The notes below the pieces were generated by a model. It ran no database searches. It was not told the origin of the DNA and saw only the letters and a program-made list of their open reading frames with translations. Shown here piece after piece: positions 1-64,000 of a DNA stretch of 64,000 bases (position 1 is its first letter; every line of letters begins with the position of its first letter). The DNA is from a virus (lineage: Duplodnaviria > Heunggongvirae > Uroviricota > Caudoviricetes), in IMG/VR virus record IMGVR_UViG_2778261223_000007, positions 1 through 64,000 of that record, one strand, 5' to 3'. The position numbers were made by a program, and so were the translations under genes.

Positions 1-37
1 ATGCTTCCATCGGAAACGATGATCTGGCAGCCTGAGT

Positions 38-271
38 TCACAGATAAAACACTCTCCAGGAAACCCGGGGCGGTTCAATACAGTGAAGAATACCTGCCTT
101 ACATAACTGCTTGAGCGCTTTTGACTGGCTCAGGATGTCTTCTCCGTAATACTGAAAACAATCATCAACAACAGCGGGATAGCCTGCCGGGGGATTCAGG
201 CTGGTTGGTATAGCTGACGCGATCGCCAGCATTAAGCGATATTGTGTTTTTGATGGGTTAACGTGACTCAT
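38..271 (-). CDS. hypothetical protein (77 aa)
   Basis: ORF from six-frame track; no recognisable motif; at window edge. Confidence 0.25.
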   Translation of the reverse strand: MSHVNPSKTQYRLMLAIASAIPTSLNPPAGYPAVVDDCFQYYGEDILSQSKALKQLCKAGILHCIEPPRVSWRVFYL

Positions 272-287
272 TTTGTCCCTTGTTTAC

Positions 288-680
288 TCATTGTCGCCAT
301 GCATTTTTTAACTCAGGAATATCTGCCATTTCAATTAACTTGCGAAGTCCAGCACTGACTTTCCCATTACCAACCATAGCAAGCCAATCTCTTACTGCTT
401 TCGGCATGTAGAGCGTTGCTGTTACCGGCTCTTCAACCCTGGCAGGACATCCGCATACAGGCCATTTAATTGATTCCATAACTTCGGAGGCCGGAGTGAG
501 GGCGGGGGCATTGAGTATATCTCTACCAGAAAACTGGATAACGATCCGTTCAGCGAGCGAGAGTATCTCACTTTCGGCAAGAATTGATGCCAACTGCGCC
601 TCAACAAGAAAGCGACTTGTTGTGTTCAGAGAGTGGCTCTTAGCGCCATTTTTATACGAAACAAAGATTCGATACGCCAT
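288..680 (-). CDS. hypothetical protein (130 aa)
   Basis: ORF divergent from the head gene; no confident motif. Confidence 0.3.
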   Translation of the reverse strand: MAYRIFVSYKNGAKSHSLNTTSRFLVEAQLASILAESEILSLAERIVIQFSGRDILNAPALTPASEVMESIKWPVCGCPARVEEPVTATLYMPKAVRDWLAMVGNGKVSAGLRKLIEMADIPELKNAWRQ

Positions 681-838
681 AACTCTAATGATTTGTGTTA
701 GAAAACCAAAATTAAATCACATAACAACATGAGTGTTAATAGATTTTATTTTACTAAACCTATTGACTAAATCACAAAGTAGGTATTGTTAGCCCGTCAA
801 AAGAACCTTCACGCCGCGCCCGAATATAGGGCTTAACC

Positions 839-2536
839 GTGAATAAAAACATTCAGCCAGCTCGTGATCGCGAGCGCGAGATTATGAATCGGGCGGCAAG
901 CGTCATGGCTATGACCGTCGATCCGACCACCGATGCAGCAGGAAACATGATTGCTGACCAGGCAGTAATGATGGAAAACCTGGATAAAGCAATCCAGAAA
1001 GTGCCTATGTTTGAAGGCGTAAATCCAGAGGTCGCTCGTCAGATCACTGGTGGGTGGGCTATGTCTCTGCATGAGTATAAACGTCAACATGGTCATTACC
1101 CGGCAAGTGACATCCTGGCGAACGCACACATGGCTCTTGAACGCTTGATGACTGAATGTGCCAGTGATACCCATGAAGGCACGGGTAAGGCAATGTTTGA
1201 GTCTGTCGCGCAATCAATGCGTAGCTCTGACGGCGTAATGAAAGTTGCTCAATATGCTGCTCTAATTCTGCCTGCCTCTCTGGGCGCTGCTACCAGTGAT
1301 GCCTGTACTTTTGTTCCTTGTGATCGTGACGAGTCAAATATTTATGAACTGGTCAACGTAGCAGGCACAAAATTCGGCACCTTCAAACAAGGTGACGAAC
1401 TGAATATGCAGTCAGCTGGTGTTTATTCTCAAATGAAGCGCCTGTATACCCTTTCCACTAAAGGGGATGGCAGCACCAAAACCTTCCAGTTCGACATCCA
1501 AAATTTTGAGGGACAATCCTGCCCGCTTCGCGCTGGTTATAACAAACTGCTGATCAACCGCAAACCGTCCAAAGTTGACGACGGCGATGGCAACCTTTAT
1601 TTCAATGCTAAAGACAGCAAAGGTAATGCTTTCTCAGCGACTGCCAAAGTTGCCTATGACACTGGTGTCATTGACATTACATTTACCCAGGCTCCGCCAG
1701 AAGGTACTGAAATTGCTGTTCAGGTCGAAATTAACATCGAGCGCAATCCAAGCCTGATTCCGGTGATCAACCAGGCTATGCGTAAGTACGAAGTTCGTCC
1801 GTCCCAGTACGTAATTGCTTCCGAACACACGGTAATGTCCGCATCCGATTTAAGCCGTGAGCACGGCCTTGAATTAGCGGCACTTCAGTTCTCCGCGATG
1901 CGTAACTGGATCTCCCATGAAACCGACATCATGCGTCTGCGCACCCTGGTATTCCATACCGTTTATGGTCGTGAATTTGATGTGGCTCTGCCGGAAGCTC
2001 AAAACTATGAGTCCTGGGTCGGCCTCCTGCGTCACGTAGTAAACGCTCTGTCTCAAGAAATGGCAAATCGTACCCTGACAACGGGTATTCGTGGCGGCTT
2101 TGCTGGTGGTGACGCCGCGAACTTCCTGCGCTCTCTGCCTCCACAGCACTTCCAGATCGCACCAGGTTACGTTCAGTCGCCGTATGTACAGTACATCGGC
2201 ACCCTGTTTGGCACGATTCGTATTTACGAAGTGCCGCAACCTGTCTGTGAGCAATTCCAGGCACAGGGATATGACTTCGGGCTGGATGACATCTTCTTCT
2301 ATGGGCGTGGCGAAGGCATCGGTAAAGCCGGTCTGATTGCTGGTGATGCAGTCCCAGCAATCCCTTACGTGCACGAAACCAATCCGTCTCTCGTTAACCG
2401 TACCACTCTCTGGGGCAGTGCCATCAACGAAGTACATCCTCGCAACGGTGAAAACTACTTCACCCGCCTGCGTCTGACTCGTGCCAAAGAAGGTGCTATC
2501 GACATGCTGACAGGCAAGGTTAACGAAAAAAAGTGA
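839..2536 (+). CDS. large virion structural protein, likely major head protein precursor (P1 gp23-like by size and position)
   Basis: 565-aa ORF heading the structural block, followed by Ig-like and sheath genes; assignment from size and context only. Confidence 0.35.
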   Translation: MNKNIQPARDREREIMNRAASVMAMTVDPTTDAAGNMIADQAVMMENLDKAIQKVPMFEGVNPEVARQITGGWAMSLHEYKRQHGHYPASDILANAHMALERLMTECASDTHEGTGKAMFESVAQSMRSSDGVMKVAQYAALILPASLGAATSDACTFVPCDRDESNIYELVNVAGTKFGTFKQGDELNMQSAGVYSQMKRLYTLSTKGDGSTKTFQFDIQNFEGQSCPLRAGYNKLLINRKPSKVDDGDGNLYFNAKDSKGNAFSATAKVAYDTGVIDITFTQAPPEGTEIAVQVEINIERNPSLIPVINQAMRKYEVRPSQYVIASEHTVMSASDLSREHGLELAALQFSAMRNWISHETDIMRLRTLVFHTVYGREFDVALPEAQNYESWVGLLRHVVNALSQEMANRTLTTGIRGGFAGGDAANFLRSLPPQHFQIAPGYVQSPYVQYIGTLFGTIRIYEVPQPVCEQFQAQGYDFGLDDIFFYGRGEGIGKAGLIAGDAVPAIPYVHETNPSLVNRTTLWGSAINEVHPRNGENYFTRLRLTRAKEGAIDMLTGKVNEKK

Positions 2537-2683
2537 TGGTGGCGAACGTGTCGGTATCACCAACGTCACTTGACGTAGATGAAGGTGAAACTATCGCCGC
2601 GAACACTTCAAAGGCACAGAAAAAAACAAAGCAGAAGTAAGGCAAAAACACGCCCCTGAATAAGGGGCGTTCAGGAGAAAAGA

Positions 2684-2962
2684 ATGGCAAACATTCAAGT
2701 AACTATCACGCCATCTGACGCAACAGACAAATCTTTCACTGTTGAGTCAGATCACCCTGAAATTGTCCAGGTTGATGGCACTACATGTACCGCTCTTAAG
2801 GCCGGGCAGGCAGTGCTGACAATCAAAACAAATGACGGCAATAAAACCGCACAGTGCACAGTCACTGTTAGGGAGGCACCTAAAAGCGTAAGCGCCGTCA
2901 GTGTTGAACCAACTACGAAAGAAGTAACCGTAGGCGACAACTTCACGGTAAGCGAATCCTGA
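2684..2962 (+). CDS. Ig-like (Big_2-type) domain protein, possible head decoration/accessory protein
   Basis: 92-aa all-beta Ig-like sequence (..TVTVREAPKSVSAVSVEPTTKEVTVGDNFTV); a similar motif recurs inside the next ORF. Confidence 0.4.
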   Translation: MANIQVTITPSDATDKSFTVESDHPEIVQVDGTTCTALKAGQAVLTIKTNDGNKTAQCTVTVREAPKSVSAVSVEPTTKEVTVGDNFTVSES

Positions 2963-3029
2963 TCAGAGGCTGCCCATTAACCGTGGGTAGCCTTGCCTCG
3001 TTCTCTCGCTTTAGAGGATAAGAACCAGC

Positions 3030-4688
3030 ATGAATAAGATTAGTTTTTCGGTAGGGCAGGCAGCTGGCGTTGCTGTAATGTCAGTAAATGCTGACGCTAC
3101 CCTCACCAATACCAGCGGTGGCGCATCCGTCTTTGCTGGGCTTGTAATATCGCGTCGTGGCGCACCGGGTAAGGTACTGAAAGTTGACGATACGACTTAT
3201 CAAAGCGTATTAGGTTCACCGATTCACCCTCGCCAGGGCGCGGCATTTGAACCATATCGCCACGTGGAGCGTGCAGTAAAAGGCGGATCTGGATATGTCG
3301 TTCGAGTTTGCGCTAAAGACATGAAGGTGCCGGGTATTTCTGTTTCCGTTGTGGGCAAAGCAAAAGCGGCAAAGGCGAGCAAAGAACTTTCCGTTGAACC
3401 TACTGAAACCACAGTAAATCCAGGTGACACATTAAGCGTTGGTGTTGCTTCAACTGCAACGACTCAATCAGTGTCCTTCACACCCAAAGAGACGCCCCAG
3501 ATTAAAGGTGAAGAGAAGGCATTATTCTTCATCAAAGATGGTGATGCATCTCAAAATCGCACGTTATCACTAACTCGCGATGATGAAGAAAGCGAACTCT
3601 TTACGCTGACGCTGAAAGAAAAACAAACCGATGGGTCCATTGAGGTGCTGGAAAGCCACCAAGTGTCTTTCAATCCAGAAGGCACTAACGACATGGGCCA
3701 ACCAGCATGGATTCCGACACTGCTTGAAAGCCAGTCCACTCGCATTGGTGCCGTACTGGCAGATAATGCAGAAGCATCCGCTGCTCAACTCATTTTTGAG
3801 GATGTAGCTTTTGAAGGTGGTACTGATGGAGATCTGTCCGAAATTGACACTGAAGACTATCTGGAAGCATTAAAGGTTCTCGAAGCTTCAGAGGTTAATT
3901 ACACCGCATTGCTGTCACTGGGTTGTTATGACGCATCCGCCTTAGCCGCAATCAAAAAGCTGGCTGAAGATGTTCGCGTAGACATGTTCTATGACCTGAA
4001 GGGCAACCAGACACCTGAAAACGCTATTTCAGAAGCGAAAAGCCATAGTTTTGGCGGCTCACATCAACCAAGCCGTTACTACTTCCCGCTCTCCTGCCGA
4101 GATACTTTCACTGGAATGAATGTCGTCTATGGCATTAGCTGCGACGCATTCGTAGCGAAAGCAAAAGGAGTGGCGCTGGTACCGGATGTTGGTGGTTGGC
4201 ATTACGCACCGGCAGGTATATCACGCGCGATTATTGATCGACAGAACATTGCCCGAATTCCAAATATCGGTGCAGTTGATCGTGAAGCGTTCGTTCTTGC
4301 GCGCATTAATCCAGTTTCAGTTGCTGCTGACGGGTCCGTTTACATTGACGACTCTTTAACAACTTACAGCAAAAACAACTATCTGCGATTCCAGCATGTG
4401 TCTTCCTTGATGAACGCCATCGCCAGAGATTTCTATGAAGTAGCTCAGGCGATTAAGCACGAACCGGATGGCATTACCAAAGAAACGCTAATGAAAGCAA
4501 TGACTGAATTGCTTGACCGTTACGTTGCAGCCGGTGCGCTGGTTACTCCACGTGACAAGTCCCAGGGTGAAGATCCATATGTTGTTCAGGTTGTCCAAAA
4601 GGACATCGATCTGTGGGAAGTGTCCTGGTCTGTTTGTCCGACCGGTACAGCTCGCCGAATCGTCGGTAAGCCAATTCTGATGCGCTGA
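3030..4688 (+). CDS. contractile tail sheath protein
   Basis: 552 aa; C-terminal GWHYAPAGISRAI resembles the conserved sheath W-x-S-PAG motif (T4 gp18 / P2 FI); position upstream of tube-sized ORFs. Confidence 0.5.
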   Translation: MNKISFSVGQAAGVAVMSVNADATLTNTSGGASVFAGLVISRRGAPGKVLKVDDTTYQSVLGSPIHPRQGAAFEPYRHVERAVKGGSGYVVRVCAKDMKVPGISVSVVGKAKAAKASKELSVEPTETTVNPGDTLSVGVASTATTQSVSFTPKETPQIKGEEKALFFIKDGDASQNRTLSLTRDDEESELFTLTLKEKQTDGSIEVLESHQVSFNPEGTNDMGQPAWIPTLLESQSTRIGAVLADNAEASAAQLIFEDVAFEGGTDGDLSEIDTEDYLEALKVLEASEVNYTALLSLGCYDASALAAIKKLAEDVRVDMFYDLKGNQTPENAISEAKSHSFGGSHQPSRYYFPLSCRDTFTGMNVVYGISCDAFVAKAKGVALVPDVGGWHYAPAGISRAIIDRQNIARIPNIGAVDREAFVLARINPVSVAADGSVYIDDSLTTYSKNNYLRFQHVSSLMNAIARDFYEVAQAIKHEPDGITKETLMKAMTELLDRYVAAGALVTPRDKSQGEDPYVVQVVQKDIDLWEVSWSVCPTGTARRIVGKPILMR

Positions 4689-4725
4689 TTTATAACCCCC
4701 GCTAAATGATGCGGGGGAGAGAGGT

Positions 4726-5466
4726 TTGAATATGAAAAATTATACTGCTGATCCTTTTATGCGTGCGATTTTCGGTTCTGGCTGCTTTGAAAGCGGTGAT
4801 AAATCCACGCAGGACAATAATGATAACGCCATGCTGGAAAGCGCAGGACAGAAAGGAAAGGACACTCAACCAAAGCCCAAAGACGACATTGAAACCGCGA
4901 TGATGGAAGCGGTTGAATCCCGTGCACAAGGTGATATGCGCAGCCTGGCAGCTTCCATGCTTGCTGGTTGGGTTGAAGATGGTGATCCGGAGGCTGACTC
5001 ATTTGATGCATTAGCAATCACTATGGCTGGCCTGGCTGATATCGATGAAGACACCGATTTCACCGATGAGCAAATCGATGCTTATAACGATGCTCTCGCA
5101 GCTCTTGCTGATGCAGCTGTTGCGCTTGGCGCTGATCAGGACGATGTAACCGAAATGATCGACGATGAAGATGACTCAGCTGCCGAACGTGTTTATGACG
5201 CTCTTTCCGAAAGCGACACCGACATGATGGAAACAGCTATTGCCATTTACACCGTTGCTGGTGGTGATAGCGCAATGCTGGAAGCGGTACGTAAAAAAGT
5301 GGTTCGTGATGGCAAGGTTACCATCATCCGTAAACGCCCGCGTCCTCGCCGCATGACGTCATTGCAAAAACAGGCGCTGAAAAAAGCACGCCGCAAAGCA
5401 CATACATCCGTAGCGAATATCAACCGCAAAAAATCAATGCGCATTCGCAAAAAACGCGGTTTGTAA
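4726..5466 (+). CDS. hypothetical virion-associated protein (acidic N-terminus, basic C-terminus)
   Basis: 246 aa, D/E-rich core and K/R-rich tail; composition typical of scaffold or internal/DNA-associated proteins. Confidence 0.3.
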   Translation: MNMKNYTADPFMRAIFGSGCFESGDKSTQDNNDNAMLESAGQKGKDTQPKPKDDIETAMMEAVESRAQGDMRSLAASMLAGWVEDGDPEADSFDALAITMAGLADIDEDTDFTDEQIDAYNDALAALADAAVALGADQDDVTEMIDDEDDSAAERVYDALSESDTDMMETAIAIYTVAGGDSAMLEAVRKKVVRDGKVTIIRKRPRPRRMTSLQKQALKKARRKAHTSVANINRKKSMRIRKKRGL

Positions 5467-5515
5467 GTGACACAGGCCGCCTGCAAAGGTGGCCTCTACC
5501 TGGGAGAAATAGCGT

Positions 5516-6106
5516 TTGATTTGCGGCGCGATAATGCCTGACGGAATAAGTCCGTTAATGAAGGTTTATATCCTCTCTTCAGAGGATATGGTCGTCGGTT
5601 ATATCGGTGAAGGATCTACCGCAGAACTGTCATCAATGTGGCAATCACCATTTGAAAACCAGTCAGTAGGAGGTTTGCTTGGCGGTATTAGCGCTGCGGC
5701 TGGCTCTCTTGCAGATACGCTTCAGACCGCAACCGGCGTAACAACAAAAACCCTCTTCAACTCAATGCTTGTTTGGGAAGGTCAGCAACCGCCTGAATTT
5801 AATCTGGTAATTGATTTCATGGCGACAGTGAATGCGCAACTTGAAGTGAACGCAGCCATTACAGCATTGCTGAAGATGGAATCGCCGGAACTGAACAATG
5901 TAGCGCCATTCGGTCGTCGCCCGGAGACAGTAACGTTAAACATAGGTAGGAACATAGCCCTTACCGACGTTGTTATCAAAAGCGTGAGTTACCAACTGGA
6001 CGCCCCGCGCACACCGGAAGGCTATTTCACTCATAACACGGTAACCCTGCAATGCAGCGGTAACACATCGATCAACCGTAGCAATATCTCATCTGTTTTT
6101 GTGTAG
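5516..6106 (+). CDS. putative tail tube / structural protein
   Basis: 196-aa ORF directly after the sheath region in a myovirus-like order; no specific motif. Confidence 0.3.
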   Translation: MICGAIMPDGISPLMKVYILSSEDMVVGYIGEGSTAELSSMWQSPFENQSVGGLLGGISAAAGSLADTLQTATGVTTKTLFNSMLVWEGQQPPEFNLVIDFMATVNAQLEVNAAITALLKMESPELNNVAPFGRRPETVTLNIGRNIALTDVVIKSVSYQLDAPRTPEGYFTHNTVTLQCSGNTSINRSNISSVFV

Positions 6107-6114
6107 GAGTATTT

Positions 6115-6606
6115 ATGTCCGGTTTTGCAAATACAAAAGCCGATATGGCCTTTCTAAAATCCCGGTTTAATAAAAACCTGGCTGCAGGCGAAAAACTTAT
6201 TGGTTCTGAATATTGGATGACCATTAAGGGTTACGAACATCTGTCTGTACTAGTTCGTACAGCTCAGTTACCAGAAATGACACGTGAAGATGTGGAGGAT
6301 TACGCCCCTGGTGGCATGAAATTCAACCAGCACGGACCATTACGCAACTCTGGTGAATTTCAGGTCACATGCGCGGAAACTATCGAAGGCGCAGTTCTCG
6401 CCGCTGTAAAACAGATGGTATACGGAAAAGAATATCTGGAAATTACCTTACAGGCGGCGGCTGAATCGAATAGCGGTAACCATAAAGGTCTGATCCGCAC
6501 ATATTCTCATTGCAAAGTGTATTCCGACGCCGTGGACTTCTCATCCGAAGACGTAACGGCGGTCGTTAAACCTTCCCTGCGCATTGTTTACAACTGGGCG
6601 GAATAA
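6115..6606 (+). CDS. putative tail structural protein
   Basis: 163-aa ORF, tightly packed in the tail operon. Confidence 0.3.
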   Translation: MSGFANTKADMAFLKSRFNKNLAAGEKLIGSEYWMTIKGYEHLSVLVRTAQLPEMTREDVEDYAPGGMKFNQHGPLRNSGEFQVTCAETIEGAVLAAVKQMVYGKEYLEITLQAAAESNSGNHKGLIRTYSHCKVYSDAVDFSSEDVTAVVKPSLRIVYNWAE

Positions 6607-6660
6607 TCCCTATCCCGCCCTTGTGGCGGGAACATCCTTGTTATTGAGTTGTAGGCAACA

Positions 6661-7212
6661 ATGACACCAATTGAATTATTAGAAAGCGTTAAAGAGCGAT
6701 TTAATCCGCTGCTTGTGCGTGAAGAAGAAACGTTGAAAGCATTCCTGATCAAAGCTCTGACCACGTATCAGGACAGGGCAGGGGTAGTGAAAACGTTAAA
6801 ACTTGAAAGAGCTGGTGGTACTGCAATCCCGTTGCCAGAAGATTATCTCTCTCTGGTTCATGTTACCGACAACAACGGCCTGTTGGTCTATTCGGATGAA
6901 TTATCCGGCTTTATTGAATTAGAGCTAACAGGTTCAGAACGCTGGCCTTTTCGAATGCTGTATCTGGTTAATCTACGCGACAGAAAGCTGGATGAATGGC
7001 AAGTGCCTCCTGCAATCATTGGAATGCTGGAGGAATATCTGGAGGCGCTTATCAACGTAAGAAATGTCGCCCGGCAGCGTAGAGCATCCATCGACGGGAA
7101 ATTTGACTACTCCGATCTGCCCGATGAAGCCACGCTATATGCCCGCGTGCAGGAGATTGAGGAAAAAATGTCCTCAAACCGGGCCATTATTCCGGGGGCT
7201 ACCATTTTTTAA
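6661..7212 (+). CDS. hypothetical tail-module protein
   Basis: 183-aa ORF in structural operon. Confidence 0.3.
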   Translation: MTPIELLESVKERFNPLLVREEETLKAFLIKALTTYQDRAGVVKTLKLERAGGTAIPLPEDYLSLVHVTDNNGLLVYSDELSGFIELELTGSERWPFRMLYLVNLRDRKLDEWQVPPAIIGMLEEYLEALINVRNVARQRRASIDGKFDYSDLPDEATLYARVQEIEEKMSSNRAIIPGATIF

Positions 7213-7227
7213 CGCTGGAGGCGCAGA

Positions 7228-7935
7228 GTGAGTATTTTCAGCAGCGTTGGTAGAACGTTGACCACCGCATTGTCATTTAACACGAAATCATTCACCAGCA
7301 ACCTCATTAGCGACATTCTTGATAAAGCCATATCAGGCGGCGGGGTAAGCGGGAATTACAGTAGCGATATTGCCTACGGGAAAAATATTGTTGCTGCCGC
7401 TATGCGTATCCGTTACGCCCAGGGGTGGCAGTGGACCGTTGAAGTGGATGGTCTGAACGGCTTCGATATGTTCGTGAAGGATATCACCTACAGCAGTGGG
7501 AACATCGAGACAGAAAGCAAGGTGATCGGCAGCGTAGAATTCAGCAAGCCAACCTATGTTAGCGCCGGACCGGTCACTATGACCGTGAGGGATACCGAAG
7601 ATGGCAAGATCATGGACTGGTTCAAAGAGCGTCGTTCTCGTGTAACAAATCCTGATGGAACAATAAACCTTCCTCCGGAATATCTGATGAAAATCCGTGT
7701 CTACCGGGTAACTCAGGACGGCGGAAAAGAACTGGAAGAAGAAATGCGCGTATTTCCTACACAACTTGGGGAAATCACTCGCTCACGTGATCAGGTGTCA
7801 GAGTTCTTGTCATACCCAATCACTTTCCAGAAATACACATCCGCAGGCTCAGGTGTTTCTGCTTTGGTCAACGGTGCCGCAGGCATGGCTACAAGTGCGT
7901 TAAAGGGAGCTGTGAGTGGAGTGATTAAATTCTGA
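7228..7935 (+). CDS. hypothetical tail-module protein
   Basis: 235-aa ORF in structural operon, Gly/Ser-rich ends. Confidence 0.3.
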   Translation: MSIFSSVGRTLTTALSFNTKSFTSNLISDILDKAISGGGVSGNYSSDIAYGKNIVAAAMRIRYAQGWQWTVEVDGLNGFDMFVKDITYSSGNIETESKVIGSVEFSKPTYVSAGPVTMTVRDTEDGKIMDWFKERRSRVTNPDGTINLPPEYLMKIRVYRVTQDGGKELEEEMRVFPTQLGEITRSRDQVSEFLSYPITFQKYTSAGSGVSALVNGAAGMATSALKGAVSGVIKF

Positions 7936-8015
7936 AGCGCTTTAATTATGTGTGCTGGAGGGTTGCTCATTTCCCGTCAGCACCCACGCCCTCAACGATA
8001 GCGGGTAGGGAAGGT

Positions 8016-8320
8016 AGCGCAATTTTGAGGGCATTTTTTACATCATCAATTCATCTGTAATGAAGGCATTCTTTACACATTTCAATAATATCAATCAGTT
8101 AACACAGTGAATGATAATAAAAAAGCGCAATAAGAATGCACGATACGCACGATATTGGTTGAGGGTGATTTTTACATAACCCTTATATATCAATGCGTTA
8201 TATAAAAACACAACTTGCTAATAACAAGATACATGCAATTAAGATGTAAAAATTGCCCTCAATTGCCGATCGTTAAGGGCAAATTCTACACCTTGAGAAG
8301 GGTGTAAAAATTGCCCTTAA
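8016..8320. repeat. iteron cluster downstream of rep (incA-like copy-control iterons)
   Basis: ~19-bp iterons TGAGGG(C/T)(A/G)nTTTTACA(T/C)C at 8016-8034, 8160-8178, 8243-8261 (inverted), 8274-8292, 8301-8320 (inverted). Confidence 0.6.
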
Positions 8321-9072
8321 GATTGCTGATAGGTAAATTTTATCCTGGTAACTTTGCCGCCTTCCGTCACCTCTGAGAAGACTATTTTCATTTTTGTATT
8401 TTTTTCAATCTCTGCTACAGCCTTCGTTAAAAAACTTCTCTTAAATTCGGCATACCGCTGATAGCTTTTTGGTAACCCATAACGCTCCCGCATCCATTCG
8501 ACGCCAAGTATGGCAAAGCCGCTTCCATCATCCTTCCTGTACTGGCATAAGGACTCATAAAGCCGCATAGAATAAGGATTTGTAAGGCGAGATACTTCGG
8601 TAAAATTCAGCCTTGTGAATCTCTTATCAAGCAGAGTAAAAAACGGCATGAGATATGGATTAAGATGAATAATGTAAGTCCCGCGCCGTGGTGAATAGGC
8701 ATCCTTAATCATCCAAGGATAAGACTCATAACTGTCTTCTGATTCGGTCGATTCATCAGGGTTATATATCGTAACTTTCTTCTCGCTAAGACCTGAAATG
8801 GCCTTACGAATATCCTTGCTGGCTTCAGCAGAGGGCAAATTATACATCTCTGCATATTCGTTGACCGTCAACTCACAGGCACCTGAACCAAGAACGCCAT
8901 CCTTAGAAGCATAGCGAAGTCTTCCCACCACAATAAACAACAGTCGCTTTTGGTCGCGAGTCAGGTGATAAGCAGCCTCCGTGATCTCATTGGCTTGTGC
9001 CAAACTACGACTAATAGGTGTCGCTGACTCAATCAGGCTGACGGCTTTTGCTGTTAATTCCGCTCTGTTCAT
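8317..9072 (-). CDS. iteron-type plasmid replication initiator (RepA/Rep_3-like)
   Basis: Flanked on both sides by iterons; sequence has the feel of Rep_3 initiators (..NPYSMRLYESL..). Track ORF starts at TTG 9105 inside the first iteron; ATG at 9072 (MNRAELTAKA) is the more likely start. Confidence 0.6.
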   Translation of the reverse strand: MNRAELTAKAVSLIESATPISRSLAQANEITEAAYHLTRDQKRLLFIVVGRLRYASKDGVLGSGACELTVNEYAEMYNLPSAEASKDIRKAISGLSEKKVTIYNPDESTESEDSYESYPWMIKDAYSPRRGTYIIHLNPYLMPFFTLLDKRFTRLNFTEVSRLTNPYSMRLYESLCQYRKDDGSGFAILGVEWMRERYGLPKSYQRYAEFKRSFLTKAVAEIEKNTKMKIVFSEVTEGGKVTRIKFTYQQS

Positions 9073-9096
9073 AACCCTGTGTGATCCTTCAAATGG

Positions 9097-9355
9097 TGAG
9101 GGCAATTTTTACATCACTTTGAGGGCAATTACTACACCTTTTGAGGGCAAATCTTACACCTTTTGAGGGCAAATCTTACACCGATCGTATTTAATTGAGG
9201 GCAAATCTTACACCAGCCTCCTCTACAGCCCGCGCCACTACTGGCTCCAGCGACGCCTAAAAAGGATCTAAAAAGGATTAAAAATGGAAAAAGGTTTATA
9301 AAAATACTCTGTGGATATGTGAGTAGCGTCACTTAAGGTGTAAAAATCACCCTCA
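9097..9355. other. plasmid-type origin: 5 direct iterons at ~22-bp spacing, A-rich stretch, DnaA-box-like site, one inverted iteron
   Basis: Iterons TGAGGGCAA(A/T)T(C/T)TTACA(C/T)C at 9097, 9119, 9142, 9164, 9196; A-rich region 9250-9300; ATATCCACAG (DnaA-box-like, reverse strand) ~9308-9317; inverted iteron 9337-9355. Confidence 0.55.
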
Positions 9356-9460
9356 ATAATCGCTTCTCGACCGGCAAAGATCTTCATTCAATCCCCATCG
9401 CAAATCACACACTCCCTATCCTCTGGAAAATGAACAGATACCTGCTTTTCGGAGGAATAA

Positions 9461-10282
9461 TTGAACATTCCAAAATTCCCATTGCCTTCCCGTCCTGAGA
9501 CAGAAATTCAGTTCCACGCCCCTACCGTGAAGGATGCGCTGAAATATTCTGACCTGAACCCGGCAGAAGATGAGGCAACTACTACAGAGTACCTTAACTC
9601 TATGCAGGATGGTGAAATTAACGACAGTGCTAACTGGACAGTTCAGGATCGCAGAACTGCTCTTTGGTGGATATTTGTTAATTCGCGCCCCGATGCAGTA
9701 ATGACCTACTCCTATGAGTGCAGTCACTGCGGTAATACGCATCATGCAGATATTAACCTGAGCGACCTGGCCCAAACAGTAGAAATACTCACTGTACCTC
9801 CTTACGTGAAAACCAACGTACCAGTAAATGGAATACCAACTGACTGGATACTTAAACCATTAACCGGGAAAGGCGCGGAACTCCTTGAACGAATGCGAGC
9901 GTCACTTCCTGATATGAAAAGCCCCGAATACAGTGCTGGCGTGGCACGGATGCGAATTGCTGAACTCGCTTTATGCACGGCGCTTGAAGACGATCCGGAG
10001 GACTTCACGCAGGCCGCTAACCGACGCTTTGACATCATTGAAAGCATGGCGCTTGAAACCGAATTTACTCCGCTTGTGGCTCGCATACAGCTTATGCAAA
10101 AAGACCTACGCCACGGCCTGAAAATGTCTATTGAGAGAGGCACAAGCCGACTGATCCTGCCTCCGCAACATTGCAAAAACGCTAAGGAGGGTGCAGATGT
10201 GACAACCACACTGTACGTCCCCTTTCTCAATAGAGAGTTTATCCCATCAATTAGATCTGAATGGATGGCTAACCATTATTAA
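9461..10282 (+). CDS. hypothetical tail-associated protein
   Basis: 273-aa ORF immediately upstream of the tape-measure-like gene. Confidence 0.3.
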   Translation: MNIPKFPLPSRPETEIQFHAPTVKDALKYSDLNPAEDEATTTEYLNSMQDGEINDSANWTVQDRRTALWWIFVNSRPDAVMTYSYECSHCGNTHHADINLSDLAQTVEILTVPPYVKTNVPVNGIPTDWILKPLTGKGAELLERMRASLPDMKSPEYSAGVARMRIAELALCTALEDDPEDFTQAANRRFDIIESMALETEFTPLVARIQLMQKDLRHGLKMSIERGTSRLILPPQHCKNAKEGADVTTTLYVPFLNREFIPSIRSEWMANHY

Positions 10283-10296
10283 CAACCTGACTCTAT

Positions 10297-13200
10297 ATGG
10301 ATATCAGCCCGTTAGCGACGTTGAACAATTACCGCAATGGCGAGCACTCCATATGTCAAAAGCCCTGGAAGAAAAATACAAAGCTCAAGCCGGGAAACGT
10401 TGATCGCGCTGGTAAAAGAGAGGTTATTTTGAAAGAGAATAAAGACCGTATCGCAATAATTGACGCTATTCAGGAGGCGAGCACAAACGAACTTAAAGCT
10501 CTTGCTGAGGTAAAAGACGCCATTCTTTCTGGGGTAGGCACCATAACTCAACAGGACGAAAAGCAAGGCAGAGTTAGCAACAGACTATCACGCAGGCGTA
10601 AAGACTACGAGCAAAGTACATCTGATAGCGTTAGAGATGCCCAAACTAACCCATATAAAAAACGTCTCCCTGCTAAAAAGGAAAGGGCACCGATAAACCA
10701 AACCGTGGACCGCGCTATCGTTGCAACGAACACACCAGAAAGTGTTCGCTCCGTGCAATCACGTCAGACCATCCGAAAATCGGACGGTTTTATACCGGTA
10801 GCGGCTAATTCAGCCCCTCTTGAACCACAATCCCCCCAAAGTCTAAAAGGCCCGCTGCGGGATAGTAATGGACGTTTTGTATCCCAAAAAAGCAATGAGG
10901 ATATAGCCAGAAAAAAAGAATTGCAGAACGCACGTAAAGCCGACGCAAAATTACAAGCTGGCTTTCTCAGAAAGCTAGGTTCCATTATGGGGGTAGATGG
11001 CAATCAGTCTTCCAGTGAAGAGTCTTTAACAAATGCAGCTGGTGTCGGTGCTGGTGGGCCGTTATGGATGGCGGCTCGAGGCATGTACGACATAACTAAA
11101 GAGATCACAGGTAAAGCAGAATCTCTTAAAGAATGGGTAGAAAAGGGGAAAAAAGAAACATCAACCTCGAAAGCGATATCACCAGTAATTACTTATCCGG
11201 CGGCGGTGAATTCTCAAAAAGCAACATCTGCAAAAGCGTTCAATAACGCTGTTGAGACAAAATCCGCACAAGCAGTAGAAGAGCAAACCAAAATCCTTCA
11301 GACCAATGACAACAAAATAATTGATGGTCTGGAAAATGTTTCTGACGAGATAGTTAAGCTTCGGAAATCAGTGTCTTCTGGAAATAAGTTCGGCTTAAGT
11401 GATCTCTGGAAAAATCGAGCAAGCAGAAGAAATAAAATCAATATTGGTGATCAAACGGGAAAAAATAAACGGAATAAATCGAAAAGGAAAGGCCGCAATC
11501 TTGGGAAAAAAGCACTCTCCGTTGGCGAAAAAGTTGCTGCCGGTAGCGCTGCAGCTGGCACTGGTGTCGGAGCAGCAAAAGTAGTTAAAAATAAGATCAG
11601 CAAACCCAAAGATGTAAGCACTATCAGCGATACATCAAAGGGGATTGCAAAGGAAACAAAAAATACTGCTAAGGCCGTGAAGTCAGCTGGTGTTGTGGCT
11701 GAAGATGCCACCATTAAAACCGGCGAAGCCATTGCAAAGAAAAAAACTGAATCTGTAGCCCTCAAAAGTGCTGCAAAAATAGGAGTTAAATCAGCAGCAT
11801 CCACTGCGGCAAGAGCGGTCCCTATCATCGGTTCGCTGGCAATGGCTGGATATGACGCCATAGATGGTTACACAGATACAGAGGCGCAAAAGGCAGCCTT
11901 TGGTTTAAGTGACGATGATGCTGTATCCGAACAGCAAAAAACGGCTTACGCAACAGCTAATGTGCTCGATATGGGGGGCTTGGTGTCGGGCGCAACAAAC
12001 TTGATAGGGAAAGGAATTTCTGCGCTAGGATTTGAAAGAGCAGGTGAAAAACTTCAGAATTTTGATACCGGAGATATTGCTCGTGGTGTTAACGGCGCGG
12101 TAGATATCACAAAATCTGTTTTTGGTAGCCTTAAGGATACATTTTTATCCACTGACGAAAACACAAAACAAGTAAAAAAAGCTGTTGAAGACGGCACCAA
12201 AAAAACTGTCGATGCGATTCATTCTTTAGGTGAGCAGCTACAAGGCGGGCGTGATGGTGAAGATGGTGTTGGTGAGCACGGGTATACTTCCCCGGCTGAA
12301 TTTAATGCCCCTACCAGCAACACCATTGCAGCGGATCTGAATATTGGTGGCAGCAACGCCAAAAACCGCAATTACCGGAATAATAATCTCGGCAACCTTG
12401 TTTTCGCTAATCAGGAAGGGGCGACGCTGGAAGCACCAAATGCAAAAGGTGAACAACGTTTTGCGCGATTTAACACGCCTGAAGAAGGGATCAGGGCGCT
12501 GGCAAACCAGGTGTCAAGCTATTACAACGGCACCAGCGCCGCTGCTGGGTATCAGAAGCTACAGACGGTATCCAGTATTATTTCCAAATGGGCACCCCCA
12601 AAGGAGAACAATACTAATCAATATATTGATAACGTCAGCAAATATCTTGGCGTCTCGCCTAATGAAAAAATAGACGTCAGCAACCCAGAGGTTATGACGC
12701 AATTAGTTCGTGCAATAGCGACGAAAGAAGGTGGAAACCCGGCGGTTAACAATGAGTTCATAAAGAATGCTCTTGGGGCATTTAACACAAATACTGGTCG
12801 ATGGGAGGGACAATTCTCTGACGAAACATTGGCGCGGATTAATAAAATTCAGAAAGAAAATGGTGGTCAGCTAATTGCCCGCGATTCGCAATATAGTGTT
12901 GGTCGCAAGATAAAATATGTTAATGGAAAATCTCCAGCTCAACCAGTTTTGAATGCCGTTCCGACAGCAACACAACAGCCAATTGAGGTTGCACAACATG
13001 CCCAGGCAGTCAAAAAGCCACAAAAAACAGGCAATCAATCGCAACCGATTAATCCAGAGAACGTTGATGTTAATACTGGCTCTCCATCAAGTCTGCTTGA
13101 GAGATTAATCGCTATAAATGACAGCGGGGTAGGTAATTTATTTGGAGGTGCGGCTACCAGCCTTGCTGGTACAAGCCTTGGCCTGATTAAGGATTTTGCG

Positions 13201-14079
13201 TCGGCGACTTCGTTTGGTTCTATATCTTCGCTTTCCGAAAAAGCGAAAGGAATGGATCAGGCTCTTACTGAAAAGATATCCAGCTTAACCGGTAAATCTT
13301 TTGGATTTCAAAAAGCAAGCCAGGTAACTGATATAAGAGACGCTTTACAAAAAAGACCAAAAGCTGAACGCGATATGCCTTCAGTGGATCTTCTTTCCGG
13401 TGTTTCTTCGGCAAGTGAGAGTGAAAAAATCCCTGTAAACTCAAGGGGGATTCCAGTTTATGACAATGGATACAAGGTAATTGATGGTGAAGATAAGGGG
13501 GTGCTTGGCTCTTTGTTTGACTCGTCATTAACAGGTCTGAAACGTATTAGCTCTGCTGTGTTACCTGCAATTGGCGATAACGTTTCACGACTTATTGGTG
13601 GGGTAGATGGCACTGGCATTGTTAATGATTTGGTTTATCAGGCTACTGGGCAGAACTCAACAATTGCTAGGGCTATTAGCCCGCTTACCAGGAGCGCCGG
13701 TAGTTGGCTGAATAATGGTATTCAACAAACCGCAGATAGCATTAGAGGTATATCAAACGAAGCCAATAATGCCATATTTGGCTCTGCGTCAGCCGTGCAA
13801 GAACCTTTTCTTGCTATGCCACCACAGCTTCCTACTGTAACAGATCTCGCACGAAGCGGAATAAGACAACCATTAACTACTGACACTATAAATAACGATC
13901 CTGCTATGTTGAAGGCGCTGGATAACATCTGCTCTATCCTGAACGATCTTCTGAATGTGAACAAGAACAATACAAAAGGCGATCCGGATAAGGTTGTCAA
14001 AACATCGCAGCCGCAACCGCGACCACGTGCTAGCACAACTATTAATGACCCGTCGCTGGATGCTCTGCTTGAGGATTAA
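10297..14079 (+). CDS. tape-measure / Sit-like virion protein (1260 aa)
   Basis: Very long ORF with low-complexity Ala/Gly/Lys-rich segments and a central globular region, placed between tube-like and baseplate genes as P1 sit is. Confidence 0.55.
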   Translation: MDISPLATLNNYRNGEHSICQKPWKKNTKLKPGNVDRAGKREVILKENKDRIAIIDAIQEASTNELKALAEVKDAILSGVGTITQQDEKQGRVSNRLSRRRKDYEQSTSDSVRDAQTNPYKKRLPAKKERAPINQTVDRAIVATNTPESVRSVQSRQTIRKSDGFIPVAANSAPLEPQSPQSLKGPLRDSNGRFVSQKSNEDIARKKELQNARKADAKLQAGFLRKLGSIMGVDGNQSSSEESLTNAAGVGAGGPLWMAARGMYDITKEITGKAESLKEWVEKGKKETSTSKAISPVITYPAAVNSQKATSAKAFNNAVETKSAQAVEEQTKILQTNDNKIIDGLENVSDEIVKLRKSVSSGNKFGLSDLWKNRASRRNKINIGDQTGKNKRNKSKRKGRNLGKKALSVGEKVAAGSAAAGTGVGAAKVVKNKISKPKDVSTISDTSKGIAKETKNTAKAVKSAGVVAEDATIKTGEAIAKKKTESVALKSAAKIGVKSAASTAARAVPIIGSLAMAGYDAIDGYTDTEAQKAAFGLSDDDAVSEQQKTAYATANVLDMGGLVSGATNLIGKGISALGFERAGEKLQNFDTGDIARGVNGAVDITKSVFGSLKDTFLSTDENTKQVKKAVEDGTKKTVDAIHSLGEQLQGGRDGEDGVGEHGYTSPAEFNAPTSNTIAADLNIGGSNAKNRNYRNNNLGNLVFANQEGATLEAPNAKGEQRFARFNTPEEGIRALANQVSSYYNGTSAAAGYQKLQTVSSIISKWAPPKENNTNQYIDNVSKYLGVSPNEKIDVSNPEVMTQLVRAIATKEGGNPAVNNEFIKNALGAFNTNTGRWEGQFSDETLARINKIQKENGGQLIARDSQYSVGRKIKYVNGKSPAQPVLNAVPTATQQPIEVAQHAQAVKKPQKTGNQSQPINPENVDVNTGSPSSLLERLIAINDSGVGNLFGGAATSLAGTSLGLIKDFASATSFGSISSLSEKAKGMDQALTEKISSLTGKSFGFQKASQVTDIRDALQKRPKAERDMPSVDLLSGVSSASESEKIPVNSRGIPVYDNGYKVIDGEDKGVLGSLFDSSLTGLKRISSAVLPAIGDNVSRLIGGVDGTGIVNDLVYQATGQNSTIARAISPLTRSAGSWLNNGIQQTADSIRGISNEANNAIFGSASAVQEPFLAMPPQLPTVTDLARSGIRQPLTTDTINNDPAMLKALDNICSILNDLLNVNKNNTKGDPDKVVKTSQPQPRPRASTTINDPSLDALLED

Positions 14080-14084
14080 TAAAG

Positions 14085-14459
14085 ATGCTTTATGAAATAG
14101 ACGCAAGACTTCAAACGAATGAGAGCGGTGTCATTATTGCAGAAGGAAGTTCCGCAGCATGGATGGCCCGACTTGACGAGTGGCTACGAACCCCTGAAGG
14201 GAGTGTTTATGGTTTACCCTCTTGGGGGAATCCAATGGAAGAATTTAAGCATGAACCATTCGGCTCTGAAACTTCGCACATAGTTGAAGTGGCTATTGAA
14301 GGGAGAATGATGAAAAAACTACGACAAGACTTGCCAGGTTTGGATGTGCAGGGGATTCGTTGCACATCAATTTCTGAAGATTCTTTATTAATTAGTTTTT
14401 ATGCGAAAGGTGGGAGCATGGATATTGTTATGCAGAAATCAAGTGGGGTGGGCGCGTGA
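14085..14459 (+). CDS. putative baseplate protein (gpW/gp25-like size class)
   Basis: 124-aa ORF at the start of a W-J-I-like baseplate series; positional inference. Confidence 0.35.
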   Translation: MLYEIDARLQTNESGVIIAEGSSAAWMARLDEWLRTPEGSVYGLPSWGNPMEEFKHEPFGSETSHIVEVAIEGRMMKKLRQDLPGLDVQGIRCTSISEDSLLISFYAKGGSMDIVMQKSSGVGA

Positions 14460-15886
14460 CGATTACAGAATTACTGGACAAATTTAACGCCAAGTTAAAT
14501 GAAAACACATGGTGGTCACGATTTGTAAATAGTCAGTTTGTGCAGATGCACGCTATATTCGGATCACAGCTTATTTATATTGCCCGTACATTTGCAAGCC
14601 GCGGCCTCACTGAGGGACTTATTTCAACGGCTACGCGCCGCTCAAGTATTTTAGCGGTTGCTGAAGACCGTAGCTACGTAGGGCGATTTGTTAGTGCTTC
14701 ATACGGAACAACGTCTATAACCAATAAAACTGATCGGGATATTACGTTACCAGCCGGGGCTGAATTGCTTGCCAATGACCAAACACCTTTGGCAATTATT
14801 AACAGTGTTGTAATTCCTGCTGGAGGAACTGTTTCTGGCGTAGAAACTAAACAGCATGAAGCTGTTAGCGTTACATTTGATATTGAGAAGGAAACTTTAT
14901 TTCTGACATTGTTGCTTTCCAGAGAATTAACAAAAGAAGTCTCTAGCCTGGATGTTTATGTTATTACAGATGGCGTAGAAGAAAAATGGACATATAACCC
15001 ATTATTTAGAATGTCCAGAGACAAGAGTAAGCACTATTCATTGGCATATAAACCTACAGAACAACTTGGAGTCAAGTTTGGTGATGGTTCTATGGGTATG
15101 ATGCCTCCAGCAGGCTGTCAGGTTCGAATCGATGTTATGGCTAGCCTTGGCGACTATACTTTGGCTGAAGGACAAAAGTTAGAACCGGCTGGAAATATCG
15201 CTCAATATGTGGAGTCACTAGAGTTTAAAACTGATTCGATCATTACCGGTGGTAGTGGTATGGAAACTACAGAAGAAACTCGAAATCGTGCTCAGTATTA
15301 TGTTGCATACGATGAACAAGTGGTATGGGGCGGTGATTATCGCCAATTCATTCAGAATGTTGTTCATGGAACTTCATGGTTGAACGTTTGGGGCGAAGCG
15401 TTGCAAGAGAAAATAACTGGGTTTGACGTTCGAAACATCAACAAGATTTTCTTTTGCGGACATAAGCCAGGTGTAAGCCAGGCTCAGCTAAAATCAGAAA
15501 TACTGAAAGCTCTAGAGAATGTTCCAAATGAGTTGAACAAGCGGTTTGAGTATGTAGATACAAATGAACAACCATTTACTATAATATTTACAGGTATTGC
15601 ACGTAAAAATGTTCTGATAGACGACGCTCAAAATGCTATTAAAGCAGCGTTGGAAGAAAATTTTGGTCGTGATTCGTCATCATTCAGTTTATTACTACAG
15701 AGTGATGATGATTCTCAGCAATGTTATGCACAGGTAAAAGTTAAAGATATTTGGCGAGTAATAGAGTCGCTGGATATGTTTCTCTCTTATGACATAACAA
15801 TACAAAATATGAAAGATGCAGTTTACTTTAATGACTTCATTTATCTTGACGTGAAATCTTCAACGTTCAGCATTTCTTACCCGTAA
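14456..15886 (+). CDS. putative baseplate protein (gpJ-like)
   Basis: 476-aa ORF overlapping neighbours by 4 nt (translational coupling); position preceding the tail fibre. Confidence 0.4.
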   Translation: MTITELLDKFNAKLNENTWWSRFVNSQFVQMHAIFGSQLIYIARTFASRGLTEGLISTATRRSSILAVAEDRSYVGRFVSASYGTTSITNKTDRDITLPAGAELLANDQTPLAIINSVVIPAGGTVSGVETKQHEAVSVTFDIEKETLFLTLLLSRELTKEVSSLDVYVITDGVEEKWTYNPLFRMSRDKSKHYSLAYKPTEQLGVKFGDGSMGMMPPAGCQVRIDVMASLGDYTLAEGQKLEPAGNIAQYVESLEFKTDSIITGGSGMETTEETRNRAQYYVAYDEQVVWGGDYRQFIQNVVHGTSWLNVWGEALQEKITGFDVRNINKIFFCGHKPGVSQAQLKSEILKALENVPNELNKRFEYVDTNEQPFTIIFTGIARKNVLIDDAQNAIKAALEENFGRDSSSFSLLLQSDDDSQQCYAQVKVKDIWRVIESLDMFLSYDITIQNMKDAVYFNDFIYLDVKSSTFSISYP

Positions 15887-15896
15887 TGAGGTTAGC

Positions 15897-16742
15897 ATGA
15901 AAGATAATTGGCTTAAGGAACGATTAACTAAAGTAAAACAGGATTCACATCTCTGGAGTGCATTTATAGACGCTTTACAGGATGTCTGGAATGAGGCAGT
16001 AGAACCAATATTAACAAGAATAAGTAACAGAAAATCCTTCTTCACTATGGACAGTGAGGACATGGATGCCCGCATTGCTGAATACGGGCGTTTTTTCGTT
16101 ATCACTGAAAAAGATAAGGCTCGTAGGCCAATGCTGCTGGCACAACGTTTAGATGAAGTGCACTTTAAAGGCACTATCTTGCCAATTGAGCAGACATTCT
16201 GGCGTGAATTCGGTTGTATTCCTGTTAGTTGGGAACCGCTGTATGCACCTGTAAATATAGAAAAACACCCCTATGGTTCATATTTTGCGACCGAAATAGA
16301 AATACCTACGGCACAGGCTCAATTCGGTGAGTTCTTCCTGACATCAAGGGGGCTGGTCGTTGTTGATCAGAACAAGCTATATCGCTCATATGGAGAGCAG
16401 GATAAAGAAGCCGCTGTACAGAAATTGTTATCTGACTTCGAAACAGTAATAGCCCCTTTATTGCCATTGCATATTGTTTTTGATGGCGTCTCGTTTCGGC
16501 TTAGTGCTGTATTCCCTGAAGTGGCAGAAATACTAAATTGCTTGTCTACGGATGTTTCGGTAATTGAAGGTGTTTATGTTACTGAGAGTATGGCTGATAT
16601 GCTATCCCGTAGTGATACCTCCTGCCAGGTAGACAATATTTCTCTTAACGCCATACCGAACCGAACGGCAGAAAAGCAATTACATCTTGATGTAACCCCA
16701 CTCGATGCGTGGCCTTTGGATTACCACCTTCAACCTGTTTAA
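15897..16742 (+). CDS. putative baseplate/tail protein (gpI-like)
   Basis: 281-aa ORF in the baseplate series. Confidence 0.35.
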   Translation: MKDNWLKERLTKVKQDSHLWSAFIDALQDVWNEAVEPILTRISNRKSFFTMDSEDMDARIAEYGRFFVITEKDKARRPMLLAQRLDEVHFKGTILPIEQTFWREFGCIPVSWEPLYAPVNIEKHPYGSYFATEIEIPTAQAQFGEFFLTSRGLVVVDQNKLYRSYGEQDKEAAVQKLLSDFETVIAPLLPLHIVFDGVSFRLSAVFPEVAEILNCLSTDVSVIEGVYVTESMADMLSRSDTSCQVDNISLNAIPNRTAEKQLHLDVTPLDAWPLDYHLQPV

Positions 16743-16836
16743 TAATTCCTCCCCCGCATTTGGGGGAAGAACAACGGAAATCACAAACTGAGCATACTCT
16801 CCTTTGGTTCATTGCTTATGAAGGAGCTATGTTCGT

Positions 16837-17283
16837 ATGGCTGAAAATTTAAAGGCAAGAGATGGTAACCGCCTGTATAAGGCACAATTGCTTTCCTACT
16901 ATTATTCACGCCGCGCTGAGTCGGCGATCGGCAAAGGTGCGCGTTTTGTTATCTCTAAGGCGTATTGGTGCAAATCTAGTCTGGTAACTGCTAATGGTGC
17001 AGGAGGCTGGAATATAGCGGACATTCCACTCGATTTTAAATTGAGTGACGCTCAACAGTTTGCTGTGTCCGATCTGATATTGTCCAGCGTGGATGGGATT
17101 ATCACTATCAATGCAGCCTTCCCACAAGAAAGAATGCCGGATAACACGCCTTACGATTTTAACACGCTTGTGCTTGTTGATGCTGAGGAACGGGCTTTTG
17201 GTGTGCTTTGCACCCAGCAAGATACCCTCTATAAAGGTAAACGTTACAGTATTCTCATGACAATCGAGCAAGTTGAGGGTTGA
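16837..17283 (+). CDS. tail-fibre-associated protein (P1 R-like position)
   Basis: 148-aa ORF overlapping the start of the tail fibre gene by 4 nt. Confidence 0.4.
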   Translation: MAENLKARDGNRLYKAQLLSYYYSRRAESAIGKGARFVISKAYWCKSSLVTANGAGGWNIADIPLDFKLSDAQQFAVSDLILSSVDGIITINAAFPQERMPDNTPYDFNTLVLVDAEERAFGVLCTQQDTLYKGKRYSILMTIEQVEG

Positions 17284-20200
17284 TTATGGGGGCTGATAAA
17301 ACGAACAACATAATGACACTATCCTCTGGTGTCTCACAGCCTTTGCTTGCTGATGTTCAATATTTCGAACTCTATAGTAGTTCGGCTCTTAACAGAAAAC
17401 TTAAAAATATTGTTTTGCCTGGCTTTTACTGTGGATTTGAACCAGTTCCCGGCACAGGGTTGAGTGTTCGTATAACTTCTGAAAACTCAGAAGGTAAAGG
17501 GGCTGCTTCAGTAGATGTAAATAATGTTCAGATATCCGTTCAGCAAATAGAAGATGTGACTGTCTCGGTAAAGGCTGGGGCTACCAACATTATTGTGCTG
17601 GAAGCCAATTTTGAACATGGTGTAAAAACGACACAGGTAGATAGCGCATCTTCTGTCAGTGCTGCAAGAATTTACGCGCGTACGGACAATACTATTGGGC
17701 AGAATCAAATTGAATTATGTCGAGTTATCGTGCCTAACGGCGCAACGGCTGTGACTAAAGAAATGATTGTGCTTAAATACCGGGTTAACCGTGCTGTTGG
17801 TGTCGAATTCTCTAATGAAATAAGCAGTACAGAAGAAAGAAAAGCGGCTACACCTCTGGCTGTCAAAACTCTCCATGATTTGGTTGATACAAAAGCTCCG
17901 CTCGATAGTCCGCATCTGTCAGGTACGCCGACTTCGCCGACACCTGAACCCGGTACAAACAACACACAGATCGCAAATGCGGCCTTTGTCTATGCTGCTA
18001 TAAATGCGCTTATCAATGGTGCTCCGGGAACGATGGACACGCTGAAAGAAATAGCGGCTGCGATCAATAACGACCCGAATTTCAGCACAACTATCAACAA
18101 TGCCCTGGCTCTTAAAGCTCCTTTGGCAAGCCCGGCGTTCACAGGTACGCCGACAGCACCTACGGCCTCACAAGGCACAAATAGCACGCAGATTGCAAAT
18201 ACAGCCTTTGTTAAGGCAGCTATAACGGCACTTATCAACGGTGCGCCTGGCACACTGGATACGCTGAAAGAAATAGCGGCTGCGATCAATAACGACCCGA
18301 ATTTCAGCACAACTATCAACAATGCCCTGGCTCTCAAAGCGCCTTTGGCAAGCCCTGCATTAACGGGTGTCCCTACTGCGCCGACCGCCGCACAGGGCAC
18401 AAATAATACGCAGATTGCTACGACCGCTTATGTAAGAGCTGCCATATCCGCATTGGTTGGTTCATCACCAGAAGCTCTTGATACCCTGAATGAGCTTGCC
18501 GCAGCACTTGGCAATGACCCGAACTTTGCGACAACAATGACAAATGCGCTGGCAGGCAAACAGCCTCTGGATGCAACTTTAACCGCGCTCGCTGGCCTTG
18601 CGACTGGTGCAAACAAACTGCCTTATTTCACCGGTAAGGATACGGTAGCGCAGACTGATTTAACGTCAGTCGGTCGCGATATTCTGGCTAAAACAAGCAC
18701 ACTGGCCGTTATCCAATACCTTGGTTTAAGAGAACTCGGTACCAGTGGTGAAAAGATCCCCCTGTTGAGTACGGCTAACACATGGAGTGCGCGCCAGACT
18801 TTCAATGGCGGGATCACCGGGGCGCTGACAGGGAACGCCGACACCGCGACGAAATTGAAAACAGCCATAAACATTAATGGCGTCAGGTTCGATGGTTCGG
18901 CTGACATTAATATCAATACTCTGGTATCGCGTGGTCGCGTAACGGCTCTGGGGGCGAATGCACAGGGGACATCCGGGATTCAGCTGTATGAGGCATACAA
19001 CAATGGCTATCCTTCCCCCTATGGCAATGTGCTTCACCTTAAAGGTGCCACCGCTGCTGGCGAAGGTGAATTATTCATTGGCTGGAGTGGCTCGAGCGGT
19101 GACCATGCGCCCGTACATATCCGTTCGCGGCGTGATACTGATTCTGCCAACTGGTCTGAATGGGCACAGGTCTATACGTCAAAAGATTCAGTTCCCGGCG
19201 TTAATGCCAAAGGGAATCAGGATACCTCTGGTAATGCGGCTACAGCGACCAAATTGCAGACGGCGTGTACTATCAACGGTGTCTCGTTTGATGGTTCTAA
19301 AAACATTGAGCTAACGGCGGAAGATTTAAATCTTGAGCAAACCGTAGAATTAGCCGCAGGAGCATTGCAGAAAAACCAGAACGGTGCAGATATTCCGAAT
19401 AAAGATAAATTCATACAAAACACAGGGGCCTGTCGTGCATTTAGCGGTCAGACTGATATCGATGGTTCACAAGGTGAATGGTCGACAGTTGCATTTATCT
19501 CGTGGCTGGAGAATAACGGAGCTTTCCGACATCCATACTGGATGTGTAAAGGGTCATGGTCCTATGCCAGAAACAGGGTTATTACGGATACCGGTTGTGG
19601 AAATATCTGCCTTGCCGGAGCCGTGATTGAGGTTATGGGAACCCGCGGCGCAATGACCATACGCGTTACCACGCCGAGCACGTCCAGCGGTGGCGGAATC
19701 ACTAACGCTCAATTCACTTATATTAATCATGGTGATGCTTACGCTCCTGGCTGGCGACGAGACTACAACACGAAAAACCAGCAGCCTGCATTTGCTTTAG
19801 GGCAAACAGGACGCAGGGTCGCAAATGATAAAGCTGTTGGCTGGAACTGGAATAGCGGCGTTTATGATGCAGATATCAGTGGCGCATCGACATTAATCCT
19901 CCACTTTAATATGAATGCGGGGAGTTGCCCTGCTGTACAGTTCCGCGTGAATTACAGAAATGGCGGTATCTTTTATCGTTCAGCGCGTGATGGTTATGGC
20001 TTTGAAGCTAACTGGTCAGAGTTTTACACCACAACACGCAAACCCTCTGCGGGAGATGTTGGTGCATATACGCAGGCAGAATGTAACTCAAGGTTTATTA
20101 CAGGTATTCGCCTTGGCGGTCTGTCATCTGTTAAGACATGGAATGGTCCTGGCTGGTCTGACAGGTCAGGTTATGTCGTTACTGGTTCAGTTAACGGAAA

Positions 20201-20285
20201 CCGTGATGAATTAATTGATACAACTCAGGCAAGGCCAATTCAGTATTGCATTAATGGAACGTGGTATAACGCGGGGAGTATTTAA
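17280..20285 (+). CDS. S: tail fibre protein S (constant part Sc fused to variable part Sv in the current orientation)
   Basis: 1001 aa; three tandem ~73-aa fibre repeats (..APLASPAFTGTPTAPTA..QIANTAFV..); coding sequence crosses the crossover site at 18709-18734; the STANTWSARQTFNGGITGALTGNADTATKL segment recurs in the inverted cassette. Confidence 0.8.
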   Translation: MIMGADKTNNIMTLSSGVSQPLLADVQYFELYSSSALNRKLKNIVLPGFYCGFEPVPGTGLSVRITSENSEGKGAASVDVNNVQISVQQIEDVTVSVKAGATNIIVLEANFEHGVKTTQVDSASSVSAARIYARTDNTIGQNQIELCRVIVPNGATAVTKEMIVLKYRVNRAVGVEFSNEISSTEERKAATPLAVKTLHDLVDTKAPLDSPHLSGTPTSPTPEPGTNNTQIANAAFVYAAINALINGAPGTMDTLKEIAAAINNDPNFSTTINNALALKAPLASPAFTGTPTAPTASQGTNSTQIANTAFVKAAITALINGAPGTLDTLKEIAAAINNDPNFSTTINNALALKAPLASPALTGVPTAPTAAQGTNNTQIATTAYVRAAISALVGSSPEALDTLNELAAALGNDPNFATTMTNALAGKQPLDATLTALAGLATGANKLPYFTGKDTVAQTDLTSVGRDILAKTSTLAVIQYLGLRELGTSGEKIPLLSTANTWSARQTFNGGITGALTGNADTATKLKTAININGVRFDGSADININTLVSRGRVTALGANAQGTSGIQLYEAYNNGYPSPYGNVLHLKGATAAGEGELFIGWSGSSGDHAPVHIRSRRDTDSANWSEWAQVYTSKDSVPGVNAKGNQDTSGNAATATKLQTACTINGVSFDGSKNIELTAEDLNLEQTVELAAGALQKNQNGADIPNKDKFIQNTGACRAFSGQTDIDGSQGEWSTVAFISWLENNGAFRHPYWMCKGSWSYARNRVITDTGCGNICLAGAVIEVMGTRGAMTIRVTTPSTSSGGGITNAQFTYINHGDAYAPGWRRDYNTKNQQPAFALGQTGRRVANDKAVGWNWNSGVYDADISGASTLILHFNMNAGSCPAVQFRVNYRNGGIFYRSARDGYGFEANWSEFYTTTRKPSAGDVGAYTQAECNSRFITGIRLGGLSSVKTWNGPGWSDRSGYVVTGSVNGNRDELIDTTQARPIQYCINGTWYNAGSI
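18709..18734 (+). promoter_or_regulatory. left crossover site (cixL/gixL-like) of the invertible tail-fibre segment
   Basis: TTATCCAATACCTTGGTTTAAGAGAA, a close match to the 26-bp hix/gix/cix consensus as recalled; at the outer edge of the left inverted repeat. Confidence 0.7.
18716..18898. repeat. left inverted repeat of the invertible segment (~183 bp)
   Basis: Reverse-complement near-identical to 22810-22992. Confidence 0.8.
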
Positions 20286-20287
20286 TT

Positions 20288-20821
20288 ATGATGCACTTAA
20301 AAAATATTACTGCTGGCAACCCTAAAACAAAAGAGCAATACCAGCTAACAAAGCAATTTAACATCAAATGGCTTTATTCAGATGATGGAAAAAACTGGTA
20401 TGAGGAACAAAAGAATTTCCAGCCAGACACTTTGAAAATGGTCTATGACCATAACGGCGTTATTATTTGTATTGAAAAGGATGTTTCAGCAATTAATCCG
20501 GAAGGCGCAAGCGTCGTTGAATTACCTGATATTACAGCAAATCGCCGGGCTGATATTTCGGGTAAATGGATGTTCAAAGATGGCGTAGTGATAAAGCGAA
20601 CTTATACCGAGGAGGAACAGAGGCAGCAGGCAGAGAATGAAAAGCAAAGCCTGTTGCAACTTGTCAGGGATAAAACCCAGCTATGGGACTCACAGCTACG
20701 GCTGGGTATCATTTCCGACGAGAATAAACAAAAATTAACCGAGTGGATGCTCTATGCGCAGAAGGTCGAATCCACAGACACCTCCAGCCTGCCAGTAACG
20801 TTTCCAGAACAACCAGAATGA
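20288..20821 (+). CDS. U: tail fibre assembly protein U
   Basis: 177 aa; paralogous to the inverted ORF 20850-21380 ([22 protein letters not shown].. vs [23 protein letters not shown]..). Confidence 0.75.
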   Translation: MMHLKNITAGNPKTKEQYQLTKQFNIKWLYSDDGKNWYEEQKNFQPDTLKMVYDHNGVIICIEKDVSAINPEGASVVELPDITANRRADISGKWMFKDGVVIKRTYTEEEQRQQAENEKQSLLQLVRDKTQLWDSQLRLGIISDENKQKLTEWMLYAQKVESTDTSSLPVTFPEQPE

Positions 20822-20826
20822 AACAA

Positions 20827-20852
20827 GGCCCGCTATCGGGCCTTAATTTTTA
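20827..20852. terminator. bidirectional hairpin terminator between U and U'
   Basis: GGCCCGCTATCGGGCC stem followed by a T/A-rich run, between convergent genes. Confidence 0.5.
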
Positions 20853-21380
20853 TTCAGGCTTTTGTGGCCATTCAGGATTTGCCGTATCCACACGGCTGAC
20901 CAGAACACTATAGCGTTCCCATGACTCCAGTCGTGCGCGTTCCTCATCCGTCGCCATATTCAGCCTGACAGCGCGTTCCAGTGGCTGAATAACGTTTTCT
21001 GCTTCGGAAAGTAACGCGGCCTTTTGTGATTCGGCCTGTTGTTGTTGCTCGTCTGCCGTATAAATCCGTTTAACCACAGCTCCGTCCTTAAACATCCACT
21101 TCCCTGAATCATCGGCACGACGATTGGCTGTTATATCTGGAATCTCAACGACGCTAAAGCCTTCGGGATTAAGCGTTGAGGCATCTTTGGTTATGGCAAC
21201 AATAATATTATTTTCGTCGTATACAATCTTTATGGTGTCGTCCTGAAAGTTATTTACTTCTTCATACCAGTTTTTACCGTCTTCGGACCATAACCAGATA
21301 ACATCAAAATTCTTTGTTAGCTGATATTGTTCTTTCGTTTTAGGATTTCCAGACTTAATATTTTTTAAATGCTGCATCAT
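20850..21380 (-). CDS. alternate tail fibre assembly protein U'
   Basis: 176-aa paralogue of U on the opposite strand inside the invertible segment. Confidence 0.75.
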
Positions 21381-22943
21381 TTACACCTGTGCGACGTTAT
21401 ACCATGTGCCATTGATGTATTTTTGTATTGGCCTGAAGATGGCTTCATCATCGCCATCTACTTCACCAATGATTCTTAATCCGGTAATTGCGTGTCCGGC
21501 TTTTTCATAACGACCACCACGCGCCATCAATTGAACAACACGTGTGCCAAGTCGGACATCTCTCACATAGCGTGAGTCAAAATTGCCATAATTGCCGGGA
21601 ATAACTTGCGCACCACAAAGCCAGTTACCGTTATTATCCATGTACGCCTGACCATCGGTGCCATTGGCTGTCCTTGAGTTATTAATCATGTAGATGCCAA
21701 ATTGCTTGTTCCCCAGTCCACCTATCATGAACTTTCGGTCGGCGTGATTCTGGCGAAGTAACGCCTGAGCGCTATCAGTGTTAACTATATTTTTCCCAAA
21801 GATAGCGTTGTTATCGCGCATCTGAATCCACATACCATTACTGCTGTTAATAGCAAAACGGTCTGAAAGTGTCTCCCCTGAAACATTAAGACCACGTCCC
21901 ATCGAAACAGCGCCAGTAGCGTTATTAATCCATAATGGCCTTAATCCGTTATAAGTCCCCATGTTGTCACCGGAGTTTGTCAACATGAAGTATGTATTTG
22001 AACCATCATTACGAATAAAGAATCCGTAATTACCATAAGCAATACGTAGGCCGTTTGCTGATTTTGATATGACTTCGCCATTTACAATGGCATTGACAAG
22101 AACATACAAAGCATCCCATTTAAGATTCATCAGGTCTTTTGTTGTGGTACTTTGTTTGCTTCTCCATTTGAAATATTCATTGCCGTTGTCGCCTGTCTCA
22201 AACCACATGTATGAATCAGTATCGCTGTCGGCATCATTTTTAAAACCAATCTTCGCCCAGTCAGTATTCCGAATCCAGGCAAGGATTGAGTCGTTTTCAA
22301 AAGTAAGTCCACCGGACAAGGTATCGCCTGTCTTTTGAACCGCGTTATCAGCCTTGTTTACCGTTTCCTGTAGATTTAAATCTTCCGCCGTTAGCTCAAT
22401 ATTTTTAGAACCGTCAAACGAGACGCCGTTGATAGTACATGCTATCTGCAATTTGGTCGCTGTAGCCGCATTACCAGAGGTGTCCTGATTCCCTTTAGCA
22501 TTGACGCCGGGAACTGAATCTTTTGACGTATAGATCTGTGCCCACTCGGACCATGCCGCAGCAGTGCTATCTCTTTTGGATCGAATGAAAGCAGGTGCAT
22601 GAGCGCCATTTGTGCCACTCCAGCCAATGAATAACTCACCTTCGCCAGCAGCGGTGGCACCTTTAAGGTGAAGCACATTGCCATAGGGGGAAGGGTAGCC
22701 ATTGTTGTATGCCTCATACATCTGCAATCCAGTAGCAGCACCTTGCGTTGTACCGGTAAGCGCAGTAACGCGTCCTCTAGACGTAATTGTTGGTATCGAA
22801 ATGTTCGTAGAACCATCGAACCTGACGCCATTAATGTTTATGGCTGTTTTTAATTTCGTCGCGGTATCGGCGTTCCCTGTCAGCGCCCCGGTGATCCCGC
22901 CGTTGAAAGTCTGGCGTGCACTCCACGTGTTAGCCGTGCTCAA
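21381..22943 (-). CDS. alternate tail fibre variable segment Sv' (fused to Sc only after inversion)
   Basis: ORF begins with the shared STANTWSARQTFNGGITGALTGNADTATKL block, then diverges from Sv; lies between the inverted repeats on the opposite strand. Confidence 0.75.
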   Translation of the reverse strand: MSTANTWSARQTFNGGITGALTGNADTATKLKTAININGVRFDGSTNISIPTITSRGRVTALTGTTQGAATGLQMYEAYNNGYPSPYGNVLHLKGATAAGEGELFIGWSGTNGAHAPAFIRSKRDSTAAAWSEWAQIYTSKDSVPGVNAKGNQDTSGNAATATKLQIACTINGVSFDGSKNIELTAEDLNLQETVNKADNAVQKTGDTLSGGLTFENDSILAWIRNTDWAKIGFKNDADSDTDSYMWFETGDNGNEYFKWRSKQSTTTKDLMNLKWDALYVLVNAIVNGEVISKSANGLRIAYGNYGFFIRNDGSNTYFMLTNSGDNMGTYNGLRPLWINNATGAVSMGRGLNVSGETLSDRFAINSSNGMWIQMRDNNAIFGKNIVNTDSAQALLRQNHADRKFMIGGLGNKQFGIYMINNSRTANGTDGQAYMDNNGNWLCGAQVIPGNYGNFDSRYVRDVRLGTRVVQLMARGGRYEKAGHAITGLRIIGEVDGDDEAIFRPIQKYINGTWYNVAQV

Positions 22944-22992
22944 CAGGGGGATCTTTTCACCGCTGGTACCGAGTTCTCTTAAACCAAGGTTT
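22810..22992. repeat. right inverted repeat of the invertible segment
   Basis: Reverse complement of 18716-18898 with a few mismatches. Confidence 0.8.
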
Positions 22993-22999
22993 AGGATTG
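22974..22999 (-). promoter_or_regulatory. right crossover site (cixR-like)
   Basis: TTCTCTTAAACCAAGGTTTAGGATTG (plus strand); shares the AAACCAAGGTTT core with hixL as recalled; overlaps the 3' end of the invertase gene. Confidence 0.7.
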
Positions 23000-23551
23000 A
23001 AATGATGATGCCGGAAACTTCTTATAAAGCGTGGAAACAGCCACATCATAGATGATTGCAACCTGCTTACGAGGGATGCCCTTCTCCAGCAATCGCCGCA
23101 TTTGCTGCCATGTTTCTTCTTGGTATTTAGGCCGACGCCCACCTATACGACCTTCTGCGCGAGCTGCATCAAGTCCAGCGCGTGTACGTTCAATGATAAG
23201 CTCACGTTCCATTTCTGCCAGCGCACCCATTACGTGAAAGAAAAAGCGCCCCATTGGTGTACTGGTGTCGATGGAGTCAGTGAGACTCCGGAAGTTAATG
23301 CCTCTGTCACGCAGCTCTTCCACCAGCACAACCAAGTGACGCATGCTGCGCCCAAGGCGATCTAACTTCCATACGACCAGGGTGTCACCTCTGGAAAGAA
23401 TACGCAGAACCTTTTTTAACCCTGGGCGTTCAGCCTTTTTGCCGCTCGCCTTATCCTCAAAAATTAGCTCACATCCTGCGCTTTCAAGGGCGTTTCGTTG
23501 TAAAGCGGTGTTTTGGTCATTAGTTGATACGCGAATGTATCCAATAAGCAT
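22991..23551 (-). CDS. cin: serine DNA invertase (Cin/Gin/Hin/Pin family)
   Basis: 186 aa; N-terminal MLIGYIRVSTNDQNTALQRNAL with catalytic Ser, TLVVWKLDRLGRS, GRFFFHVMGALAEMERELIIERT, C-terminal HTH; directly abuts the invertible segment. Confidence 0.9.
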   Translation of the reverse strand: MLIGYIRVSTNDQNTALQRNALESAGCELIFEDKASGKKAERPGLKKVLRILSRGDTLVVWKLDRLGRSMRHLVVLVEELRDRGINFRSLTDSIDTSTPMGRFFFHVMGALAEMERELIIERTRAGLDAARAEGRIGGRRPKYQEETWQQMRRLLEKGIPRKQVAIIYDVAVSTLYKKFPASSFQS

Positions 23552-23656
23552 ATGTCCCCCCTTGTATGTTAAGGGGGGAGATTCTAGAAGATGTCCTGTA
23601 AGGAAATAACAAACTGACTAAGTTAGTGGCGCATTAGATGTTATTTCTGGAGGGGT

Positions 23657-23983
23657 ATGTTTGCAGATTATGAAAATCTGGCTGTAGTAGTCATAACATC
23701 CCTACTAAGTGGAACCGGCGTATTCCTTCTCGGAGTTAGAGACGGGCGCATTTCTGCGTCCCTGCTCAATCTTGCGAGTGAATTGTTTACTGCGGTAACA
23801 GCCGGGCTTGCGGGGTATGGGGTGGCGGTTAGCCAAGAATGGCCTGAAGGTATCATTTTCTGCGTTGTTCTGATTGCCAGTAACAACGGTAGTGAAATTT
23901 TACAGGGCTTGAAGTCCAGAGCTAGTAACGTCTTGAATCTCTTAAGCGTAATAGCGAATGGGGGAAAAGGTGGAGAGAAATAA
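23657..23983 (+). CDS. small membrane protein, holin-like (LydA-like position)
   Basis: 108 aa, hydrophobic helices and charged C-terminus (..GGKGGEK); first gene of the operon containing the DarA-like gene. Confidence 0.4.
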   Translation: MFADYENLAVVVITSLLSGTGVFLLGVRDGRISASLLNLASELFTAVTAGLAGYGVAVSQEWPEGIIFCVVLIASNNGSEILQGLKSRASNVLNLLSVIANGGKGGEK

Positions 23984-24429
23984 TGGGTAACTTTGGAAAT
24001 TATTTCATTTTTATCATGGCATTTGTTGCCATCATTGACCGTTTCATTTTTCGTCGCAAGAGTGTTGAGATTTTGAGTATTGGTGACGCTGTAGTGAAAG
24101 AATCCGCTATAGCATTTCCTGTTTCGCTACGTGTTAAGCGAAGCTGGGTGAGCAATGCTCAAATCGAATATTGGTTGCAAGACCTGAAAAATCCATCTGT
24201 GGTTATTTCAGGGAAAACGCGACCAGTTGACGCCTCAAAACGCGGTGAGAGAGAAGAGTATTTGCTCATCGATACGAAATATCTTGAGCCAACGAAGTGG
24301 GATCTGAAAGTCACATTGACTAACGGTAACTGCCGACTGAATCCGCTTTATCGCATTTTCCCTATCAATGACTGCATAGAGCGCCAATTTACGATCGAAA
24401 AGCGTGAAGGAGACTGGGATGTCAAATAA
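23983..24429 (+). CDS. membrane-anchored protein (LydB-like position)
   Basis: 148 aa with N-terminal TM helix; start overlaps the stop of the upstream gene. Confidence 0.3.
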   Translation: MGNFGNYFIFIMAFVAIIDRFIFRRKSVEILSIGDAVVKESAIAFPVSLRVKRSWVSNAQIEYWLQDLKNPSVVISGKTRPVDASKRGEREEYLLIDTKYLEPTKWDLKVTLTNGNCRLNPLYRIFPINDCIERQFTIEKREGDWDVK

Positions 24430-25039
24430 AAATAATTATGTTCTTCTTAATTATGATGAGTTAAACGAAAAGGGGCTGTCAAAACTCGTCAAAGAAATCA
24501 GCAAAGGTGGTTACAAGATAGCGAGGGTGATCCCTGCAAGTAATGGCAGGAAGAAAGATGGGATCATGACGCGCACGTTTACCCTTATTGGTATTGATGA
24601 ACAGACAATGGAAGTTCAGGTTAACGATACCGGTGATATATCTGGGATCAAACTGAATGGTAAAACAGTACCGTTCAAGCCAGTAAAAACAATGTCGGCT
24701 TTGGGGCAATCTCTTGCGGCTTTATTTAATCGTGGAGCAACTTCTTTCCAGAAGTCACTAGCTCGAAAACTTGCTCGTGCAGCAAAAAATATTGATGACG
24801 GAAATAAGAAGCGGCAGGGAGTTAAATCTAACGCTCAGAAATTAGCTGAAGCGAAAGAATCACGTGATGCACTCCGTGAAGATATCGCTAATGCTAACGA
24901 CAAACTGTCTAAACTCCAGAGCAAGTCAGACAAAGTAATGCAAGATACGGGTAATGTTAAAGCTGCCTTGTCTCAGGAAGTAGCTAAGACACGTGCTCTT
25001 AAAGAAGAAATCGCGCGCCTGGAGGATGAGCATGATTAA
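24419..25039 (+). CDS. hypothetical coiled-coil protein (Hdf-like?)
   Basis: ATG at 24419 preceded by AAGGAG; the track's GTG 24404 start is less likely; C-terminal heptad-rich region. Confidence 0.3.
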   Translation: MSNKNNYVLLNYDELNEKGLSKLVKEISKGGYKIARVIPASNGRKKDGIMTRTFTLIGIDEQTMEVQVNDTGDISGIKLNGKTVPFKPVKTMSALGQSLAALFNRGATSFQKSLARKLARAAKNIDDGNKKRQGVKSNAQKLAEAKESRDALREDIANANDKLSKLQSKSDKVMQDTGNVKAALSQEVAKTRALKEEIARLEDEHD

Positions 25040-26969
25040 CAATCCTTTACGAATTAATATTCAGTCTACTTTTGCTGATACGATCCCCGGCTATATGCCA
25101 AGTCGCTGGTCTTCAGAAGAATTAAGCGAAGATGACCTGATTTTTGAGGCGGCGACCTTAGAAGATATTGAGCTTGCCTATATGGGCAATGAAATTCTGG
25201 TTGTGTCTGACGAAGCTATGTTTGAGTCCATAACTACAACCAGAATTCGGTTAGCTCAAACAATGCGAGCTTTCGTCCGTGCGCTGAATCGTGGCCTGAA
25301 TGGTACGAATATTATGGCAGGGACTGATGAAGCTGGGACCGATGAAAATGGACGTAATTGTATTGGTGGTGCGATTATCGGTCGTGTACGTCGGGTAGCT
25401 AATATCCCCGTTTTGACCGCGCAGATACCGCTTACTGACGGGCAGAGTACAAGCATAATTTTCCACTCTCCAACAGCTGACGGGGCAAAAATAAAGAGTA
25501 ACGACGAGCTTGTTGCATTTCAGTTTTTACTTAATAAGCGTAACGTAACTCACGTTGTCGCCCCGATTGGTGGGAGAGATGTTTCTTTAAACCAGGTATG
25601 CCAGGCGCTATCTAATTTGATTGAGCGTAACAGCGAAAAATTTAAGAAAGCAAAAGAGCGCCAGGACAAAATGAAGGCAGATATTGAGAGTTATCTCAAT
25701 GAAGCAGATAAACTGGCAGAAGAACGGTCAATAATGATTGATCAGGTGGAAGTTGCGCAACGAGGGCTGACTGAAAAGCGTGCTGCTCTTACGGAGATGC
25801 AAAAAAAACTTGATTCCCAGAAAGCCATCAACGAGGAATTACAAGCAAAACGCGATAAATTGTTGTCTGCTAAAGGTGAAAAAACGAAAGAACGAGCGTT
25901 TAGTGACCAGCTGCGACATGTAAAACATAATCTTGCCATTGACGGAAAAACAGTGCTGGATAATGGCGCTGAAGTTAATTATGTCACGTCCGGCAGTGAT
26001 AATTTCGTTACGATAGTAGCACCTGAAGGTAAATTCAGTATTGATGCCAGTGCTGTCAAAGGAGGCAGTTTGGCAGATGCTGCAACCAAATTACTTAAAG
26101 CCTACCGAGAGCATAACGCAGATAAATATAAAGTTGATGTGTTACCAGGCCAGCAGGAAGACCCCGAACCACCACAGACAGACCCCGAGACGAACCCAGT
26201 ATCACAACCAGAGAGCCAGGATGTAGGTAAATACCACTATGCACTTCAATCTCGCCCGGCTGGTGTTGGTGCTGTGCCGGATGGAAATAAAGCCGTGCTT
26301 GATCGTCCTGACCAGGCTGATCAGTATTACGAATATGCTCGTCACGGTATCATTACGTATGACCGTAAACTGACAGATGAAGAAGTCAGCCAGTACGAGT
26401 TGCTCTATCTTCCTGATGAAGATGAGCTGAAAGATTTTGCAGGCCAATTGGTTGTGTCCAGCATGTCGAAACATATTGATGGCTATGTAGACCTGTTTGG
26501 CAGTGACCTGAAAACATTCAAGGCGCAAGTGAAAATTCTTTTCCGCAAAGCGTTTCCAAACGTGGCGTATCCACTTGGTGATGGGGAGAACCTTTTCATT
26601 ATGGACGTATATAACGCCCTTCAAAATCATTCAAACGAAGTAACGCCAGAGCCTGAATTAGCACCTGTAGTTGAGCCAGAATCACACCCACAAACAGCAC
26701 CAGAGCAACAGCCAACGCCGGAAGACGCTGAAGAAGCGGCAACTGAAGCTGATCAGGAAGCAGATAAAGCGTTGGAGTACCTTAAATCCGTCCCGGTGCA
26801 GTTTACATCTCGCGATCTGACGGTAATCAGTGCCGAACTTGACCATGTGCAGGAAGCTGCAAACGCTCTTATCAGTGCTGGTCGATACGACGAGAACGAA
26901 TCAACGGTTGGCGCAGCAGTTGACTACCTGATCAACATTCTGGCTGAAATTCAGCAGGGAGGTGCTTAA
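25032..26969 (+). CDS. DarA-like antirestriction / head-internal protein candidate
   Basis: ~645 aa with central coiled-coil and acidic Pro/Glu-rich linker; ATG 25032 has GGAGG 6 nt upstream; follows the lydA/lydB-like genes as in the P1 operon order recalled from memory; no sequence confirmation possible. Confidence 0.35.
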   Translation: MINNPLRINIQSTFADTIPGYMPSRWSSEELSEDDLIFEAATLEDIELAYMGNEILVVSDEAMFESITTTRIRLAQTMRAFVRALNRGLNGTNIMAGTDEAGTDENGRNCIGGAIIGRVRRVANIPVLTAQIPLTDGQSTSIIFHSPTADGAKIKSNDELVAFQFLLNKRNVTHVVAPIGGRDVSLNQVCQALSNLIERNSEKFKKAKERQDKMKADIESYLNEADKLAEERSIMIDQVEVAQRGLTEKRAALTEMQKKLDSQKAINEELQAKRDKLLSAKGEKTKERAFSDQLRHVKHNLAIDGKTVLDNGAEVNYVTSGSDNFVTIVAPEGKFSIDASAVKGGSLADAATKLLKAYREHNADKYKVDVLPGQQEDPEPPQTDPETNPVSQPESQDVGKYHYALQSRPAGVGAVPDGNKAVLDRPDQADQYYEYARHGIITYDRKLTDEEVSQYELLYLPDEDELKDFAGQLVVSSMSKHIDGYVDLFGSDLKTFKAQVKILFRKAFPNVAYPLGDGENLFIMDVYNALQNHSNEVTPEPELAPVVEPESHPQTAPEQQPTPEDAEEAATEADQEADKALEYLKSVPVQFTSRDLTVISAELDHVQEAANALISAGRYDENESTVGAAVDYLINILAEIQQGGA

Positions 26970-27343
26970 TGACTATCTCTGTTTTAGACCGTCTGAAATT
27001 GGGTAAAGAGCTATCAGATTTAATGCAGGCGCAGAAAACCGCGCCAGTATTACAACGCGTCGCCATTGGTAAGCAGATTGTCGATCTGATGCTTAAACTG
27101 GGGTTGGGTACTGCCGCTCAACCGATGTCGGAACCGCAACCACAACCACAGTCTGATCCTGTTGCAGATGAAGTTCCTAAGATAGTGACTGACTTCCTGG
27201 GCGGCGTGTTCACAAAGTCCACACAAATGGAATTTATTGATGCGCTGCGTGGGATCTCAAACTATGTTGGTGAGTTCCTTACGTTGGAGCAGGCTAAAGA
27301 GCAGACCATAAGCTGGGTGAAAGCCAACGGTTATGCCGGGTAA
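26969..27343 (+). CDS. hypothetical protein (DdrA-like position)
   Basis: 124-aa ORF translationally coupled to upstream gene (ATGA overlap). Confidence 0.3.
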   Translation: MTISVLDRLKLGKELSDLMQAQKTAPVLQRVAIGKQIVDLMLKLGLGTAAQPMSEPQPQPQSDPVADEVPKIVTDFLGGVFTKSTQMEFIDALRGISNYVGEFLTLEQAKEQTISWVKANGYAG

Positions 27344-27425
27344 TCAAAAGGGGGTGAAATGCCCCTTTCACTTCTCTGTTCTCACATAAATCACACTCTT
27401 TTTACACTCACAGCTTTCTCTATAG

Positions 27426-28802
27426 TTGGAGTGTATTTTGAACAAATCAGTTACTTCTGCGCTTTCCGAGGCCGCAGATATTAACAGCGTCATTGCTCTG
27501 GTTTCTTCATTAGAGAGGAAAGAAACACGCCTGGGGCGAAGTAGCTACGTAGTCACCAGCAAAGGTGCAGAGGTAAAGACGGCTTTTAAGGTCGTTGATG
27601 CCAGCAGTCTGATCATTTCGAACAACCTTGACGGTACGATTAACCCGGCCTTCCCGGAAGAACTCCAACCACGAGATCGTACCCGGCTATCCAGCAAACT
27701 CCAGGTTAACCGTATTGCCTCCGATTTACGCCCGGCACAATTAACGGATTCCGGTATGAGCAGCCACGGAGCGCCGATAGTTGGTCCGGACAACGTTGTT
27801 GAATCCGGCAACGGAAGGAGTATGGGTATCTGGCGTGCCTATGAGCAAGGACAGGCGGATGAGTATCGCCAGTACCTGATCGACCATGCGAAAGAGTTTG
27901 GTCTGAATCCTGACGAAATTTCGCAAATGTCTATGCCCGTACTGGTGCGAGAAAGACTCACAGATGTAGACCGCGCTCAATTTGCCCGCGATTCAAACAT
28001 TAGCGATCTGCAAGAGATGGCAGCAAGTGAAAAAGCGTATGCGGATGCGCAATTTCTCACTGAGAGCGTCATGGCGCTATTTAATCCTTCAGATGATGGA
28101 AATCTGCTGGCGCGGTCCAATGATGCGTTTATTCGTGCGTTTTTGCGCGAAATTGGCGATACAGCGACGGCAGGCTTGCTTACTGCCGATGGGCGTCCCA
28201 CGAAACAGCTTATCGATCGCATCCAGAATGCAATTTTTGCCAAAGCGTACAAGGATGAAAGGCTTGTTCGGCTGGTGTCGGAAGAGCCAGATCCGGAAAT
28301 GCGTAATATCCTGATCGCATTAAATACGGCAGCCAGCGATTTTGCGCAAATGCAGTCGCTGTCTGGCGATGTTCACCATGACACGGTAACCGGACTGGTA
28401 GACGGTATAGAGCAATTGAATGGTCTGGATAAACAGGCTATTGCAGCGCTACAGGAAGCAATTAACCTTGTTCGTGAAGCAAAAGATAACGGTCAGGCAG
28501 TAGAAGAGGTGATCGCACAGCGTGGATTGTTTGGAGATAGCACTCCGGAAGCAGAAGCGCTTGCTCTGTTTATTGTTGCCAACAACCGAAGCGCTAAGCG
28601 AATGGGGGCCGCTTTCAAGAAACTGGCGCAAAAAATTAACGATGAACTTATTCACCAACAACAAGCGTTAGGCGATATGTTCGGCGGCGGAGATGTCGAT
28701 CTGCGTAGCATTTTATCTGCCGTTTCTGATGAAATTGAGACTGAGTTTGGCGAAGGTAAAGGGTTAATTTTTTCTATGTTTGAGCCAACCTCTGTTGGGT
28801 AA
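27426..28802 (+). CDS. hypothetical protein (DdrB-like position)
   Basis: 458-aa ORF; start codon uncertain (TTG in track). Confidence 0.3.
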   Translation: MECILNKSVTSALSEAADINSVIALVSSLERKETRLGRSSYVVTSKGAEVKTAFKVVDASSLIISNNLDGTINPAFPEELQPRDRTRLSSKLQVNRIASDLRPAQLTDSGMSSHGAPIVGPDNVVESGNGRSMGIWRAYEQGQADEYRQYLIDHAKEFGLNPDEISQMSMPVLVRERLTDVDRAQFARDSNISDLQEMAASEKAYADAQFLTESVMALFNPSDDGNLLARSNDAFIRAFLREIGDTATAGLLTADGRPTKQLIDRIQNAIFAKAYKDERLVRLVSEEPDPEMRNILIALNTAASDFAQMQSLSGDVHHDTVTGLVDGIEQLNGLDKQAIAALQEAINLVREAKDNGQAVEEVIAQRGLFGDSTPEAEALALFIVANNRSAKRMGAAFKKLAQKINDELIHQQQALGDMFGGGDVDLRSILSAVSDEIETEFGEGKGLIFSMFEPTSVG

Positions 28803-28927
28803 CATCAATGTAACTTAATGCTCTTTCTGTGCGTTCATCACATATCTGAAGATGGGCGCATAATTCATTTTTGTTCCTGTTTAATAATATGTAAACTAGC
28901 TGAAAATATAATGAATGAGGATAACCG

Positions 28928-29485
28928 ATGTCATCATTTACAGATTTGGTTTCAGCTCTTGCATGGCCATTGGTGTTTGTGTGGTTTGTTAATAAGTATG
29001 GGGTTGATATTAAGGAGTTAATAGTACGTCTGAGTAGATTCAAGATTGGAGTAGCTGAAGCTGAGTTTAATGCGGGACTAACCGCAGCAGAAGTATTAGC
29101 AACAGATGCATCAGTTGGGAATAGAAATATTAACAATGGTAATAATAACTCTGAATATATAAATAAAATCGCACAATTAGAGAGAATTGCTGATTTTTCA
29201 CCTAGAGCTGCTATTATGGAGTCATGGTTGATGGTAGAGGAGGCTGCCGGGCGCTCTGGTTTTATACAGGGAGGGTTAAAGCCGAAACGGAATCCAGAAC
29301 TATTCATTGACTGGTTGATTCAAGAAGGAAAACTTGAAGATTCCGCTGCTTTGCTGTTAAAACGGCTTCGCTCGCTAAGAAATGAAGCCGCGCACTTTCT
29401 GGATTTTGAAATCACCAGAAATGAAGCTGAACGCTATATAAGACTTGCAGCGAAGGTTTCACAACTTATTGTTGATCCAGATTAG
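28928..29485 (+). CDS. membrane-anchored protein with C-terminal HEPN-like (Rx4H) domain
   Basis: 185 aa; N-terminal hydrophobic helix (LVSALAWPLVFVWFV); C-terminal ..LKRLRSLRNEAAHFLDFE.. carries an R-x4-H motif; gene lies in a visibly AT-rich island. Confidence 0.4.
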   Translation: MSSFTDLVSALAWPLVFVWFVNKYGVDIKELIVRLSRFKIGVAEAEFNAGLTAAEVLATDASVGNRNINNGNNNSEYINKIAQLERIADFSPRAAIMESWLMVEEAAGRSGFIQGGLKPKRNPELFIDWLIQEGKLEDSAALLLKRLRSLRNEAAHFLDFEITRNEAERYIRLAAKVSQLIVDPD

Positions 29486-29529
29486 TTTTACTTACTTAGC
29501 TTTGATAATTTATAACATGGAGTATAGTT

Positions 29530-29862
29530 ATGAGAAATATAATCCTGGTTTGTGCTTTATTAGCTTCTGCATCAGTTTGTGCTGCGCCCTATAAGATAAA
29601 AATCCCTTCTGATCCAAAAGCTACTTATACAGTGCTGGATATTGGTCGTGAAGGTGAATATAAAACTATCATTACAAAAAGGGAAGGCCCATCTGGGACA
29701 GCATATTCGAAGAGAATATATAATTGCATGACAAATGAAGTGAAGTATCTTGGTTCTGGGGAGACGCTTGAACAGATGAAAAATTCAAAACCTGATCCCA
29801 AAATGGGGGGGATTGTAAGTGGTTCCATCGCTGACTATGTGGGCAGGGAAGCGTGTAAGTAA
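29530..29862 (+). CDS. small secreted/periplasmic protein
   Basis: 110 aa with signal-peptide-like N-terminus (MRNIILVCALLASASVCAAP); AT-rich codon usage like its neighbour. Confidence 0.4.
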   Translation: MRNIILVCALLASASVCAAPYKIKIPSDPKATYTVLDIGREGEYKTIITKREGPSGTAYSKRIYNCMTNEVKYLGSGETLEQMKNSKPDPKMGGIVSGSIADYVGREACK

Positions 29863-29946
29863 TCATTAACAGCACCAATAAAACTCTCCTATCAAATCAC
29901 ATACTGATTATGCTGCCGCAAAACTGGAAACAATTTGCGGTGATTC

Positions 29947-31629
29947 ATGGCAACGAAAGACAAAAACAAAGGCTTTCTGTCAGCATTGAAGAAAGCCTTC
30001 AACGGTGGTGATGTTACGCCCGCCGATCCGGTCGTTTTTACGAGCGGGCATAGTGTCGTTGCTCGTTCCGGCCTGTCTGCTTTACGTCCAGGTATACTGG
30101 GGAGCAACAGCGATGGCATGACGAGTGCAGCAGATTCAATTTCTTTATCCGCTGAACTGCCCGGCGAGCGCCTGCAAAAGTACAACATCCTGGAAACGAT
30201 GGCTAAAAGCCCGACTATCTCGACGGCTTTAAACATTCACATTGCACATGCGCTTGCGCCTTCAAAAAAAACCGGACAAGCATTCATCCTTTCGCCAAAG
30301 GATGGTTCCGATGCTGAGGCAGTAAGTAGATGTGAAGAGTTAACCGCTGATTTGGGGGCGATGATTAATGACGGACTTCCTTCATGGGCCATGATTATGG
30401 CTATCTTTGGGGTGTCTTATGTCCGACCTTATGCTGAACAGGGCAGGGGGATAACAGGCATTGAGTCCAGTTATTACACTCTGCCACACTTCGTCCAGGA
30501 GTTTTATCGTGGTAGCCAGCTGGTAGGTTTCAGTGGTGATTACATTCTGGATACGCATAGTTTGCGCAGAGTAATAACCGAACCGTGGAATCTGGTTTCC
30601 ATGAAAAATCCCTATTGGACGCCACAGCATAAAGTTATTCCGGTTAGCTACGGCACAAAAGGGTACTCACTGTTAAGTGATCAGGCTGATAAGCCGTTAA
30701 TGGAGACGCAGAATTACGGAACTTCATTCCTGGAATACAGCTATGAACCTTACCTTAATTTATGTGCTTCGCTCGCCGCGCTGAAATCAACGCGAAATAA
30801 TGCAGCCAAAATTGACCGCCTGATTGCTCTTACGACGAACACACTGGACCCGGTTAATGCGGCGAACTATACGCGTGGCGTCAGCCAGGCATTGAAGCGT
30901 CATAGTGACCTGGTGGCGCAAAGGTCGATTAATGCCAACGCTATTCCGACTGTGCTTAACCATCTGATACCTGTTATGGGAGACGGGAAGAACGGCATCA
31001 CCATTGATACGCAATCCATACCCGCAGATATCAGTGGTATCGAAGACGTTATGTTTCACCTCCGGCAGCTTGCTGCAAGCCTCGGCATTGACGCAACAAT
31101 GCTTGGCTGGGCTGATCAGATGAGCGGAGGGCTTGGAGAAGGCGGCTGGCAGCAAACTGCTATCCAGGCTGCATTGCGTGCGAACTGGATCAGACAGGCC
31201 GCCCAGCGAACTATTTATCGGCTTCTGGACATTCACCTCGCTTATAAATACGGCAAGGTTTACACCGAAACAAACCGCCCTTATGACGTGCAATTCAACT
31301 CAATGAACACTGCTATCCAGGAAGAGGAAAACCGAGAACTGGATGCACGCGCCAACTTTGTTGCTGTCATCTCCCAAATTATGGACCAGATCCAGAACAA
31401 CCCGAAACTGGCTGGTAGCGACGCGTTTATGCGTTATCTGTTCACTGAGCAGTTGCACATCGACGATGACACTCTCAACACCATGATCAAAGAGTTTAAG
31501 GCGAATGAATCAGAGCAAAACAACGAGCATGGTATGTACGAATCCGCGCCGTTGTCGTCCGGTGACGATCCGGAAAACTGGACGCCAGAACAGTTAATAA
31601 ACTTTGCAAAATTTGTGATGAGCAATTAA
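29947..31629 (+). CDS. portal protein candidate
   Basis: 560-aa ORF followed directly by a protease/scaffold-like gene, the canonical head-module order; size fits portal proteins. Confidence 0.45.
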   Translation: MATKDKNKGFLSALKKAFNGGDVTPADPVVFTSGHSVVARSGLSALRPGILGSNSDGMTSAADSISLSAELPGERLQKYNILETMAKSPTISTALNIHIAHALAPSKKTGQAFILSPKDGSDAEAVSRCEELTADLGAMINDGLPSWAMIMAIFGVSYVRPYAEQGRGITGIESSYYTLPHFVQEFYRGSQLVGFSGDYILDTHSLRRVITEPWNLVSMKNPYWTPQHKVIPVSYGTKGYSLLSDQADKPLMETQNYGTSFLEYSYEPYLNLCASLAALKSTRNNAAKIDRLIALTTNTLDPVNAANYTRGVSQALKRHSDLVAQRSINANAIPTVLNHLIPVMGDGKNGITIDTQSIPADISGIEDVMFHLRQLAASLGIDATMLGWADQMSGGLGEGGWQQTAIQAALRANWIRQAAQRTIYRLLDIHLAYKYGKVYTETNRPYDVQFNSMNTAIQEEENRELDARANFVAVISQIMDQIQNNPKLAGSDAFMRYLFTEQLHIDDDTLNTMIKEFKANESEQNNEHGMYESAPLSSGDDPENWTPEQLINFAKFVMSN

Positions 31630-31642
31630 CCGGAGGGAAATA

Positions 31643-32641
31643 ATGCAATCACTGAATACTGTTACGGATCGCTTCTCCCTGGTAGAGAAAATCCGCAAAC
31701 ACACACCGCAGAACAACCGAAATTACGTCATTCAGTCGGTACGAGACACATTCAACTCGCCAGAAACAAAAGAGCGTATCGCGCTGGGTGAGATGTATGG
31801 TTATTACGGTCATGGTCGCCGGGCGATGCACTATAACAAAACGAAAAGCCTGAACTTGCCGGAAGTCTCTGTTGTGATGGTAGATGGGAAGCCTGTTGTA
31901 TTGGAGAACGTGCCGTCAAACAGGACTATCGACATTTCGATTGACGACAACGGCATTGTTACGCATACGCAGGAAATACTGGATACAGACACCGGGCGTA
32001 TTGTTCAGGGCATGATTAATTCTGGTGCTGGTGGTTGGTCGTGGGCTACATCTGGTCCAGATTCATCGGTATCCCTGGTAAAGTCTTTCCACGGCTTTGA
32101 TTACGTAACTGTGCCTAACTATATCAGCCTCGACAAGAAAAGCCTGATGCTTGAATCAGCAGAAGAGCGCGATGCGGCTATTCATGCAGCACTTATCGAA
32201 CAAGGTTTTACCGATAACGCTGCTACGGATCTGGTTCACCACTTTTCAGCAATGAAAAATCAGCAAGCCATGCTCGAATCTGCACATCGTGAAGCCCTGG
32301 AATCAGAATTGATGCTCCTTGAAGTGGAAAACATACAGCTTCGAGATAAGCTGCGCGCTCAAACAGCGATGATGGAAAGCCAGGGGGAAAATGCAAAGCA
32401 ATGCCGCCGGATTTTGCGTGACGCTATCCAGGAAATGCCTGTTTTTATCAGCGCAGAACAGCGCCGGGCGCTTTGCCGTATGCAGTCTGAAGATGATGCC
32501 CGCATAGTGGCTGCGATGCTTGAATCTCTTGGGGCAAATGCTACTTATGGCTTACCGGTATCAGGCAAGAAAGAACCAGAGTTATCACCGAAGGAGAACA
32601 AAAACACCACCCCGTTACTCTTCGTTTCTAGAAGGGGGTGA
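31643..32641 (+). CDS. prohead protease / scaffold fusion candidate
   Basis: 332 aa; globular N-terminal half with His/Ser candidates, coiled-coil C-terminal half; positional inference. Confidence 0.4.
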   Translation: MQSLNTVTDRFSLVEKIRKHTPQNNRNYVIQSVRDTFNSPETKERIALGEMYGYYGHGRRAMHYNKTKSLNLPEVSVVMVDGKPVVLENVPSNRTIDISIDDNGIVTHTQEILDTDTGRIVQGMINSGAGGWSWATSGPDSSVSLVKSFHGFDYVTVPNYISLDKKSLMLESAEERDAAIHAALIEQGFTDNAATDLVHHFSAMKNQQAMLESAHREALESELMLLEVENIQLRDKLRAQTAMMESQGENAKQCRRILRDAIQEMPVFISAEQRRALCRMQSEDDARIVAAMLESLGANATYGLPVSGKKEPELSPKENKNTTPLLFVSRRG

Positions 32642-32654
32642 TTGCCTTGTTAAG

Positions 32655-32670
32655 TTAAATTTCTAACATA
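32655..32670 (+). promoter_or_regulatory. operator-like motif (C1-type operator candidate)
   Basis: TTAAATTTCTAACATA upstream of the RepL-like gene; one of eight related sites. Confidence 0.45.
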
Positions 32671-32841
32671 GTGTATTTATATACACTGTTGATCCTGGTG
32701 GATGGGATCGAGTAGGATCGCGGTCACTGCTCCGGTAGCGACTGCCAAAAAAGCAAAAGCCGCTGAGAAGCGGCTTTTTGGGTGTATAAATCCACTGCCA
32801 TAGATTTATACGGTAGATAGATTTTTTCACGGAACTATCTG

Positions 32842-33804
32842 GTGAGTATTTTAAATTCAGTTTCAGTAACTTTCAACACTTCTGAGTATAAAAACAACAC
32901 TGAATACCACAAAAAAATCAAAGGTCATCAGTTGAGTTTTTTTGCTCGTCATAGCGGTCTTCTTTCCCCTTCACATAGCGCCATTATTGCCGAGTTCGCC
33001 AACCTGGCAGGGTCTACCGATGAATACATGATCCGTCGCTCATATGCTGATATGTCCGAGATTACAGGACGCAGTATTTCTACTGTGCGCCGGGCATTTG
33101 CTGAAGCGACGAAGTGCGGAATGCTTGTTAAGCAACATCAGGTAGCGAATAACAATGCCCAGGTGTGTAACGTATATCGGTTTACGACACAATTTCTCCA
33201 CTTCATTCATGTAGCAATGGAGATAGGGGGTAAGCAGGGCATCAAATTTGCCAACGCCACAAAACTGGTTAAGCAGTTGATTTCAAAGGTTCGTTATTTT
33301 TTTGAAACTGGGAACCCCCTGTTCAAATTGAACAAGTCCCCCCATGTTCAAAATGAACAGCCAATAGAAAATAAGAGTCACTCTATAGCCAAAAGAAGAG
33401 AAAGATCATACGCGGTTCAGCCAAAGGCTTCACCAGCAGATAGTTCTCAAACGGATAACGGTGTACTGGATAAAAAACCAGTAATCAGGGAAGAACATAC
33501 CAACCACTGCCTGGCGGCGGCAAAAGCGAGAGCTGCAAAGCGTCGTTCAGACGAGGGGCACGCAAAACGGCAGGCTCTGTATCGTACCGCTGAAAAGCTG
33601 GCAAAAAAATTTGCATGGATACGTAGTGCCGCTACCGCAGTGAATAAGCCTAAACAATCCAATGCCCTGGATTTCTCAATGGATTATTCTGGCTCCCAGG
33701 GGTGTGCAACCATTGGTGAAGCCTTTGACCTGATGAAACAGCGTGGCTATCGGTCTGAATTTGACCGGGAGGATTGGTCAATCCCTGCGGGATTTAGGGG
33801 ATGA
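32842..33804 (+). CDS. RepL-like lytic replication initiator candidate (or KilA-like)
   Basis: 320 aa with N-terminal HTH (..MSEITGRSISTVRRAFAEATKCGMLV..); operator-like motif upstream, echoing the C1-controlled kilA-repL arrangement of P1. Confidence 0.35.
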   Translation: MSILNSVSVTFNTSEYKNNTEYHKKIKGHQLSFFARHSGLLSPSHSAIIAEFANLAGSTDEYMIRRSYADMSEITGRSISTVRRAFAEATKCGMLVKQHQVANNNAQVCNVYRFTTQFLHFIHVAMEIGGKQGIKFANATKLVKQLISKVRYFFETGNPLFKLNKSPHVQNEQPIENKSHSIAKRRERSYAVQPKASPADSSQTDNGVLDKKPVIREEHTNHCLAAAKARAAKRRSDEGHAKRQALYRTAEKLAKKFAWIRSAATAVNKPKQSNALDFSMDYSGSQGCATIGEAFDLMKQRGYRSEFDREDWSIPAGFRG

Positions 33805-33856
33805 CCTGTGTGTCTACAAAGCATCCCAATGATCGGAAAATGCCCGCTCGATGATT

Positions 33857-33875
33857 TATGTTAGAAAATTAATTT
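33857..33875 (-). promoter_or_regulatory. operator-like motif upstream of the immI-like locus
   Basis: Reverse complement AAATTAATTTTCTAACATA. Confidence 0.45.
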
Positions 33876-34093
33876 GCTGTTTCTAAATCGGAATGTATGA
33901 TCTGCATCATCGACTGAAGTCATCCATTGCTGAAATTTTTAGTTGATCTTCCATGTTTTCAGGCTTATATTCATGCCGTCGTAGCAAATTCTGCGACCAG
34001 GTTTGACAGCCTGAATGTTAGTGCGGACAACCGCAGATTTCCGATATTGCGGTATTTTTGTGTCCGTAAACCGCGTTACGCCCGAATTATGGT

Positions 34094-34168
34094 GGGGCGT
34101 GATGGGGAGGCTTCGGCCTGCTGGTTTCACTAACGCCAGTCTGTCAACCCTGTCACGTCCTGCCACCT
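34094..34168 (+). ncRNA. c4-like antisense regulatory RNA candidate
   Basis: Structured segment with GGTGG...CCACC closing stem; contains CACTAAC (34128-34134) and CTGTCAA (34141-34147), complementary to the repeated GTTAGTG and TTGACAG target elements flanking it; ends are approximate. Confidence 0.45.
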
Positions 34169-34217
34169 GTTTGACAGCGGGTAGCAGGTTGTTAAACCTG
34201 TTAGTGAGGCCGTAACT

Positions 34218-34442
34218 ATGGTTAATGCCAATCCTTGCTCACGTCCAGAATTCATCTGGCGTTTCCACTCCCTGCAAAAACACTGCGATCACTTCGCAAT
34301 TGCCGCAACCGAAAAAGAAGCCCGTTCTCTGATCCCTGATCAGCATGGTGTTCTTACTGGTCGTTTCTCTACTTCCCCACAACCAAACACTAATCCCTGG
34401 TATCGCAATATTACCAATCCCGGCATTGCGGAGGCACACTGA
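34218..34442 (+). CDS. small protein in icd-like position
   Basis: 74-aa ORF whose ribosome-binding region overlaps the downstream target repeat (GTTAGTGAGG..ATG); ATGA-coupled to the antirepressor gene. Confidence 0.35.
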   Translation: MVNANPCSRPEFIWRFHSLQKHCDHFAIAATEKEARSLIPDQHGVLTGRFSTSPQPNTNPWYRNITNPGIAEAH

Positions 34443-35149
34443 TGGATATCTGCATTCTTGAAAAGCCATCAATGACCAGCATTGAGATCGCGGAGCTGGT
34501 GGGAAAACGTCATGACAATGTGAAGCGTACCATTGAAACATTAGCCGAATCCGGCGTTATTGTTCGTCCTCAAATTGAGGATGAACCAAAAATAGATGTA
34601 ATGGGGCGTTCTCGATTAATTCAGGTGTTCCGATTTAGCGACGAGCAAGGCAAACGAGACAGCATCATTGTAGTCGCACAGCTTTGTCCTGAGTTTACTG
34701 CCCGGCTGGTGGACCGCTGGCGCGAACTGGAAGAACAAGTACGCCAGCCGTTGACCGAAATAGAGATGATCGCCGCAATGGCTGCAAATGCAGTTCAGCA
34801 GCAAAAGCGGCTTCATGCTGTTGAGTCAAAGGTTAGCCAGGTCGCTGAAACCGTCGAGCAAATCAAGAAGGGCAATATGCCAGATGGCTACATTGGCTAC
34901 CGCCAGCTGGCGGCGAAATGTGGCCTGACCGAAGCCAAATGCCGTAACCTGGTTAACGCTTACCGGATTCCCACCGATACACATGAGTTTTTAACTCCAG
35001 AGGGGGTATTGTCGCGTCGTTCCATCGTGGCCTTATCTCCCTTCATGAATGCTTTTAACCGGATGATGTCGGAGGCTGAACACCGAGGAAAACGCTGGTA
35101 TCACCCCAAAATGGGGCAATTCCAGGTGATCGGTTGGGGAGGTGAGTGA
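34442..35149 (+). CDS. antirepressor-like protein (Rha/ORF6N-type N-terminal domain)
   Basis: N-terminal ..MTSIEIAELVGKRHDNVKRTIETLAESGVI.. typical of phage Rha/antirepressor N-domains; downstream of the c4/icd-like elements. Confidence 0.5.
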   Translation: MDICILEKPSMTSIEIAELVGKRHDNVKRTIETLAESGVIVRPQIEDEPKIDVMGRSRLIQVFRFSDEQGKRDSIIVVAQLCPEFTARLVDRWRELEEQVRQPLTEIEMIAAMAANAVQQQKRLHAVESKVSQVAETVEQIKKGNMPDGYIGYRQLAAKCGLTEAKCRNLVNAYRIPTDTHEFLTPEGVLSRRSIVALSPFMNAFNRMMSEAEHRGKRWYHPKMGQFQVIGWGGE

Positions 35150-35346
35150 TGGACATCATGCAGGCGGTAAAAAAAATCAGGGAAGGACAGGCTGAAGTGT
35201 GCCGCCGTAAAGCATGGAGTGTTGGTGTATGGGCCTGGCCTGATAATTACTCTACTACCGGATGGTTTTGTATTAATGGACTCCAGATCCGGGAAGTTGA
35301 TTTATCGACGGCTGATATAGTCGGTAATGATTGGATCGTGACTTGA
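35146..35346 (+). CDS. hypothetical protein (66 aa)
   Basis: Short ORF overlapping the antirepressor stop by 4 nt. Confidence 0.3.
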   Translation: MMDIMQAVKKIREGQAEVCRRKAWSVGVWAWPDNYSTTGWFCINGLQIREVDLSTADIVGNDWIVT

Positions 35347-35354
35347 AGCGTGAT

Positions 35355-35380
35355 GCCCCGGCCTGGCCGGGGCTTTTTTC
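35355..35380. terminator. bidirectional intrinsic terminator
   Basis: GCCCCGGCCTGGCCGGGGC hairpin followed by TTTTTTC; between convergent genes. Confidence 0.6.
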
Positions 35381-35864
35381 ATGCCTCATTAGTTGAGGTT
35401 GCTGCGTCTCCGACTGGTAACAGAGCGGTATTGCGTGGTTCGCCAGCAGGCCAGCGATAGCCAGACACTCTTGATGTTGGGAATGCGCGAATATTAACCG
35501 CATCCCCCTGGTTCCCACCCAGGACAAGCAGATCGCCATTGGCGCGGCGTCCGACAACGAAGCCTACGTGCCCACCGCCTACACGGGTAAATACAACGAT
35601 ACATCCGTATGCCGGTGTATCTAATTTCTCGCCCCAATCCAGATAGGATTTTGCCGACTCAAATCTTGTTGAGCGGATGCCTACACGTTCCAGCATTGCA
35701 CCGACAAATGCTGCGCACCACGGCGTTTCATCGTCTTTAATTCCGCCGCGCTTGATGTCGCGCCAGAACTGAACGATTTCAGGGTTGTGTTTAGCGCCTT
35801 TTATTTCAGTCAGGCCAATGTGCTTACGGGCTTCAATTAGCCAGCGAGGTTCAATGTTTGCCAT
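35379..35864 (-). CDS. putative cysteine-peptidase-type cell-wall hydrolase (CHAP/NlpC-P60-like)
   Basis: 161 aa; ..DETPWCAAFVGAML.. (Cys) and ..GGGHVGFVVG.. (His) arranged as in CHAP/NlpC-P60 folds; motif-level inference only. Confidence 0.4.
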   Translation of the reverse strand: MANIEPRWLIEARKHIGLTEIKGAKHNPEIVQFWRDIKRGGIKDDETPWCAAFVGAMLERVGIRSTRFESAKSYLDWGEKLDTPAYGCIVVFTRVGGGHVGFVVGRRANGDLLVLGGNQGDAVNIRAFPTSRVSGYRWPAGEPRNTALLPVGDAATSTNEA

Positions 35865-36015
35865 ATTTTTCTCCCGGTCATGGGTTAATAAGTAGGCAAA
35901 CTATGGGGAGTATGTGATTTTGACGGTAGTATCGTCCCCCTGAAAATAACATTCTCCATACCCTCTCAACCGTACCGCATAGCGGAATTTTTTACGGTTT
36001 AGAGGGGGAAATCCT

Positions 36016-39000
36016 TTGGACAAACTACTTCATTCAATCAGTGAAGCCTCCAGCTTAGGCGAACTGATTGAAATTGTTAGTCGGTTGCATAAATTACGTG
36101 CTGTTGCGACCTTTGGCGTCAGGAAAGCCGATGGCGTCAGTATTCAGAAAACACGCCGGGCAGCAAATAATGCCGCAGTAAATCTTCTTAATTCCCTTCC
36201 GCCCGGCTTCGATGGGGCGAAATTAACTGACGAACAACGTCAGATTCTTGCCGGGTATACCGGTGAAGGCGGCCTGACAGATGGTGAGGGCAGCCAATAC
36301 GAATACTACACGCCACAGTTTATGGCTGAAGGTATATGGGATCTGTTTGCTGACTACGGTATTGATGGCGGGCACGTACTGGAACCATCAGCGGGCACAG
36401 GTATTTTCCAGGAGACAAAACGGCAGGGCATGATAATGACCAGCGCGGAACTGTCTCCGATTTCTGGTCGAATAAACCAGCTTTTGCACCCGGAAGACGA
36501 TGTGAATATCGGGGCGTTTGAGGCGCTGGCGGCGAAAGATGCAATGTATGACCACGCTGTTGGTAACGTACCGTTTGGTGAAGGGCGTTCCGGCGTTGCC
36601 GGGCTTGATCCGGCATATGCAAACGAGAAGAACGTTGGCAATTACTTTGTGCTGCGCACGATCGACAAGGTTAAGCCTGGTGGGCTTATCGTATTGGTGG
36701 TGCCAAATGGCATGACCGATGGTACGAAATATAAAAAATTGCGCGATAAAGTCAGCCGTAAAGCGGAATTTTTGGGCGCACATCGTATGCCTTCCGGTAC
36801 GTTCAGCGAATCCGGTACAGATACCGTGGTGGACGTATGGGTATTGCGTAAACACCCGGAAACCTTCCTGGAGATGATCCCCGACACGGATGATTCAACA
36901 CTCAAATCGGCAAACGTCCTTTGGGATACCTTCCTCAAAGGAAAATGGTTTACAACCGAAGGGAAGCGATTTGTTTACGGCGACATGGAACGTGCCAGCT
37001 TCCGCAATACCCTGGTGGTGAAAAAAGACGGTCGTGTATCCAATGAGTCGATGAAAACCGCGCTATCTCGTCGCTTTGATAGTCGCATCAATTGGGATTT
37101 GCTCGGCGTAACTACTCAGGCATGGCAGGGCGCGAAAGTGGGCGATAAACGCCTTGTAGGCGGTATCTGGCATGAGTTTGATGGTCTGAAATGGGTTAAG
37201 GACACGACAACCAAATCCTCCGCGCTTGATGTAAGTCGATATGGTGTTTCGACGTTTGGCGATCTGCAGATCGCGTTCCAGTCAACAAACGGGATTCTGG
37301 CTTTGTCATGGGACCAGATATCGGCGATCGCGTCCGACTATCCATCGGTTGTCAGTGATGAAGTGGCAGCAATGATTCGCTTTGCTGGCAAGCAGCGAGA
37401 AAAAGATAGAGAGCGCGTTATGCGCGGTGCGCTGATAGGGCAGTTGATCAACAAGGCACTTGATTTGCGTAACCTGGGGGTGAACGTTGATGACAAACTG
37501 GCAGATGCATCCCGCCTGGCGGCAGCAGAAGTTGCGAAGTATGGACCACCACACGCCATTAAGCTGAATGGGCTTGCTGAAGCTGGCGCTAAAAACTGGA
37601 TGACGTTCACTGGCAATGTGAAACAGGATGGTTCCACTTCTGACCTTCTGGCAGGGCGACTTGATGTAACGGATGGTGCTGCCGGTATTGACTTTACACG
37701 TCCTGAACAAGTGATAGCACATCTTTTCAGTGATGTAGCCCTTAATCCTATAACGCTGGGAGACTTTCGTGAGGCGTTTGCTGGTGAACTGCCAGAGGAC
37801 GACGACGCGGCCCTTGAATACCTGGCGAAATTTGATGATATCGCTATTGATGGGTATGGCTGTCTGCTGCCGATGGACCGCGCCACCAGCGGCGATGTTG
37901 CAACCAAAACAGCACTGCTGGTGGGCTGGCGTGATGCGTCAACAGGTGAGCAGAAAGCGAACTTTGAGCGTCAGTTGGCGAAAATCGAAGAGAAACGCAT
38001 TTTCACGCCACTAAATAAAGTCACCGTTAATCTGAATGCCCGCTGGCTGGATCGCCGCTTGATAAAAGAGTTCTTGGCAGAGCAGGGCTATGACGAGTTT
38101 AAGTACACTGAACCTGATCTGAAGGTCGTCGATGGCATTCTGGTATCTCCGGACGATTACGAAGGTAAGGACGGGGTATTTACCGGCTATCAGCTACGAA
38201 CCGTAAACGGCAAAAACGGGAATGAGTTCAAGAAGGCCAACAATAAAGACGGCTTCCTGAACCAGTTAGAAAACTACCTGAACGGTGTTAAACCGCGTGG
38301 GCAGAACGCTAACGAGTACCTGGATAAAATTGCTCAACTGGAAGTTAGCTTTAACGACTGGTTACGCACCCACCCGCAGGCGGATCAGATAGCCCGTGAC
38401 TATAACGACGCATTCAATGGTTTCATTCCGTTCACACATTCTGACGCACCGCTTGGCCTGGAAGGGATTAGTGGAAAGCGCATTCCTCTGACTTATCAGA
38501 ATGAAGAAGTTCGGCGCTTGTCAGAAGATGGGCGTGGCATCATGGGATTTGGTACCGGGCTGGGTAAAACCACGACCGCGCTTGCGCTTGAGGCGTATAA
38601 CTTCGAAACAGGTCGCACTAAACGCACGTGTATTGTTGTTCCGAAGGCGGTTTATCAGAACTGGTATCACGAGGCACAGAGTTTCTACAGTGCTGATGCC
38701 TTCGCCAATATGATGTTTATCGGTTTGGATGAAGTTCGTGATGACAGCGGAAATATTCTGACCGCGCCGGTGCTTGATGAAAATGGCGAACCACGCCTCG
38801 ACAGTAACGGGCAGCCTCTTACCAGAAATGTTGTGAAAGAGTCCTCCAGCGCCGTTATCGTTCAGCGTATGAACATGATCCCGTCGTCAAATTGGCGAAC
38901 GGTCATCATGACAAAAGAACAATTCGCGTCTATCCCGCTACGAGAAAAAACCATCGAGGAGAACTCACAGCAAGCTGTCTTTAATGCTGTGGAAATGGGG

Positions 39001-42000
39001 CGTCTTGACCTGGCGTCCGGTAAACACCGTGATGCGCAGAAGAAGAACAAGATTAAGGATCAGGCCGCGAATACCGGTACAACGAAGAAGCAAAATATCC
39101 CGTACTTTGAGGATATGAACTTCGATAGCGTGATTGCCGACGAGGGGCATAACTACCGCAACTCCTTTAATGCCGGGCGTGAAGCGGGACAACTGGCATA
39201 TTTGCCTAACCCGGCAGTATCCAAGATGGCCCGCGACATGGCTGTAAAAGCTGCGTACATGATGAAACGCAACAACGGGCGTGGTGTAGTCATGCTGACG
39301 GCAACACCGCTGGTGAACAGTCCGATTGATGCCTTCAACATGCTGTCTACTGTCATTCCGCAGGAAGAGTGGATGCGTATGGGCATCATTACGCCTGATG
39401 ATTTCGTTCGTGTGTTTGGCAAAACAGCCACAGTTCAGGTCCAGAAAATTTCCGGGGAAGTGGAAGAGAAGCAGGGGCTGGTGGGCTTCCAGAACCTTGA
39501 CGGCCTGCGTGGTATTTTCCATCGTTGGGCCACTCTGAAGACTGCTGCAGATGTCGGAGCGACGGTTAAAATTCCCGACATCATCGAGAACACCTTGCAG
39601 ATCCCGATGACAGGGGAGCAGGAGACTGCTTATGAAGAGCTTCGTAAGCGTGCTCAGGAGTTAAGTCGCAATGATGAGCTGACAGTCGATGAAAACGGGC
39701 ATATCACTAACGACAAACCGGATGATTTCATCTTCTCCATCATCCGTGACATGGATAAGGTTGCTATAGACCCGGATCTGTATGCCAGTGCGATTACATT
39801 CCAGTTCCCCGTTGAGCTTGCAGACCAGGTAAAAGCTATTGCTGATGCCTTGCCAAAAGTAGCTGGCGGTAAAGTGGCAGATGATGTTGATGAGGCCGAG
39901 GAAGACGGCGCTGGCGGGCTGGTCAGTACGCGTACCAGCAAGGTAGTGAAGACCGCTTTTAGTGAACATCCGACGCATGTTGAAATACGTGCCAGCATTG
40001 AACTGGAAGCTGAAATACTGAAGGCCATTGCGGCTGCCGGCATTGATATGCAGCAGGTATCGCACCCCATCCCGCCGAAGTATGCCGCGCTGATCGAAAA
40101 TCTTCGTGAAGGTCTGAAGAACGGTAAGCAGATCGTCTTTATTGATGAAAAAGCCCAGCACCAGAAGCTGCGCCGTATTATCGCCAGTGCACTGCAAATG
40201 CCGGAGCAGGAGATTGGCATTATCAATGCGACGACAGTTAGCCAGGCTGGTGGCATCAAACTGAAGAAGGTGAATAAGCCGACCGAACCTACTCCAAACA
40301 AAAACGGTGAATACAAAGAAGGGGCATGGGAAACCTACTACAGCAAACTTGCCCAATATGAGGATTATCTCTCCGCTAAAAATGATGCTGGCCTTGAGGG
40401 CATGGAAGGTATTGCCGCCGACTATAACGAAGGTCGCACGCGCATCATAATCTGTAACAAGAAGGCTGAAGTAGGTATTAACCTGCACATCGGGACAACC
40501 GATATCCACCACCTGACACTACCCTGGACACCAGCCAGTATCGACCAACGAAATGGGCGCGGTGCGCGCGTAGGTTCACCGCAAGAAAAGGTCAATGTTC
40601 ACTACTATTGTGGCAAAGGCACATTCGATGACTTCCGTCTGGATACGCTTAAACGTAAGAAAGACTGGATCAAGATGGTGATGACCTCCGACATGTCAGA
40701 GATCGCCAATGGTGATGCGGATGATGCTGATGAACGCGCCATTATGCTGGCGGCAAACCCGGAAGAACGCCGCGCAATCATGGCTCGCCAGGCGCAAGAG
40801 CGTGAAGAACGTCTGAAACTGAAAGCACAGCGCGAGGCCAACAATGCTCTCGATATCTACCTGAAAGCGGCAAACGCCGCCGGAAAAGATATCGGCATGA
40901 TGGAGACAGAACTGAAAAGCGCGATGGAACAGATAGAGTATTACCAGCGAAATCTTGACGACCTGATAAAAGCGGGTACGAACAGGAATGGGCAAAAATA
41001 CGCGCTTGAGCAGTTGAGTAGCTACAGAAAACGTGCGCGGGTGCTGCGGTTTGCGATCACCAGGGCAAAAGACGCGGATACCATAATGAAACGCTCTCGT
41101 GGTGATGTGGAGCGCGCTATTAAGTCTGGTGTGCTGGATATCAGTATCGATGTTATTCAGAACCCACAGGAATATATGCGCACTGACAAGAATATCCTGT
41201 TGCATAAAGGTAGTTATTACCGTGCAGTCATTGATGATCGCGAAACAACAGCGATTGTCCGGGTGGAAAAAATTGACGGTGAAAAAGCACAATACCTCTG
41301 CCGTATCGCCTGGCTGGATAGAGCAAGTCGTTACGCTCGAGCACCGGGGTCAATCGTTACATTGCCGTTTGACTCTGTGATTGAAGCGGTAACTTTTGAA
41401 GAGGGGGTAGCTGAATCGCGCGCAACGGCTGCGCGAGGTGTTCAGTGCCACCAGCTATCAACAATACTTACTCGCGATCAGTTCTATGATGCTATTCGCA
41501 ATGGGGTAATGAATGTTATTGCTGGTAAACCTGGTAATGCATGGGGCGGTGGGTCAGCTATTAAATACTGGGCATATCGCACAGATGATGGTCAGATCGC
41601 GCTGTCATCGGCCTATGATGGCGTGATAGGCCAAAAAATCGGGCGAGCATCGGATATAGCACCTGAGCGATGGATATATCCTGATGGCAACGACGAGGCG
41701 CTGAAGCGTGAAGTGGCAAAAATACAAGCCAGTGATAACCCGCTGAATATCGTGGACGGCGAGGGATTCCTCCAGGCATTGTATGGGTATGATTACATCC
41801 AGGGAATGCAGGCATGGGGCGCACAGGCAACGATGGATGATGTTGCCCAGGAGTTCGAAAACTGGATGGCTGGGCGTGGTCTGTCAGGTCGTTCGCTTAA
41901 TAAAGTCACTTCTGAAGATATTCTTAGCTTGTTCCGCAAACCGTCCGGAGAAGGTCTGGAATCATTCTGGAGGACCGTGCTGGCATACCGTTTATTCCAG

Positions 42001-42852
42001 GGCAGGATGAAAGCCTTTAGCAATATCGATGATATTGAACGGATGTTTAATCAGGTCAAGATCGCGAAAATTAAGGCGAAGATCGAAAAAACACGTTCTG
42101 CGCTGGTGGCCTGGCGCGATGCATTGTTTGAGCAATATAAATCACTCAGTGATGCAGATGGATGGGCGGCATTGGAACAGCTGGCGAATAATGGGGTAGA
42201 TGGAGCGAAACTCGCCATTGTTCAGGCTGATAACCCCCTGGAATCACCGGCAGCACAGTGGATTAAGGTGGGGGCTGTCATCAATGCATTTGATGAAAAA
42301 CACATTAGTAAGGACGATTTTGCTGATGCTGTTTCTGTTAATCGCCTGGTAGAAATGGCTACCCGCCGCGCCCGTGAGTTGAAAGACGGCGACTATGTGA
42401 ATGAGTTGCCGGATACGCTCAAATCGGCAACGTGGCAGGACTATGTATCGCTGAAAAACGGCGGGGCCACTGAATCAGAGATCGCGGAAAGGCTTGAGCA
42501 GGCTGAAAGCAAAAGAGAAGAGCAGGCGGCAGTGGCTGAAGCCAGAGCTGATGAAGCGGCGAATGATGACTATATCATTGTGGTTAATGATAAGCCGATT
42601 CGCGCTAAGGCGCGTGTTCGCGGGCGCTGGTGGAGCGTCAGCGAGGACGTTGGCGCGGTTTATCTCATTGCCGACCAACCAGGTTCCTCGACAATACGGA
42701 ACGCCAAAGACGCGATTAAGAAGATTGGCGGGCGTTTCTGGAATTTTGAAGCAAACCCGGTTGCTGATGTGAACTTTGACCGTCCTGCATGGATGGTATC
42801 TACGCGTTACTCGGTAGATGAACTGCGTAAAATAATCGCCGATGCGGCCTAA
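36016..42852 (+). CDS. darB: DarB-like antirestriction protein: N6-adenine methyltransferase domain fused to SF2 helicase domain
   Basis: 2278 aa; SAM-binding LEPSAGTGIF and NVPF (motif IV-like) near the N-terminus; helicase Walker A GFGTGLGKTTTALAL and DEGH box VIADEGHNY; size and architecture match P1 DarB as recalled. Confidence 0.75.
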   Translation: MDKLLHSISEASSLGELIEIVSRLHKLRAVATFGVRKADGVSIQKTRRAANNAAVNLLNSLPPGFDGAKLTDEQRQILAGYTGEGGLTDGEGSQYEYYTPQFMAEGIWDLFADYGIDGGHVLEPSAGTGIFQETKRQGMIMTSAELSPISGRINQLLHPEDDVNIGAFEALAAKDAMYDHAVGNVPFGEGRSGVAGLDPAYANEKNVGNYFVLRTIDKVKPGGLIVLVVPNGMTDGTKYKKLRDKVSRKAEFLGAHRMPSGTFSESGTDTVVDVWVLRKHPETFLEMIPDTDDSTLKSANVLWDTFLKGKWFTTEGKRFVYGDMERASFRNTLVVKKDGRVSNESMKTALSRRFDSRINWDLLGVTTQAWQGAKVGDKRLVGGIWHEFDGLKWVKDTTTKSSALDVSRYGVSTFGDLQIAFQSTNGILALSWDQISAIASDYPSVVSDEVAAMIRFAGKQREKDRERVMRGALIGQLINKALDLRNLGVNVDDKLADASRLAAAEVAKYGPPHAIKLNGLAEAGAKNWMTFTGNVKQDGSTSDLLAGRLDVTDGAAGIDFTRPEQVIAHLFSDVALNPITLGDFREAFAGELPEDDDAALEYLAKFDDIAIDGYGCLLPMDRATSGDVATKTALLVGWRDASTGEQKANFERQLAKIEEKRIFTPLNKVTVNLNARWLDRRLIKEFLAEQGYDEFKYTEPDLKVVDGILVSPDDYEGKDGVFTGYQLRTVNGKNGNEFKKANNKDGFLNQLENYLNGVKPRGQNANEYLDKIAQLEVSFNDWLRTHPQADQIARDYNDAFNGFIPFTHSDAPLGLEGISGKRIPLTYQNEEVRRLSEDGRGIMGFGTGLGKTTTALALEAYNFETGRTKRTCIVVPKAVYQNWYHEAQSFYSADAFANMMFIGLDEVRDDSGNILTAPVLDENGEPRLDSNGQPLTRNVVKESSSAVIVQRMNMIPSSNWRTVIMTKEQFASIPLREKTIEENSQQAVFNAVEMGRLDLASGKHRDAQKKNKIKDQAANTGTTKKQNIPYFEDMNFDSVIADEGHNYRNSFNAGREAGQLAYLPNPAVSKMARDMAVKAAYMMKRNNGRGVVMLTATPLVNSPIDAFNMLSTVIPQEEWMRMGIITPDDFVRVFGKTATVQVQKISGEVEEKQGLVGFQNLDGLRGIFHRWATLKTAADVGATVKIPDIIENTLQIPMTGEQETAYEELRKRAQELSRNDELTVDENGHITNDKPDDFIFSIIRDMDKVAIDPDLYASAITFQFPVELADQVKAIADALPKVAGGKVADDVDEAEEDGAGGLVSTRTSKVVKTAFSEHPTHVEIRASIELEAEILKAIAAAGIDMQQVSHPIPPKYAALIENLREGLKNGKQIVFIDEKAQHQKLRRIIASALQMPEQEIGIINATTVSQAGGIKLKKVNKPTEPTPNKNGEYKEGAWETYYSKLAQYEDYLSAKNDAGLEGMEGIAADYNEGRTRIIICNKKAEVGINLHIGTTDIHHLTLPWTPASIDQRNGRGARVGSPQEKVNVHYYCGKGTFDDFRLDTLKRKKDWIKMVMTSDMSEIANGDADDADERAIMLAANPEERRAIMARQAQEREERLKLKAQREANNALDIYLKAANAAGKDIGMMETELKSAMEQIEYYQRNLDDLIKAGTNRNGQKYALEQLSSYRKRARVLRFAITRAKDADTIMKRSRGDVERAIKSGVLDISIDVIQNPQEYMRTDKNILLHKGSYYRAVIDDRETTAIVRVEKIDGEKAQYLCRIAWLDRASRYARAPGSIVTLPFDSVIEAVTFEEGVAESRATAARGVQCHQLSTILTRDQFYDAIRNGVMNVIAGKPGNAWGGGSAIKYWAYRTDDGQIALSSAYDGVIGQKIGRASDIAPERWIYPDGNDEALKREVAKIQASDNPLNIVDGEGFLQALYGYDYIQGMQAWGAQATMDDVAQEFENWMAGRGLSGRSLNKVTSEDILSLFRKPSGEGLESFWRTVLAYRLFQGRMKAFSNIDDIERMFNQVKIAKIKAKIEKTRSALVAWRDALFEQYKSLSDADGWAALEQLANNGVDGAKLAIVQADNPLESPAAQWIKVGAVINAFDEKHISKDDFADAVSVNRLVEMATRRARELKDGDYVNELPDTLKSATWQDYVSLKNGGATESEIAERLEQAESKREEQAAVAEARADEAANDDYIIVVNDKPIRAKARVRGRWWSVSEDVGAVYLIADQPGSSTIRNAKDAIKKIGGRFWNFEANPVADVNFDRPAWMVSTRYSVDELRKIIADAA

Positions 42853-42888
42853 CAGATAAGGAGCGGCCCCAACTGGGGCCGAATTTGA

Positions 42889-43323
42889 ATGACGACATTA
42901 ATTGACACTGTAAAACCGACGGAATCCTACCTTGAGGACATTTTGCCGCAGGCGCTCAATGGCAGGAGTGAAGAGGCGTTTCTGGATGCATATCTGAATG
43001 GCATGGTGGAAAGGCTGAAACGAGATCCACAGCTTTATCACCTTTATGGGCCGTGGTGGCCTGCGCTTAAAACGTTATTGCTGGAGCGCGGCGACATATC
43101 ATTTGGACAAGTGGTAGATAGTGATGTGGCAGAGATCTACAAAATGAGTCGCCCGGCGCTTACGGTTTTGGCTGGGCATCTGTATTCGAGCGATCGCCTG
43201 GAAAATGACGCGGTATACAATCCTGTTCATGCTCTGGAAGTCGCACCTTATGCCGATGATACAGAGCCATACGTGTACACAAGTTACGACGAGTCTATAG
43301 AGAAATATCGAATTATGGGGTAG
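42889..43323 (+). CDS. hypothetical protein co-transcribed with darB-like gene
   Basis: 144-aa ORF 37 bp downstream of darB, no terminator between. Confidence 0.4.
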   Translation: MTTLIDTVKPTESYLEDILPQALNGRSEEAFLDAYLNGMVERLKRDPQLYHLYGPWWPALKTLLLERGDISFGQVVDSDVAEIYKMSRPALTVLAGHLYSSDRLENDAVYNPVHALEVAPYADDTEPYVYTSYDESIEKYRIMG

Positions 43324-43325
43324 CC

Positions 43326-43586
43326 ATGCGAAAGAATCGTAGGTTTACGGTCGAAGACCTAAAGGAATATTCCATATCGAAGGGGTATATCCTTGAGTTC
43401 CACCGATACAAGAAGGTTTTTACGCTGCGAAAAGCAGAAAACCCTGCGAACTGGAGCTGGATATACTTTCCTCACACCGATGATAAGTTGGTAGAACTTG
43501 TTGATGATTTAACCTATGAAGGTTGGTTGATCGCAATCGACAAGACAATCAAAGAATTATCCGAACAGGATAAAATAACCCTTTAA
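43326..43586 (+). CDS. hypothetical protein (86 aa)
   Basis: Tightly linked (3-bp gap) to upstream ORF. Confidence 0.35.
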   Translation: MRKNRRFTVEDLKEYSISKGYILEFHRYKKVFTLRKAENPANWSWIYFPHTDDKLVELVDDLTYEGWLIAIDKTIKELSEQDKITL

Positions 43587-43722
43587 AAATAACAGGTTGG
43601 GTAAATGCCATGCGATTTACCCTCCTTGTTGATTAAGGTCGCTCTTTACTCTAAAAGCAAATCCGACCTGTTGCATATAGACCATCCTTGAGTAGTATCT
43701 CTCTTGTTTTACAAATCTAACG

Positions 43723-44217
43723 TTGTTGTTATTATTTCGCATATTTACTATCAATTGGTGTGTTAGAAAAATAGCGCGAAAGAGAAGGCGTCGCAGTGAA
43801 TATTCTGAAACATCCCCACATGCCGCAGCTCTTAGAGAACTGGAGAAAAACCCAGATCTAATCAAAAGGAACCATGAGCATTACGAGCAGGTTCGCGTCC
43901 TGGACTGGATGTATCGCAATATGCGTTATGTGTATGAGCATACTCACGCCACTCCAAACGGTGGCCTGCGAGGCATAAGGACGGCAATAAAAATGGTGGC
44001 AGAGGGCCAAAAGAAGGGATATCCCGATCTTTCTATAGACCTTGCTTGTGGGGGATACCACGGAATGCGCATTGAGATGAAACATGGGAGAAATCGCCTG
44101 ACTCCCGAACAACTCGTCTGGATGACTCGCCTCACAGAAGCCGGTTACTACTGCTTTGAGGCGCGCAGTGCCGCTGAAGCCATAAAAGCTATCACGGAGT
44201 ATGTTTGTCTTGATTAA
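43723..44217 (+). CDS. VRR-NUC domain nuclease candidate (start uncertain)
   Basis: C-terminal ~100 aa show the VRR-NUC pattern (..KKGYPDLSIDL...IEMKHGRNRLTPEQLVWMTRL..); true start probably downstream of the operator-like site at 43758 (GTG 43797 or a later ATG). Confidence 0.45.
   Translation: MLLLFRIFTINWCVRKIARKRRRRSEYSETSPHAAALRELEKNPDLIKRNHEHYEQVRVLDWMYRNMRYVYEHTHATPNGGLRGIRTAIKMVAEGQKKGYPDLSIDLACGGYHGMRIEMKHGRNRLTPEQLVWMTRLTEAGYYCFEARSAAEAIKAITEYVCLD
43758..43773 (-). promoter_or_regulatory. operator-like motif
   Basis: Reverse complement TATTTTTCTAACACAC, upstream of the VRR-NUC coding region. Confidence 0.4.
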
Positions 44218-44231
44218 ACGGAGAAATCGTT

Positions 44232-44432
44232 TTGCGTTTACATAACGTGGCAGAACTTATCCCTGCAGGAACTAATGCTATCGCTCGTCGTCGCTCATGG
44301 CAGCAGGCTCTATGTATTGAGATCTCGAAACGTATCAATGGAAGTTTTGAAGCTCGCAATATTGTTACTGGCGATAAGGTTCACATAACCCCGGAAAGTG
44401 CAAGCGCTGATGATTGGGAGTTTGTACATTGA
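44232..44432 (+). CDS. hypothetical protein (66 aa)
   Basis: ORF only. Confidence 0.3.
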   Translation: MRLHNVAELIPAGTNAIARRRSWQQALCIEISKRINGSFEARNIVTGDKVHITPESASADDWEFVH

Positions 44433-44728
44433 GCAAAAAATATTATGTGAGTCTGGCGTTCGCTGACGATGCGGGGAGGACGCGGAGTATCACGTTGAGC
44501 ACACCGGTTCAGGCTGTGACAGCGCCGTTAATCCGTGAAGCTCTCAGAGAGCTGGAATTGGGTGAAAACTCGGCACTGTTGTCGGTTAGTTGGTTAGGGA
44601 AAATGTCAGAGAAACAATACGTGGATGGAGTTACCCCAATAACAGTAATGAGGCTACTTTCATTGCTGCAATGGGCCATCGTACCTGTATTTATCGCGTA
44701 TCTTATTTATCAGGCTGCAACACAGTAA
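44414..44728 (+). CDS. hypothetical membrane protein (104 aa)
   Basis: C-terminal hydrophobic helix (LLSLLQWAIVPVFIAYLIY); followed by a terminator. Confidence 0.35.
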   Translation: MGVCTLSKKYYVSLAFADDAGRTRSITLSTPVQAVTAPLIREALRELELGENSALLSVSWLGKMSEKQYVDGVTPITVMRLLSLLQWAIVPVFIAYLIYQAATQ

Positions 44729-44734
44729 TTGCAT

Positions 44735-44761
44735 AAAAACCCGCCAATTAGCGGGTTTTTT
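44735..44761 (+). terminator. intrinsic terminator
   Basis: AAAAACCCGCCAATTAGCGGGTTTTTTG. Confidence 0.65.
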
Positions 44762-44801
44762 GTTTATTGCATCTTCCGATACCGTCATCAAACTAATAAA
44801 A

Positions 44802-44822
44802 TATGTTAGAAAACTAATTTAA
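44802..44822 (-). promoter_or_regulatory. operator-like motif
   Basis: Reverse complement TTAAATTAGTTTTCTAACATA immediately upstream of the 44842 gene. Confidence 0.45.
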
Positions 44823-44841
44823 CAAAGTGACGGGAACAGCA

Positions 44842-46050
44842 ATGAGTCAACACACTGATACTTCTAATCTGGAAATTATCTCGACAGCAATTGAAACGCT
44901 GCGCACACAAATCGCTCTTATACAGAAACGGAATCCTGGTGATGACCTGTCAAAGCGACTGCACGAGAGTGTCATTGCCACTACAGATAACCTGGTGGCG
45001 GAAATCAACAAGCTGCTTGATGATGGGGCAGTTGATTACAATAAGCTGGTGGATCAGTTTGAGGAATACCAACAAGCCGTTAATGATGGCTTGATCCGTT
45101 TTTCACAAGTCACAGGCGTATCAGCGACAGTTGAAAGCCTGGGTGATGCAGTTAATCAATTTGCCACGAATATGCGTAATGAGATCGGCAATCTGGAAGC
45201 GCGTCTTGAACAGGCAAATACACTGCGTAAATCTGCTGAAGCCGATTTGAACCGTTACAAAAAAGACTATCCGCCCACCCTGACAAAGCGGCTGGATGTT
45301 GCGGAGAAGGATAACCGCACGCTGAAAAGAGAGCGCCGGGAACTAAAAGAGCGTTTAACCAAGCTCAATCAGCAATGCATTGATTATCAAGGCGAAGGCG
45401 TCACACTGCGTAAAAAGTTGGCTACAGCGCAGAGCATTATCGAAACATTAAAGCGAGAGTGCTCACAGCTTGGTCACGATCTGAACCGTGCTTGTGGCAT
45501 GGGACAAAGACCAGAGACATTTCCACTTATGTATGACGGAAGGGATGCCATTGCCTACATCCATGAGTATCCGCACGGCCTGGTTGCGGAAACTGGGCAG
45601 CGTGGCGAAGCACTGCTGACGGCTAATTACCATCAACAAATCAGAACCAATCGCCTGTTAACGATGGATGTGATCCCATCGGTATGGGGAACGCCGCTTT
45701 ACTATCGCCTGCCGGGCTTCGAAAAGGACTGGAATACCGACATAGACGAATGTCTCGCAGATAAAATTATGGCGTACCTGGAGACGGATTTTCCGCGCTT
45801 ATATCGCCGGATTATGGACTCAAAGGATGCGCCAATCGATGAATTAAAAATGCGTCCGGAGACGCTGGAGGCAATCAAGCAGACGGAGTTTGATACTGTA
45901 TTCAGTGTGGCCTGCATTCCAAGCTGTTTCCATGAAAGCATTCCGTTCATGCAAGGAGATCGTCGTCAGGAAATCATTGACGCTTGCCGGGTATGGGCGA
46001 ACGAATGGGATAAGAAGAATGGGGGTGTAGAAGATCTTTACGGGAAGTAA
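44842..46050 (+). CDS. hypothetical coiled-coil protein, operator-flanked
   Basis: ~402 aa from ATG 44842 (track uses GTG 44827); N-terminal coiled-coil; operator-like motifs at both ends of the gene. Confidence 0.45.
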   Translation: MSQHTDTSNLEIISTAIETLRTQIALIQKRNPGDDLSKRLHESVIATTDNLVAEINKLLDDGAVDYNKLVDQFEEYQQAVNDGLIRFSQVTGVSATVESLGDAVNQFATNMRNEIGNLEARLEQANTLRKSAEADLNRYKKDYPPTLTKRLDVAEKDNRTLKRERRELKERLTKLNQQCIDYQGEGVTLRKKLATAQSIIETLKRECSQLGHDLNRACGMGQRPETFPLMYDGRDAIAYIHEYPHGLVAETGQRGEALLTANYHQQIRTNRLLTMDVIPSVWGTPLYYRLPGFEKDWNTDIDECLADKIMAYLETDFPRLYRRIMDSKDAPIDELKMRPETLEAIKQTEFDTVFSVACIPSCFHESIPFMQGDRRQEIIDACRVWANEWDKKNGGVEDLYGK

Positions 46051-46068
46051 TGTGTTAGAAATCTAAAA
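46050..46068 (-). promoter_or_regulatory. operator-like motif
   Basis: Reverse complement TTTTAGATTTCTAACACAT overlapping the stop codon of the upstream gene. Confidence 0.4.
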
Positions 46069-46800
46069 TCACAATTCGAATGTGTTGATTGTGAAGGTAA
46101 CTTAACATAGAATTTTCCTTGCTGGTGGGCGGTACCCACGTTTCGCTTGCTGGGCTTGATAGTCACTTATTGGTTATTGTTCGCCCACCAGCATTTAACA
46201 AATTAAAGCGTTAGAAAAGTATAGTAACGCAAGAGCACGCTTTGGCACTGTGCAGGCAAAAGTTCAGCAGGTTTAGTGCGGAAAGTGGTTTCAGAGAGAG
46301 CACTTTGCGGAGTAAACGACAATACATGTTGAGCCACGGAAGGTCTTTTTAAGGTGTTCATTGATGATGGTCCGGCAGAGAGTAACGGTACATGCTGCAT
46401 CTAATCATCAATGCACATCTTCAACATTAAGGAGGCATAGGGATTTTTGTGGCGGTTACCTTTTGCCCTGAGTCTCCTTAATGTTGCAGTAATGCACCTA
46501 TGCGGATGTGGCCTTGCATTGTGTCTTGAAAGAATGGGGTAAGGCCGGGGATATCCCCAGGGGGAGGCACTCCCGCTGCAACGAACAGCCACAGACGGCA
46601 GTCGAGTGATGGGAACGTGAAAAGACTTTAAACCTCGTTATGGCTGGCGTGGCAAACGCGACAACCGAGACAGAGCGGTGACGGGCGGAGAGAGTGCCGC
46701 ATCAAGAAAGAAGCCGACTTGTGATCCCTTTCAGCGGGCATTTGAAAGTGAATCCAACTCAGGCAGTCGGCTTCTTTCTTGTGTGAGATGTAGCGTATTT

Positions 46801-46824
46801 GCCCATCTTCGGGTGGGCTTTTTT
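46801..46824 (+). terminator. intrinsic terminator within the noncoding region
   Basis: GCCCATCTTCGGGTGGGC hairpin followed by TTTTTT; preceded by a 15-bp perfect-stem hairpin (46705-46779). Confidence 0.55.
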
Positions 46825-47284
46825 AGGGTTTTCGTCATGGTTAGCGACTTTGCGGCGGTTTAGAAACCGACCATTAAAGTAAATGCAAACGATGATCTGA
46901 TGATGGTAGCGGCCTAAGAAGCCAGACGCCACGGGGTATGAGTCGTCCCCCGTCAAAAAATCGACCGCAGAGTGTCCCCGTCTGTGTATTAGGGAACGGG
47001 GAGGCATAACAGGCAAGGGCGCTGGTGTGATTAACCAGATGAATGAGAAGGGTCAGGTCTTTCTGGTCAGCGCCCTTACCTGTTACGTCCCTCCCGCGTA
47101 ACAGCCATTGCTTAATGGCATCCTGGGGGAATTTCTTGTAACGGGTATATCCCGTCATGCTGAAGGCGCTAATCACGCTGGAAGCCAGGGTTGTGCATCC
47201 CCTGTTACCGAATTGCAGCCAGGGCGCGGTGCGCCGAAAAGCATACGGAGGTGGAAGCCCTCGCCGGAGACGTACCCGGCAAGT

Positions 47285-47360
47285 GATGGTGTAGCTCAGC
47301 GGTTAGAGCGGTTGACTGTTAATCAACGGGTCGATGGTTCAAATCCATCCACCATCGCCA
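47285..47360 (+). tRNA. tRNA-Asn (anticodon GTT)
   Basis: Cloverleaf read by hand: acceptor GATGGTG/CACCATC, D-stem GCTC/GAGC, anticodon loop CTGTTAA, T-loop TTCAAAT, discriminator G + CCA encoded. Confidence 0.85.
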
Positions 47361-47362
47361 AT

Positions 47363-47438
47363 GCCGGTTTAGCTCAGTTGGTAGAGCGCCTGCCTTGTAA
47401 GCAGGATGTCAGCGGTTCGAGTCCGTTAATCGGCACCA
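47363..47438 (+). tRNA. tRNA-Thr (anticodon TGT)
   Basis: Acceptor GCCGGTT, D-arm GCTCAGTTGGTAGAGC, anticodon loop CTTGTAA, T-loop TTCGAGT, CCA encoded; close to E. coli tRNA-Thr as recalled. Confidence 0.85.
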
Positions 47439-47903
47439 GCACAACAGGTAAGGGTATTTTGCGACGTCGGAGATCGCCGAGCTTGGCAGAGGGTTCGAAT
47501 CCCTACGAAGTACCCTTACCGTTGTGATGAAGTGCAGCTCTTTGAAGCAACCAGAAGATAAGCATCTGGCTTCACAACATAAACCGCAGGAACGACCAAT
47601 AAACGGTAGTCCGTACGGAGAACACCCCGTTGAGGAAGAGGCCTGGCCGGAACCGTAACCGGCACTACAACGTTGAGAACACTGGCGTAACGGGGTCATA
47701 TCCCAATCTACGAATAAATGTTGCGTTGCAGCGTGACAACCAGTGTTCTCAACGTTGTGGTGGATTCGCAGGCTGATGCGATAGCTTTCTTGGATGTTAG
47801 GGAAATGCGGCCGCAAATCTTCCCTTTCGCGAGCGGTGATCGTCCGTAGTCCTAATTGGCTGCACCGTATGCCGGAGATTCAGTACCGGCCACCACAACG
47901 GCC

Positions 47904-47990
47904 GGAGAGTAGGGCGCATGGTGCTCAAGCGGTCTTGAAAACCGTCCCATTGCGCAAGCGATGATGGTTCGATTCCATTACTCTCCGCCA
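47904..47990 (+). tRNA. class II tRNA-like element, anticodon TGA (Ser-like), non-canonical D-arm
   Basis: Acceptor GGAGAGT/ACTCTCC + G + CCA; anticodon stem-loop GCGGT-CTTGAAA-ACCGT like tRNA-Ser(UGA); T-loop TTCGATT; long variable arm; D-arm does not fold cleanly, so possibly a pseudo-tRNA. Confidence 0.4.
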
Positions 47991-48257
47991 GCGCAACGTT
48001 AAGAGTATTTGGCTAATTAAGCGAATGCCGGAAGCAGAACCGGATCACCAAATGCGTACAGGCGTCATCGCCGCCCAGCCAGCCAAGTGCTCTTACCATT
48101 GCGGTGAATGCGGCTAAGCGCACGCGGAACAGTTAAAACAATCCTCCTTAGTGGTTAAGTCAAAAATCCCGGCGTTAATTGTTAACTGGTTAACGTCACC
48201 TGGAGGCACCAGGCACCGCAACCTAATAAATACGTCATGTTTATTGAGGGATAACCA

Positions 48258-48692
48258 ATGTTCGGTAAATTTTTCGGTAAGAAAGTCGCTTCAGCAAAAG
48301 TAGAGCTGAAAAGGGTTGAGAATCGCGATCTGATGGAGGCCATTATCGGTGGCTGTTTGTTGGTGTCTGCCGCAGATGGTGAAATCGAAAAGGAAGAAAC
48401 AGCGAAACTTGATCAGCTTGTCCGCTCTAATCCTCGCTTAAGTCATTTTGGCAACGAAATTACCGCAACAATCACCCGTTTTACTGAGCAACTGGAAGCT
48501 GGTTTCCGTGTTGGTCGCATGAATATCCTTCGCGAAATTGAAGATATCAAAAATGATCCAAAAGAAGCGGAAGAAGTATTCGTTAACATGCTGACGATTG
48601 CAGAAGCGGACGGTGAAATCGAGCCAGCAGAACACAAAGTACTGGAAGAAGTAGGCCGTCGTTTGGGCCTTCGTGTGGAAGATTATCTGTAA
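48258..48692 (+). CDS. TerB-like protein (tciA-like)
   Basis: 144 aa with two ..AADGEIE..E.. / ..EADGEIE..E.. TerB-type repeats; sits between tRNA genes as the tci genes do in P1 (recalled). Confidence 0.55.
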   Translation: MFGKFFGKKVASAKVELKRVENRDLMEAIIGGCLLVSAADGEIEKEETAKLDQLVRSNPRLSHFGNEITATITRFTEQLEAGFRVGRMNILREIEDIKNDPKEAEEVFVNMLTIAEADGEIEPAEHKVLEEVGRRLGLRVEDYL

Positions 48693-48856
48693 TGATTGGC
48701 AAGGCGCGTATTGCGTGCGCCATTGGTTTTCTCGTTTTGTCCGTGCTGGTGGATTTCACCAGCAAAGTGATGTCGGTGTTGGCTGATGGGGCACTGGTTT
48801 CAGTAGCTGTGGTATTGCTATTGCCGATTATTAAAGCTGCGTTCAGGAACTCATGA
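48692..48856 (+). CDS. small membrane protein (tciB-like position)
   Basis: 54-aa hydrophobic ORF (MIGKARIACAIGFLVLSVLVDF..) starting at a TAATG overlap with the TerB-like gene; not in the supplied track (below size cutoff). Confidence 0.4.
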   Translation: MIGKARIACAIGFLVLSVLVDFTSKVMSVLADGALVSVAVVLLLPIIKAAFRNS

Positions 48857-48966
48857 TGGATTTTTGGACGTATATTGATAAGAACCCTGGATGGTCTTTG
48901 CTATTTCTGCTTGTGATCGTATACGGAGTAGAACAAGTAGCGAAGAATCTCAGGCGTCGAAAATAA
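48853..48966 (+). CDS. small membrane protein (tciC-like position)
   Basis: 37-aa ORF MMDFWTYIDKNPGWSLLFLLVIVYGVEQVAKNLRRRK, overlapping the previous stop; hand-translated. Confidence 0.35.
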   Translation: MMDFWTYIDKNPGWSLLFLLVIVYGVEQVAKNLRRRK

Positions 48967-48975
48967 AAACTAATT

Positions 48976-49051
48976 GGCCCCTTAGCTCAGTGGTTAGAGC
49001 TGGCGACTCATAATCGCACGGTCACCGGTTCAAGTCCGGTAGGGGCCACCA
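48976..49051 (+). tRNA. tRNA-Ile2 (anticodon CAT, ileX-like)
   Basis: GGCCCCTTAGCTCAGTGGTTAGAGC...CTCATAA...GGTTCAAGTCC...AGGGGCCACCA; near-identical in outline to E. coli ileX as recalled; CAT anticodon could also read Met. Confidence 0.8.
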
Positions 49052-49505
49052 TATTTGGTTGTAACACGGCGTCTGGCACATGCGTCGTTAGCGGTCTGGT
49101 GACGTTAAAGGGGTTACCTTTTCCCCTAGCTCAGGCAACAAACCAGGTAGCCGGAATGTGCAAGCCCCGTTCATATCGTCGGACCGAGGATTCACCATCC
49201 TGGCGATTCGGTGTGACAGCCGGAAGAGCACGGCGCACAACAGGAAAAGGCGTTTAATTAGCGTGAGCGCCGTTTCCGTTGTGGTAATTGCGGCTATGCG
49301 CTCGTGACGAAGCCATTTTCATTCACTACGTTCTGATAAGTGACGTCGCCAGGAGTGGCTAACCTGGCAGGTGGAGGCACCACCGCCACAACTCCTTTCA
49401 ATTCATCATATAGCCGCTCAGGCTGTACCCCTTAATTAATACGAAGTTACGACATCACTACCGGCACTTCCGGGGGATAGTCGCGCGTGTAAAAAAGGAG
49501 ACGTT

Positions 49506-50081
49506 ATGTTAATGGCGAACGATAACGCATATGCAGAAGAAGATCTCATTTTGAGTGACTTCATAGGGAAGCGTGAACGCTGGACCCAAAAGCGAGAGGA
49601 ACTTTACGCCTCATTAGTTCGCAAAGGCGTCAATATCGAAACCGCACAGAGCGGCGATATGACAGTGGTAAGCGTTGGATTGCACGGTGTAAGCGTGTCA
49701 GCAATCAATCATGAGCCATACGTTGCGTTATCCGAGTCAATGGTAAGGTTAGTTAAGTTCCTGAAGTACACAGAAGCGAATAATGTAATCATTGGCAAAA
49801 AGAATATCCCTTTTTCCTCGGCTTTTTACTGGATGATGAAAGGGCTTGATGCCCGGCGGACATCATGGCCTAAAGGGAGCTATATATCGATGTTCCGTGG
49901 CAGCATTGGCAGCAAAGAAAAGCTCTTCGAATTCTTGCCGGAAGAGGCATTCGATATTGTGGAAGGGTGCGATGTGATGGTGATGCCTCGCCTGGTAATG
50001 ATGAATGGTGATTTACAGGCGCAGACAGACTGGTTTGCAACTGGTGTGGATATTATCGCGACTGACTGGGAGGCTTTCTGA
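49506..50081 (+). CDS. hypothetical protein with C-terminal DUF2829-like region
   Basis: 191 aa; ..PFSSAFYWMMKGLDARRTSWPKGSYISMF.. resembles the DUF2829 signature; weaker than ORF 57728. Confidence 0.35.
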   Translation: MLMANDNAYAEEDLILSDFIGKRERWTQKREELYASLVRKGVNIETAQSGDMTVVSVGLHGVSVSAINHEPYVALSESMVRLVKFLKYTEANNVIIGKKNIPFSSAFYWMMKGLDARRTSWPKGSYISMFRGSIGSKEKLFEFLPEEAFDIVEGCDVMVMPRLVMMNGDLQAQTDWFATGVDIIATDWEAF

Positions 50082-50473
50082 TGTACGGGACTACCAAATT
50101 AAGCACTCAACAGGCCACCAATATTGAGTGGTCTATCGCTAACTGTAAGATCGTGTCATGCAATGCCACGCGTACTGATGTGGGCCATAAAAGCACTATA
50201 ACAGGCTATCTAGTAATGACCACCAGGGGGATGAGGGTTAGATTTCGTTGGAAAGCAGAGCAAGTAACGCCATTCAGAGAGCCATCAATGCCGCTGCAGG
50301 TTGAGCAGGATTATCTATGTTTACCAGAAATAGATGGCGGAATGCTGGTGGAGTCTGATGGTAGTAAGGCTGATTTTGAAGCCAATTTGAAGCTGGCACA
50401 GGCCGTAATCAATAGTTATCGCGGACAGTGGATCGCAAAAGTGAAACATGTTGTTCGTTTGTCTCGCTGGTAG
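50081..50473 (+). CDS. hypothetical protein (130 aa)
   Basis: ATGA-coupled to upstream ORF. Confidence 0.35.
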   Translation: MYGTTKLSTQQATNIEWSIANCKIVSCNATRTDVGHKSTITGYLVMTTRGMRVRFRWKAEQVTPFREPSMPLQVEQDYLCLPEIDGGMLVESDGSKADFEANLKLAQAVINSYRGQWIAKVKHVVRLSRW

Positions 50474-50491
50474 TATTAGATATTTGGTATT

Positions 50492-50506
50492 AATTTTCTA
50501 ATACAA
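50492..50506 (+). promoter_or_regulatory. operator-like motif (variant)
   Basis: TTAATTTTCTAATACA upstream of the gene preceding pacA. Confidence 0.35.
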
Positions 50507-50581
50507 TCATCTTTTTGCCAGTCTATACAGTTTTAACATTCTCATTATCATCCCCTCGGTCATTTCCTGCCCGGGGGATTA

Positions 50582-50974
50582 ATGGAACAAATCAGCAGCG
50601 CAGAAATTGCGGATATCATGATCAGGGCTGACTGCTATCTGACAGTCACTGAAATTACCACTCTCGCCAAAGAAAAATACCCTCATCTCCATGTTTCACG
50701 AGTAAGTGTAACTAACATCATTCGTCATTTTGTTCGTTCAAGCAGGGCAATCTGTGAGCTTGATGATCGTGTGTATCCACGAAAATACTGGTTGCATGGC
50801 CTGAACGGATATCAGTTCAAGGTGCGTGGGCGAACCCCGGAATACGGCAGTTTACTGGTTAAAAACTGTAGCAGGAAATCAGTCGAACAGGCGCGAAAAG
50901 AGCAACGAGAGCTGGTGGACATGGCGAATAAGCTGTGGAATGCCGCCGTTAAAAAGCGTGGTGTTGCTTTATGA
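50582..50974 (+). CDS. hypothetical protein in lpa-like position (possible late regulator)
   Basis: 130-aa basic protein immediately upstream of and overlapping pacA-like gene; positional inference only. Confidence 0.3.
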   Translation: MEQISSAEIADIMIRADCYLTVTEITTLAKEKYPHLHVSRVSVTNIIRHFVRSSRAICELDDRVYPRKYWLHGLNGYQFKVRGRTPEYGSLLVKNCSRKSVEQARKEQRELVDMANKLWNAAVKKRGVAL

Positions 50975-52335
50975 GTCTGGTTAATTGGGAGGAGCACCGC
51001 GCCCGCTTTATGGCGTTGCGTGAAGAAAAAGGGATCACTGTAAAGGAATACTGTGAGGAGCATGGCCTTAGCTTCAATACAGCCAGAAAGCATCTCAATA
51101 TGAAAAAAAATGAGGTGCGGTCGCAGGTAAAGACAACAAAAAAAAGCACCAAATCACCTGAAAAAAAACGGGCGGGAAGAGCAACAAAAAAGCTGGAAGA
51201 GGGTGCAGAAAAAACAAAATTTACAGAAATTGACAATTCGCAGGGCGCAGGTTCTTTCCGAAGTATGCCGAGAAAGAAAACTTCGGATCATGAAAATAAT
51301 TCAAATAATAACAATGAGATAAAAGAATCCGTCAGGAGATCATTGCGCGAAAAAATGGCGAAAATGATCCCCGAAGAAGATAAAAGCGCCCCAAAAATTG
51401 AGGGATCTTCTGCAATGATCCCTGACGGTGCTGTGCAGCGTGCCACATTGCCAACTACGAATGTGGCTCGCGATATGATGAAGAACGGCGCAGAAGAACA
51501 CCTGCGGTTAGCAATTCAAATGGCGCAAGAGCGCGCACTTCAGTATCAAAGCATTGTTGATCAGGAGGCCGAACGTCTACAGGCGGAAATAGACGCCTTG
51601 GGCGATAAAGAGCCAGAAGGAATGCACCCTGGGCAGCGCCTTCTCGGTCTAATCAGTGACGCGGCCTACTACATGAATGATTTTATCAGTAGGTTGGCAG
51701 CTATATATCAGTCCGAACAAAAGCTGCGACAGGGGGATGAAAAGCTTCGTCAGAGCGCTCGCCAGCAAGCATTCAAAGAGGCTGAGGCCAGAGAAAAACT
51801 CGAATTAGCACGCCTACAGGCCGAACAGCGTGGCAAAGAGATTGAATATCGCATTGGCGCTGACGCACGCGCAGCCAGAGTTATCGCCGCCGCTATACGT
51901 ATGCGTGAGCGCGAGGAACTGGATGATATCGGTGTTGCTGAATACATCGAGCGCCAGGGTGTCAGCGTCCCGGCTATCCTCGCGGCGCGCGCGGCGAAAG
52001 CTATCACTCTTCTCGAACCACCTGTTTCTGACGTCAATGATGTTGATGATGAACAGCTGGACAAAGAGGCAAGGGAGTTTGCAACGCTTCAGGCTAACCA
52101 TCCGCAATGGCTGGCAGAGCGCCGGGCGGATGTGGCAACCATTGTTGAAGAATTGGGGTGCGGAGATTACGACCGCAATGGCGAGCGTAAAGCAGGAGAA
52201 TTCGAGGCCAACGACGAAGAGCTGGATATTGACCCTTCGGCAACGGCTGAAATTTACGGTGATTATGATGCATCTGATGCAGGGTATGACGCCGGAGATG
52301 ATGATATCGCGATAGAACCGCCGGAGGATGATTAA
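50971..52335 (+). CDS. terminase small subunit candidate (PacA-like)
   Basis: 454 aa; N-terminal HTH-like region, Lys-rich linker, acidic C-terminus; contains a GATC cluster (51286-51420); overlaps the large-subunit gene start. Confidence 0.5.
   Translation: MSLVNWEEHRARFMALREEKGITVKEYCEEHGLSFNTARKHLNMKKNEVRSQVKTTKKSTKSPEKKRAGRATKKLEEGAEKTKFTEIDNSQGAGSFRSMPRKKTSDHENNSNNNNEIKESVRRSLREKMAKMIPEEDKSAPKIEGSSAMIPDGAVQRATLPTTNVARDMMKNGAEEHLRLAIQMAQERALQYQSIVDQEAERLQAEIDALGDKEPEGMHPGQRLLGLISDAAYYMNDFISRLAAIYQSEQKLRQGDEKLRQSARQQAFKEAEAREKLELARLQAEQRGKEIEYRIGADARAARVIAAAIRMREREELDDIGVAEYIERQGVSVPAILAARAAKAITLLEPPVSDVNDVDDEQLDKEAREFATLQANHPQWLAERRADVATIVEELGCGDYDRNGERKAGEFEANDEELDIDPSATAEIYGDYDASDAGYDAGDDDIAIEPPEDD
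51286..51420 (+). other. candidate pac site (GATC / TGATC(A/C) cluster)
   Basis: Five GATC within 135 bp (51286, 51338, 51366, 51404, 51417), several as (T/G)GATC(A/C), inside the small-terminase gene. Confidence 0.4.
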
Positions 52336-53843
52336 TGGCTGGAGGGCGCAAGATTAAATGCGTCACCAGCGATCCACGCTGGCGCGATATGGTAATCAAA
52401 TACCGCTACAACTTTACCCAAGCTGTTGTCGATATTTTTGGGATGTTCCCCTCCCACCAGCAGCAGCAGATCATTCAGTCCGTGCAGGAAACGGGGAGTA
52501 GGACGACCGTCACGTCCGGACACGGAACGGGGAAGTCGTCCCTTACCGCGATGTTGCTGTTGATTTTCATGATCCTGTTCCCCGATGCCCGTGTCATCAT
52601 TGTTGCTAACAAGATAGGCCAGGTAAAAACAGGCGTATTCAAATACGTTAAACAGTATTGGGCGAATGCAGTTAAGCGTCATGGGTGGTTGCAGACCTAT
52701 TTTGTCCTCTCTGACACCATGTTTTATGAGCGCTCCCGTAAGGGGATTTGGGAAGTTCTCTGCAAAGGTTATCGACTCGGCAACGAAGAAGCGCTGGCGG
52801 GGGAACACGCGGCACATTTGCTTCTAATTCTGGATGAAGCATCTGGTATATCTGATAAGGCGATCGGCGTAATGACCGGTGCTCTTACTGAAGAAGATAA
52901 CCGGATGTTGATGCTATCCCAGCCAACAAGGCCAAGTGGTTATTTCTACGATTCGCACCATTCTCAAGCAAAAACCCCAGACAACCCGAAAGGGATCTGG
53001 ACAGCAATTGTTCTTAACTCGGAAGAATCACCGTTCGTCACACCACAATTCATCAAGCAGAAGCTTCTGGAATATGGCGGGCGCGATTCTATTGAGTACA
53101 TGGTCAAGGTGCTTGGTCAGTTCCCACGAGAAATTAACGGCTATTTGCTTGGTCGTGATGAATGCGATCGCGCTGCTCGCCGCAAGGTGTTGTTGGAGAA
53201 AAACTGGGGATGGGTGGCAACGGCTGACGTTGGTAATGGGCGAGATAAGTCGGTCCTCAACATCTGCAAGGTATCAGGTCACAGGGATAAGCGGCGCGTT
53301 GTTAACTTTAAGGTAATGGAGATGCCTGGCACTATGGACCCATTGGCCTTTGCTGACTTCATATATAACGAATGTACGCCGGAAAAATACCCGAATATAA
53401 CAATCGCGGTTGATGCTGATGGTTTTGGTTCTGATACGTGTGCGCAGTTGGTGCGTCGTGGTGCGAACCCGGTACGTATTCGGTGGGGAAAACCCATGTT
53501 TGCGAACAAAGACAGGGAGCGATTTGTTAATCAGCGTGCCTACGCAAATATTATGGCGCGTGATGCCATAAAGTCAGGGCGTATGCGGATAGACAGTGAC
53601 CCTAAAACGGCAGAGCAAGCGTCAAAAATCCCCTTTTTACTGAATGAAGAAGGGAAAATGGCGATGATGCGCAAAGAGCACATGCGGCAAAAGCTAAACA
53701 TCAAATCGCCTGACCGATGGGATACCTACTGCTTCACTATGCTGGTGGACTATGTGCCTGCTAATGAAGATATTGGTGCCGAAATGGCAACTTTCCGAGA
53801 TCAGGTTCTGGCGGATATCGAAATGCCGGATCTGGATATATAA
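52335..53843 (+). CDS. terminase large subunit (PacB-like)
   Basis: 502 aa; Walker A VTSGHGTGKSS and Walker B LLLILDEASG; C-terminal nuclease-like region. Confidence 0.6.
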   Translation: MAGGRKIKCVTSDPRWRDMVIKYRYNFTQAVVDIFGMFPSHQQQQIIQSVQETGSRTTVTSGHGTGKSSLTAMLLLIFMILFPDARVIIVANKIGQVKTGVFKYVKQYWANAVKRHGWLQTYFVLSDTMFYERSRKGIWEVLCKGYRLGNEEALAGEHAAHLLLILDEASGISDKAIGVMTGALTEEDNRMLMLSQPTRPSGYFYDSHHSQAKTPDNPKGIWTAIVLNSEESPFVTPQFIKQKLLEYGGRDSIEYMVKVLGQFPREINGYLLGRDECDRAARRKVLLEKNWGWVATADVGNGRDKSVLNICKVSGHRDKRRVVNFKVMEMPGTMDPLAFADFIYNECTPEKYPNITIAVDADGFGSDTCAQLVRRGANPVRIRWGKPMFANKDRERFVNQRAYANIMARDAIKSGRMRIDSDPKTAEQASKIPFLLNEEGKMAMMRKEHMRQKLNIKSPDRWDTYCFTMLVDYVPANEDIGAEMATFRDQVLADIEMPDLDI

Positions 53844-53844
53844 A

Positions 53845-53861
53845 GCCCCGCGATGCGGGGC
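53845..53861. terminator. hairpin between convergent genes (putative terminator)
   Basis: GCCCCGCGATGCGGGGC perfect hairpin between convergent genes; weak T-run. Confidence 0.35.
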
Positions 53862-53870
53862 CGGTTGTGA

Positions 53871-54908
53871 TTACCAGAGCTTCGCGGCGTACTGCGTTTG
53901 GGGGAATGTGTATCCGTAACGTTCTTCGATTGCTTTGCCGTATTTTTTACGAGCTTCATTCAGTTTAATGCCGGTCAGGTCGTCTCCAGAGGCCATCATT
54001 ACGTCTAACAATTCCAGATCCATTTTATCCAGCCTTGCCATTGCTTCACGTGATGTACGTATCTTACGCTCAATGATATGGCGAATAGCCGGATCGGCAT
54101 CCTCCAGCATCTTAGCGGATTTCTGCTTAAGGCTTTCATTGCGAATATCGATGTTCCTTAAGATGTACGACTTCGCAACGTAGCTTGGCTGGTGTTTTTC
54201 CAGGTCACGAACACGATATAAGTTAAAATCGCCGAGAAGGCTGCAAGGTACCGATTCGACGCCAGAATAAATTGTAATGCTCCGGCGTTCACCAACATTA
54301 TTGACAACGGGGATCGTTGTCTTCGGTTGTCTTGCGAAAACCAATGCGCCATGTGCGCCAACTCTAAAGCGAGAAAGGGCATTGCTGCCTTCGATGTTTG
54401 TTGTCAGCACAACATCTGTATATGCCTCTTTACGCGCCCGGTAGATCTCGCCTTCAGGCTCAGCTTCAAAGAAGCGCTGTTCTTCTTCAAGAGCACCTAC
54501 GATTTGAGAAAAAACCCTATTTTTCAGGCTTTTCTTTATGATTTTGTCGTATTTTTTTAGCAATTGTTCACGTGTAAATGTACGTGTTGTTGTAGCGCTT
54601 TGCACAACGACATGCGTGCTTTGATTGGTGTCCTCAATGATGAATGGGATCGGAGAATATACAGACTCAACAATGTTCGACGCTTTGCCGTCGGCATCGC
54701 GGCACATGTCAACGAAGGCTTTCCATTCAGCAAGACATTTTTCAGCTTCTTCTAATATGTTTTGGTCATGCGTTAATGCAACATGGCGGAATTCCTCGCC
54801 AGCATAACTGGTATCATGGAAAACAGAGTTTGCGACCACCAGCTCTTTCCACCGTTCAGCGGTTTGCAGGAACCGTTTGTACTCTTTCTCGATCGACTTC
54901 TTACTCAT
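53871..54908 (-). CDS. hypothetical protein at the c1-like position (candidate regulator)
   Basis: 345-aa ORF between terminase genes and the lox-like site, with an operator-like motif 15 bp upstream of its start; function not supported by any motif. Confidence 0.35.
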   Translation of the reverse strand: MSKKSIEKEYKRFLQTAERWKELVVANSVFHDTSYAGEEFRHVALTHDQNILEEAEKCLAEWKAFVDMCRDADGKASNIVESVYSPIPFIIEDTNQSTHVVVQSATTTRTFTREQLLKKYDKIIKKSLKNRVFSQIVGALEEEQRFFEAEPEGEIYRARKEAYTDVVLTTNIEGSNALSRFRVGAHGALVFARQPKTTIPVVNNVGERRSITIYSGVESVPCSLLGDFNLYRVRDLEKHQPSYVAKSYILRNIDIRNESLKQKSAKMLEDADPAIRHIIERKIRTSREAMARLDKMDLELLDVMMASGDDLTGIKLNEARKKYGKAIEERYGYTFPQTQYAAKLW

Positions 54909-54922
54909 TATTCCTACTCGAT

Positions 54923-54937
54923 TTAGTTTTCTAACAT
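54923..54937 (+). promoter_or_regulatory. operator-like motif
   Basis: TTTAGTTTTCTAACATA in the promoter region of the minus-strand gene starting at 54908. Confidence 0.45.
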
Positions 54938-55117
54938 AAAATTACTATGACAAATTTATGTCGAATAACAGAGTGAGTAAAGGATCGAACTGTGATTTTT
55001 TGTCATCAATTTTAGAAAACCAACCGTAGAAACCACACTTCGCTAATTAAAGACCATGAAGGCAACGTGTTACTGGTCATCATCAATCTATGATGGATTA
55101 AAAAAAATCGGCATTTT

Positions 55118-55151
55118 ATAACTTTAAATAATTGGCATTATTTAAAGTTAG
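55118..55151 (+). promoter_or_regulatory. lox-family recombination site (rox-like): 13/14-bp inverted arms around a short spacer
   Basis: ATAACTTTAAATA-ATTGGCAT-TATTTAAAGTTAG; core TAACTTTAAATAAT-TGGC-ATTATTTAAAGTTA equals the rox site of phage D6 Dre (reverse orientation) as recalled; 150 bp upstream of the Cre-like gene. Confidence 0.8.
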
Positions 55152-55302
55152 GCTATAATCATGTGTAGATGAACAGTATTGACATCACTGAAAATACGTG
55201 CATCCAATCAAAGGCTTGTATTTTGAAAATTAACTTATAGCTACCCTGTCATTTTTATATTTTTCGCGTAGCTTCATCTGTATATAGAGGTGAAATGGTT
55301 TC

Positions 55303-56331
55303 ATGAGTGAATTAATTATCTCTGGCAGTTCCGGTGGTTTTCTGCGCAACATTGGCAAAGAGTACCAGGAAGCCGCAGAAAACTTTATGCGGTTCATGAA
55401 TGATCAGGGTGCTTATGCGCCGAATACTCTGCGCGACCTCCGGTTGGTGTTTCATTCCTGGGCGCGCTGGTGTCACGCTCGCCAGCTTGCCTGGTTTCCG
55501 ATCTCACCAGAAATGGCCCGCGAGTATTTTCTTCAGTTGCATGATGCCGATCTGGCTTCGACCACCATTGATAAGCACTACGCCATGCTTAACATGCTGC
55601 TTTCTCATTGTGGCCTTCCGCCACTTTCGGATGATAAAAGTGTTTCTCTGGCTATGCGGCGTATCCGGCGCGAAGCGGCAACGGAAAAAGGCGAACGAAC
55701 AGGCCAGGCTATACCGCTGCGATGGGACGACCTGAAACTGCTCGACGTCCTGTTGTCCAGGTCAGAACGGCTGGTGGACCTGCGCAACCGGGCTTTTCTC
55801 TTTGTTGCATACAATACGCTGATGCGTATGTCGGAAATCTCGCGTATTCGTGTAGGAGATCTGGACCAAACAGGTGACACTGTCACGCTACATATTTCAC
55901 ACACGAAGACAATAACGACCGCCGCCGGGCTTGATAAGGTGCTTTCCCGTCGCACTACTGCTGTGCTGAATGACTGGCTGGATGTTTCCGGGCTTCGTGA
56001 ACATCCTGACGCGGTGCTGTTCCCGCCGATACACCGTAGCAATAAGGCCAGGATTACGACAACGCCCCTTACTGCACCTGCAATGGAGAAAATATTCAGC
56101 GACGCCTGGGTGTTGCTGAATAAAAGGGATGCCACGCCAAACAAAGGGAGATACCGGACGTGGACCGGGCATAGTGCTCGTGTCGGGGCCGCTATCGATA
56201 TGGCTGAAAAGCAGGTGTCTATGGTGGAGATTATGCAGGAAGGAACCTGGAAGAAACCGGAAACACTTATGCGGTATCTGCGCCGTGGCGGTGTGTCTGT
56301 GGGGGCTAATAGCCGCTTGATGGATTCATAA
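55303..56331 (+). CDS. dre: Cre-family tyrosine recombinase (Dre-like)
   Basis: 342 aa; aligns along its length with P1 Cre from memory at roughly 40-45% identity (..VSLAMRRIRRE.., ..LRNRAFLFVAYNTLMRMSEISRIRV.., ..WTGHSARVGAAIDMA.., ..WKKPETLMRYLRRG with catalytic Tyr). Confidence 0.85.
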   Translation: MSELIISGSSGGFLRNIGKEYQEAAENFMRFMNDQGAYAPNTLRDLRLVFHSWARWCHARQLAWFPISPEMAREYFLQLHDADLASTTIDKHYAMLNMLLSHCGLPPLSDDKSVSLAMRRIRREAATEKGERTGQAIPLRWDDLKLLDVLLSRSERLVDLRNRAFLFVAYNTLMRMSEISRIRVGDLDQTGDTVTLHISHTKTITTAAGLDKVLSRRTTAVLNDWLDVSGLREHPDAVLFPPIHRSNKARITTTPLTAPAMEKIFSDAWVLLNKRDATPNKGRYRTWTGHSARVGAAIDMAEKQVSMVEIMQEGTWKKPETLMRYLRRGGVSVGANSRLMDS

Positions 56332-56332
56332 A

Positions 56333-56348
56333 TTAAATTTCTAACACA
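56333..56348 (+). promoter_or_regulatory. operator-like motif
   Basis: TTAAATTTCTAACACA two bp after the recombinase stop codon. Confidence 0.45.
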
Positions 56349-56392
56349 TCTTTTTAGATTGATATCTTTGCTGTAAAGTACCCTCGCCTATT

Positions 56393-56749
56393 TTGGAGGG
56401 TGCTTTGCAGAGTCAAATCACGGAATCAAGACGCTTCACGGTGGATGGTTACACCGTAACCTTCGCCGCTGGTGTTAAGAACAGTCATGCTGTCGTTGTA
56501 TTCGGCATCATGACCGGGCTTGAGGCCGTCCCTGTGTTTACCCTCGAAAAAAACTGGCGAAATCTGGAGGAAGCAGAAAGCTACGTCCGGAAAGTAACCA
56601 TCATTGCCGCCGAAAAACTCCTGGCCCACTATCAGGAAAATTATCGCACTATGGTCGAGAAGATTAATCTCGCTTTCACTCGCCCCACTACCGGCTTTAT
56701 TGCACCGGATACTAATGCAGGTCGATATCCGGCAAGGGGGCGTCGGTGA
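56393..56749 (+). CDS. hypothetical protein (118 aa; start uncertain)
   Basis: ORF only. Confidence 0.3.
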   Translation: MEGALQSQITESRRFTVDGYTVTFAAGVKNSHAVVVFGIMTGLEAVPVFTLEKNWRNLEEAESYVRKVTIIAAEKLLAHYQENYRTMVEKINLAFTRPTTGFIAPDTNAGRYPARGRR

Positions 56750-57222
56750 AAACTTATTACCCATCTCTGAATTGTTACCCGTCTTCCTATCCAGGATTGT
56801 CCGGGAAGCTGTTAGCTCTATTAGCTAAAGCACCTACGGAATGGTTTAAGCCAGTCGTTATCAATCCACACTTCCTGGATTACGGATCTGTTCGCACTCG
56901 TAACGAACTCAAAAACCTACTGGCGCATGGATTCATTCGACACCGTGCCGGTAAAGGCTATCAGTTATCGATTGCGCCAGAAGAGGCCGTGCGGCTATTC
57001 GCATATCGTGACAGCCAGACAAAAGCTCGGGTAATAGCTCAAATACTTCATAACGGCAGCACCTATGCCCGCCAGTTTGGCGGCGACACGTCGCAGTTCT
57101 TGCGGGCGGTGCGATCGCTGGAGGAGCAAGGAGTTATTGAAAGTTCCTGTCTTCCTGTTCCAACCGTTCCACATATCAAACGTCGGGTTTACACCTTCAC
57201 GCAGAGAGCTAAAAAACAATGA
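56746..57222 (+). CDS. hypothetical protein with winged-helix-like segments
   Basis: 158 aa; two wHTH-like stretches (..SVRTRNELKNLLAHGFIRHRAGKGYQLS.., ..FLRAVRSLEEQGVIE..). Confidence 0.35.
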   Translation: MKTYYPSLNCYPSSYPGLSGKLLALLAKAPTEWFKPVVINPHFLDYGSVRTRNELKNLLAHGFIRHRAGKGYQLSIAPEEAVRLFAYRDSQTKARVIAQILHNGSTYARQFGGDTSQFLRAVRSLEEQGVIESSCLPVPTVPHIKRRVYTFTQRAKKQ

Positions 57223-57713
57223 TTTACGTAAAAGTGAAACGCCTACATCCGGCAGCAAAACTTCCAGCTTATGCCACCTCCGGATCGGCGGCGATGGATT
57301 TTGAGGCTGTTGAAATAAAACCATGTGTCGATAGCAATGGTGCAATTTCCTCAAGCTGGTGGGTGTACACCGGATTGGCTATGGAGATCCCGCCCGGCTG
57401 GTGTCTGAAACTCTATCCGCGATCCGGATTGGGCTGCAAAAAACATACTCGCCTGGCTAACTGCGTAGGAATTATCGACTCCGATTATCGCGGCGAAATC
57501 ATGGCAAAACTGATTACTGATCCCGGCGGGGAAGGCGTTTGTCTCAAGCCTGGAATGGCTGTCATGCAAGGAATTTTTGAGCGTGTTGAACAAGTCTCAC
57601 TAGTCGAGGTTGAGGAACTCAACGAAACGGAACGTGGTGATGGTGGCTTTGGTAGCACATCGGAAGGCCACTTTGAAATTAAGCGTTCACCGCTTCAGTA
57701 CGAAAAGTTATAA
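57219..57713 (+). CDS. dut: dUTPase
   Basis: 164 aa; conserved dUTPase motifs AMDFEA, YPRSGLG, GIIDSDYRGEIM. Confidence 0.7.
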   Translation: MIYVKVKRLHPAAKLPAYATSGSAAMDFEAVEIKPCVDSNGAISSSWWVYTGLAMEIPPGWCLKLYPRSGLGCKKHTRLANCVGIIDSDYRGEIMAKLITDPGGEGVCLKPGMAVMQGIFERVEQVSLVEVEELNETERGDGGFGSTSEGHFEIKRSPLQYEKL

Positions 57714-57727
57714 GCAGAGAAAAGACT

Positions 57728-58168
57728 ATGAATAACATGGCAACGAAAGAGCTTTTTAAGTTCCTTCCAAAATACAAAGCTCACAAAAAAAATGGAACCA
57801 CGGTCATCATTACGGATGACAACGGCGTGATGATTAATCTTACCGGGAGCGTAACTATTTCTGCTGGTGGCATCACCACCCAGCAAGAAGAAATCGACCT
57901 TGAAGCAGCCGACTTTTCTGACGCGCTGATGTGGCTGAAGGATGGCAAGAAAGTTGCTCGACGCGGGTGGAACGGCGAAAACCAATTCTGCTGGCTGGTT
58001 CCTGAAGGACAGTACCCGGCACGAATGGAAGCCATTAAGGGATATTTCCCCGGCGACCTCGTTCCGTATGGTGCTTATTTCGCCTTAAAAAATGCACAAG
58101 GTGTAGTTGTTCCGTGGGTTCCTTCTGTAGGCGACTTACTGGCATGTGACTGGTTTGTGGTGGAGTGA
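57728..58168 (+). CDS. DUF2829-domain protein (Tad2-like fold family)
   Basis: 146 aa; ..FSDALMWLKDGKKVARRGWNGENQFCWLV.. matches the DUF2829 signature as recalled. Confidence 0.5.
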   Translation: MNNMATKELFKFLPKYKAHKKNGTTVIITDDNGVMINLTGSVTISAGGITTQQEEIDLEAADFSDALMWLKDGKKVARRGWNGENQFCWLVPEGQYPARMEAIKGYFPGDLVPYGAYFALKNAQGVVVPWVPSVGDLLACDWFVVE

Positions 58169-58174
58169 TTTAAC

Positions 58175-58951
58175 GTGGAAAATACTAAAGCAATTCAATA
58201 CCGCTTGCGTAATGGCCTGCTGGTGGCTGTTAACGCCGACATGTCACTGCCGTTTGACACGATTGAACGCACTATCATGACATATCTCGGCTTTAATGAA
58301 GAACTGAATGAAGAGCATGGCGTAGCTATATGGAGCGATGCAGAAAGCGGCGTTCATCGTTACATCACCGCCAGGGGCAAAGACTACTCTCTGGAAGAAC
58401 TGTTTACCCTTGCACAGTCTTTCGAATGTGTAGCATTAGACATGTTTAATGATCCTGCTATAGCGCAACGACTTATACGCGAGCTTGGGCTATCCGTTAC
58501 ACCAATTATCTTTAAGAATGGCAGCCTGACTGGCACATGGCGCGTAGAACGCATCTCAAACTACCTTCCATATAACCGACAGTTAAATGGAGTAATCTCC
58601 GGCGTTAATCAGCCCGTAGCGTGTGAAAATGTAAACCTGGTTGTCGCTGTTTTGGCAACCGCATGTCGTGTTATCGGTTTGGCTAAACAGGCATTTATTC
58701 ATTTCCCAAATGGTGCAGAAGGTAGCGCAGAGATTATCGCGTGTGATTTCGAATTTACCTGGATGCTACGCGAATATCTGGACCAAACAGTATTCCGTGC
58801 CGAAGAACTGGATATGTATATCACGTCAACGATTCCAGACGATGTGCGAGCAGAAGCAATCGCTACAGCCAGGGCGAAATGCCGTGCGGCGATTGCAGAA
58901 CGGGCCAAAGAAGAACAGTCCAATGATACAGCGGCAGAAGAGGTGGAATAA
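58175..58951 (+). CDS. hypothetical protein (258 aa)
   Basis: ORF followed by a strong bidirectional terminator. Confidence 0.4.
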   Translation: MENTKAIQYRLRNGLLVAVNADMSLPFDTIERTIMTYLGFNEELNEEHGVAIWSDAESGVHRYITARGKDYSLEELFTLAQSFECVALDMFNDPAIAQRLIRELGLSVTPIIFKNGSLTGTWRVERISNYLPYNRQLNGVISGVNQPVACENVNLVVAVLATACRVIGLAKQAFIHFPNGAEGSAEIIACDFEFTWMLREYLDQTVFRAEELDMYITSTIPDDVRAEAIATARAKCRAAIAERAKEEQSNDTAAEEVE

Positions 58952-58985
58952 CAAAAAGCCCGCTTGGTATGGCGGGCTTCTTTTC
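58952..58985. terminator. bidirectional intrinsic terminator
   Basis: AAAAAGCCCGCTTGGTATGGCGGGCTTCTTTTC between convergent transcription units. Confidence 0.65.
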
Positions 58986-59202
58986 AAATACTGGAAGCAC
59001 TTTGTCTGCTACCAAGCATTCTCTGTTTAAGCACAACCATTTCCTGACGGCATAACACAGCAATAGCGGTCCTGGCACCAATTTGCTTACCAACCAGGTA
59101 TTGCTTTACCTCGCGGCGACTCACGCCATCAAGAAGCATCTTTAACGCTTCACGGGACAACTTGTTGTATTTACGTGCCATTAATCTACTCCGCAGAACC
59201 AT
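58984..59202 (-). CDS. small hypothetical protein downstream of doc (possible HTH)
   Basis: 72-aa ORF overlapping the doc stop; basic, helix-rich. Confidence 0.25.
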
Positions 59203-59566
59203 ACAATCTACGTAACGTGTCGGCGACAGAAGATACAGATATCTCGCCAGTCGCAGCGCCTACAGTAAGGTCTGCCAGTTCAGGTGAATCAAATACCTGA
59301 ACCCCGTTACGGCGTAGAAATAGCAGCGCACTGTTTAGCGCGGTACGCTTATTGGCATCATTGAATATATGCCCTCTCGCTGTAGCCACCAGGTAGGTGG
59401 CGGAGACTTCGAAAAGGTCGCTGATCTCTTCGTAGGCAACTCTGGCCTGAACTCTCCCGATAATGGCCTCTGCCCTACCCGGATCTGACATTCCCGGCAG
59501 GCCACCGTAGCGGCTTATATTCGCATCATGAAGCGCAATAAGTTCTTCCGGTGATATATGCCTCAT
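59186..59566 (-). CDS. doc: Doc toxin (Fic-fold kinase)
   Basis: 126 aa, [22 protein letters not shown]...[19 protein letters not shown]...; recalled as essentially the P1 Doc sequence, including the Fic-type motif. Confidence 0.95.
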
Positions 59567-59787
59567 TATCGGTTAACCAGTTCCTTGTTGGTGGAGTCCA
59601 GGGTGTCAAACAGGGATGCAAATTCGGCATCCAGCGCCGCTTTTTTGTAGGCTTCAAAAGTAGCCTTGCTAACAATTACTGCTGGCTCACGGCCTCTGCG
59701 GGTGATTTCAACCTCTTCCCCGGCTTCAACATTGTTGAGCACTTCAGAAAGGTTGCCGCGCGCGGTACGGAAGTTAATGGATTGCAT
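59566..59787 (-). CDS. phd: Phd antitoxin
   Basis: 73 aa from [56 protein letters not shown].. (track ORF starts 2 codons earlier); stop overlaps doc start by 1 nt. Confidence 0.95.
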
Positions 59788-59895
59788 AAACACCTCGTGT
59801 GCTCGTTATGTGTACGCAATTATAGGTTTTAATGATGCTGAATACCACTTCTTGGTGCCTTAAATCCTCGAGATGCAGTCTTGCAATTGCTGGGA

Positions 59896-60318
59896 TTAAG
59901 CAGAATAAGTGGTTGGAATTCTGAGCAGTAATCCAATCTTGGCTATGTGCTCATATGGCAGCTCTCCGGTTTTACCGTCATGTATCGAGGCTATCAGATT
60001 CAATTCTTGCGCCGCTTTACGAATTTCAGTTTCTGATGGAACAAGGCGAAAACCGATGTGTAACATTTTGATATAGAAAGGTAATAGTTCGTACTTCACC
60101 CGTAACTGTGCTGCCGCATCTTTCAAATCATGGATGATTTCTTGTTTTAAGTCAGAGCGGGGATTCGATAGCTTTGCTTGGTTAGACAATAACAGATGCG
60201 ATATTTCCCCCAACTGTTCCTTGAATGAAATGTAAGACTCAACCCCCTTGATGATGAGTCGACCTAGGACAAAAACGCTTACTCCAGTGACAACAGTGAC
60301 AAAAGCAGACGAACTCAT
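59896..60318 (-). CDS. hypothetical membrane-anchored protein (140 aa)
   Basis: N-terminal TM helix (AFVTVVTGVSVFVLGRLII); AT-rich gene between phd and humD. Confidence 0.4.
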   Translation of the reverse strand: MSSSAFVTVVTGVSVFVLGRLIIKGVESYISFKEQLGEISHLLLSNQAKLSNPRSDLKQEIIHDLKDAAAQLRVKYELLPFYIKMLHIGFRLVPSETEIRKAAQELNLIASIHDGKTGELPYEHIAKIGLLLRIPTTYSA

Positions 60319-60452
60319 TCGCGTACCTAAAAAGAGAATTATAACCTCATCTTATCTTCAAGTGAGTAACCGCGTCTAATGGGAGGAATCATTTAAATGG
60401 CCAGGGCGATATAGATCCAGTCATGCCTCTCTATGGTTTCTCTGAAAACAAA

Positions 60453-60842
60453 TCATATAGCAGGACTATCATCAAATTCACCGCCCCTGGCGTCATTGAT
60501 AATGTGGGTGATCACACCAAAAACAGCATTACTACCCGTGTAACCATCGTCATCTACTGGTAACGCCTCTTTCTTCCCGGTGCTTAAATCCTCCAGGTGC
60601 TGGCGCGGATACTTCCGGTATCTTTTTACGCGATATTCCCCCTCCATAGCGCATATAAGCAGTGAGCCATCAACCGGAGTAAGTGAGGAATCAACCACCA
60701 GCAAAGCACCCTGCAATATTCCCTCACGGTGATGGCTATCAGCTGCCCGCATGAAGTAGGTTGCTGATGGATGTCTAATTAGTTGCTGATCAAGAGAAAT
60801 TCGGCTTTCAACATAATCCGCCGCAGGAGAAGGGAAGCCCAT
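60453..60842 (-). CDS. humD: HumD (UmuD'-like SOS mutagenesis protein)
   Basis: 129 aa starting MGFPSPAADYVESRISLDQQLIRHPSATYF, collinear with E. coli UmuD' (post-cleavage form) as recalled; LexA box upstream. Confidence 0.8.
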   Translation of the reverse strand: MGFPSPAADYVESRISLDQQLIRHPSATYFMRAADSHHREGILQGALLVVDSSLTPVDGSLLICAMEGEYRVKRYRKYPRQHLEDLSTGKKEALPVDDDGYTGSNAVFGVITHIINDARGGEFDDSPAI

Positions 60843-60860
60843 AGCGTTTTACCTCAATGA

Positions 60861-60880
60861 TACTGTTTATTCATACAGTA
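60861..60880. promoter_or_regulatory. LexA (SOS) box
   Basis: TACTGTTTATTCATACAGTA, perfect CTGT-N8-ACAG palindrome ~20 bp upstream of humD start. Confidence 0.75.
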
Positions 60881-61032
60881 TACATTGAAAAGGCATAGTT
60901 TGTGAAAGCGGGGTTTGTAAGCAACGCCGCTGGCGGCAAGGTCTACGTTCACCTTGTCTCGCTCTTCCTGGCTTTTAGCTGCTATATTTCGATCTGACAC
61001 AAGAAACCTCCAGGAGTTAGTGGATCAGGCAC

Positions 61033-61383
61033 ATGCACAATAACGTTCTCAATGTTAGCCGTTCAATTCAGACAATCAGAGACTGCACCAGTGTGGTGGC
61101 ATCAATCCCATTGCGAAACAGCATAGACGAACTGCAAATTCGTGTATTGAATCTGAATCAGGCTAATAAGCAATTGCGCTTTATTTTGACGCTGAAAAGT
61201 GAAACAGAGGGGATAAAGCACAGCGTAAAAGTGTTTTCTGAGGCCATTCTGCTTAATGGGAAGCTCCGGCATCTAGTAAGGCCAGAACGTCAATATCCTG
61301 ACGTCCTGGCGCGTGAAAAAGACCTTCTTTCTGAAGTTCAGGATAGGGTGATCGATTTCGTCAAATGCTATCCCCTGCATTGA
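61033..61383 (+). CDS. hypothetical protein (116 aa)
   Basis: ORF divergent from humD. Confidence 0.35.
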   Translation: MHNNVLNVSRSIQTIRDCTSVVASIPLRNSIDELQIRVLNLNQANKQLRFILTLKSETEGIKHSVKVFSEAILLNGKLRHLVRPERQYPDVLAREKDLLSEVQDRVIDFVKCYPLH

Positions 61384-61625
61384 GGGCAGGTGTTCCCTTC
61401 CGCAAAGTAGGGAAAACTGCTATCAAGTTCATCACACCATCTGCGATGGTCGTAGCACCAAAACGCCTCCCACGGTGCACGGAAATACTTCATCCACCAG
61501 GACACTCGATCAGGTATATCTGCTGGTGGCAGTTCTTCTGGCAATAATTTGCCTGATAATCCCGCGACAGCATTTTTTTGAGGCTCGCGTTCTCTTTTTC
61601 AAGCTCATCTACGCGCACCTGTAAT

Positions 61626-62708
61626 TCAGCTTTCGTTGGCATGGTCCGCCTCATGCTTTTCAGCCACCAGCGGCAATAAAGCCCTGGCCATCTTATGAAC
61701 CAATAGTGCATCAATAATGCCAAGCGTATGCCCCGGCTTAATGTTTAATGCCGCCTCAAGGTGACACCTTTCCAAGCCACTTTTCTCGGCTTGTTTATGA
61801 TGATCTGGTGTAATAACGTCGCCCAAAACACGGCTAATTCTTTCTCGTAATTGCTGGGTGCCCGCACTCTTGATCGCTGTATCGTGGAGACGGTTAACCA
61901 GTTCGCGATAAACATGCGGCTTAATTCGGATACGTTCACCGGTGACGCCCTTTCCTGGCGCTGGCACCGAACTATCCGGAATATCCGGATAGTTGCCAGC
62001 CAGTCTACGCAAAACGGCCTTAACAGCCTCAATACGGTCATCATCGCAATTTTCCAGCGTATCTATGCGATCGAGCATGATGATGGCGTTATCAATATCA
62101 GGATTGCCGGTCCACTCATTACCGCGATTGGATTCGGCAGCCTGGTTGCCGCGTACTGGTTGATTATCGGCTTTACCCAGTCTGTCGTTGCTGCATGAAT
62201 GCCCTTCCAGCCAGGCCAATGCTTGTCGCATGAAATACGCAATATGTTTGCCGTGGTAATCGTCTTCATCGATGTGAAAAGCGATACTGCGGATGTATTC
62301 AATTGCGTTTTCAATGGCCTCCGGCGTTATCGGCGCTGACATATTTTGATTTTGGAGTGCCAAGACGCGGCTGGCATCCTCAACACCTTTAACGGCATCT
62401 GCGCAGTAGTTATAGCGATTGCATTCCACTAACTTCTGCTTGAGATTTTCAATTGCTTGCGCGACATCAGCCTGCAATTCCCGAACTGGCGGAGTAGCAT
62501 ATAACGGCACCCACTTTGGTGCTTTATCCCCGACCGAACGCTGATACCAGTCACCCGGTTTGTATTCATAAAACTCACCAACAGGCTCTGCTTCCAGCGA
62601 TGCCAGCGCAATTTCATAAGCACGGCGCTCAATATTGTCTCGAACGTCCAGACTGCCTATGCGCTCTTTGATTTCTTTAATCAGTTCTTTGTCGGTTAAA
62701 ACGGTCAT
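61626..62708 (-). CDS. hypothetical protein (360 aa)
   Basis: Long ORF, no recognisable motif. Confidence 0.4.
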   Translation of the reverse strand: MTVLTDKELIKEIKERIGSLDVRDNIERRAYEIALASLEAEPVGEFYEYKPGDWYQRSVGDKAPKWVPLYATPPVRELQADVAQAIENLKQKLVECNRYNYCADAVKGVEDASRVLALQNQNMSAPITPEAIENAIEYIRSIAFHIDEDDYHGKHIAYFMRQALAWLEGHSCSNDRLGKADNQPVRGNQAAESNRGNEWTGNPDIDNAIIMLDRIDTLENCDDDRIEAVKAVLRRLAGNYPDIPDSSVPAPGKGVTGERIRIKPHVYRELVNRLHDTAIKSAGTQQLRERISRVLGDVITPDHHKQAEKSGLERCHLEAALNIKPGHTLGIIDALLVHKMARALLPLVAEKHEADHANES

Positions 62709-62718
62709 AATTTATGCC

Positions 62719-63174
62719 TCAGTTGTAGCCAATCGGATTAACAGCAACAAGAACGCCGTCGGCGAATAAGTCTTTAATGAGGTGTTCGCTCGGCTTGCCT
62801 TTTTCGTACTCTTCAATAAGGTAAGTGTCGCCATTTTCATTGATATAAACAGGAAGGATGGAGCCGTTGATAAAGTAGGTTCCGTTATTGTCGAGGATTT
62901 TTGCCTCGGCGATTTGTTTTTTGGTAAAACTCTCTTCTTTTGTCAAAGTTGCCATATCAGTTTCCTTGTATGGGTTAATTTTATTGTGTAGTGCCCCGAA
63001 TGGTTTACACACTATATCGATATACAGGTCAACTAACGGTTCAAATGCTTTCCCCACTAGAACAGTCACTAATATTGAGGATATCGGTATCAGCAGCACG
63101 ATAAACAGAATGAGAAACAAGAGTTCTATAGCCCTGCTTCTTCGCGGATATTCTTTTCTGAATAATGTCGGCAC
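62719..63174 (-). CDS. hypothetical protein (start uncertain)
   Basis: 151-aa ORF with N-terminal hydrophobic stretch; an internal Met (MATLTKEE..) is an alternative start. Confidence 0.3.
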   Translation of the reverse strand: MPTLFRKEYPRRSRAIELLFLILFIVLLIPISSILVTVLVGKAFEPLVDLYIDIVCKPFGALHNKINPYKETDMATLTKEESFTKKQIAEAKILDNNGTYFINGSILPVYINENGDTYLIEEYEKGKPSEHLIKDLFADGVLVAVNPIGYN

Positions 63175-63175
63175 A

Positions 63176-63499
63176 TCACTCTCCTTTGTTGATCCTCAAA
63201 ATTTTATGACCTGGCGCAAAAGCACGCGTTTTGTCGGCGCTTATTCGCCAGCCATCCTTACGCGCCTCTTTTGCACAGCCAGCCCATGACGTACCGATAT
63301 ACTCACCGAAGTCTGGCGTTTGATATTTACCATTTGTACACTGGCGACAATCACAGTAGAGATGCATGGTGTAACTTGCGGCAATAGCCATATCAGTCTC
63401 CTTTAGTGCGCAGGTGGTTTTTCCAGCGGTTTTGCGCCGCGCTGCCCTTATCTCGGACTCCCTCTCTGGCAATTCCAGAAAATGAAAACAACACCACAC
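63176..63499 (-). CDS. hypothetical Cys-rich small protein
   Basis: 107-aa ORF; ..HLYCDCRQC.. cluster. Confidence 0.3.
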   Translation of the reverse strand: MWCCFHFLELPERESEIRAARRKTAGKTTCALKETDMAIAASYTMHLYCDCRQCTNGKYQTPDFGEYIGTSWAGCAKEARKDGWRISADKTRAFAPGHKILRINKGE

Positions 63500-63570
63500 G
63501 ACGATTGCTAACTCTCAACCACTGGCTGGGATAGCAAAGTCTGTATACACGGGAGATAAGCATCTTAGCT

Positions 63571-64000
63571 TTACGGTTTTTCATCGTTTTGCTCTCCTGC
63601 GTCTCCTTTGATGCAAATGCCAGCGACGCGTGGCACATTAACTTCCACGATGCGCACTGTTGGTTTGTACATCTCAATCGCTGTCAGCCAGTCAGCGCCA
63701 GTCATGCGCTTTTCTGCATCGCCATTAGTCCACTTAACCGGTACACCAATAGCCTTCATCGCGATTTCTATTTCCCCGGCGATGGCGCTTTTTCCGCAAC
63801 CAGTAAAACCAGAAACAACGACAAGAACTTCACCTTTGGCTGGTTTTATTTCCCGTGCTTCCAGTTCTGCTATGCGCTTTTCTGATGCTTCAAGTAACGC
63901 CTGCTTATCGCGTAGCGCTTCTTCCAGTTCAGCAACATGGCATTCACTATCAATAAGGTTGTTCTCTGCTGCTTCCAGCTCAACACGCAGCTTCCCTACC
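63571..64000 (-). CDS. P-loop protein, partial (N-terminus beyond window end)
   Basis: Reading frame continues open to the window edge; Walker A-like VVVSGFTGCGKSAIAGE preceded by coiled-coil sequence. Confidence 0.35.
   Translation of the reverse strand, partial: VGKLRVELEAAENNLIDSECHVAELEEALRDKQALLEASEKRIAELEAREIKPAKGEVLVVVSGFTGCGKSAIAGEIEIAMKAIGVPVKWTNGDAEKRMTGADWLTAIEMYKPTVRIVEVNVPRVAGICIKGDAGEQNDEKP

Follow-up and report, generated by a model that had tools for sequence, protein, structure and literature searches.

A likely Tad2-family sponge and a divergent DUF2829-like protein encoded by the phage-plasmid D6

The characterised members of the Tad2 family (Pfam PF11195, Tad2-like, previously called DUF2829, with a gathering cut-off of 25 bits) sequester immune signalling nucleotides, the role that the original prediction gives in agreement with the literature. 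Natural Tad2 proteins of 88-89 residues are fully active alone. Of the homologues tested, the majority inhibit type I Thoeris and some block several Thoeris types together; 19 of the 84 sponge homologues tested (about a quarter; Acb2, Tad1 and Tad2 pooled) inhibited none of seven systems. The ligand residues of SPO1 Tad2 (gp34.65; PDB 8SME/8SMF) are W25, N26, W73, S76 and D79, and the same core is found in HgmTad2 (AcrIIA7; PDB 8KBI-8KBM). For the present work the most relevant relative is ModTad2, the Tad2 protein of a Myroides odoratus prophage (PDB 8V3E for the apo form and 9EIB with His-ADPR), a stand-alone protein of 88 residues that has been shown by experiment to bind His-ADPR and cUMP/cCMP. 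It does not bind gcADPR and does not inhibit type I Thoeris.

In the phage-plasmids themselves, DefenseFinder has assigned Tad2 to 93% of the D6-group and 56% of the P1-group plasmids (bioRxiv 10.1101/2025.09.12.675607). The occurrence of Tad2 in D6-group plasmids has thus already been reported computationally and is largely known. Not contained in the original prediction are the internal deletion in the first of the two genes, the binding of His-ADPR and cUMP by the nearest characterised relative of its product, and the additional N-terminal domain and fixed genomic slot of the second. We found no published tests of D6 or P1-like Tad2 proteins, either of binding or of defence inhibition, in the literature.

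The window, that is, the whole stretch of 64,000 nucleotides that was analysed, is Escherichia phage D6, a P1-like phage-plasmid (99.9% identity). Both predicted open reading frames are present on the + strand. The first, orf114 (57728-58168, YP_009914791.1), encodes 146 residues and is called 'DUF2829 domain-containing protein' in RefSeq, and the second, orf6 (49506-50081, YP_009914683.1), encodes 191 residues and is annotated as 'hypothetical protein'. An HMM of the Tad2 domain was run over the 750 six-frame stop-to-stop segments of the window and matched these two ORFs alone, with E-values of 2e-47 for orf114 and 3e-4 for orf6. No third copy was found in this search; the number of copies in the window is therefore two, and a chance result is excluded.

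That orf114 belongs to the DUF2829/Tad2 family is strongly supported by profile matches, matches to solved structures, the predicted fold and the pocket core. The signature from which the prediction started, FSDALMWLKDGKKVARRGWNGENQ, corresponds to residues 63-86, and PF11195 matches residues 62-145 over domain positions 2-73 of 73 (81.3 bits, E 7.7e-23). Searched with phmmer against the PDB sequences, the protein matches ModTad2 (E 2e-20), HgmTad2 (7e-11), SPO1 Tad2 (3e-9) and SptTad2 (1e-8), with no non-Tad2 matches.

The Tad2 domain of orf114 covers residues 58-146 (57899-58165, + strand), and in the AF2 model these C-terminal 89 residues fold with high confidence, residues 61-146 having pLDDT values of 89-96. 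The predicted model displays the Tad2 fold, with an N-terminal helix, an antiparallel beta-sheet and short loop helices. All 24 Foldseek matches in the PDB with E below 1e-3 are Tad2 structures (target TM scores of 0.78-0.89), the best being ModTad2 with bound His-ADPR (9eib, E 4e-10). The five SPO1 ligand residues have W81, N82, W130, S133 and D136 as their equivalents, such that the pocket core is intact, and W81, W130, S133 and D136 are invariant across 64 homologues. SPO1 Tad2 and HgmTad2 share family, fold and core with orf114 at 37-39% sequence identity. The family, the predicted fold and the conservation of the core are in this way directly supported, and so are the deletion, the synteny and the purifying conservation described below.

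From these similarities to the solved proteins, orf114 is most likely a working sponge of the Tad2 family. The C-terminal domain of 89 residues would form a homotetramer, as the solved Tad2 proteins do, and the pockets between the subunits, lined by W81 and N82 of the GWNG loop and by W130, S133 and D136, would bind an immune signal derived from ADP-ribose. The bound signal would be kept from the defence effector, and abortive infection of the Thoeris type would then not be triggered on infection by D6 or during its establishment. We infer in this scheme not only the tetramer, the ligand and the anti-defence activity, but also that the protein is expressed at that time.

The second protein, orf6, is in the same scheme a DUF2829 paralogue of ancient divergence that is joined to a dsRBD-like N-terminal domain, and its gene keeps a constant place upstream of lpa. 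The weaker copy proposed in the original prediction is borne out by Pfam, with a PF11195 match over residues 103-190 (39.1 bits, E 1.1e-9) that is well above the cut-off. The divergent domain itself spans residues 98-191 (49797-50078, + strand). With hhalign, orf6 aligns to the orf114 family over 90 columns with a probability of 91.2% (E 1e-6), and in a search of the PDB sequences its profile finds Tad2 chains alone, at E-values of 0.1-0.5. Only 29 representatives of this rare family were obtained at E<=1e-3 from 1.8 billion, and the remote relatives that were scanned, 10 of the 29, all belong to PF11195. In the C-terminal domain, 26 residues are invariant among 16 homologues with identities down to 41%. 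A good Shine-Dalgarno sequence, AAGGAG, is found upstream of the ATG, and the position of the gene upstream of lpa-pacAB-c1 is kept in diverged relatives. On the basis of the Pfam and hhalign results, and with one motif residue changed, we conclude with moderate confidence that orf6 does belong to DUF2829, as a divergent member.

The changed residue lies in the pocket. While W121, W176, D182 and the C-terminal DW motif of orf6 are invariant, GWNG is replaced by S-W121-P122-K123-G, with N26 of SPO1 corresponding to P122 and S76 to T179, and these replacements are fixed across the family. The full pocket core for ADPR signals, including the phosphate-binding Asn of GWNG, is hence not found in orf6. 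The ligand of orf6, too, is probably a small phosphorylated molecule, bound by a different chemistry in which the Asn has become Pro next to an invariant Lys.

It is possible, if somewhat doubtful, that orf6 is not a signal sponge at all, and that its DUF2829-like domain has been recruited to another task, such as the binding of a protein or a nucleic acid together with the N-terminal domain. The loss of the phosphate-binding Asn throughout the family (SWPKG for GWNG) speaks for this, as do the rarity of the family and the AF2 model of residues 93-191, which was built from a shallow alignment of 16 sequences and is unusable at pLDDT values of 30-64. The N-terminal domain points in the same direction. 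It covers residues ~7-92 (49524-49781, + strand), is confidently folded as alpha-alpha-beta-beta-beta-alpha and shows in the prediction the alpha-beta-beta-beta-alpha arrangement of a dsRBD-like fold, which is typical of RNA or ribosome binders. Against this stand the invariance of the two Trp residues of the pocket, of the Asp and of the DW motif, the Lys beside the Pro, which could take over the binding of the phosphate, and the fact that a known sponge, Acb4, is itself dsRBD-like. We retain the binding of a small phosphorylated ligand as the more probable role of orf6.

The similarity to Acb4 was considered further. Pasteurella phage Pmp13_0045 (185 residues) combines an Acb4-family domain (PF13876) with a Tad2 domain (PF11195) in the size and domain order of orf6. 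Such an architecture therefore occurs in nature. However, the N-terminal domain of Pmp13_0045 is a clear PF13876 member (101 bits), whereas that of orf6 has no detectable sequence relationship to this family and lacks its ligand loop, and the Tad2 domains of the two proteins are only ~23% identical. Pfam gives no match of Acb4/Phage_gp49_66 (PF13876) to the N-terminal domain of orf6 at E<=10, and hhalign yields a probability of 0.4% (E 0.14) against SPO1 Acb4 and of 0.3% (E 0.22), out of register, against a profile of 11 Acb4-family members. The extended beta3-alpha4 loop that forms the cGAMP pocket of Acb4 (SACxxPENFNxEIG, with the ligand residues V56, Y57, F62, N63 and I66) is kept across these 11 members, but falls on a gap in orf6 in the sole in-register alignment. 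A search of viral contigs for loci related to that of Acb4 returned SPO1 itself only. One can speculate that the orf6 family is an unrecognised two-module sponge, in which a dsRBD-like and possibly very remotely Acb4-like N-terminal domain is joined to a re-engineered Tad2 domain (SWPKG for GWNG), capturing one or more signals outside the specificities of Tad1, Tad2, Acb2 and Acb4; D6 would then carry two Tad2-type sponges against different host systems. We consider this to be unlikely.

For the ligand of orf114, the comparison with ModTad2 is the most informative one, as this is the best match in both sequence and structure. The two domains share their length, the length of the insertion behind beta2, the GWNG loop and the pocket strand W-x-P-S-V-x-D, and the identity is 45-46%, compared to 37% for SPO1 Tad2. 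The residues through which SPO1 Tad2 contacts adenine and water, namely T78, T65, D67 and H71, are not conserved in orf114, where they correspond to G135, N122, Q124 and V128. The first of these positions is a Thr in the gcADPR binders SPO1 Tad2 and HgmTad2 and a Gly in orf114, and the Thr that touches the adenine in these binders is also absent from ModTad2 and, like it, from all three known type II Thoeris inhibitors. The variable residues of orf114 are thus nearer to those of the type II inhibitors than to those of the gcADPR binders, a suggestive pattern in a small sample. The motif LKNAQG..P.WVPS.GDL of orf114 is common to one of the compared Tad2 proteins. By analogy, orf114 most likely takes up His-ADPR, the signal of type II Thoeris, an assignment that draws on few characterised homologues, identities of at most 46% and essentially one variable position.

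It is important to note that the two pockets are not identical, the lining of orf114 having N122, Q124, V128 and G135 where ModTad2 carries T, D, A and S. The binding properties of ModTad2 come from experiment, and those of orf114 are predicted from its sequence and a model. ModTad2 combines the two activities, and an insertion of ModTad2 length is retained in D6 after strand beta2; orf114 may therefore also possess another pocket that takes small cyclic nucleotides, the cUMP/cCMP of Pycsar. The long insertion with which HgmTad2 binds cyclic dinucleotides is absent.

Another option is that orf114, like SPO1 Tad2, sequesters the signal of type I Thoeris (1''-3' gcADPR / 3'cADPR) instead of His-ADPR. 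Type I Thoeris is the target of most Tad2 homologues tested so far, inhibition of several types is known for some of them, and nothing is lost of the W/N/W/S/D core, to which SPO1 Tad2 owes its main van der Waals and phosphate contacts. The changes of T78 to G135, T65 to N122, D67 to Q124 and H71 to V128 are, however, those of a type II inhibitor, and ModTad2, the closest solved relative, leaves type I Thoeris uninhibited. This makes a type I ligand rather unlikely, and His-ADPR remains our preferred assignment.

We also compared orf114 with its alleles. The DUF2829 proteins of 216-233 residues in P1/D6-like phage-plasmids (for example P0001, J46_0048 of SJ46 and gp12 of vB_EcoM-Ro157c2YLVW) are alleles of it. 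Orf114 and the long alleles adjoin an isaA-like gene, and in D6-type plasmids they lie downstream of dut. Compared to the allele of pRHB23-C14_2, the D6 gene is a derivative of a 225-residue protein, the form carried by most D6-like plasmids, with an in-frame deletion of 237 bp (79 codons). The junction lies in an A-run at ~57785-57793, between codons 20 and 21. The part missing from D6, residues 21-99 of the long form, has a weak Dec-like match (PDB 6e3c, E 0.006). The N-terminal 57 residues of orf114 (57728-57898, + strand) consist of the first 20 residues of the lost domain and a beta-rich linker, have low pLDDT values of 51-63 and could interfere with the assembly of the protein. The corresponding part of the full-length alleles has ~135 residues, and ModTad2 has none of it. 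The Tad2 domain is 98-100% identical among the alleles, with the D6-type long alleles carrying a domain identical to that of orf114, whereas the N-terminal parts are only ~57-61% identical. The P1-type alleles differ from orf114 in both pocket regions, with GWKG or EWKG, WLPSV[AD]D and a short insertion.

The deletion has removed 79 residues of an N-terminal accessory domain and left the proposed sponge domain untouched. The gene could instead be a decaying remnant that was inactivated by the deletion at a rearrangement-prone locus, its reading frame being kept by chance. Consistent with this, the 237 bp missing from D6 are present in most D6-like plasmids, and further variants occur at the same locus, one of them a dUTPase-Tad2 fusion (P0027) and another without half of the Tad2 domain (P0076); phage RCS47 carries an interrupted homologue, and there is no P1 record among the tblastn matches listed. 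However, the deletion is in frame and the whole Tad2 domain is intact and identical to that of the full-length alleles. The deletion allele is moreover found in at least five E. coli and Salmonella plasmids of differing hosts and sources, and the stand-alone domain is the active form in other phages. We therefore regard decay as quite improbable. Finally, the reading of orf114 and orf6 as AcrIIA7-like anti-CRISPRs or 'MW1434 family' type I toxins, which follows database names (HgmTad2 was first described as AcrIIA7, and the orf6 homologue P0128 bears the toxin name), was rejected as highly improbable, since Li et al. found no reproducible anti-Cas9 activity for HgmTad2 or its homologues, MW1434 is a predicted type I toxin alone in the single paper found, NCBIfam has no model match for either protein, and both are acidic (pI ~5) and soluble-looking, with 146 and 191 residues, maximal 19-residue Kyte-Doolittle averages of 1.41 and 1.20 and no transmembrane-grade stretch.

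The sponge reading of orf114 is of interest beyond D6. Phage-plasmids of the P1/D6 type occur widely in E. coli, Shigella and Salmonella, among them lineages of clinical importance, and their anti-defence genes help to set which hosts they enter and persist in. If active, the D6 proteins would provide sponges native to E. coli for signals of the ADPR type, probably for His-ADPR, a compound that is difficult to come by, and such sponges have earlier served as baits for new immune signals. The allele series, with the long form, the D6 deletion, the dUTPase fusion and three pocket variants, would then suit the study of the N-terminal domain and of the evolution of sponge specificity, while the divergent orf6 clade would be a candidate for a further, not yet assigned ligand. 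Orf114 and orf6 extend the known Tad2 family and leave current concepts unchanged.

We now consider the surroundings of the two genes. The position of orf114 after a recombinase was correctly recognised, the gene in question being the Cre-like recombinase Dre at 55303-56331, and the neighbouring dUTPase and small unknown ORFs are real. The dUTPase gene (57219-57713, + strand; PF00692, E 6.5e-15) is the next one upstream of orf114 and provides context only. The proposal that these genes form an anti-defence island is not supported. Orf114 and orf6 are 7.6 kb apart, with the core genes lpa, pacA, pacB, c1, the rox site and dre between them, and searches of orf117, orf116, the dUTPase, the isaA-like gene and orf5 in Pfam, NCBIfam, PHROGs and PADLOC (for the isaA-like gene also the PDB sequences) gave no match to any family with a known role in defence or anti-defence. 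Beyond the dUTPase, TerB and Lpa, nothing was recognised among the neighbours, and it is because of this missing evidence that the island was rejected.

Next to orf6 lies orf5 (50081-50473, + strand), a protein of 130 residues that belongs to a PHROG without assigned function and whose start overlaps the stop of orf6 (TGATG). It adjoins the orf6 homologue P0128, which is labelled 'MW1434 family type I TA system toxin' by NCBI, and is absent beside P0136; it is therefore not an obligate partner of orf6.

The consensus of the P1 C1 operator, ATTGCTCTAATAAATTT, has no match in the window with up to three mismatches. The genes from dre to the isaA-like gene are tightly packed or overlapping, and a candidate promoter of the string dre-orf117-orf116-dut-orf114-isaA-like is found ahead of dre at 55132-55159 (+ strand) as a strong sigma-70-like match to the consensus pattern (TTGGCA-16-TATAAT, 11/12), promoter-like sites being no commoner in the window than in shuffled sequence. 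Just after the isaA-like gene, a terminator-like hairpin with a T-run at 58962-58977 (+ strand), likewise obtained by consensus pattern matching, marks a candidate end of the string.

Both open reading frames (ORFs) named in the original prediction exist as described there, at window positions 57728–58168 and 49506–50081 on the plus strand, and both carry the Tad2 domain (PF11195, formerly DUF2829). The first, orf114 (146 aa), scores 81.3 bits (E 7.7e-23, residues 62–145), and the second, orf6 (191 aa), is indeed the weaker copy with 39.1 bits (E 1.1e-9, residues 103–190), the cut-off being 25 bits. When all 750 six-frame segments of the window were searched with a Tad2-domain HMM, these two ORFs were the only matches. 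The gene names are those of Escherichia phage D6 (NC_050154.1 / MF356679.1), a P1-like phage-plasmid to which positions 55135–60000 are 99.9% identical in reverse orientation.

At the annotation level this main finding is already known, because a 2025 preprint (bioRxiv 10.1101/2025.09.12.675607) reports Tad2 in the D6 group and RefSeq labels orf114 (YP_009914791.1) as 'DUF2829 domain-containing protein'. In that preprint, DefenseFinder was applied to 2,304 phage-plasmid contigs, and 'Tad2 AcrIIA7 (anti-Thoeris)' was found in 93% of the D6-group and 56% of the P1-group elements. In the literature we found no experiment on any P1 or D6 Tad2-like protein. What is new here is that the D6 reference is a deletion allele, that its pocket has a ModTad2-like (type II) signature, that the P1-like plasmids hold a series of alleles, and that orf6 represents a rare, conserved clade of two-domain DUF2829 proteins in which the motif is altered.

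A phmmer search of orf114 against all PDB sequences returned Tad2 proteins exclusively, each aligned to residues 58–146. The best match was ModTad2 (9EIB/8V3E, E 2e-20), followed by HgmTad2/AcrIIA7 (7e-11), SPO1 Tad2 (3e-9) and SptTad2 (1e-8). The AlphaFold2 model, based on 64 homologues, has a pLDDT of 89–96 at residues 61–146 and of 51–63 at residues 1–60. All 24 Foldseek matches of this model in the PDB with E<1e-3 are Tad2 structures, the top one being His-ADPR-bound ModTad2 (E 4e-10; target-normalised TM 0.78–0.89).

The published ligand contacts of SPO1 Tad2 are W25, N26, W73 and D79; T78, I63 and T65 contact the adenine, while D67, H71 and S76 hold waters. In the alignment, the first four are conserved in D6 as W81, N82, W130 and D136, S76 is conserved as S133, and I63 is conservatively replaced by L120. 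The changed positions are T65, D67, H71 and T78, which in D6 are N122, Q124, V128 and G135. Across the 64 homologues, W81, W130, S133 and D136 are invariant.

According to the literature, function is plastic within the Tad2 family. The ligand of both SPO1 Tad2 and HgmTad2 is gcADPR, and a second pocket of the latter takes cyclic dinucleotides. ModTad2 is inactive against type I Thoeris; its ligands are His-ADPR (type II) and, in a separate pocket, the Pycsar signals cUMP/cCMP. Type IV Thoeris is the target of other homologues. We compared the SPO1 T78 position in constructs translated from the supplement of the His-ADPR paper (bioRxiv 10.1101/2024.01.03.573942), comprising two gcADPR binders and three type II inhibitors. 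Both gcADPR binders have Thr there; the type II inhibitors have Ser, Ala or Gly, and orf114 has Gly. Furthermore, orf114 has the pocket strand 'LKNAQG..P.WVPS.GDL' in common with one type II inhibitor, is 45% identical to ModTad2 and 37% to SPO1 Tad2, and has an insertion after strand β2 of the same length as in ModTad2, where this region forms the second pocket. On these grounds His-ADPR, with or without the Pycsar signals, would be the favoured ligand, a tentative assignment that we rate somewhat below an even chance, given the few characterised proteins available for comparison. In the plasmid table of the same paper, the TmoTad2 construct is AT-rich and the CcaTad2 construct is GC-richer and enterobacterial-looking; since this is opposite to the expectation for Tatumella and Clostridium sources, the two labels may be swapped.

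Close homologues of orf114 on ca 90-kb plasmid contigs are mostly 216–233 aa long, and comparison with the 225-aa protein places residues 21–99 of the latter outside the D6 form. In the DNA, the difference is a clean in-frame deletion of 237 bp within A-runs, at window 57785–57793 between codons 20 and 21. Among the matches listed, the deletion allele occurs in at least five records of D6-like plasmids (E. coli and Salmonella), and the other 20 D6-like plasmids have an extra 225–237 bp (nearly all 237 bp) at this point. The lost N-terminal domain matches no Pfam family. In the long P1-like Tad2 proteins, this domain (residues 57–126 of the homologue P0001, mostly deleted in D6) has a marginal match (E 0.006) in Dec, the decoration protein of phage L (PDB 6e3c), at its OB-fold region, with the motif GGYL...G.L.Y.S..FE..Y common to both. 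The Tad2 domain is 98–100% identical between alleles whose N-terminal parts are only ca 57–61% identical. Since Tad2 proteins of 88–89 aa are active stand-alone, the sponge, i.e. the nucleotide-sequestering function, is probably spared by the deletion.

To judge from the sequences compared, the dut–Tad2 locus is prone to rearrangement and deletion. In some related plasmids, a deletion has produced an in-frame fusion of dUTPase and Tad2 domain (P0027, of 241 aa, with 15 member sequences), a second variant (P0076, 117 aa) is missing the first half of the Tad2 domain, and in phage RCS47 (FO818745.1 15495–15950) a P1-type homologue is interrupted ('part 1'), beside an inverted repeat and isaA. There are no P1 records among the tblastn matches listed for the Tad2 homologue, and the gene may have been lost from P1's IS1-associated region. 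P1-like plasmids have at least three allele types (P0009, P0014, P0033, P0036, P0054, P0057) whose differences coincide exactly with the known pair of ligand-pocket regions: GWNG versus GWKG/EWKG, WVPSVGD versus WLPSV[AD]D, and a short, medium or long insertion after β2. This pattern suggests diversified ligand specificity.

The gene string holding orf114 consists of dre (a Cre-like recombinase), orf117, orf116, dut, orf114 and an isaA-like gene, six genes that are closely packed or overlapping, after which pdcA, doc and phd follow on the opposite strand. Pattern matches alone give a sigma-70-like promoter (TTGGCA-16-TATAAT, 11/12) at 55132–55159 (plus strand), upstream of dre at the boundary of the rox (lox-equivalent) site, and a terminator-like hairpin at 58962–58977 (plus strand) after the isaA-like gene. 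The P1 C1 operator consensus has no match in the whole window at up to three mismatches. The other gene, orf6 (YP_009914683.1, 'hypothetical protein' in RefSeq), lies between tciA/tciB and orf5-lpa-pacA-pacB-c1 and is preceded by a good ribosome-binding site. Its stop codon shares bases with the start codon of orf5 (TGATG, 50079–50083), which suggests translational coupling. Not every orf6 homologue has orf5 beside it: one lineage does and another does not, orf5 being missing next to the homologue P0136 in other P1-like plasmids.

The original interpretation is partly supported. The family assignment holds for both ORFs; the anti-defence island suggested for them is unsupported, because no neighbour matched a known defence or anti-defence family (in Pfam, NCBIfam, PHROGs and PADLOC, and for the isaA-like protein also among PDB sequences) and the two genes are 7.6 kb apart with core genes between them. 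Two separate accessory slots with one DUF2829 gene each are all that the evidence supports. In Bacillus phage Shanette, which is unrelated to D6, a Tad2-like match (NC_028983.1 93206–93475) overlaps or abuts the annotated dUTPase gene, an echo of the D6 arrangement that may be coincidence.

A single-sequence search with orf6 found no PDB relatives, and a 16-sequence profile matched Tad2 chains exclusively, at weak E-values of 0.1–0.5. With hhalign, orf6 aligns to the orf114 family over the whole domain (probability 91.2%, E 1e-6), and PF11195 is matched by 10 of the 10 remote relatives scanned. The family is rare, with 20 clusters in a search of 5.8 billion sequences and 29 representatives at E≤1e-3 among 1.8 billion, ca 10 of which have the full two-domain architecture. 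The C-terminal domain has 26 residues that are invariant down to 41% identity, including both pocket Trp and the Asp; throughout the family, GWNG is replaced by SWPKG and S76 by Thr. Homologues of 42–56% identity sit at the equivalent position, immediately before lpa-pacA-pacB-c1, from which we infer that orf6 has long been retained under selection. The AlphaFold2 model of the C-terminal domain, from the shallow 16-sequence alignment, is unreliable, with a pLDDT of 30–64. NCBI calls one homologue, P0128 (56% identical), an 'MW1434 family type I TA system toxin'. The one paper found has MW1434 solely among predicted type I toxins, and the name seems ill-suited to an acidic, soluble protein of 191 aa.

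That orf6 would be a dual-module sponge for a signal outside the known assignments is an unlikely reading, to which we give a low probability. Acb4 of SPO1 (gp1.3), another sponge, is a member of PF13876. Its use in tblastn led to Pmp13_0045 of Pasteurella phage Pmp13 (L015:728–1285), a protein of 185 aa annotated only as hypothetical, in which PF13876 (101 bits) is followed by PF11195 (89.5 bits). By these domain matches it is a genuine natural fusion of two immune-signal sponge families, and its domain order and size are like those of orf6. Membership of the orf6 N-terminal domain in the Acb4 family is unsupported, however, since it has no Pfam match even at E≤10, hhalign is not significant against either SPO1 Acb4 (E 0.14) or a profile of 11 family members (E 0.22, with the alignment out of register), and the conserved β3–α4 loop that forms the cGAMP pocket is missing; the generic, dsRBD-like fold class alone is in common.

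Stenotrophomonas phage Pokken has genes of both families, Tad2 and Acb4, at a distance of two genes (L016:355–1410, gp42–gp44). The Acb4-family domain of gp44 is fused at its C-terminus to PF21825, a small helical domain related to crAss001_48. In P0038 and related proteins, PF21825 is likewise fused C-terminally to a Tad2 domain; it may be an accessory module common to sponge proteins.
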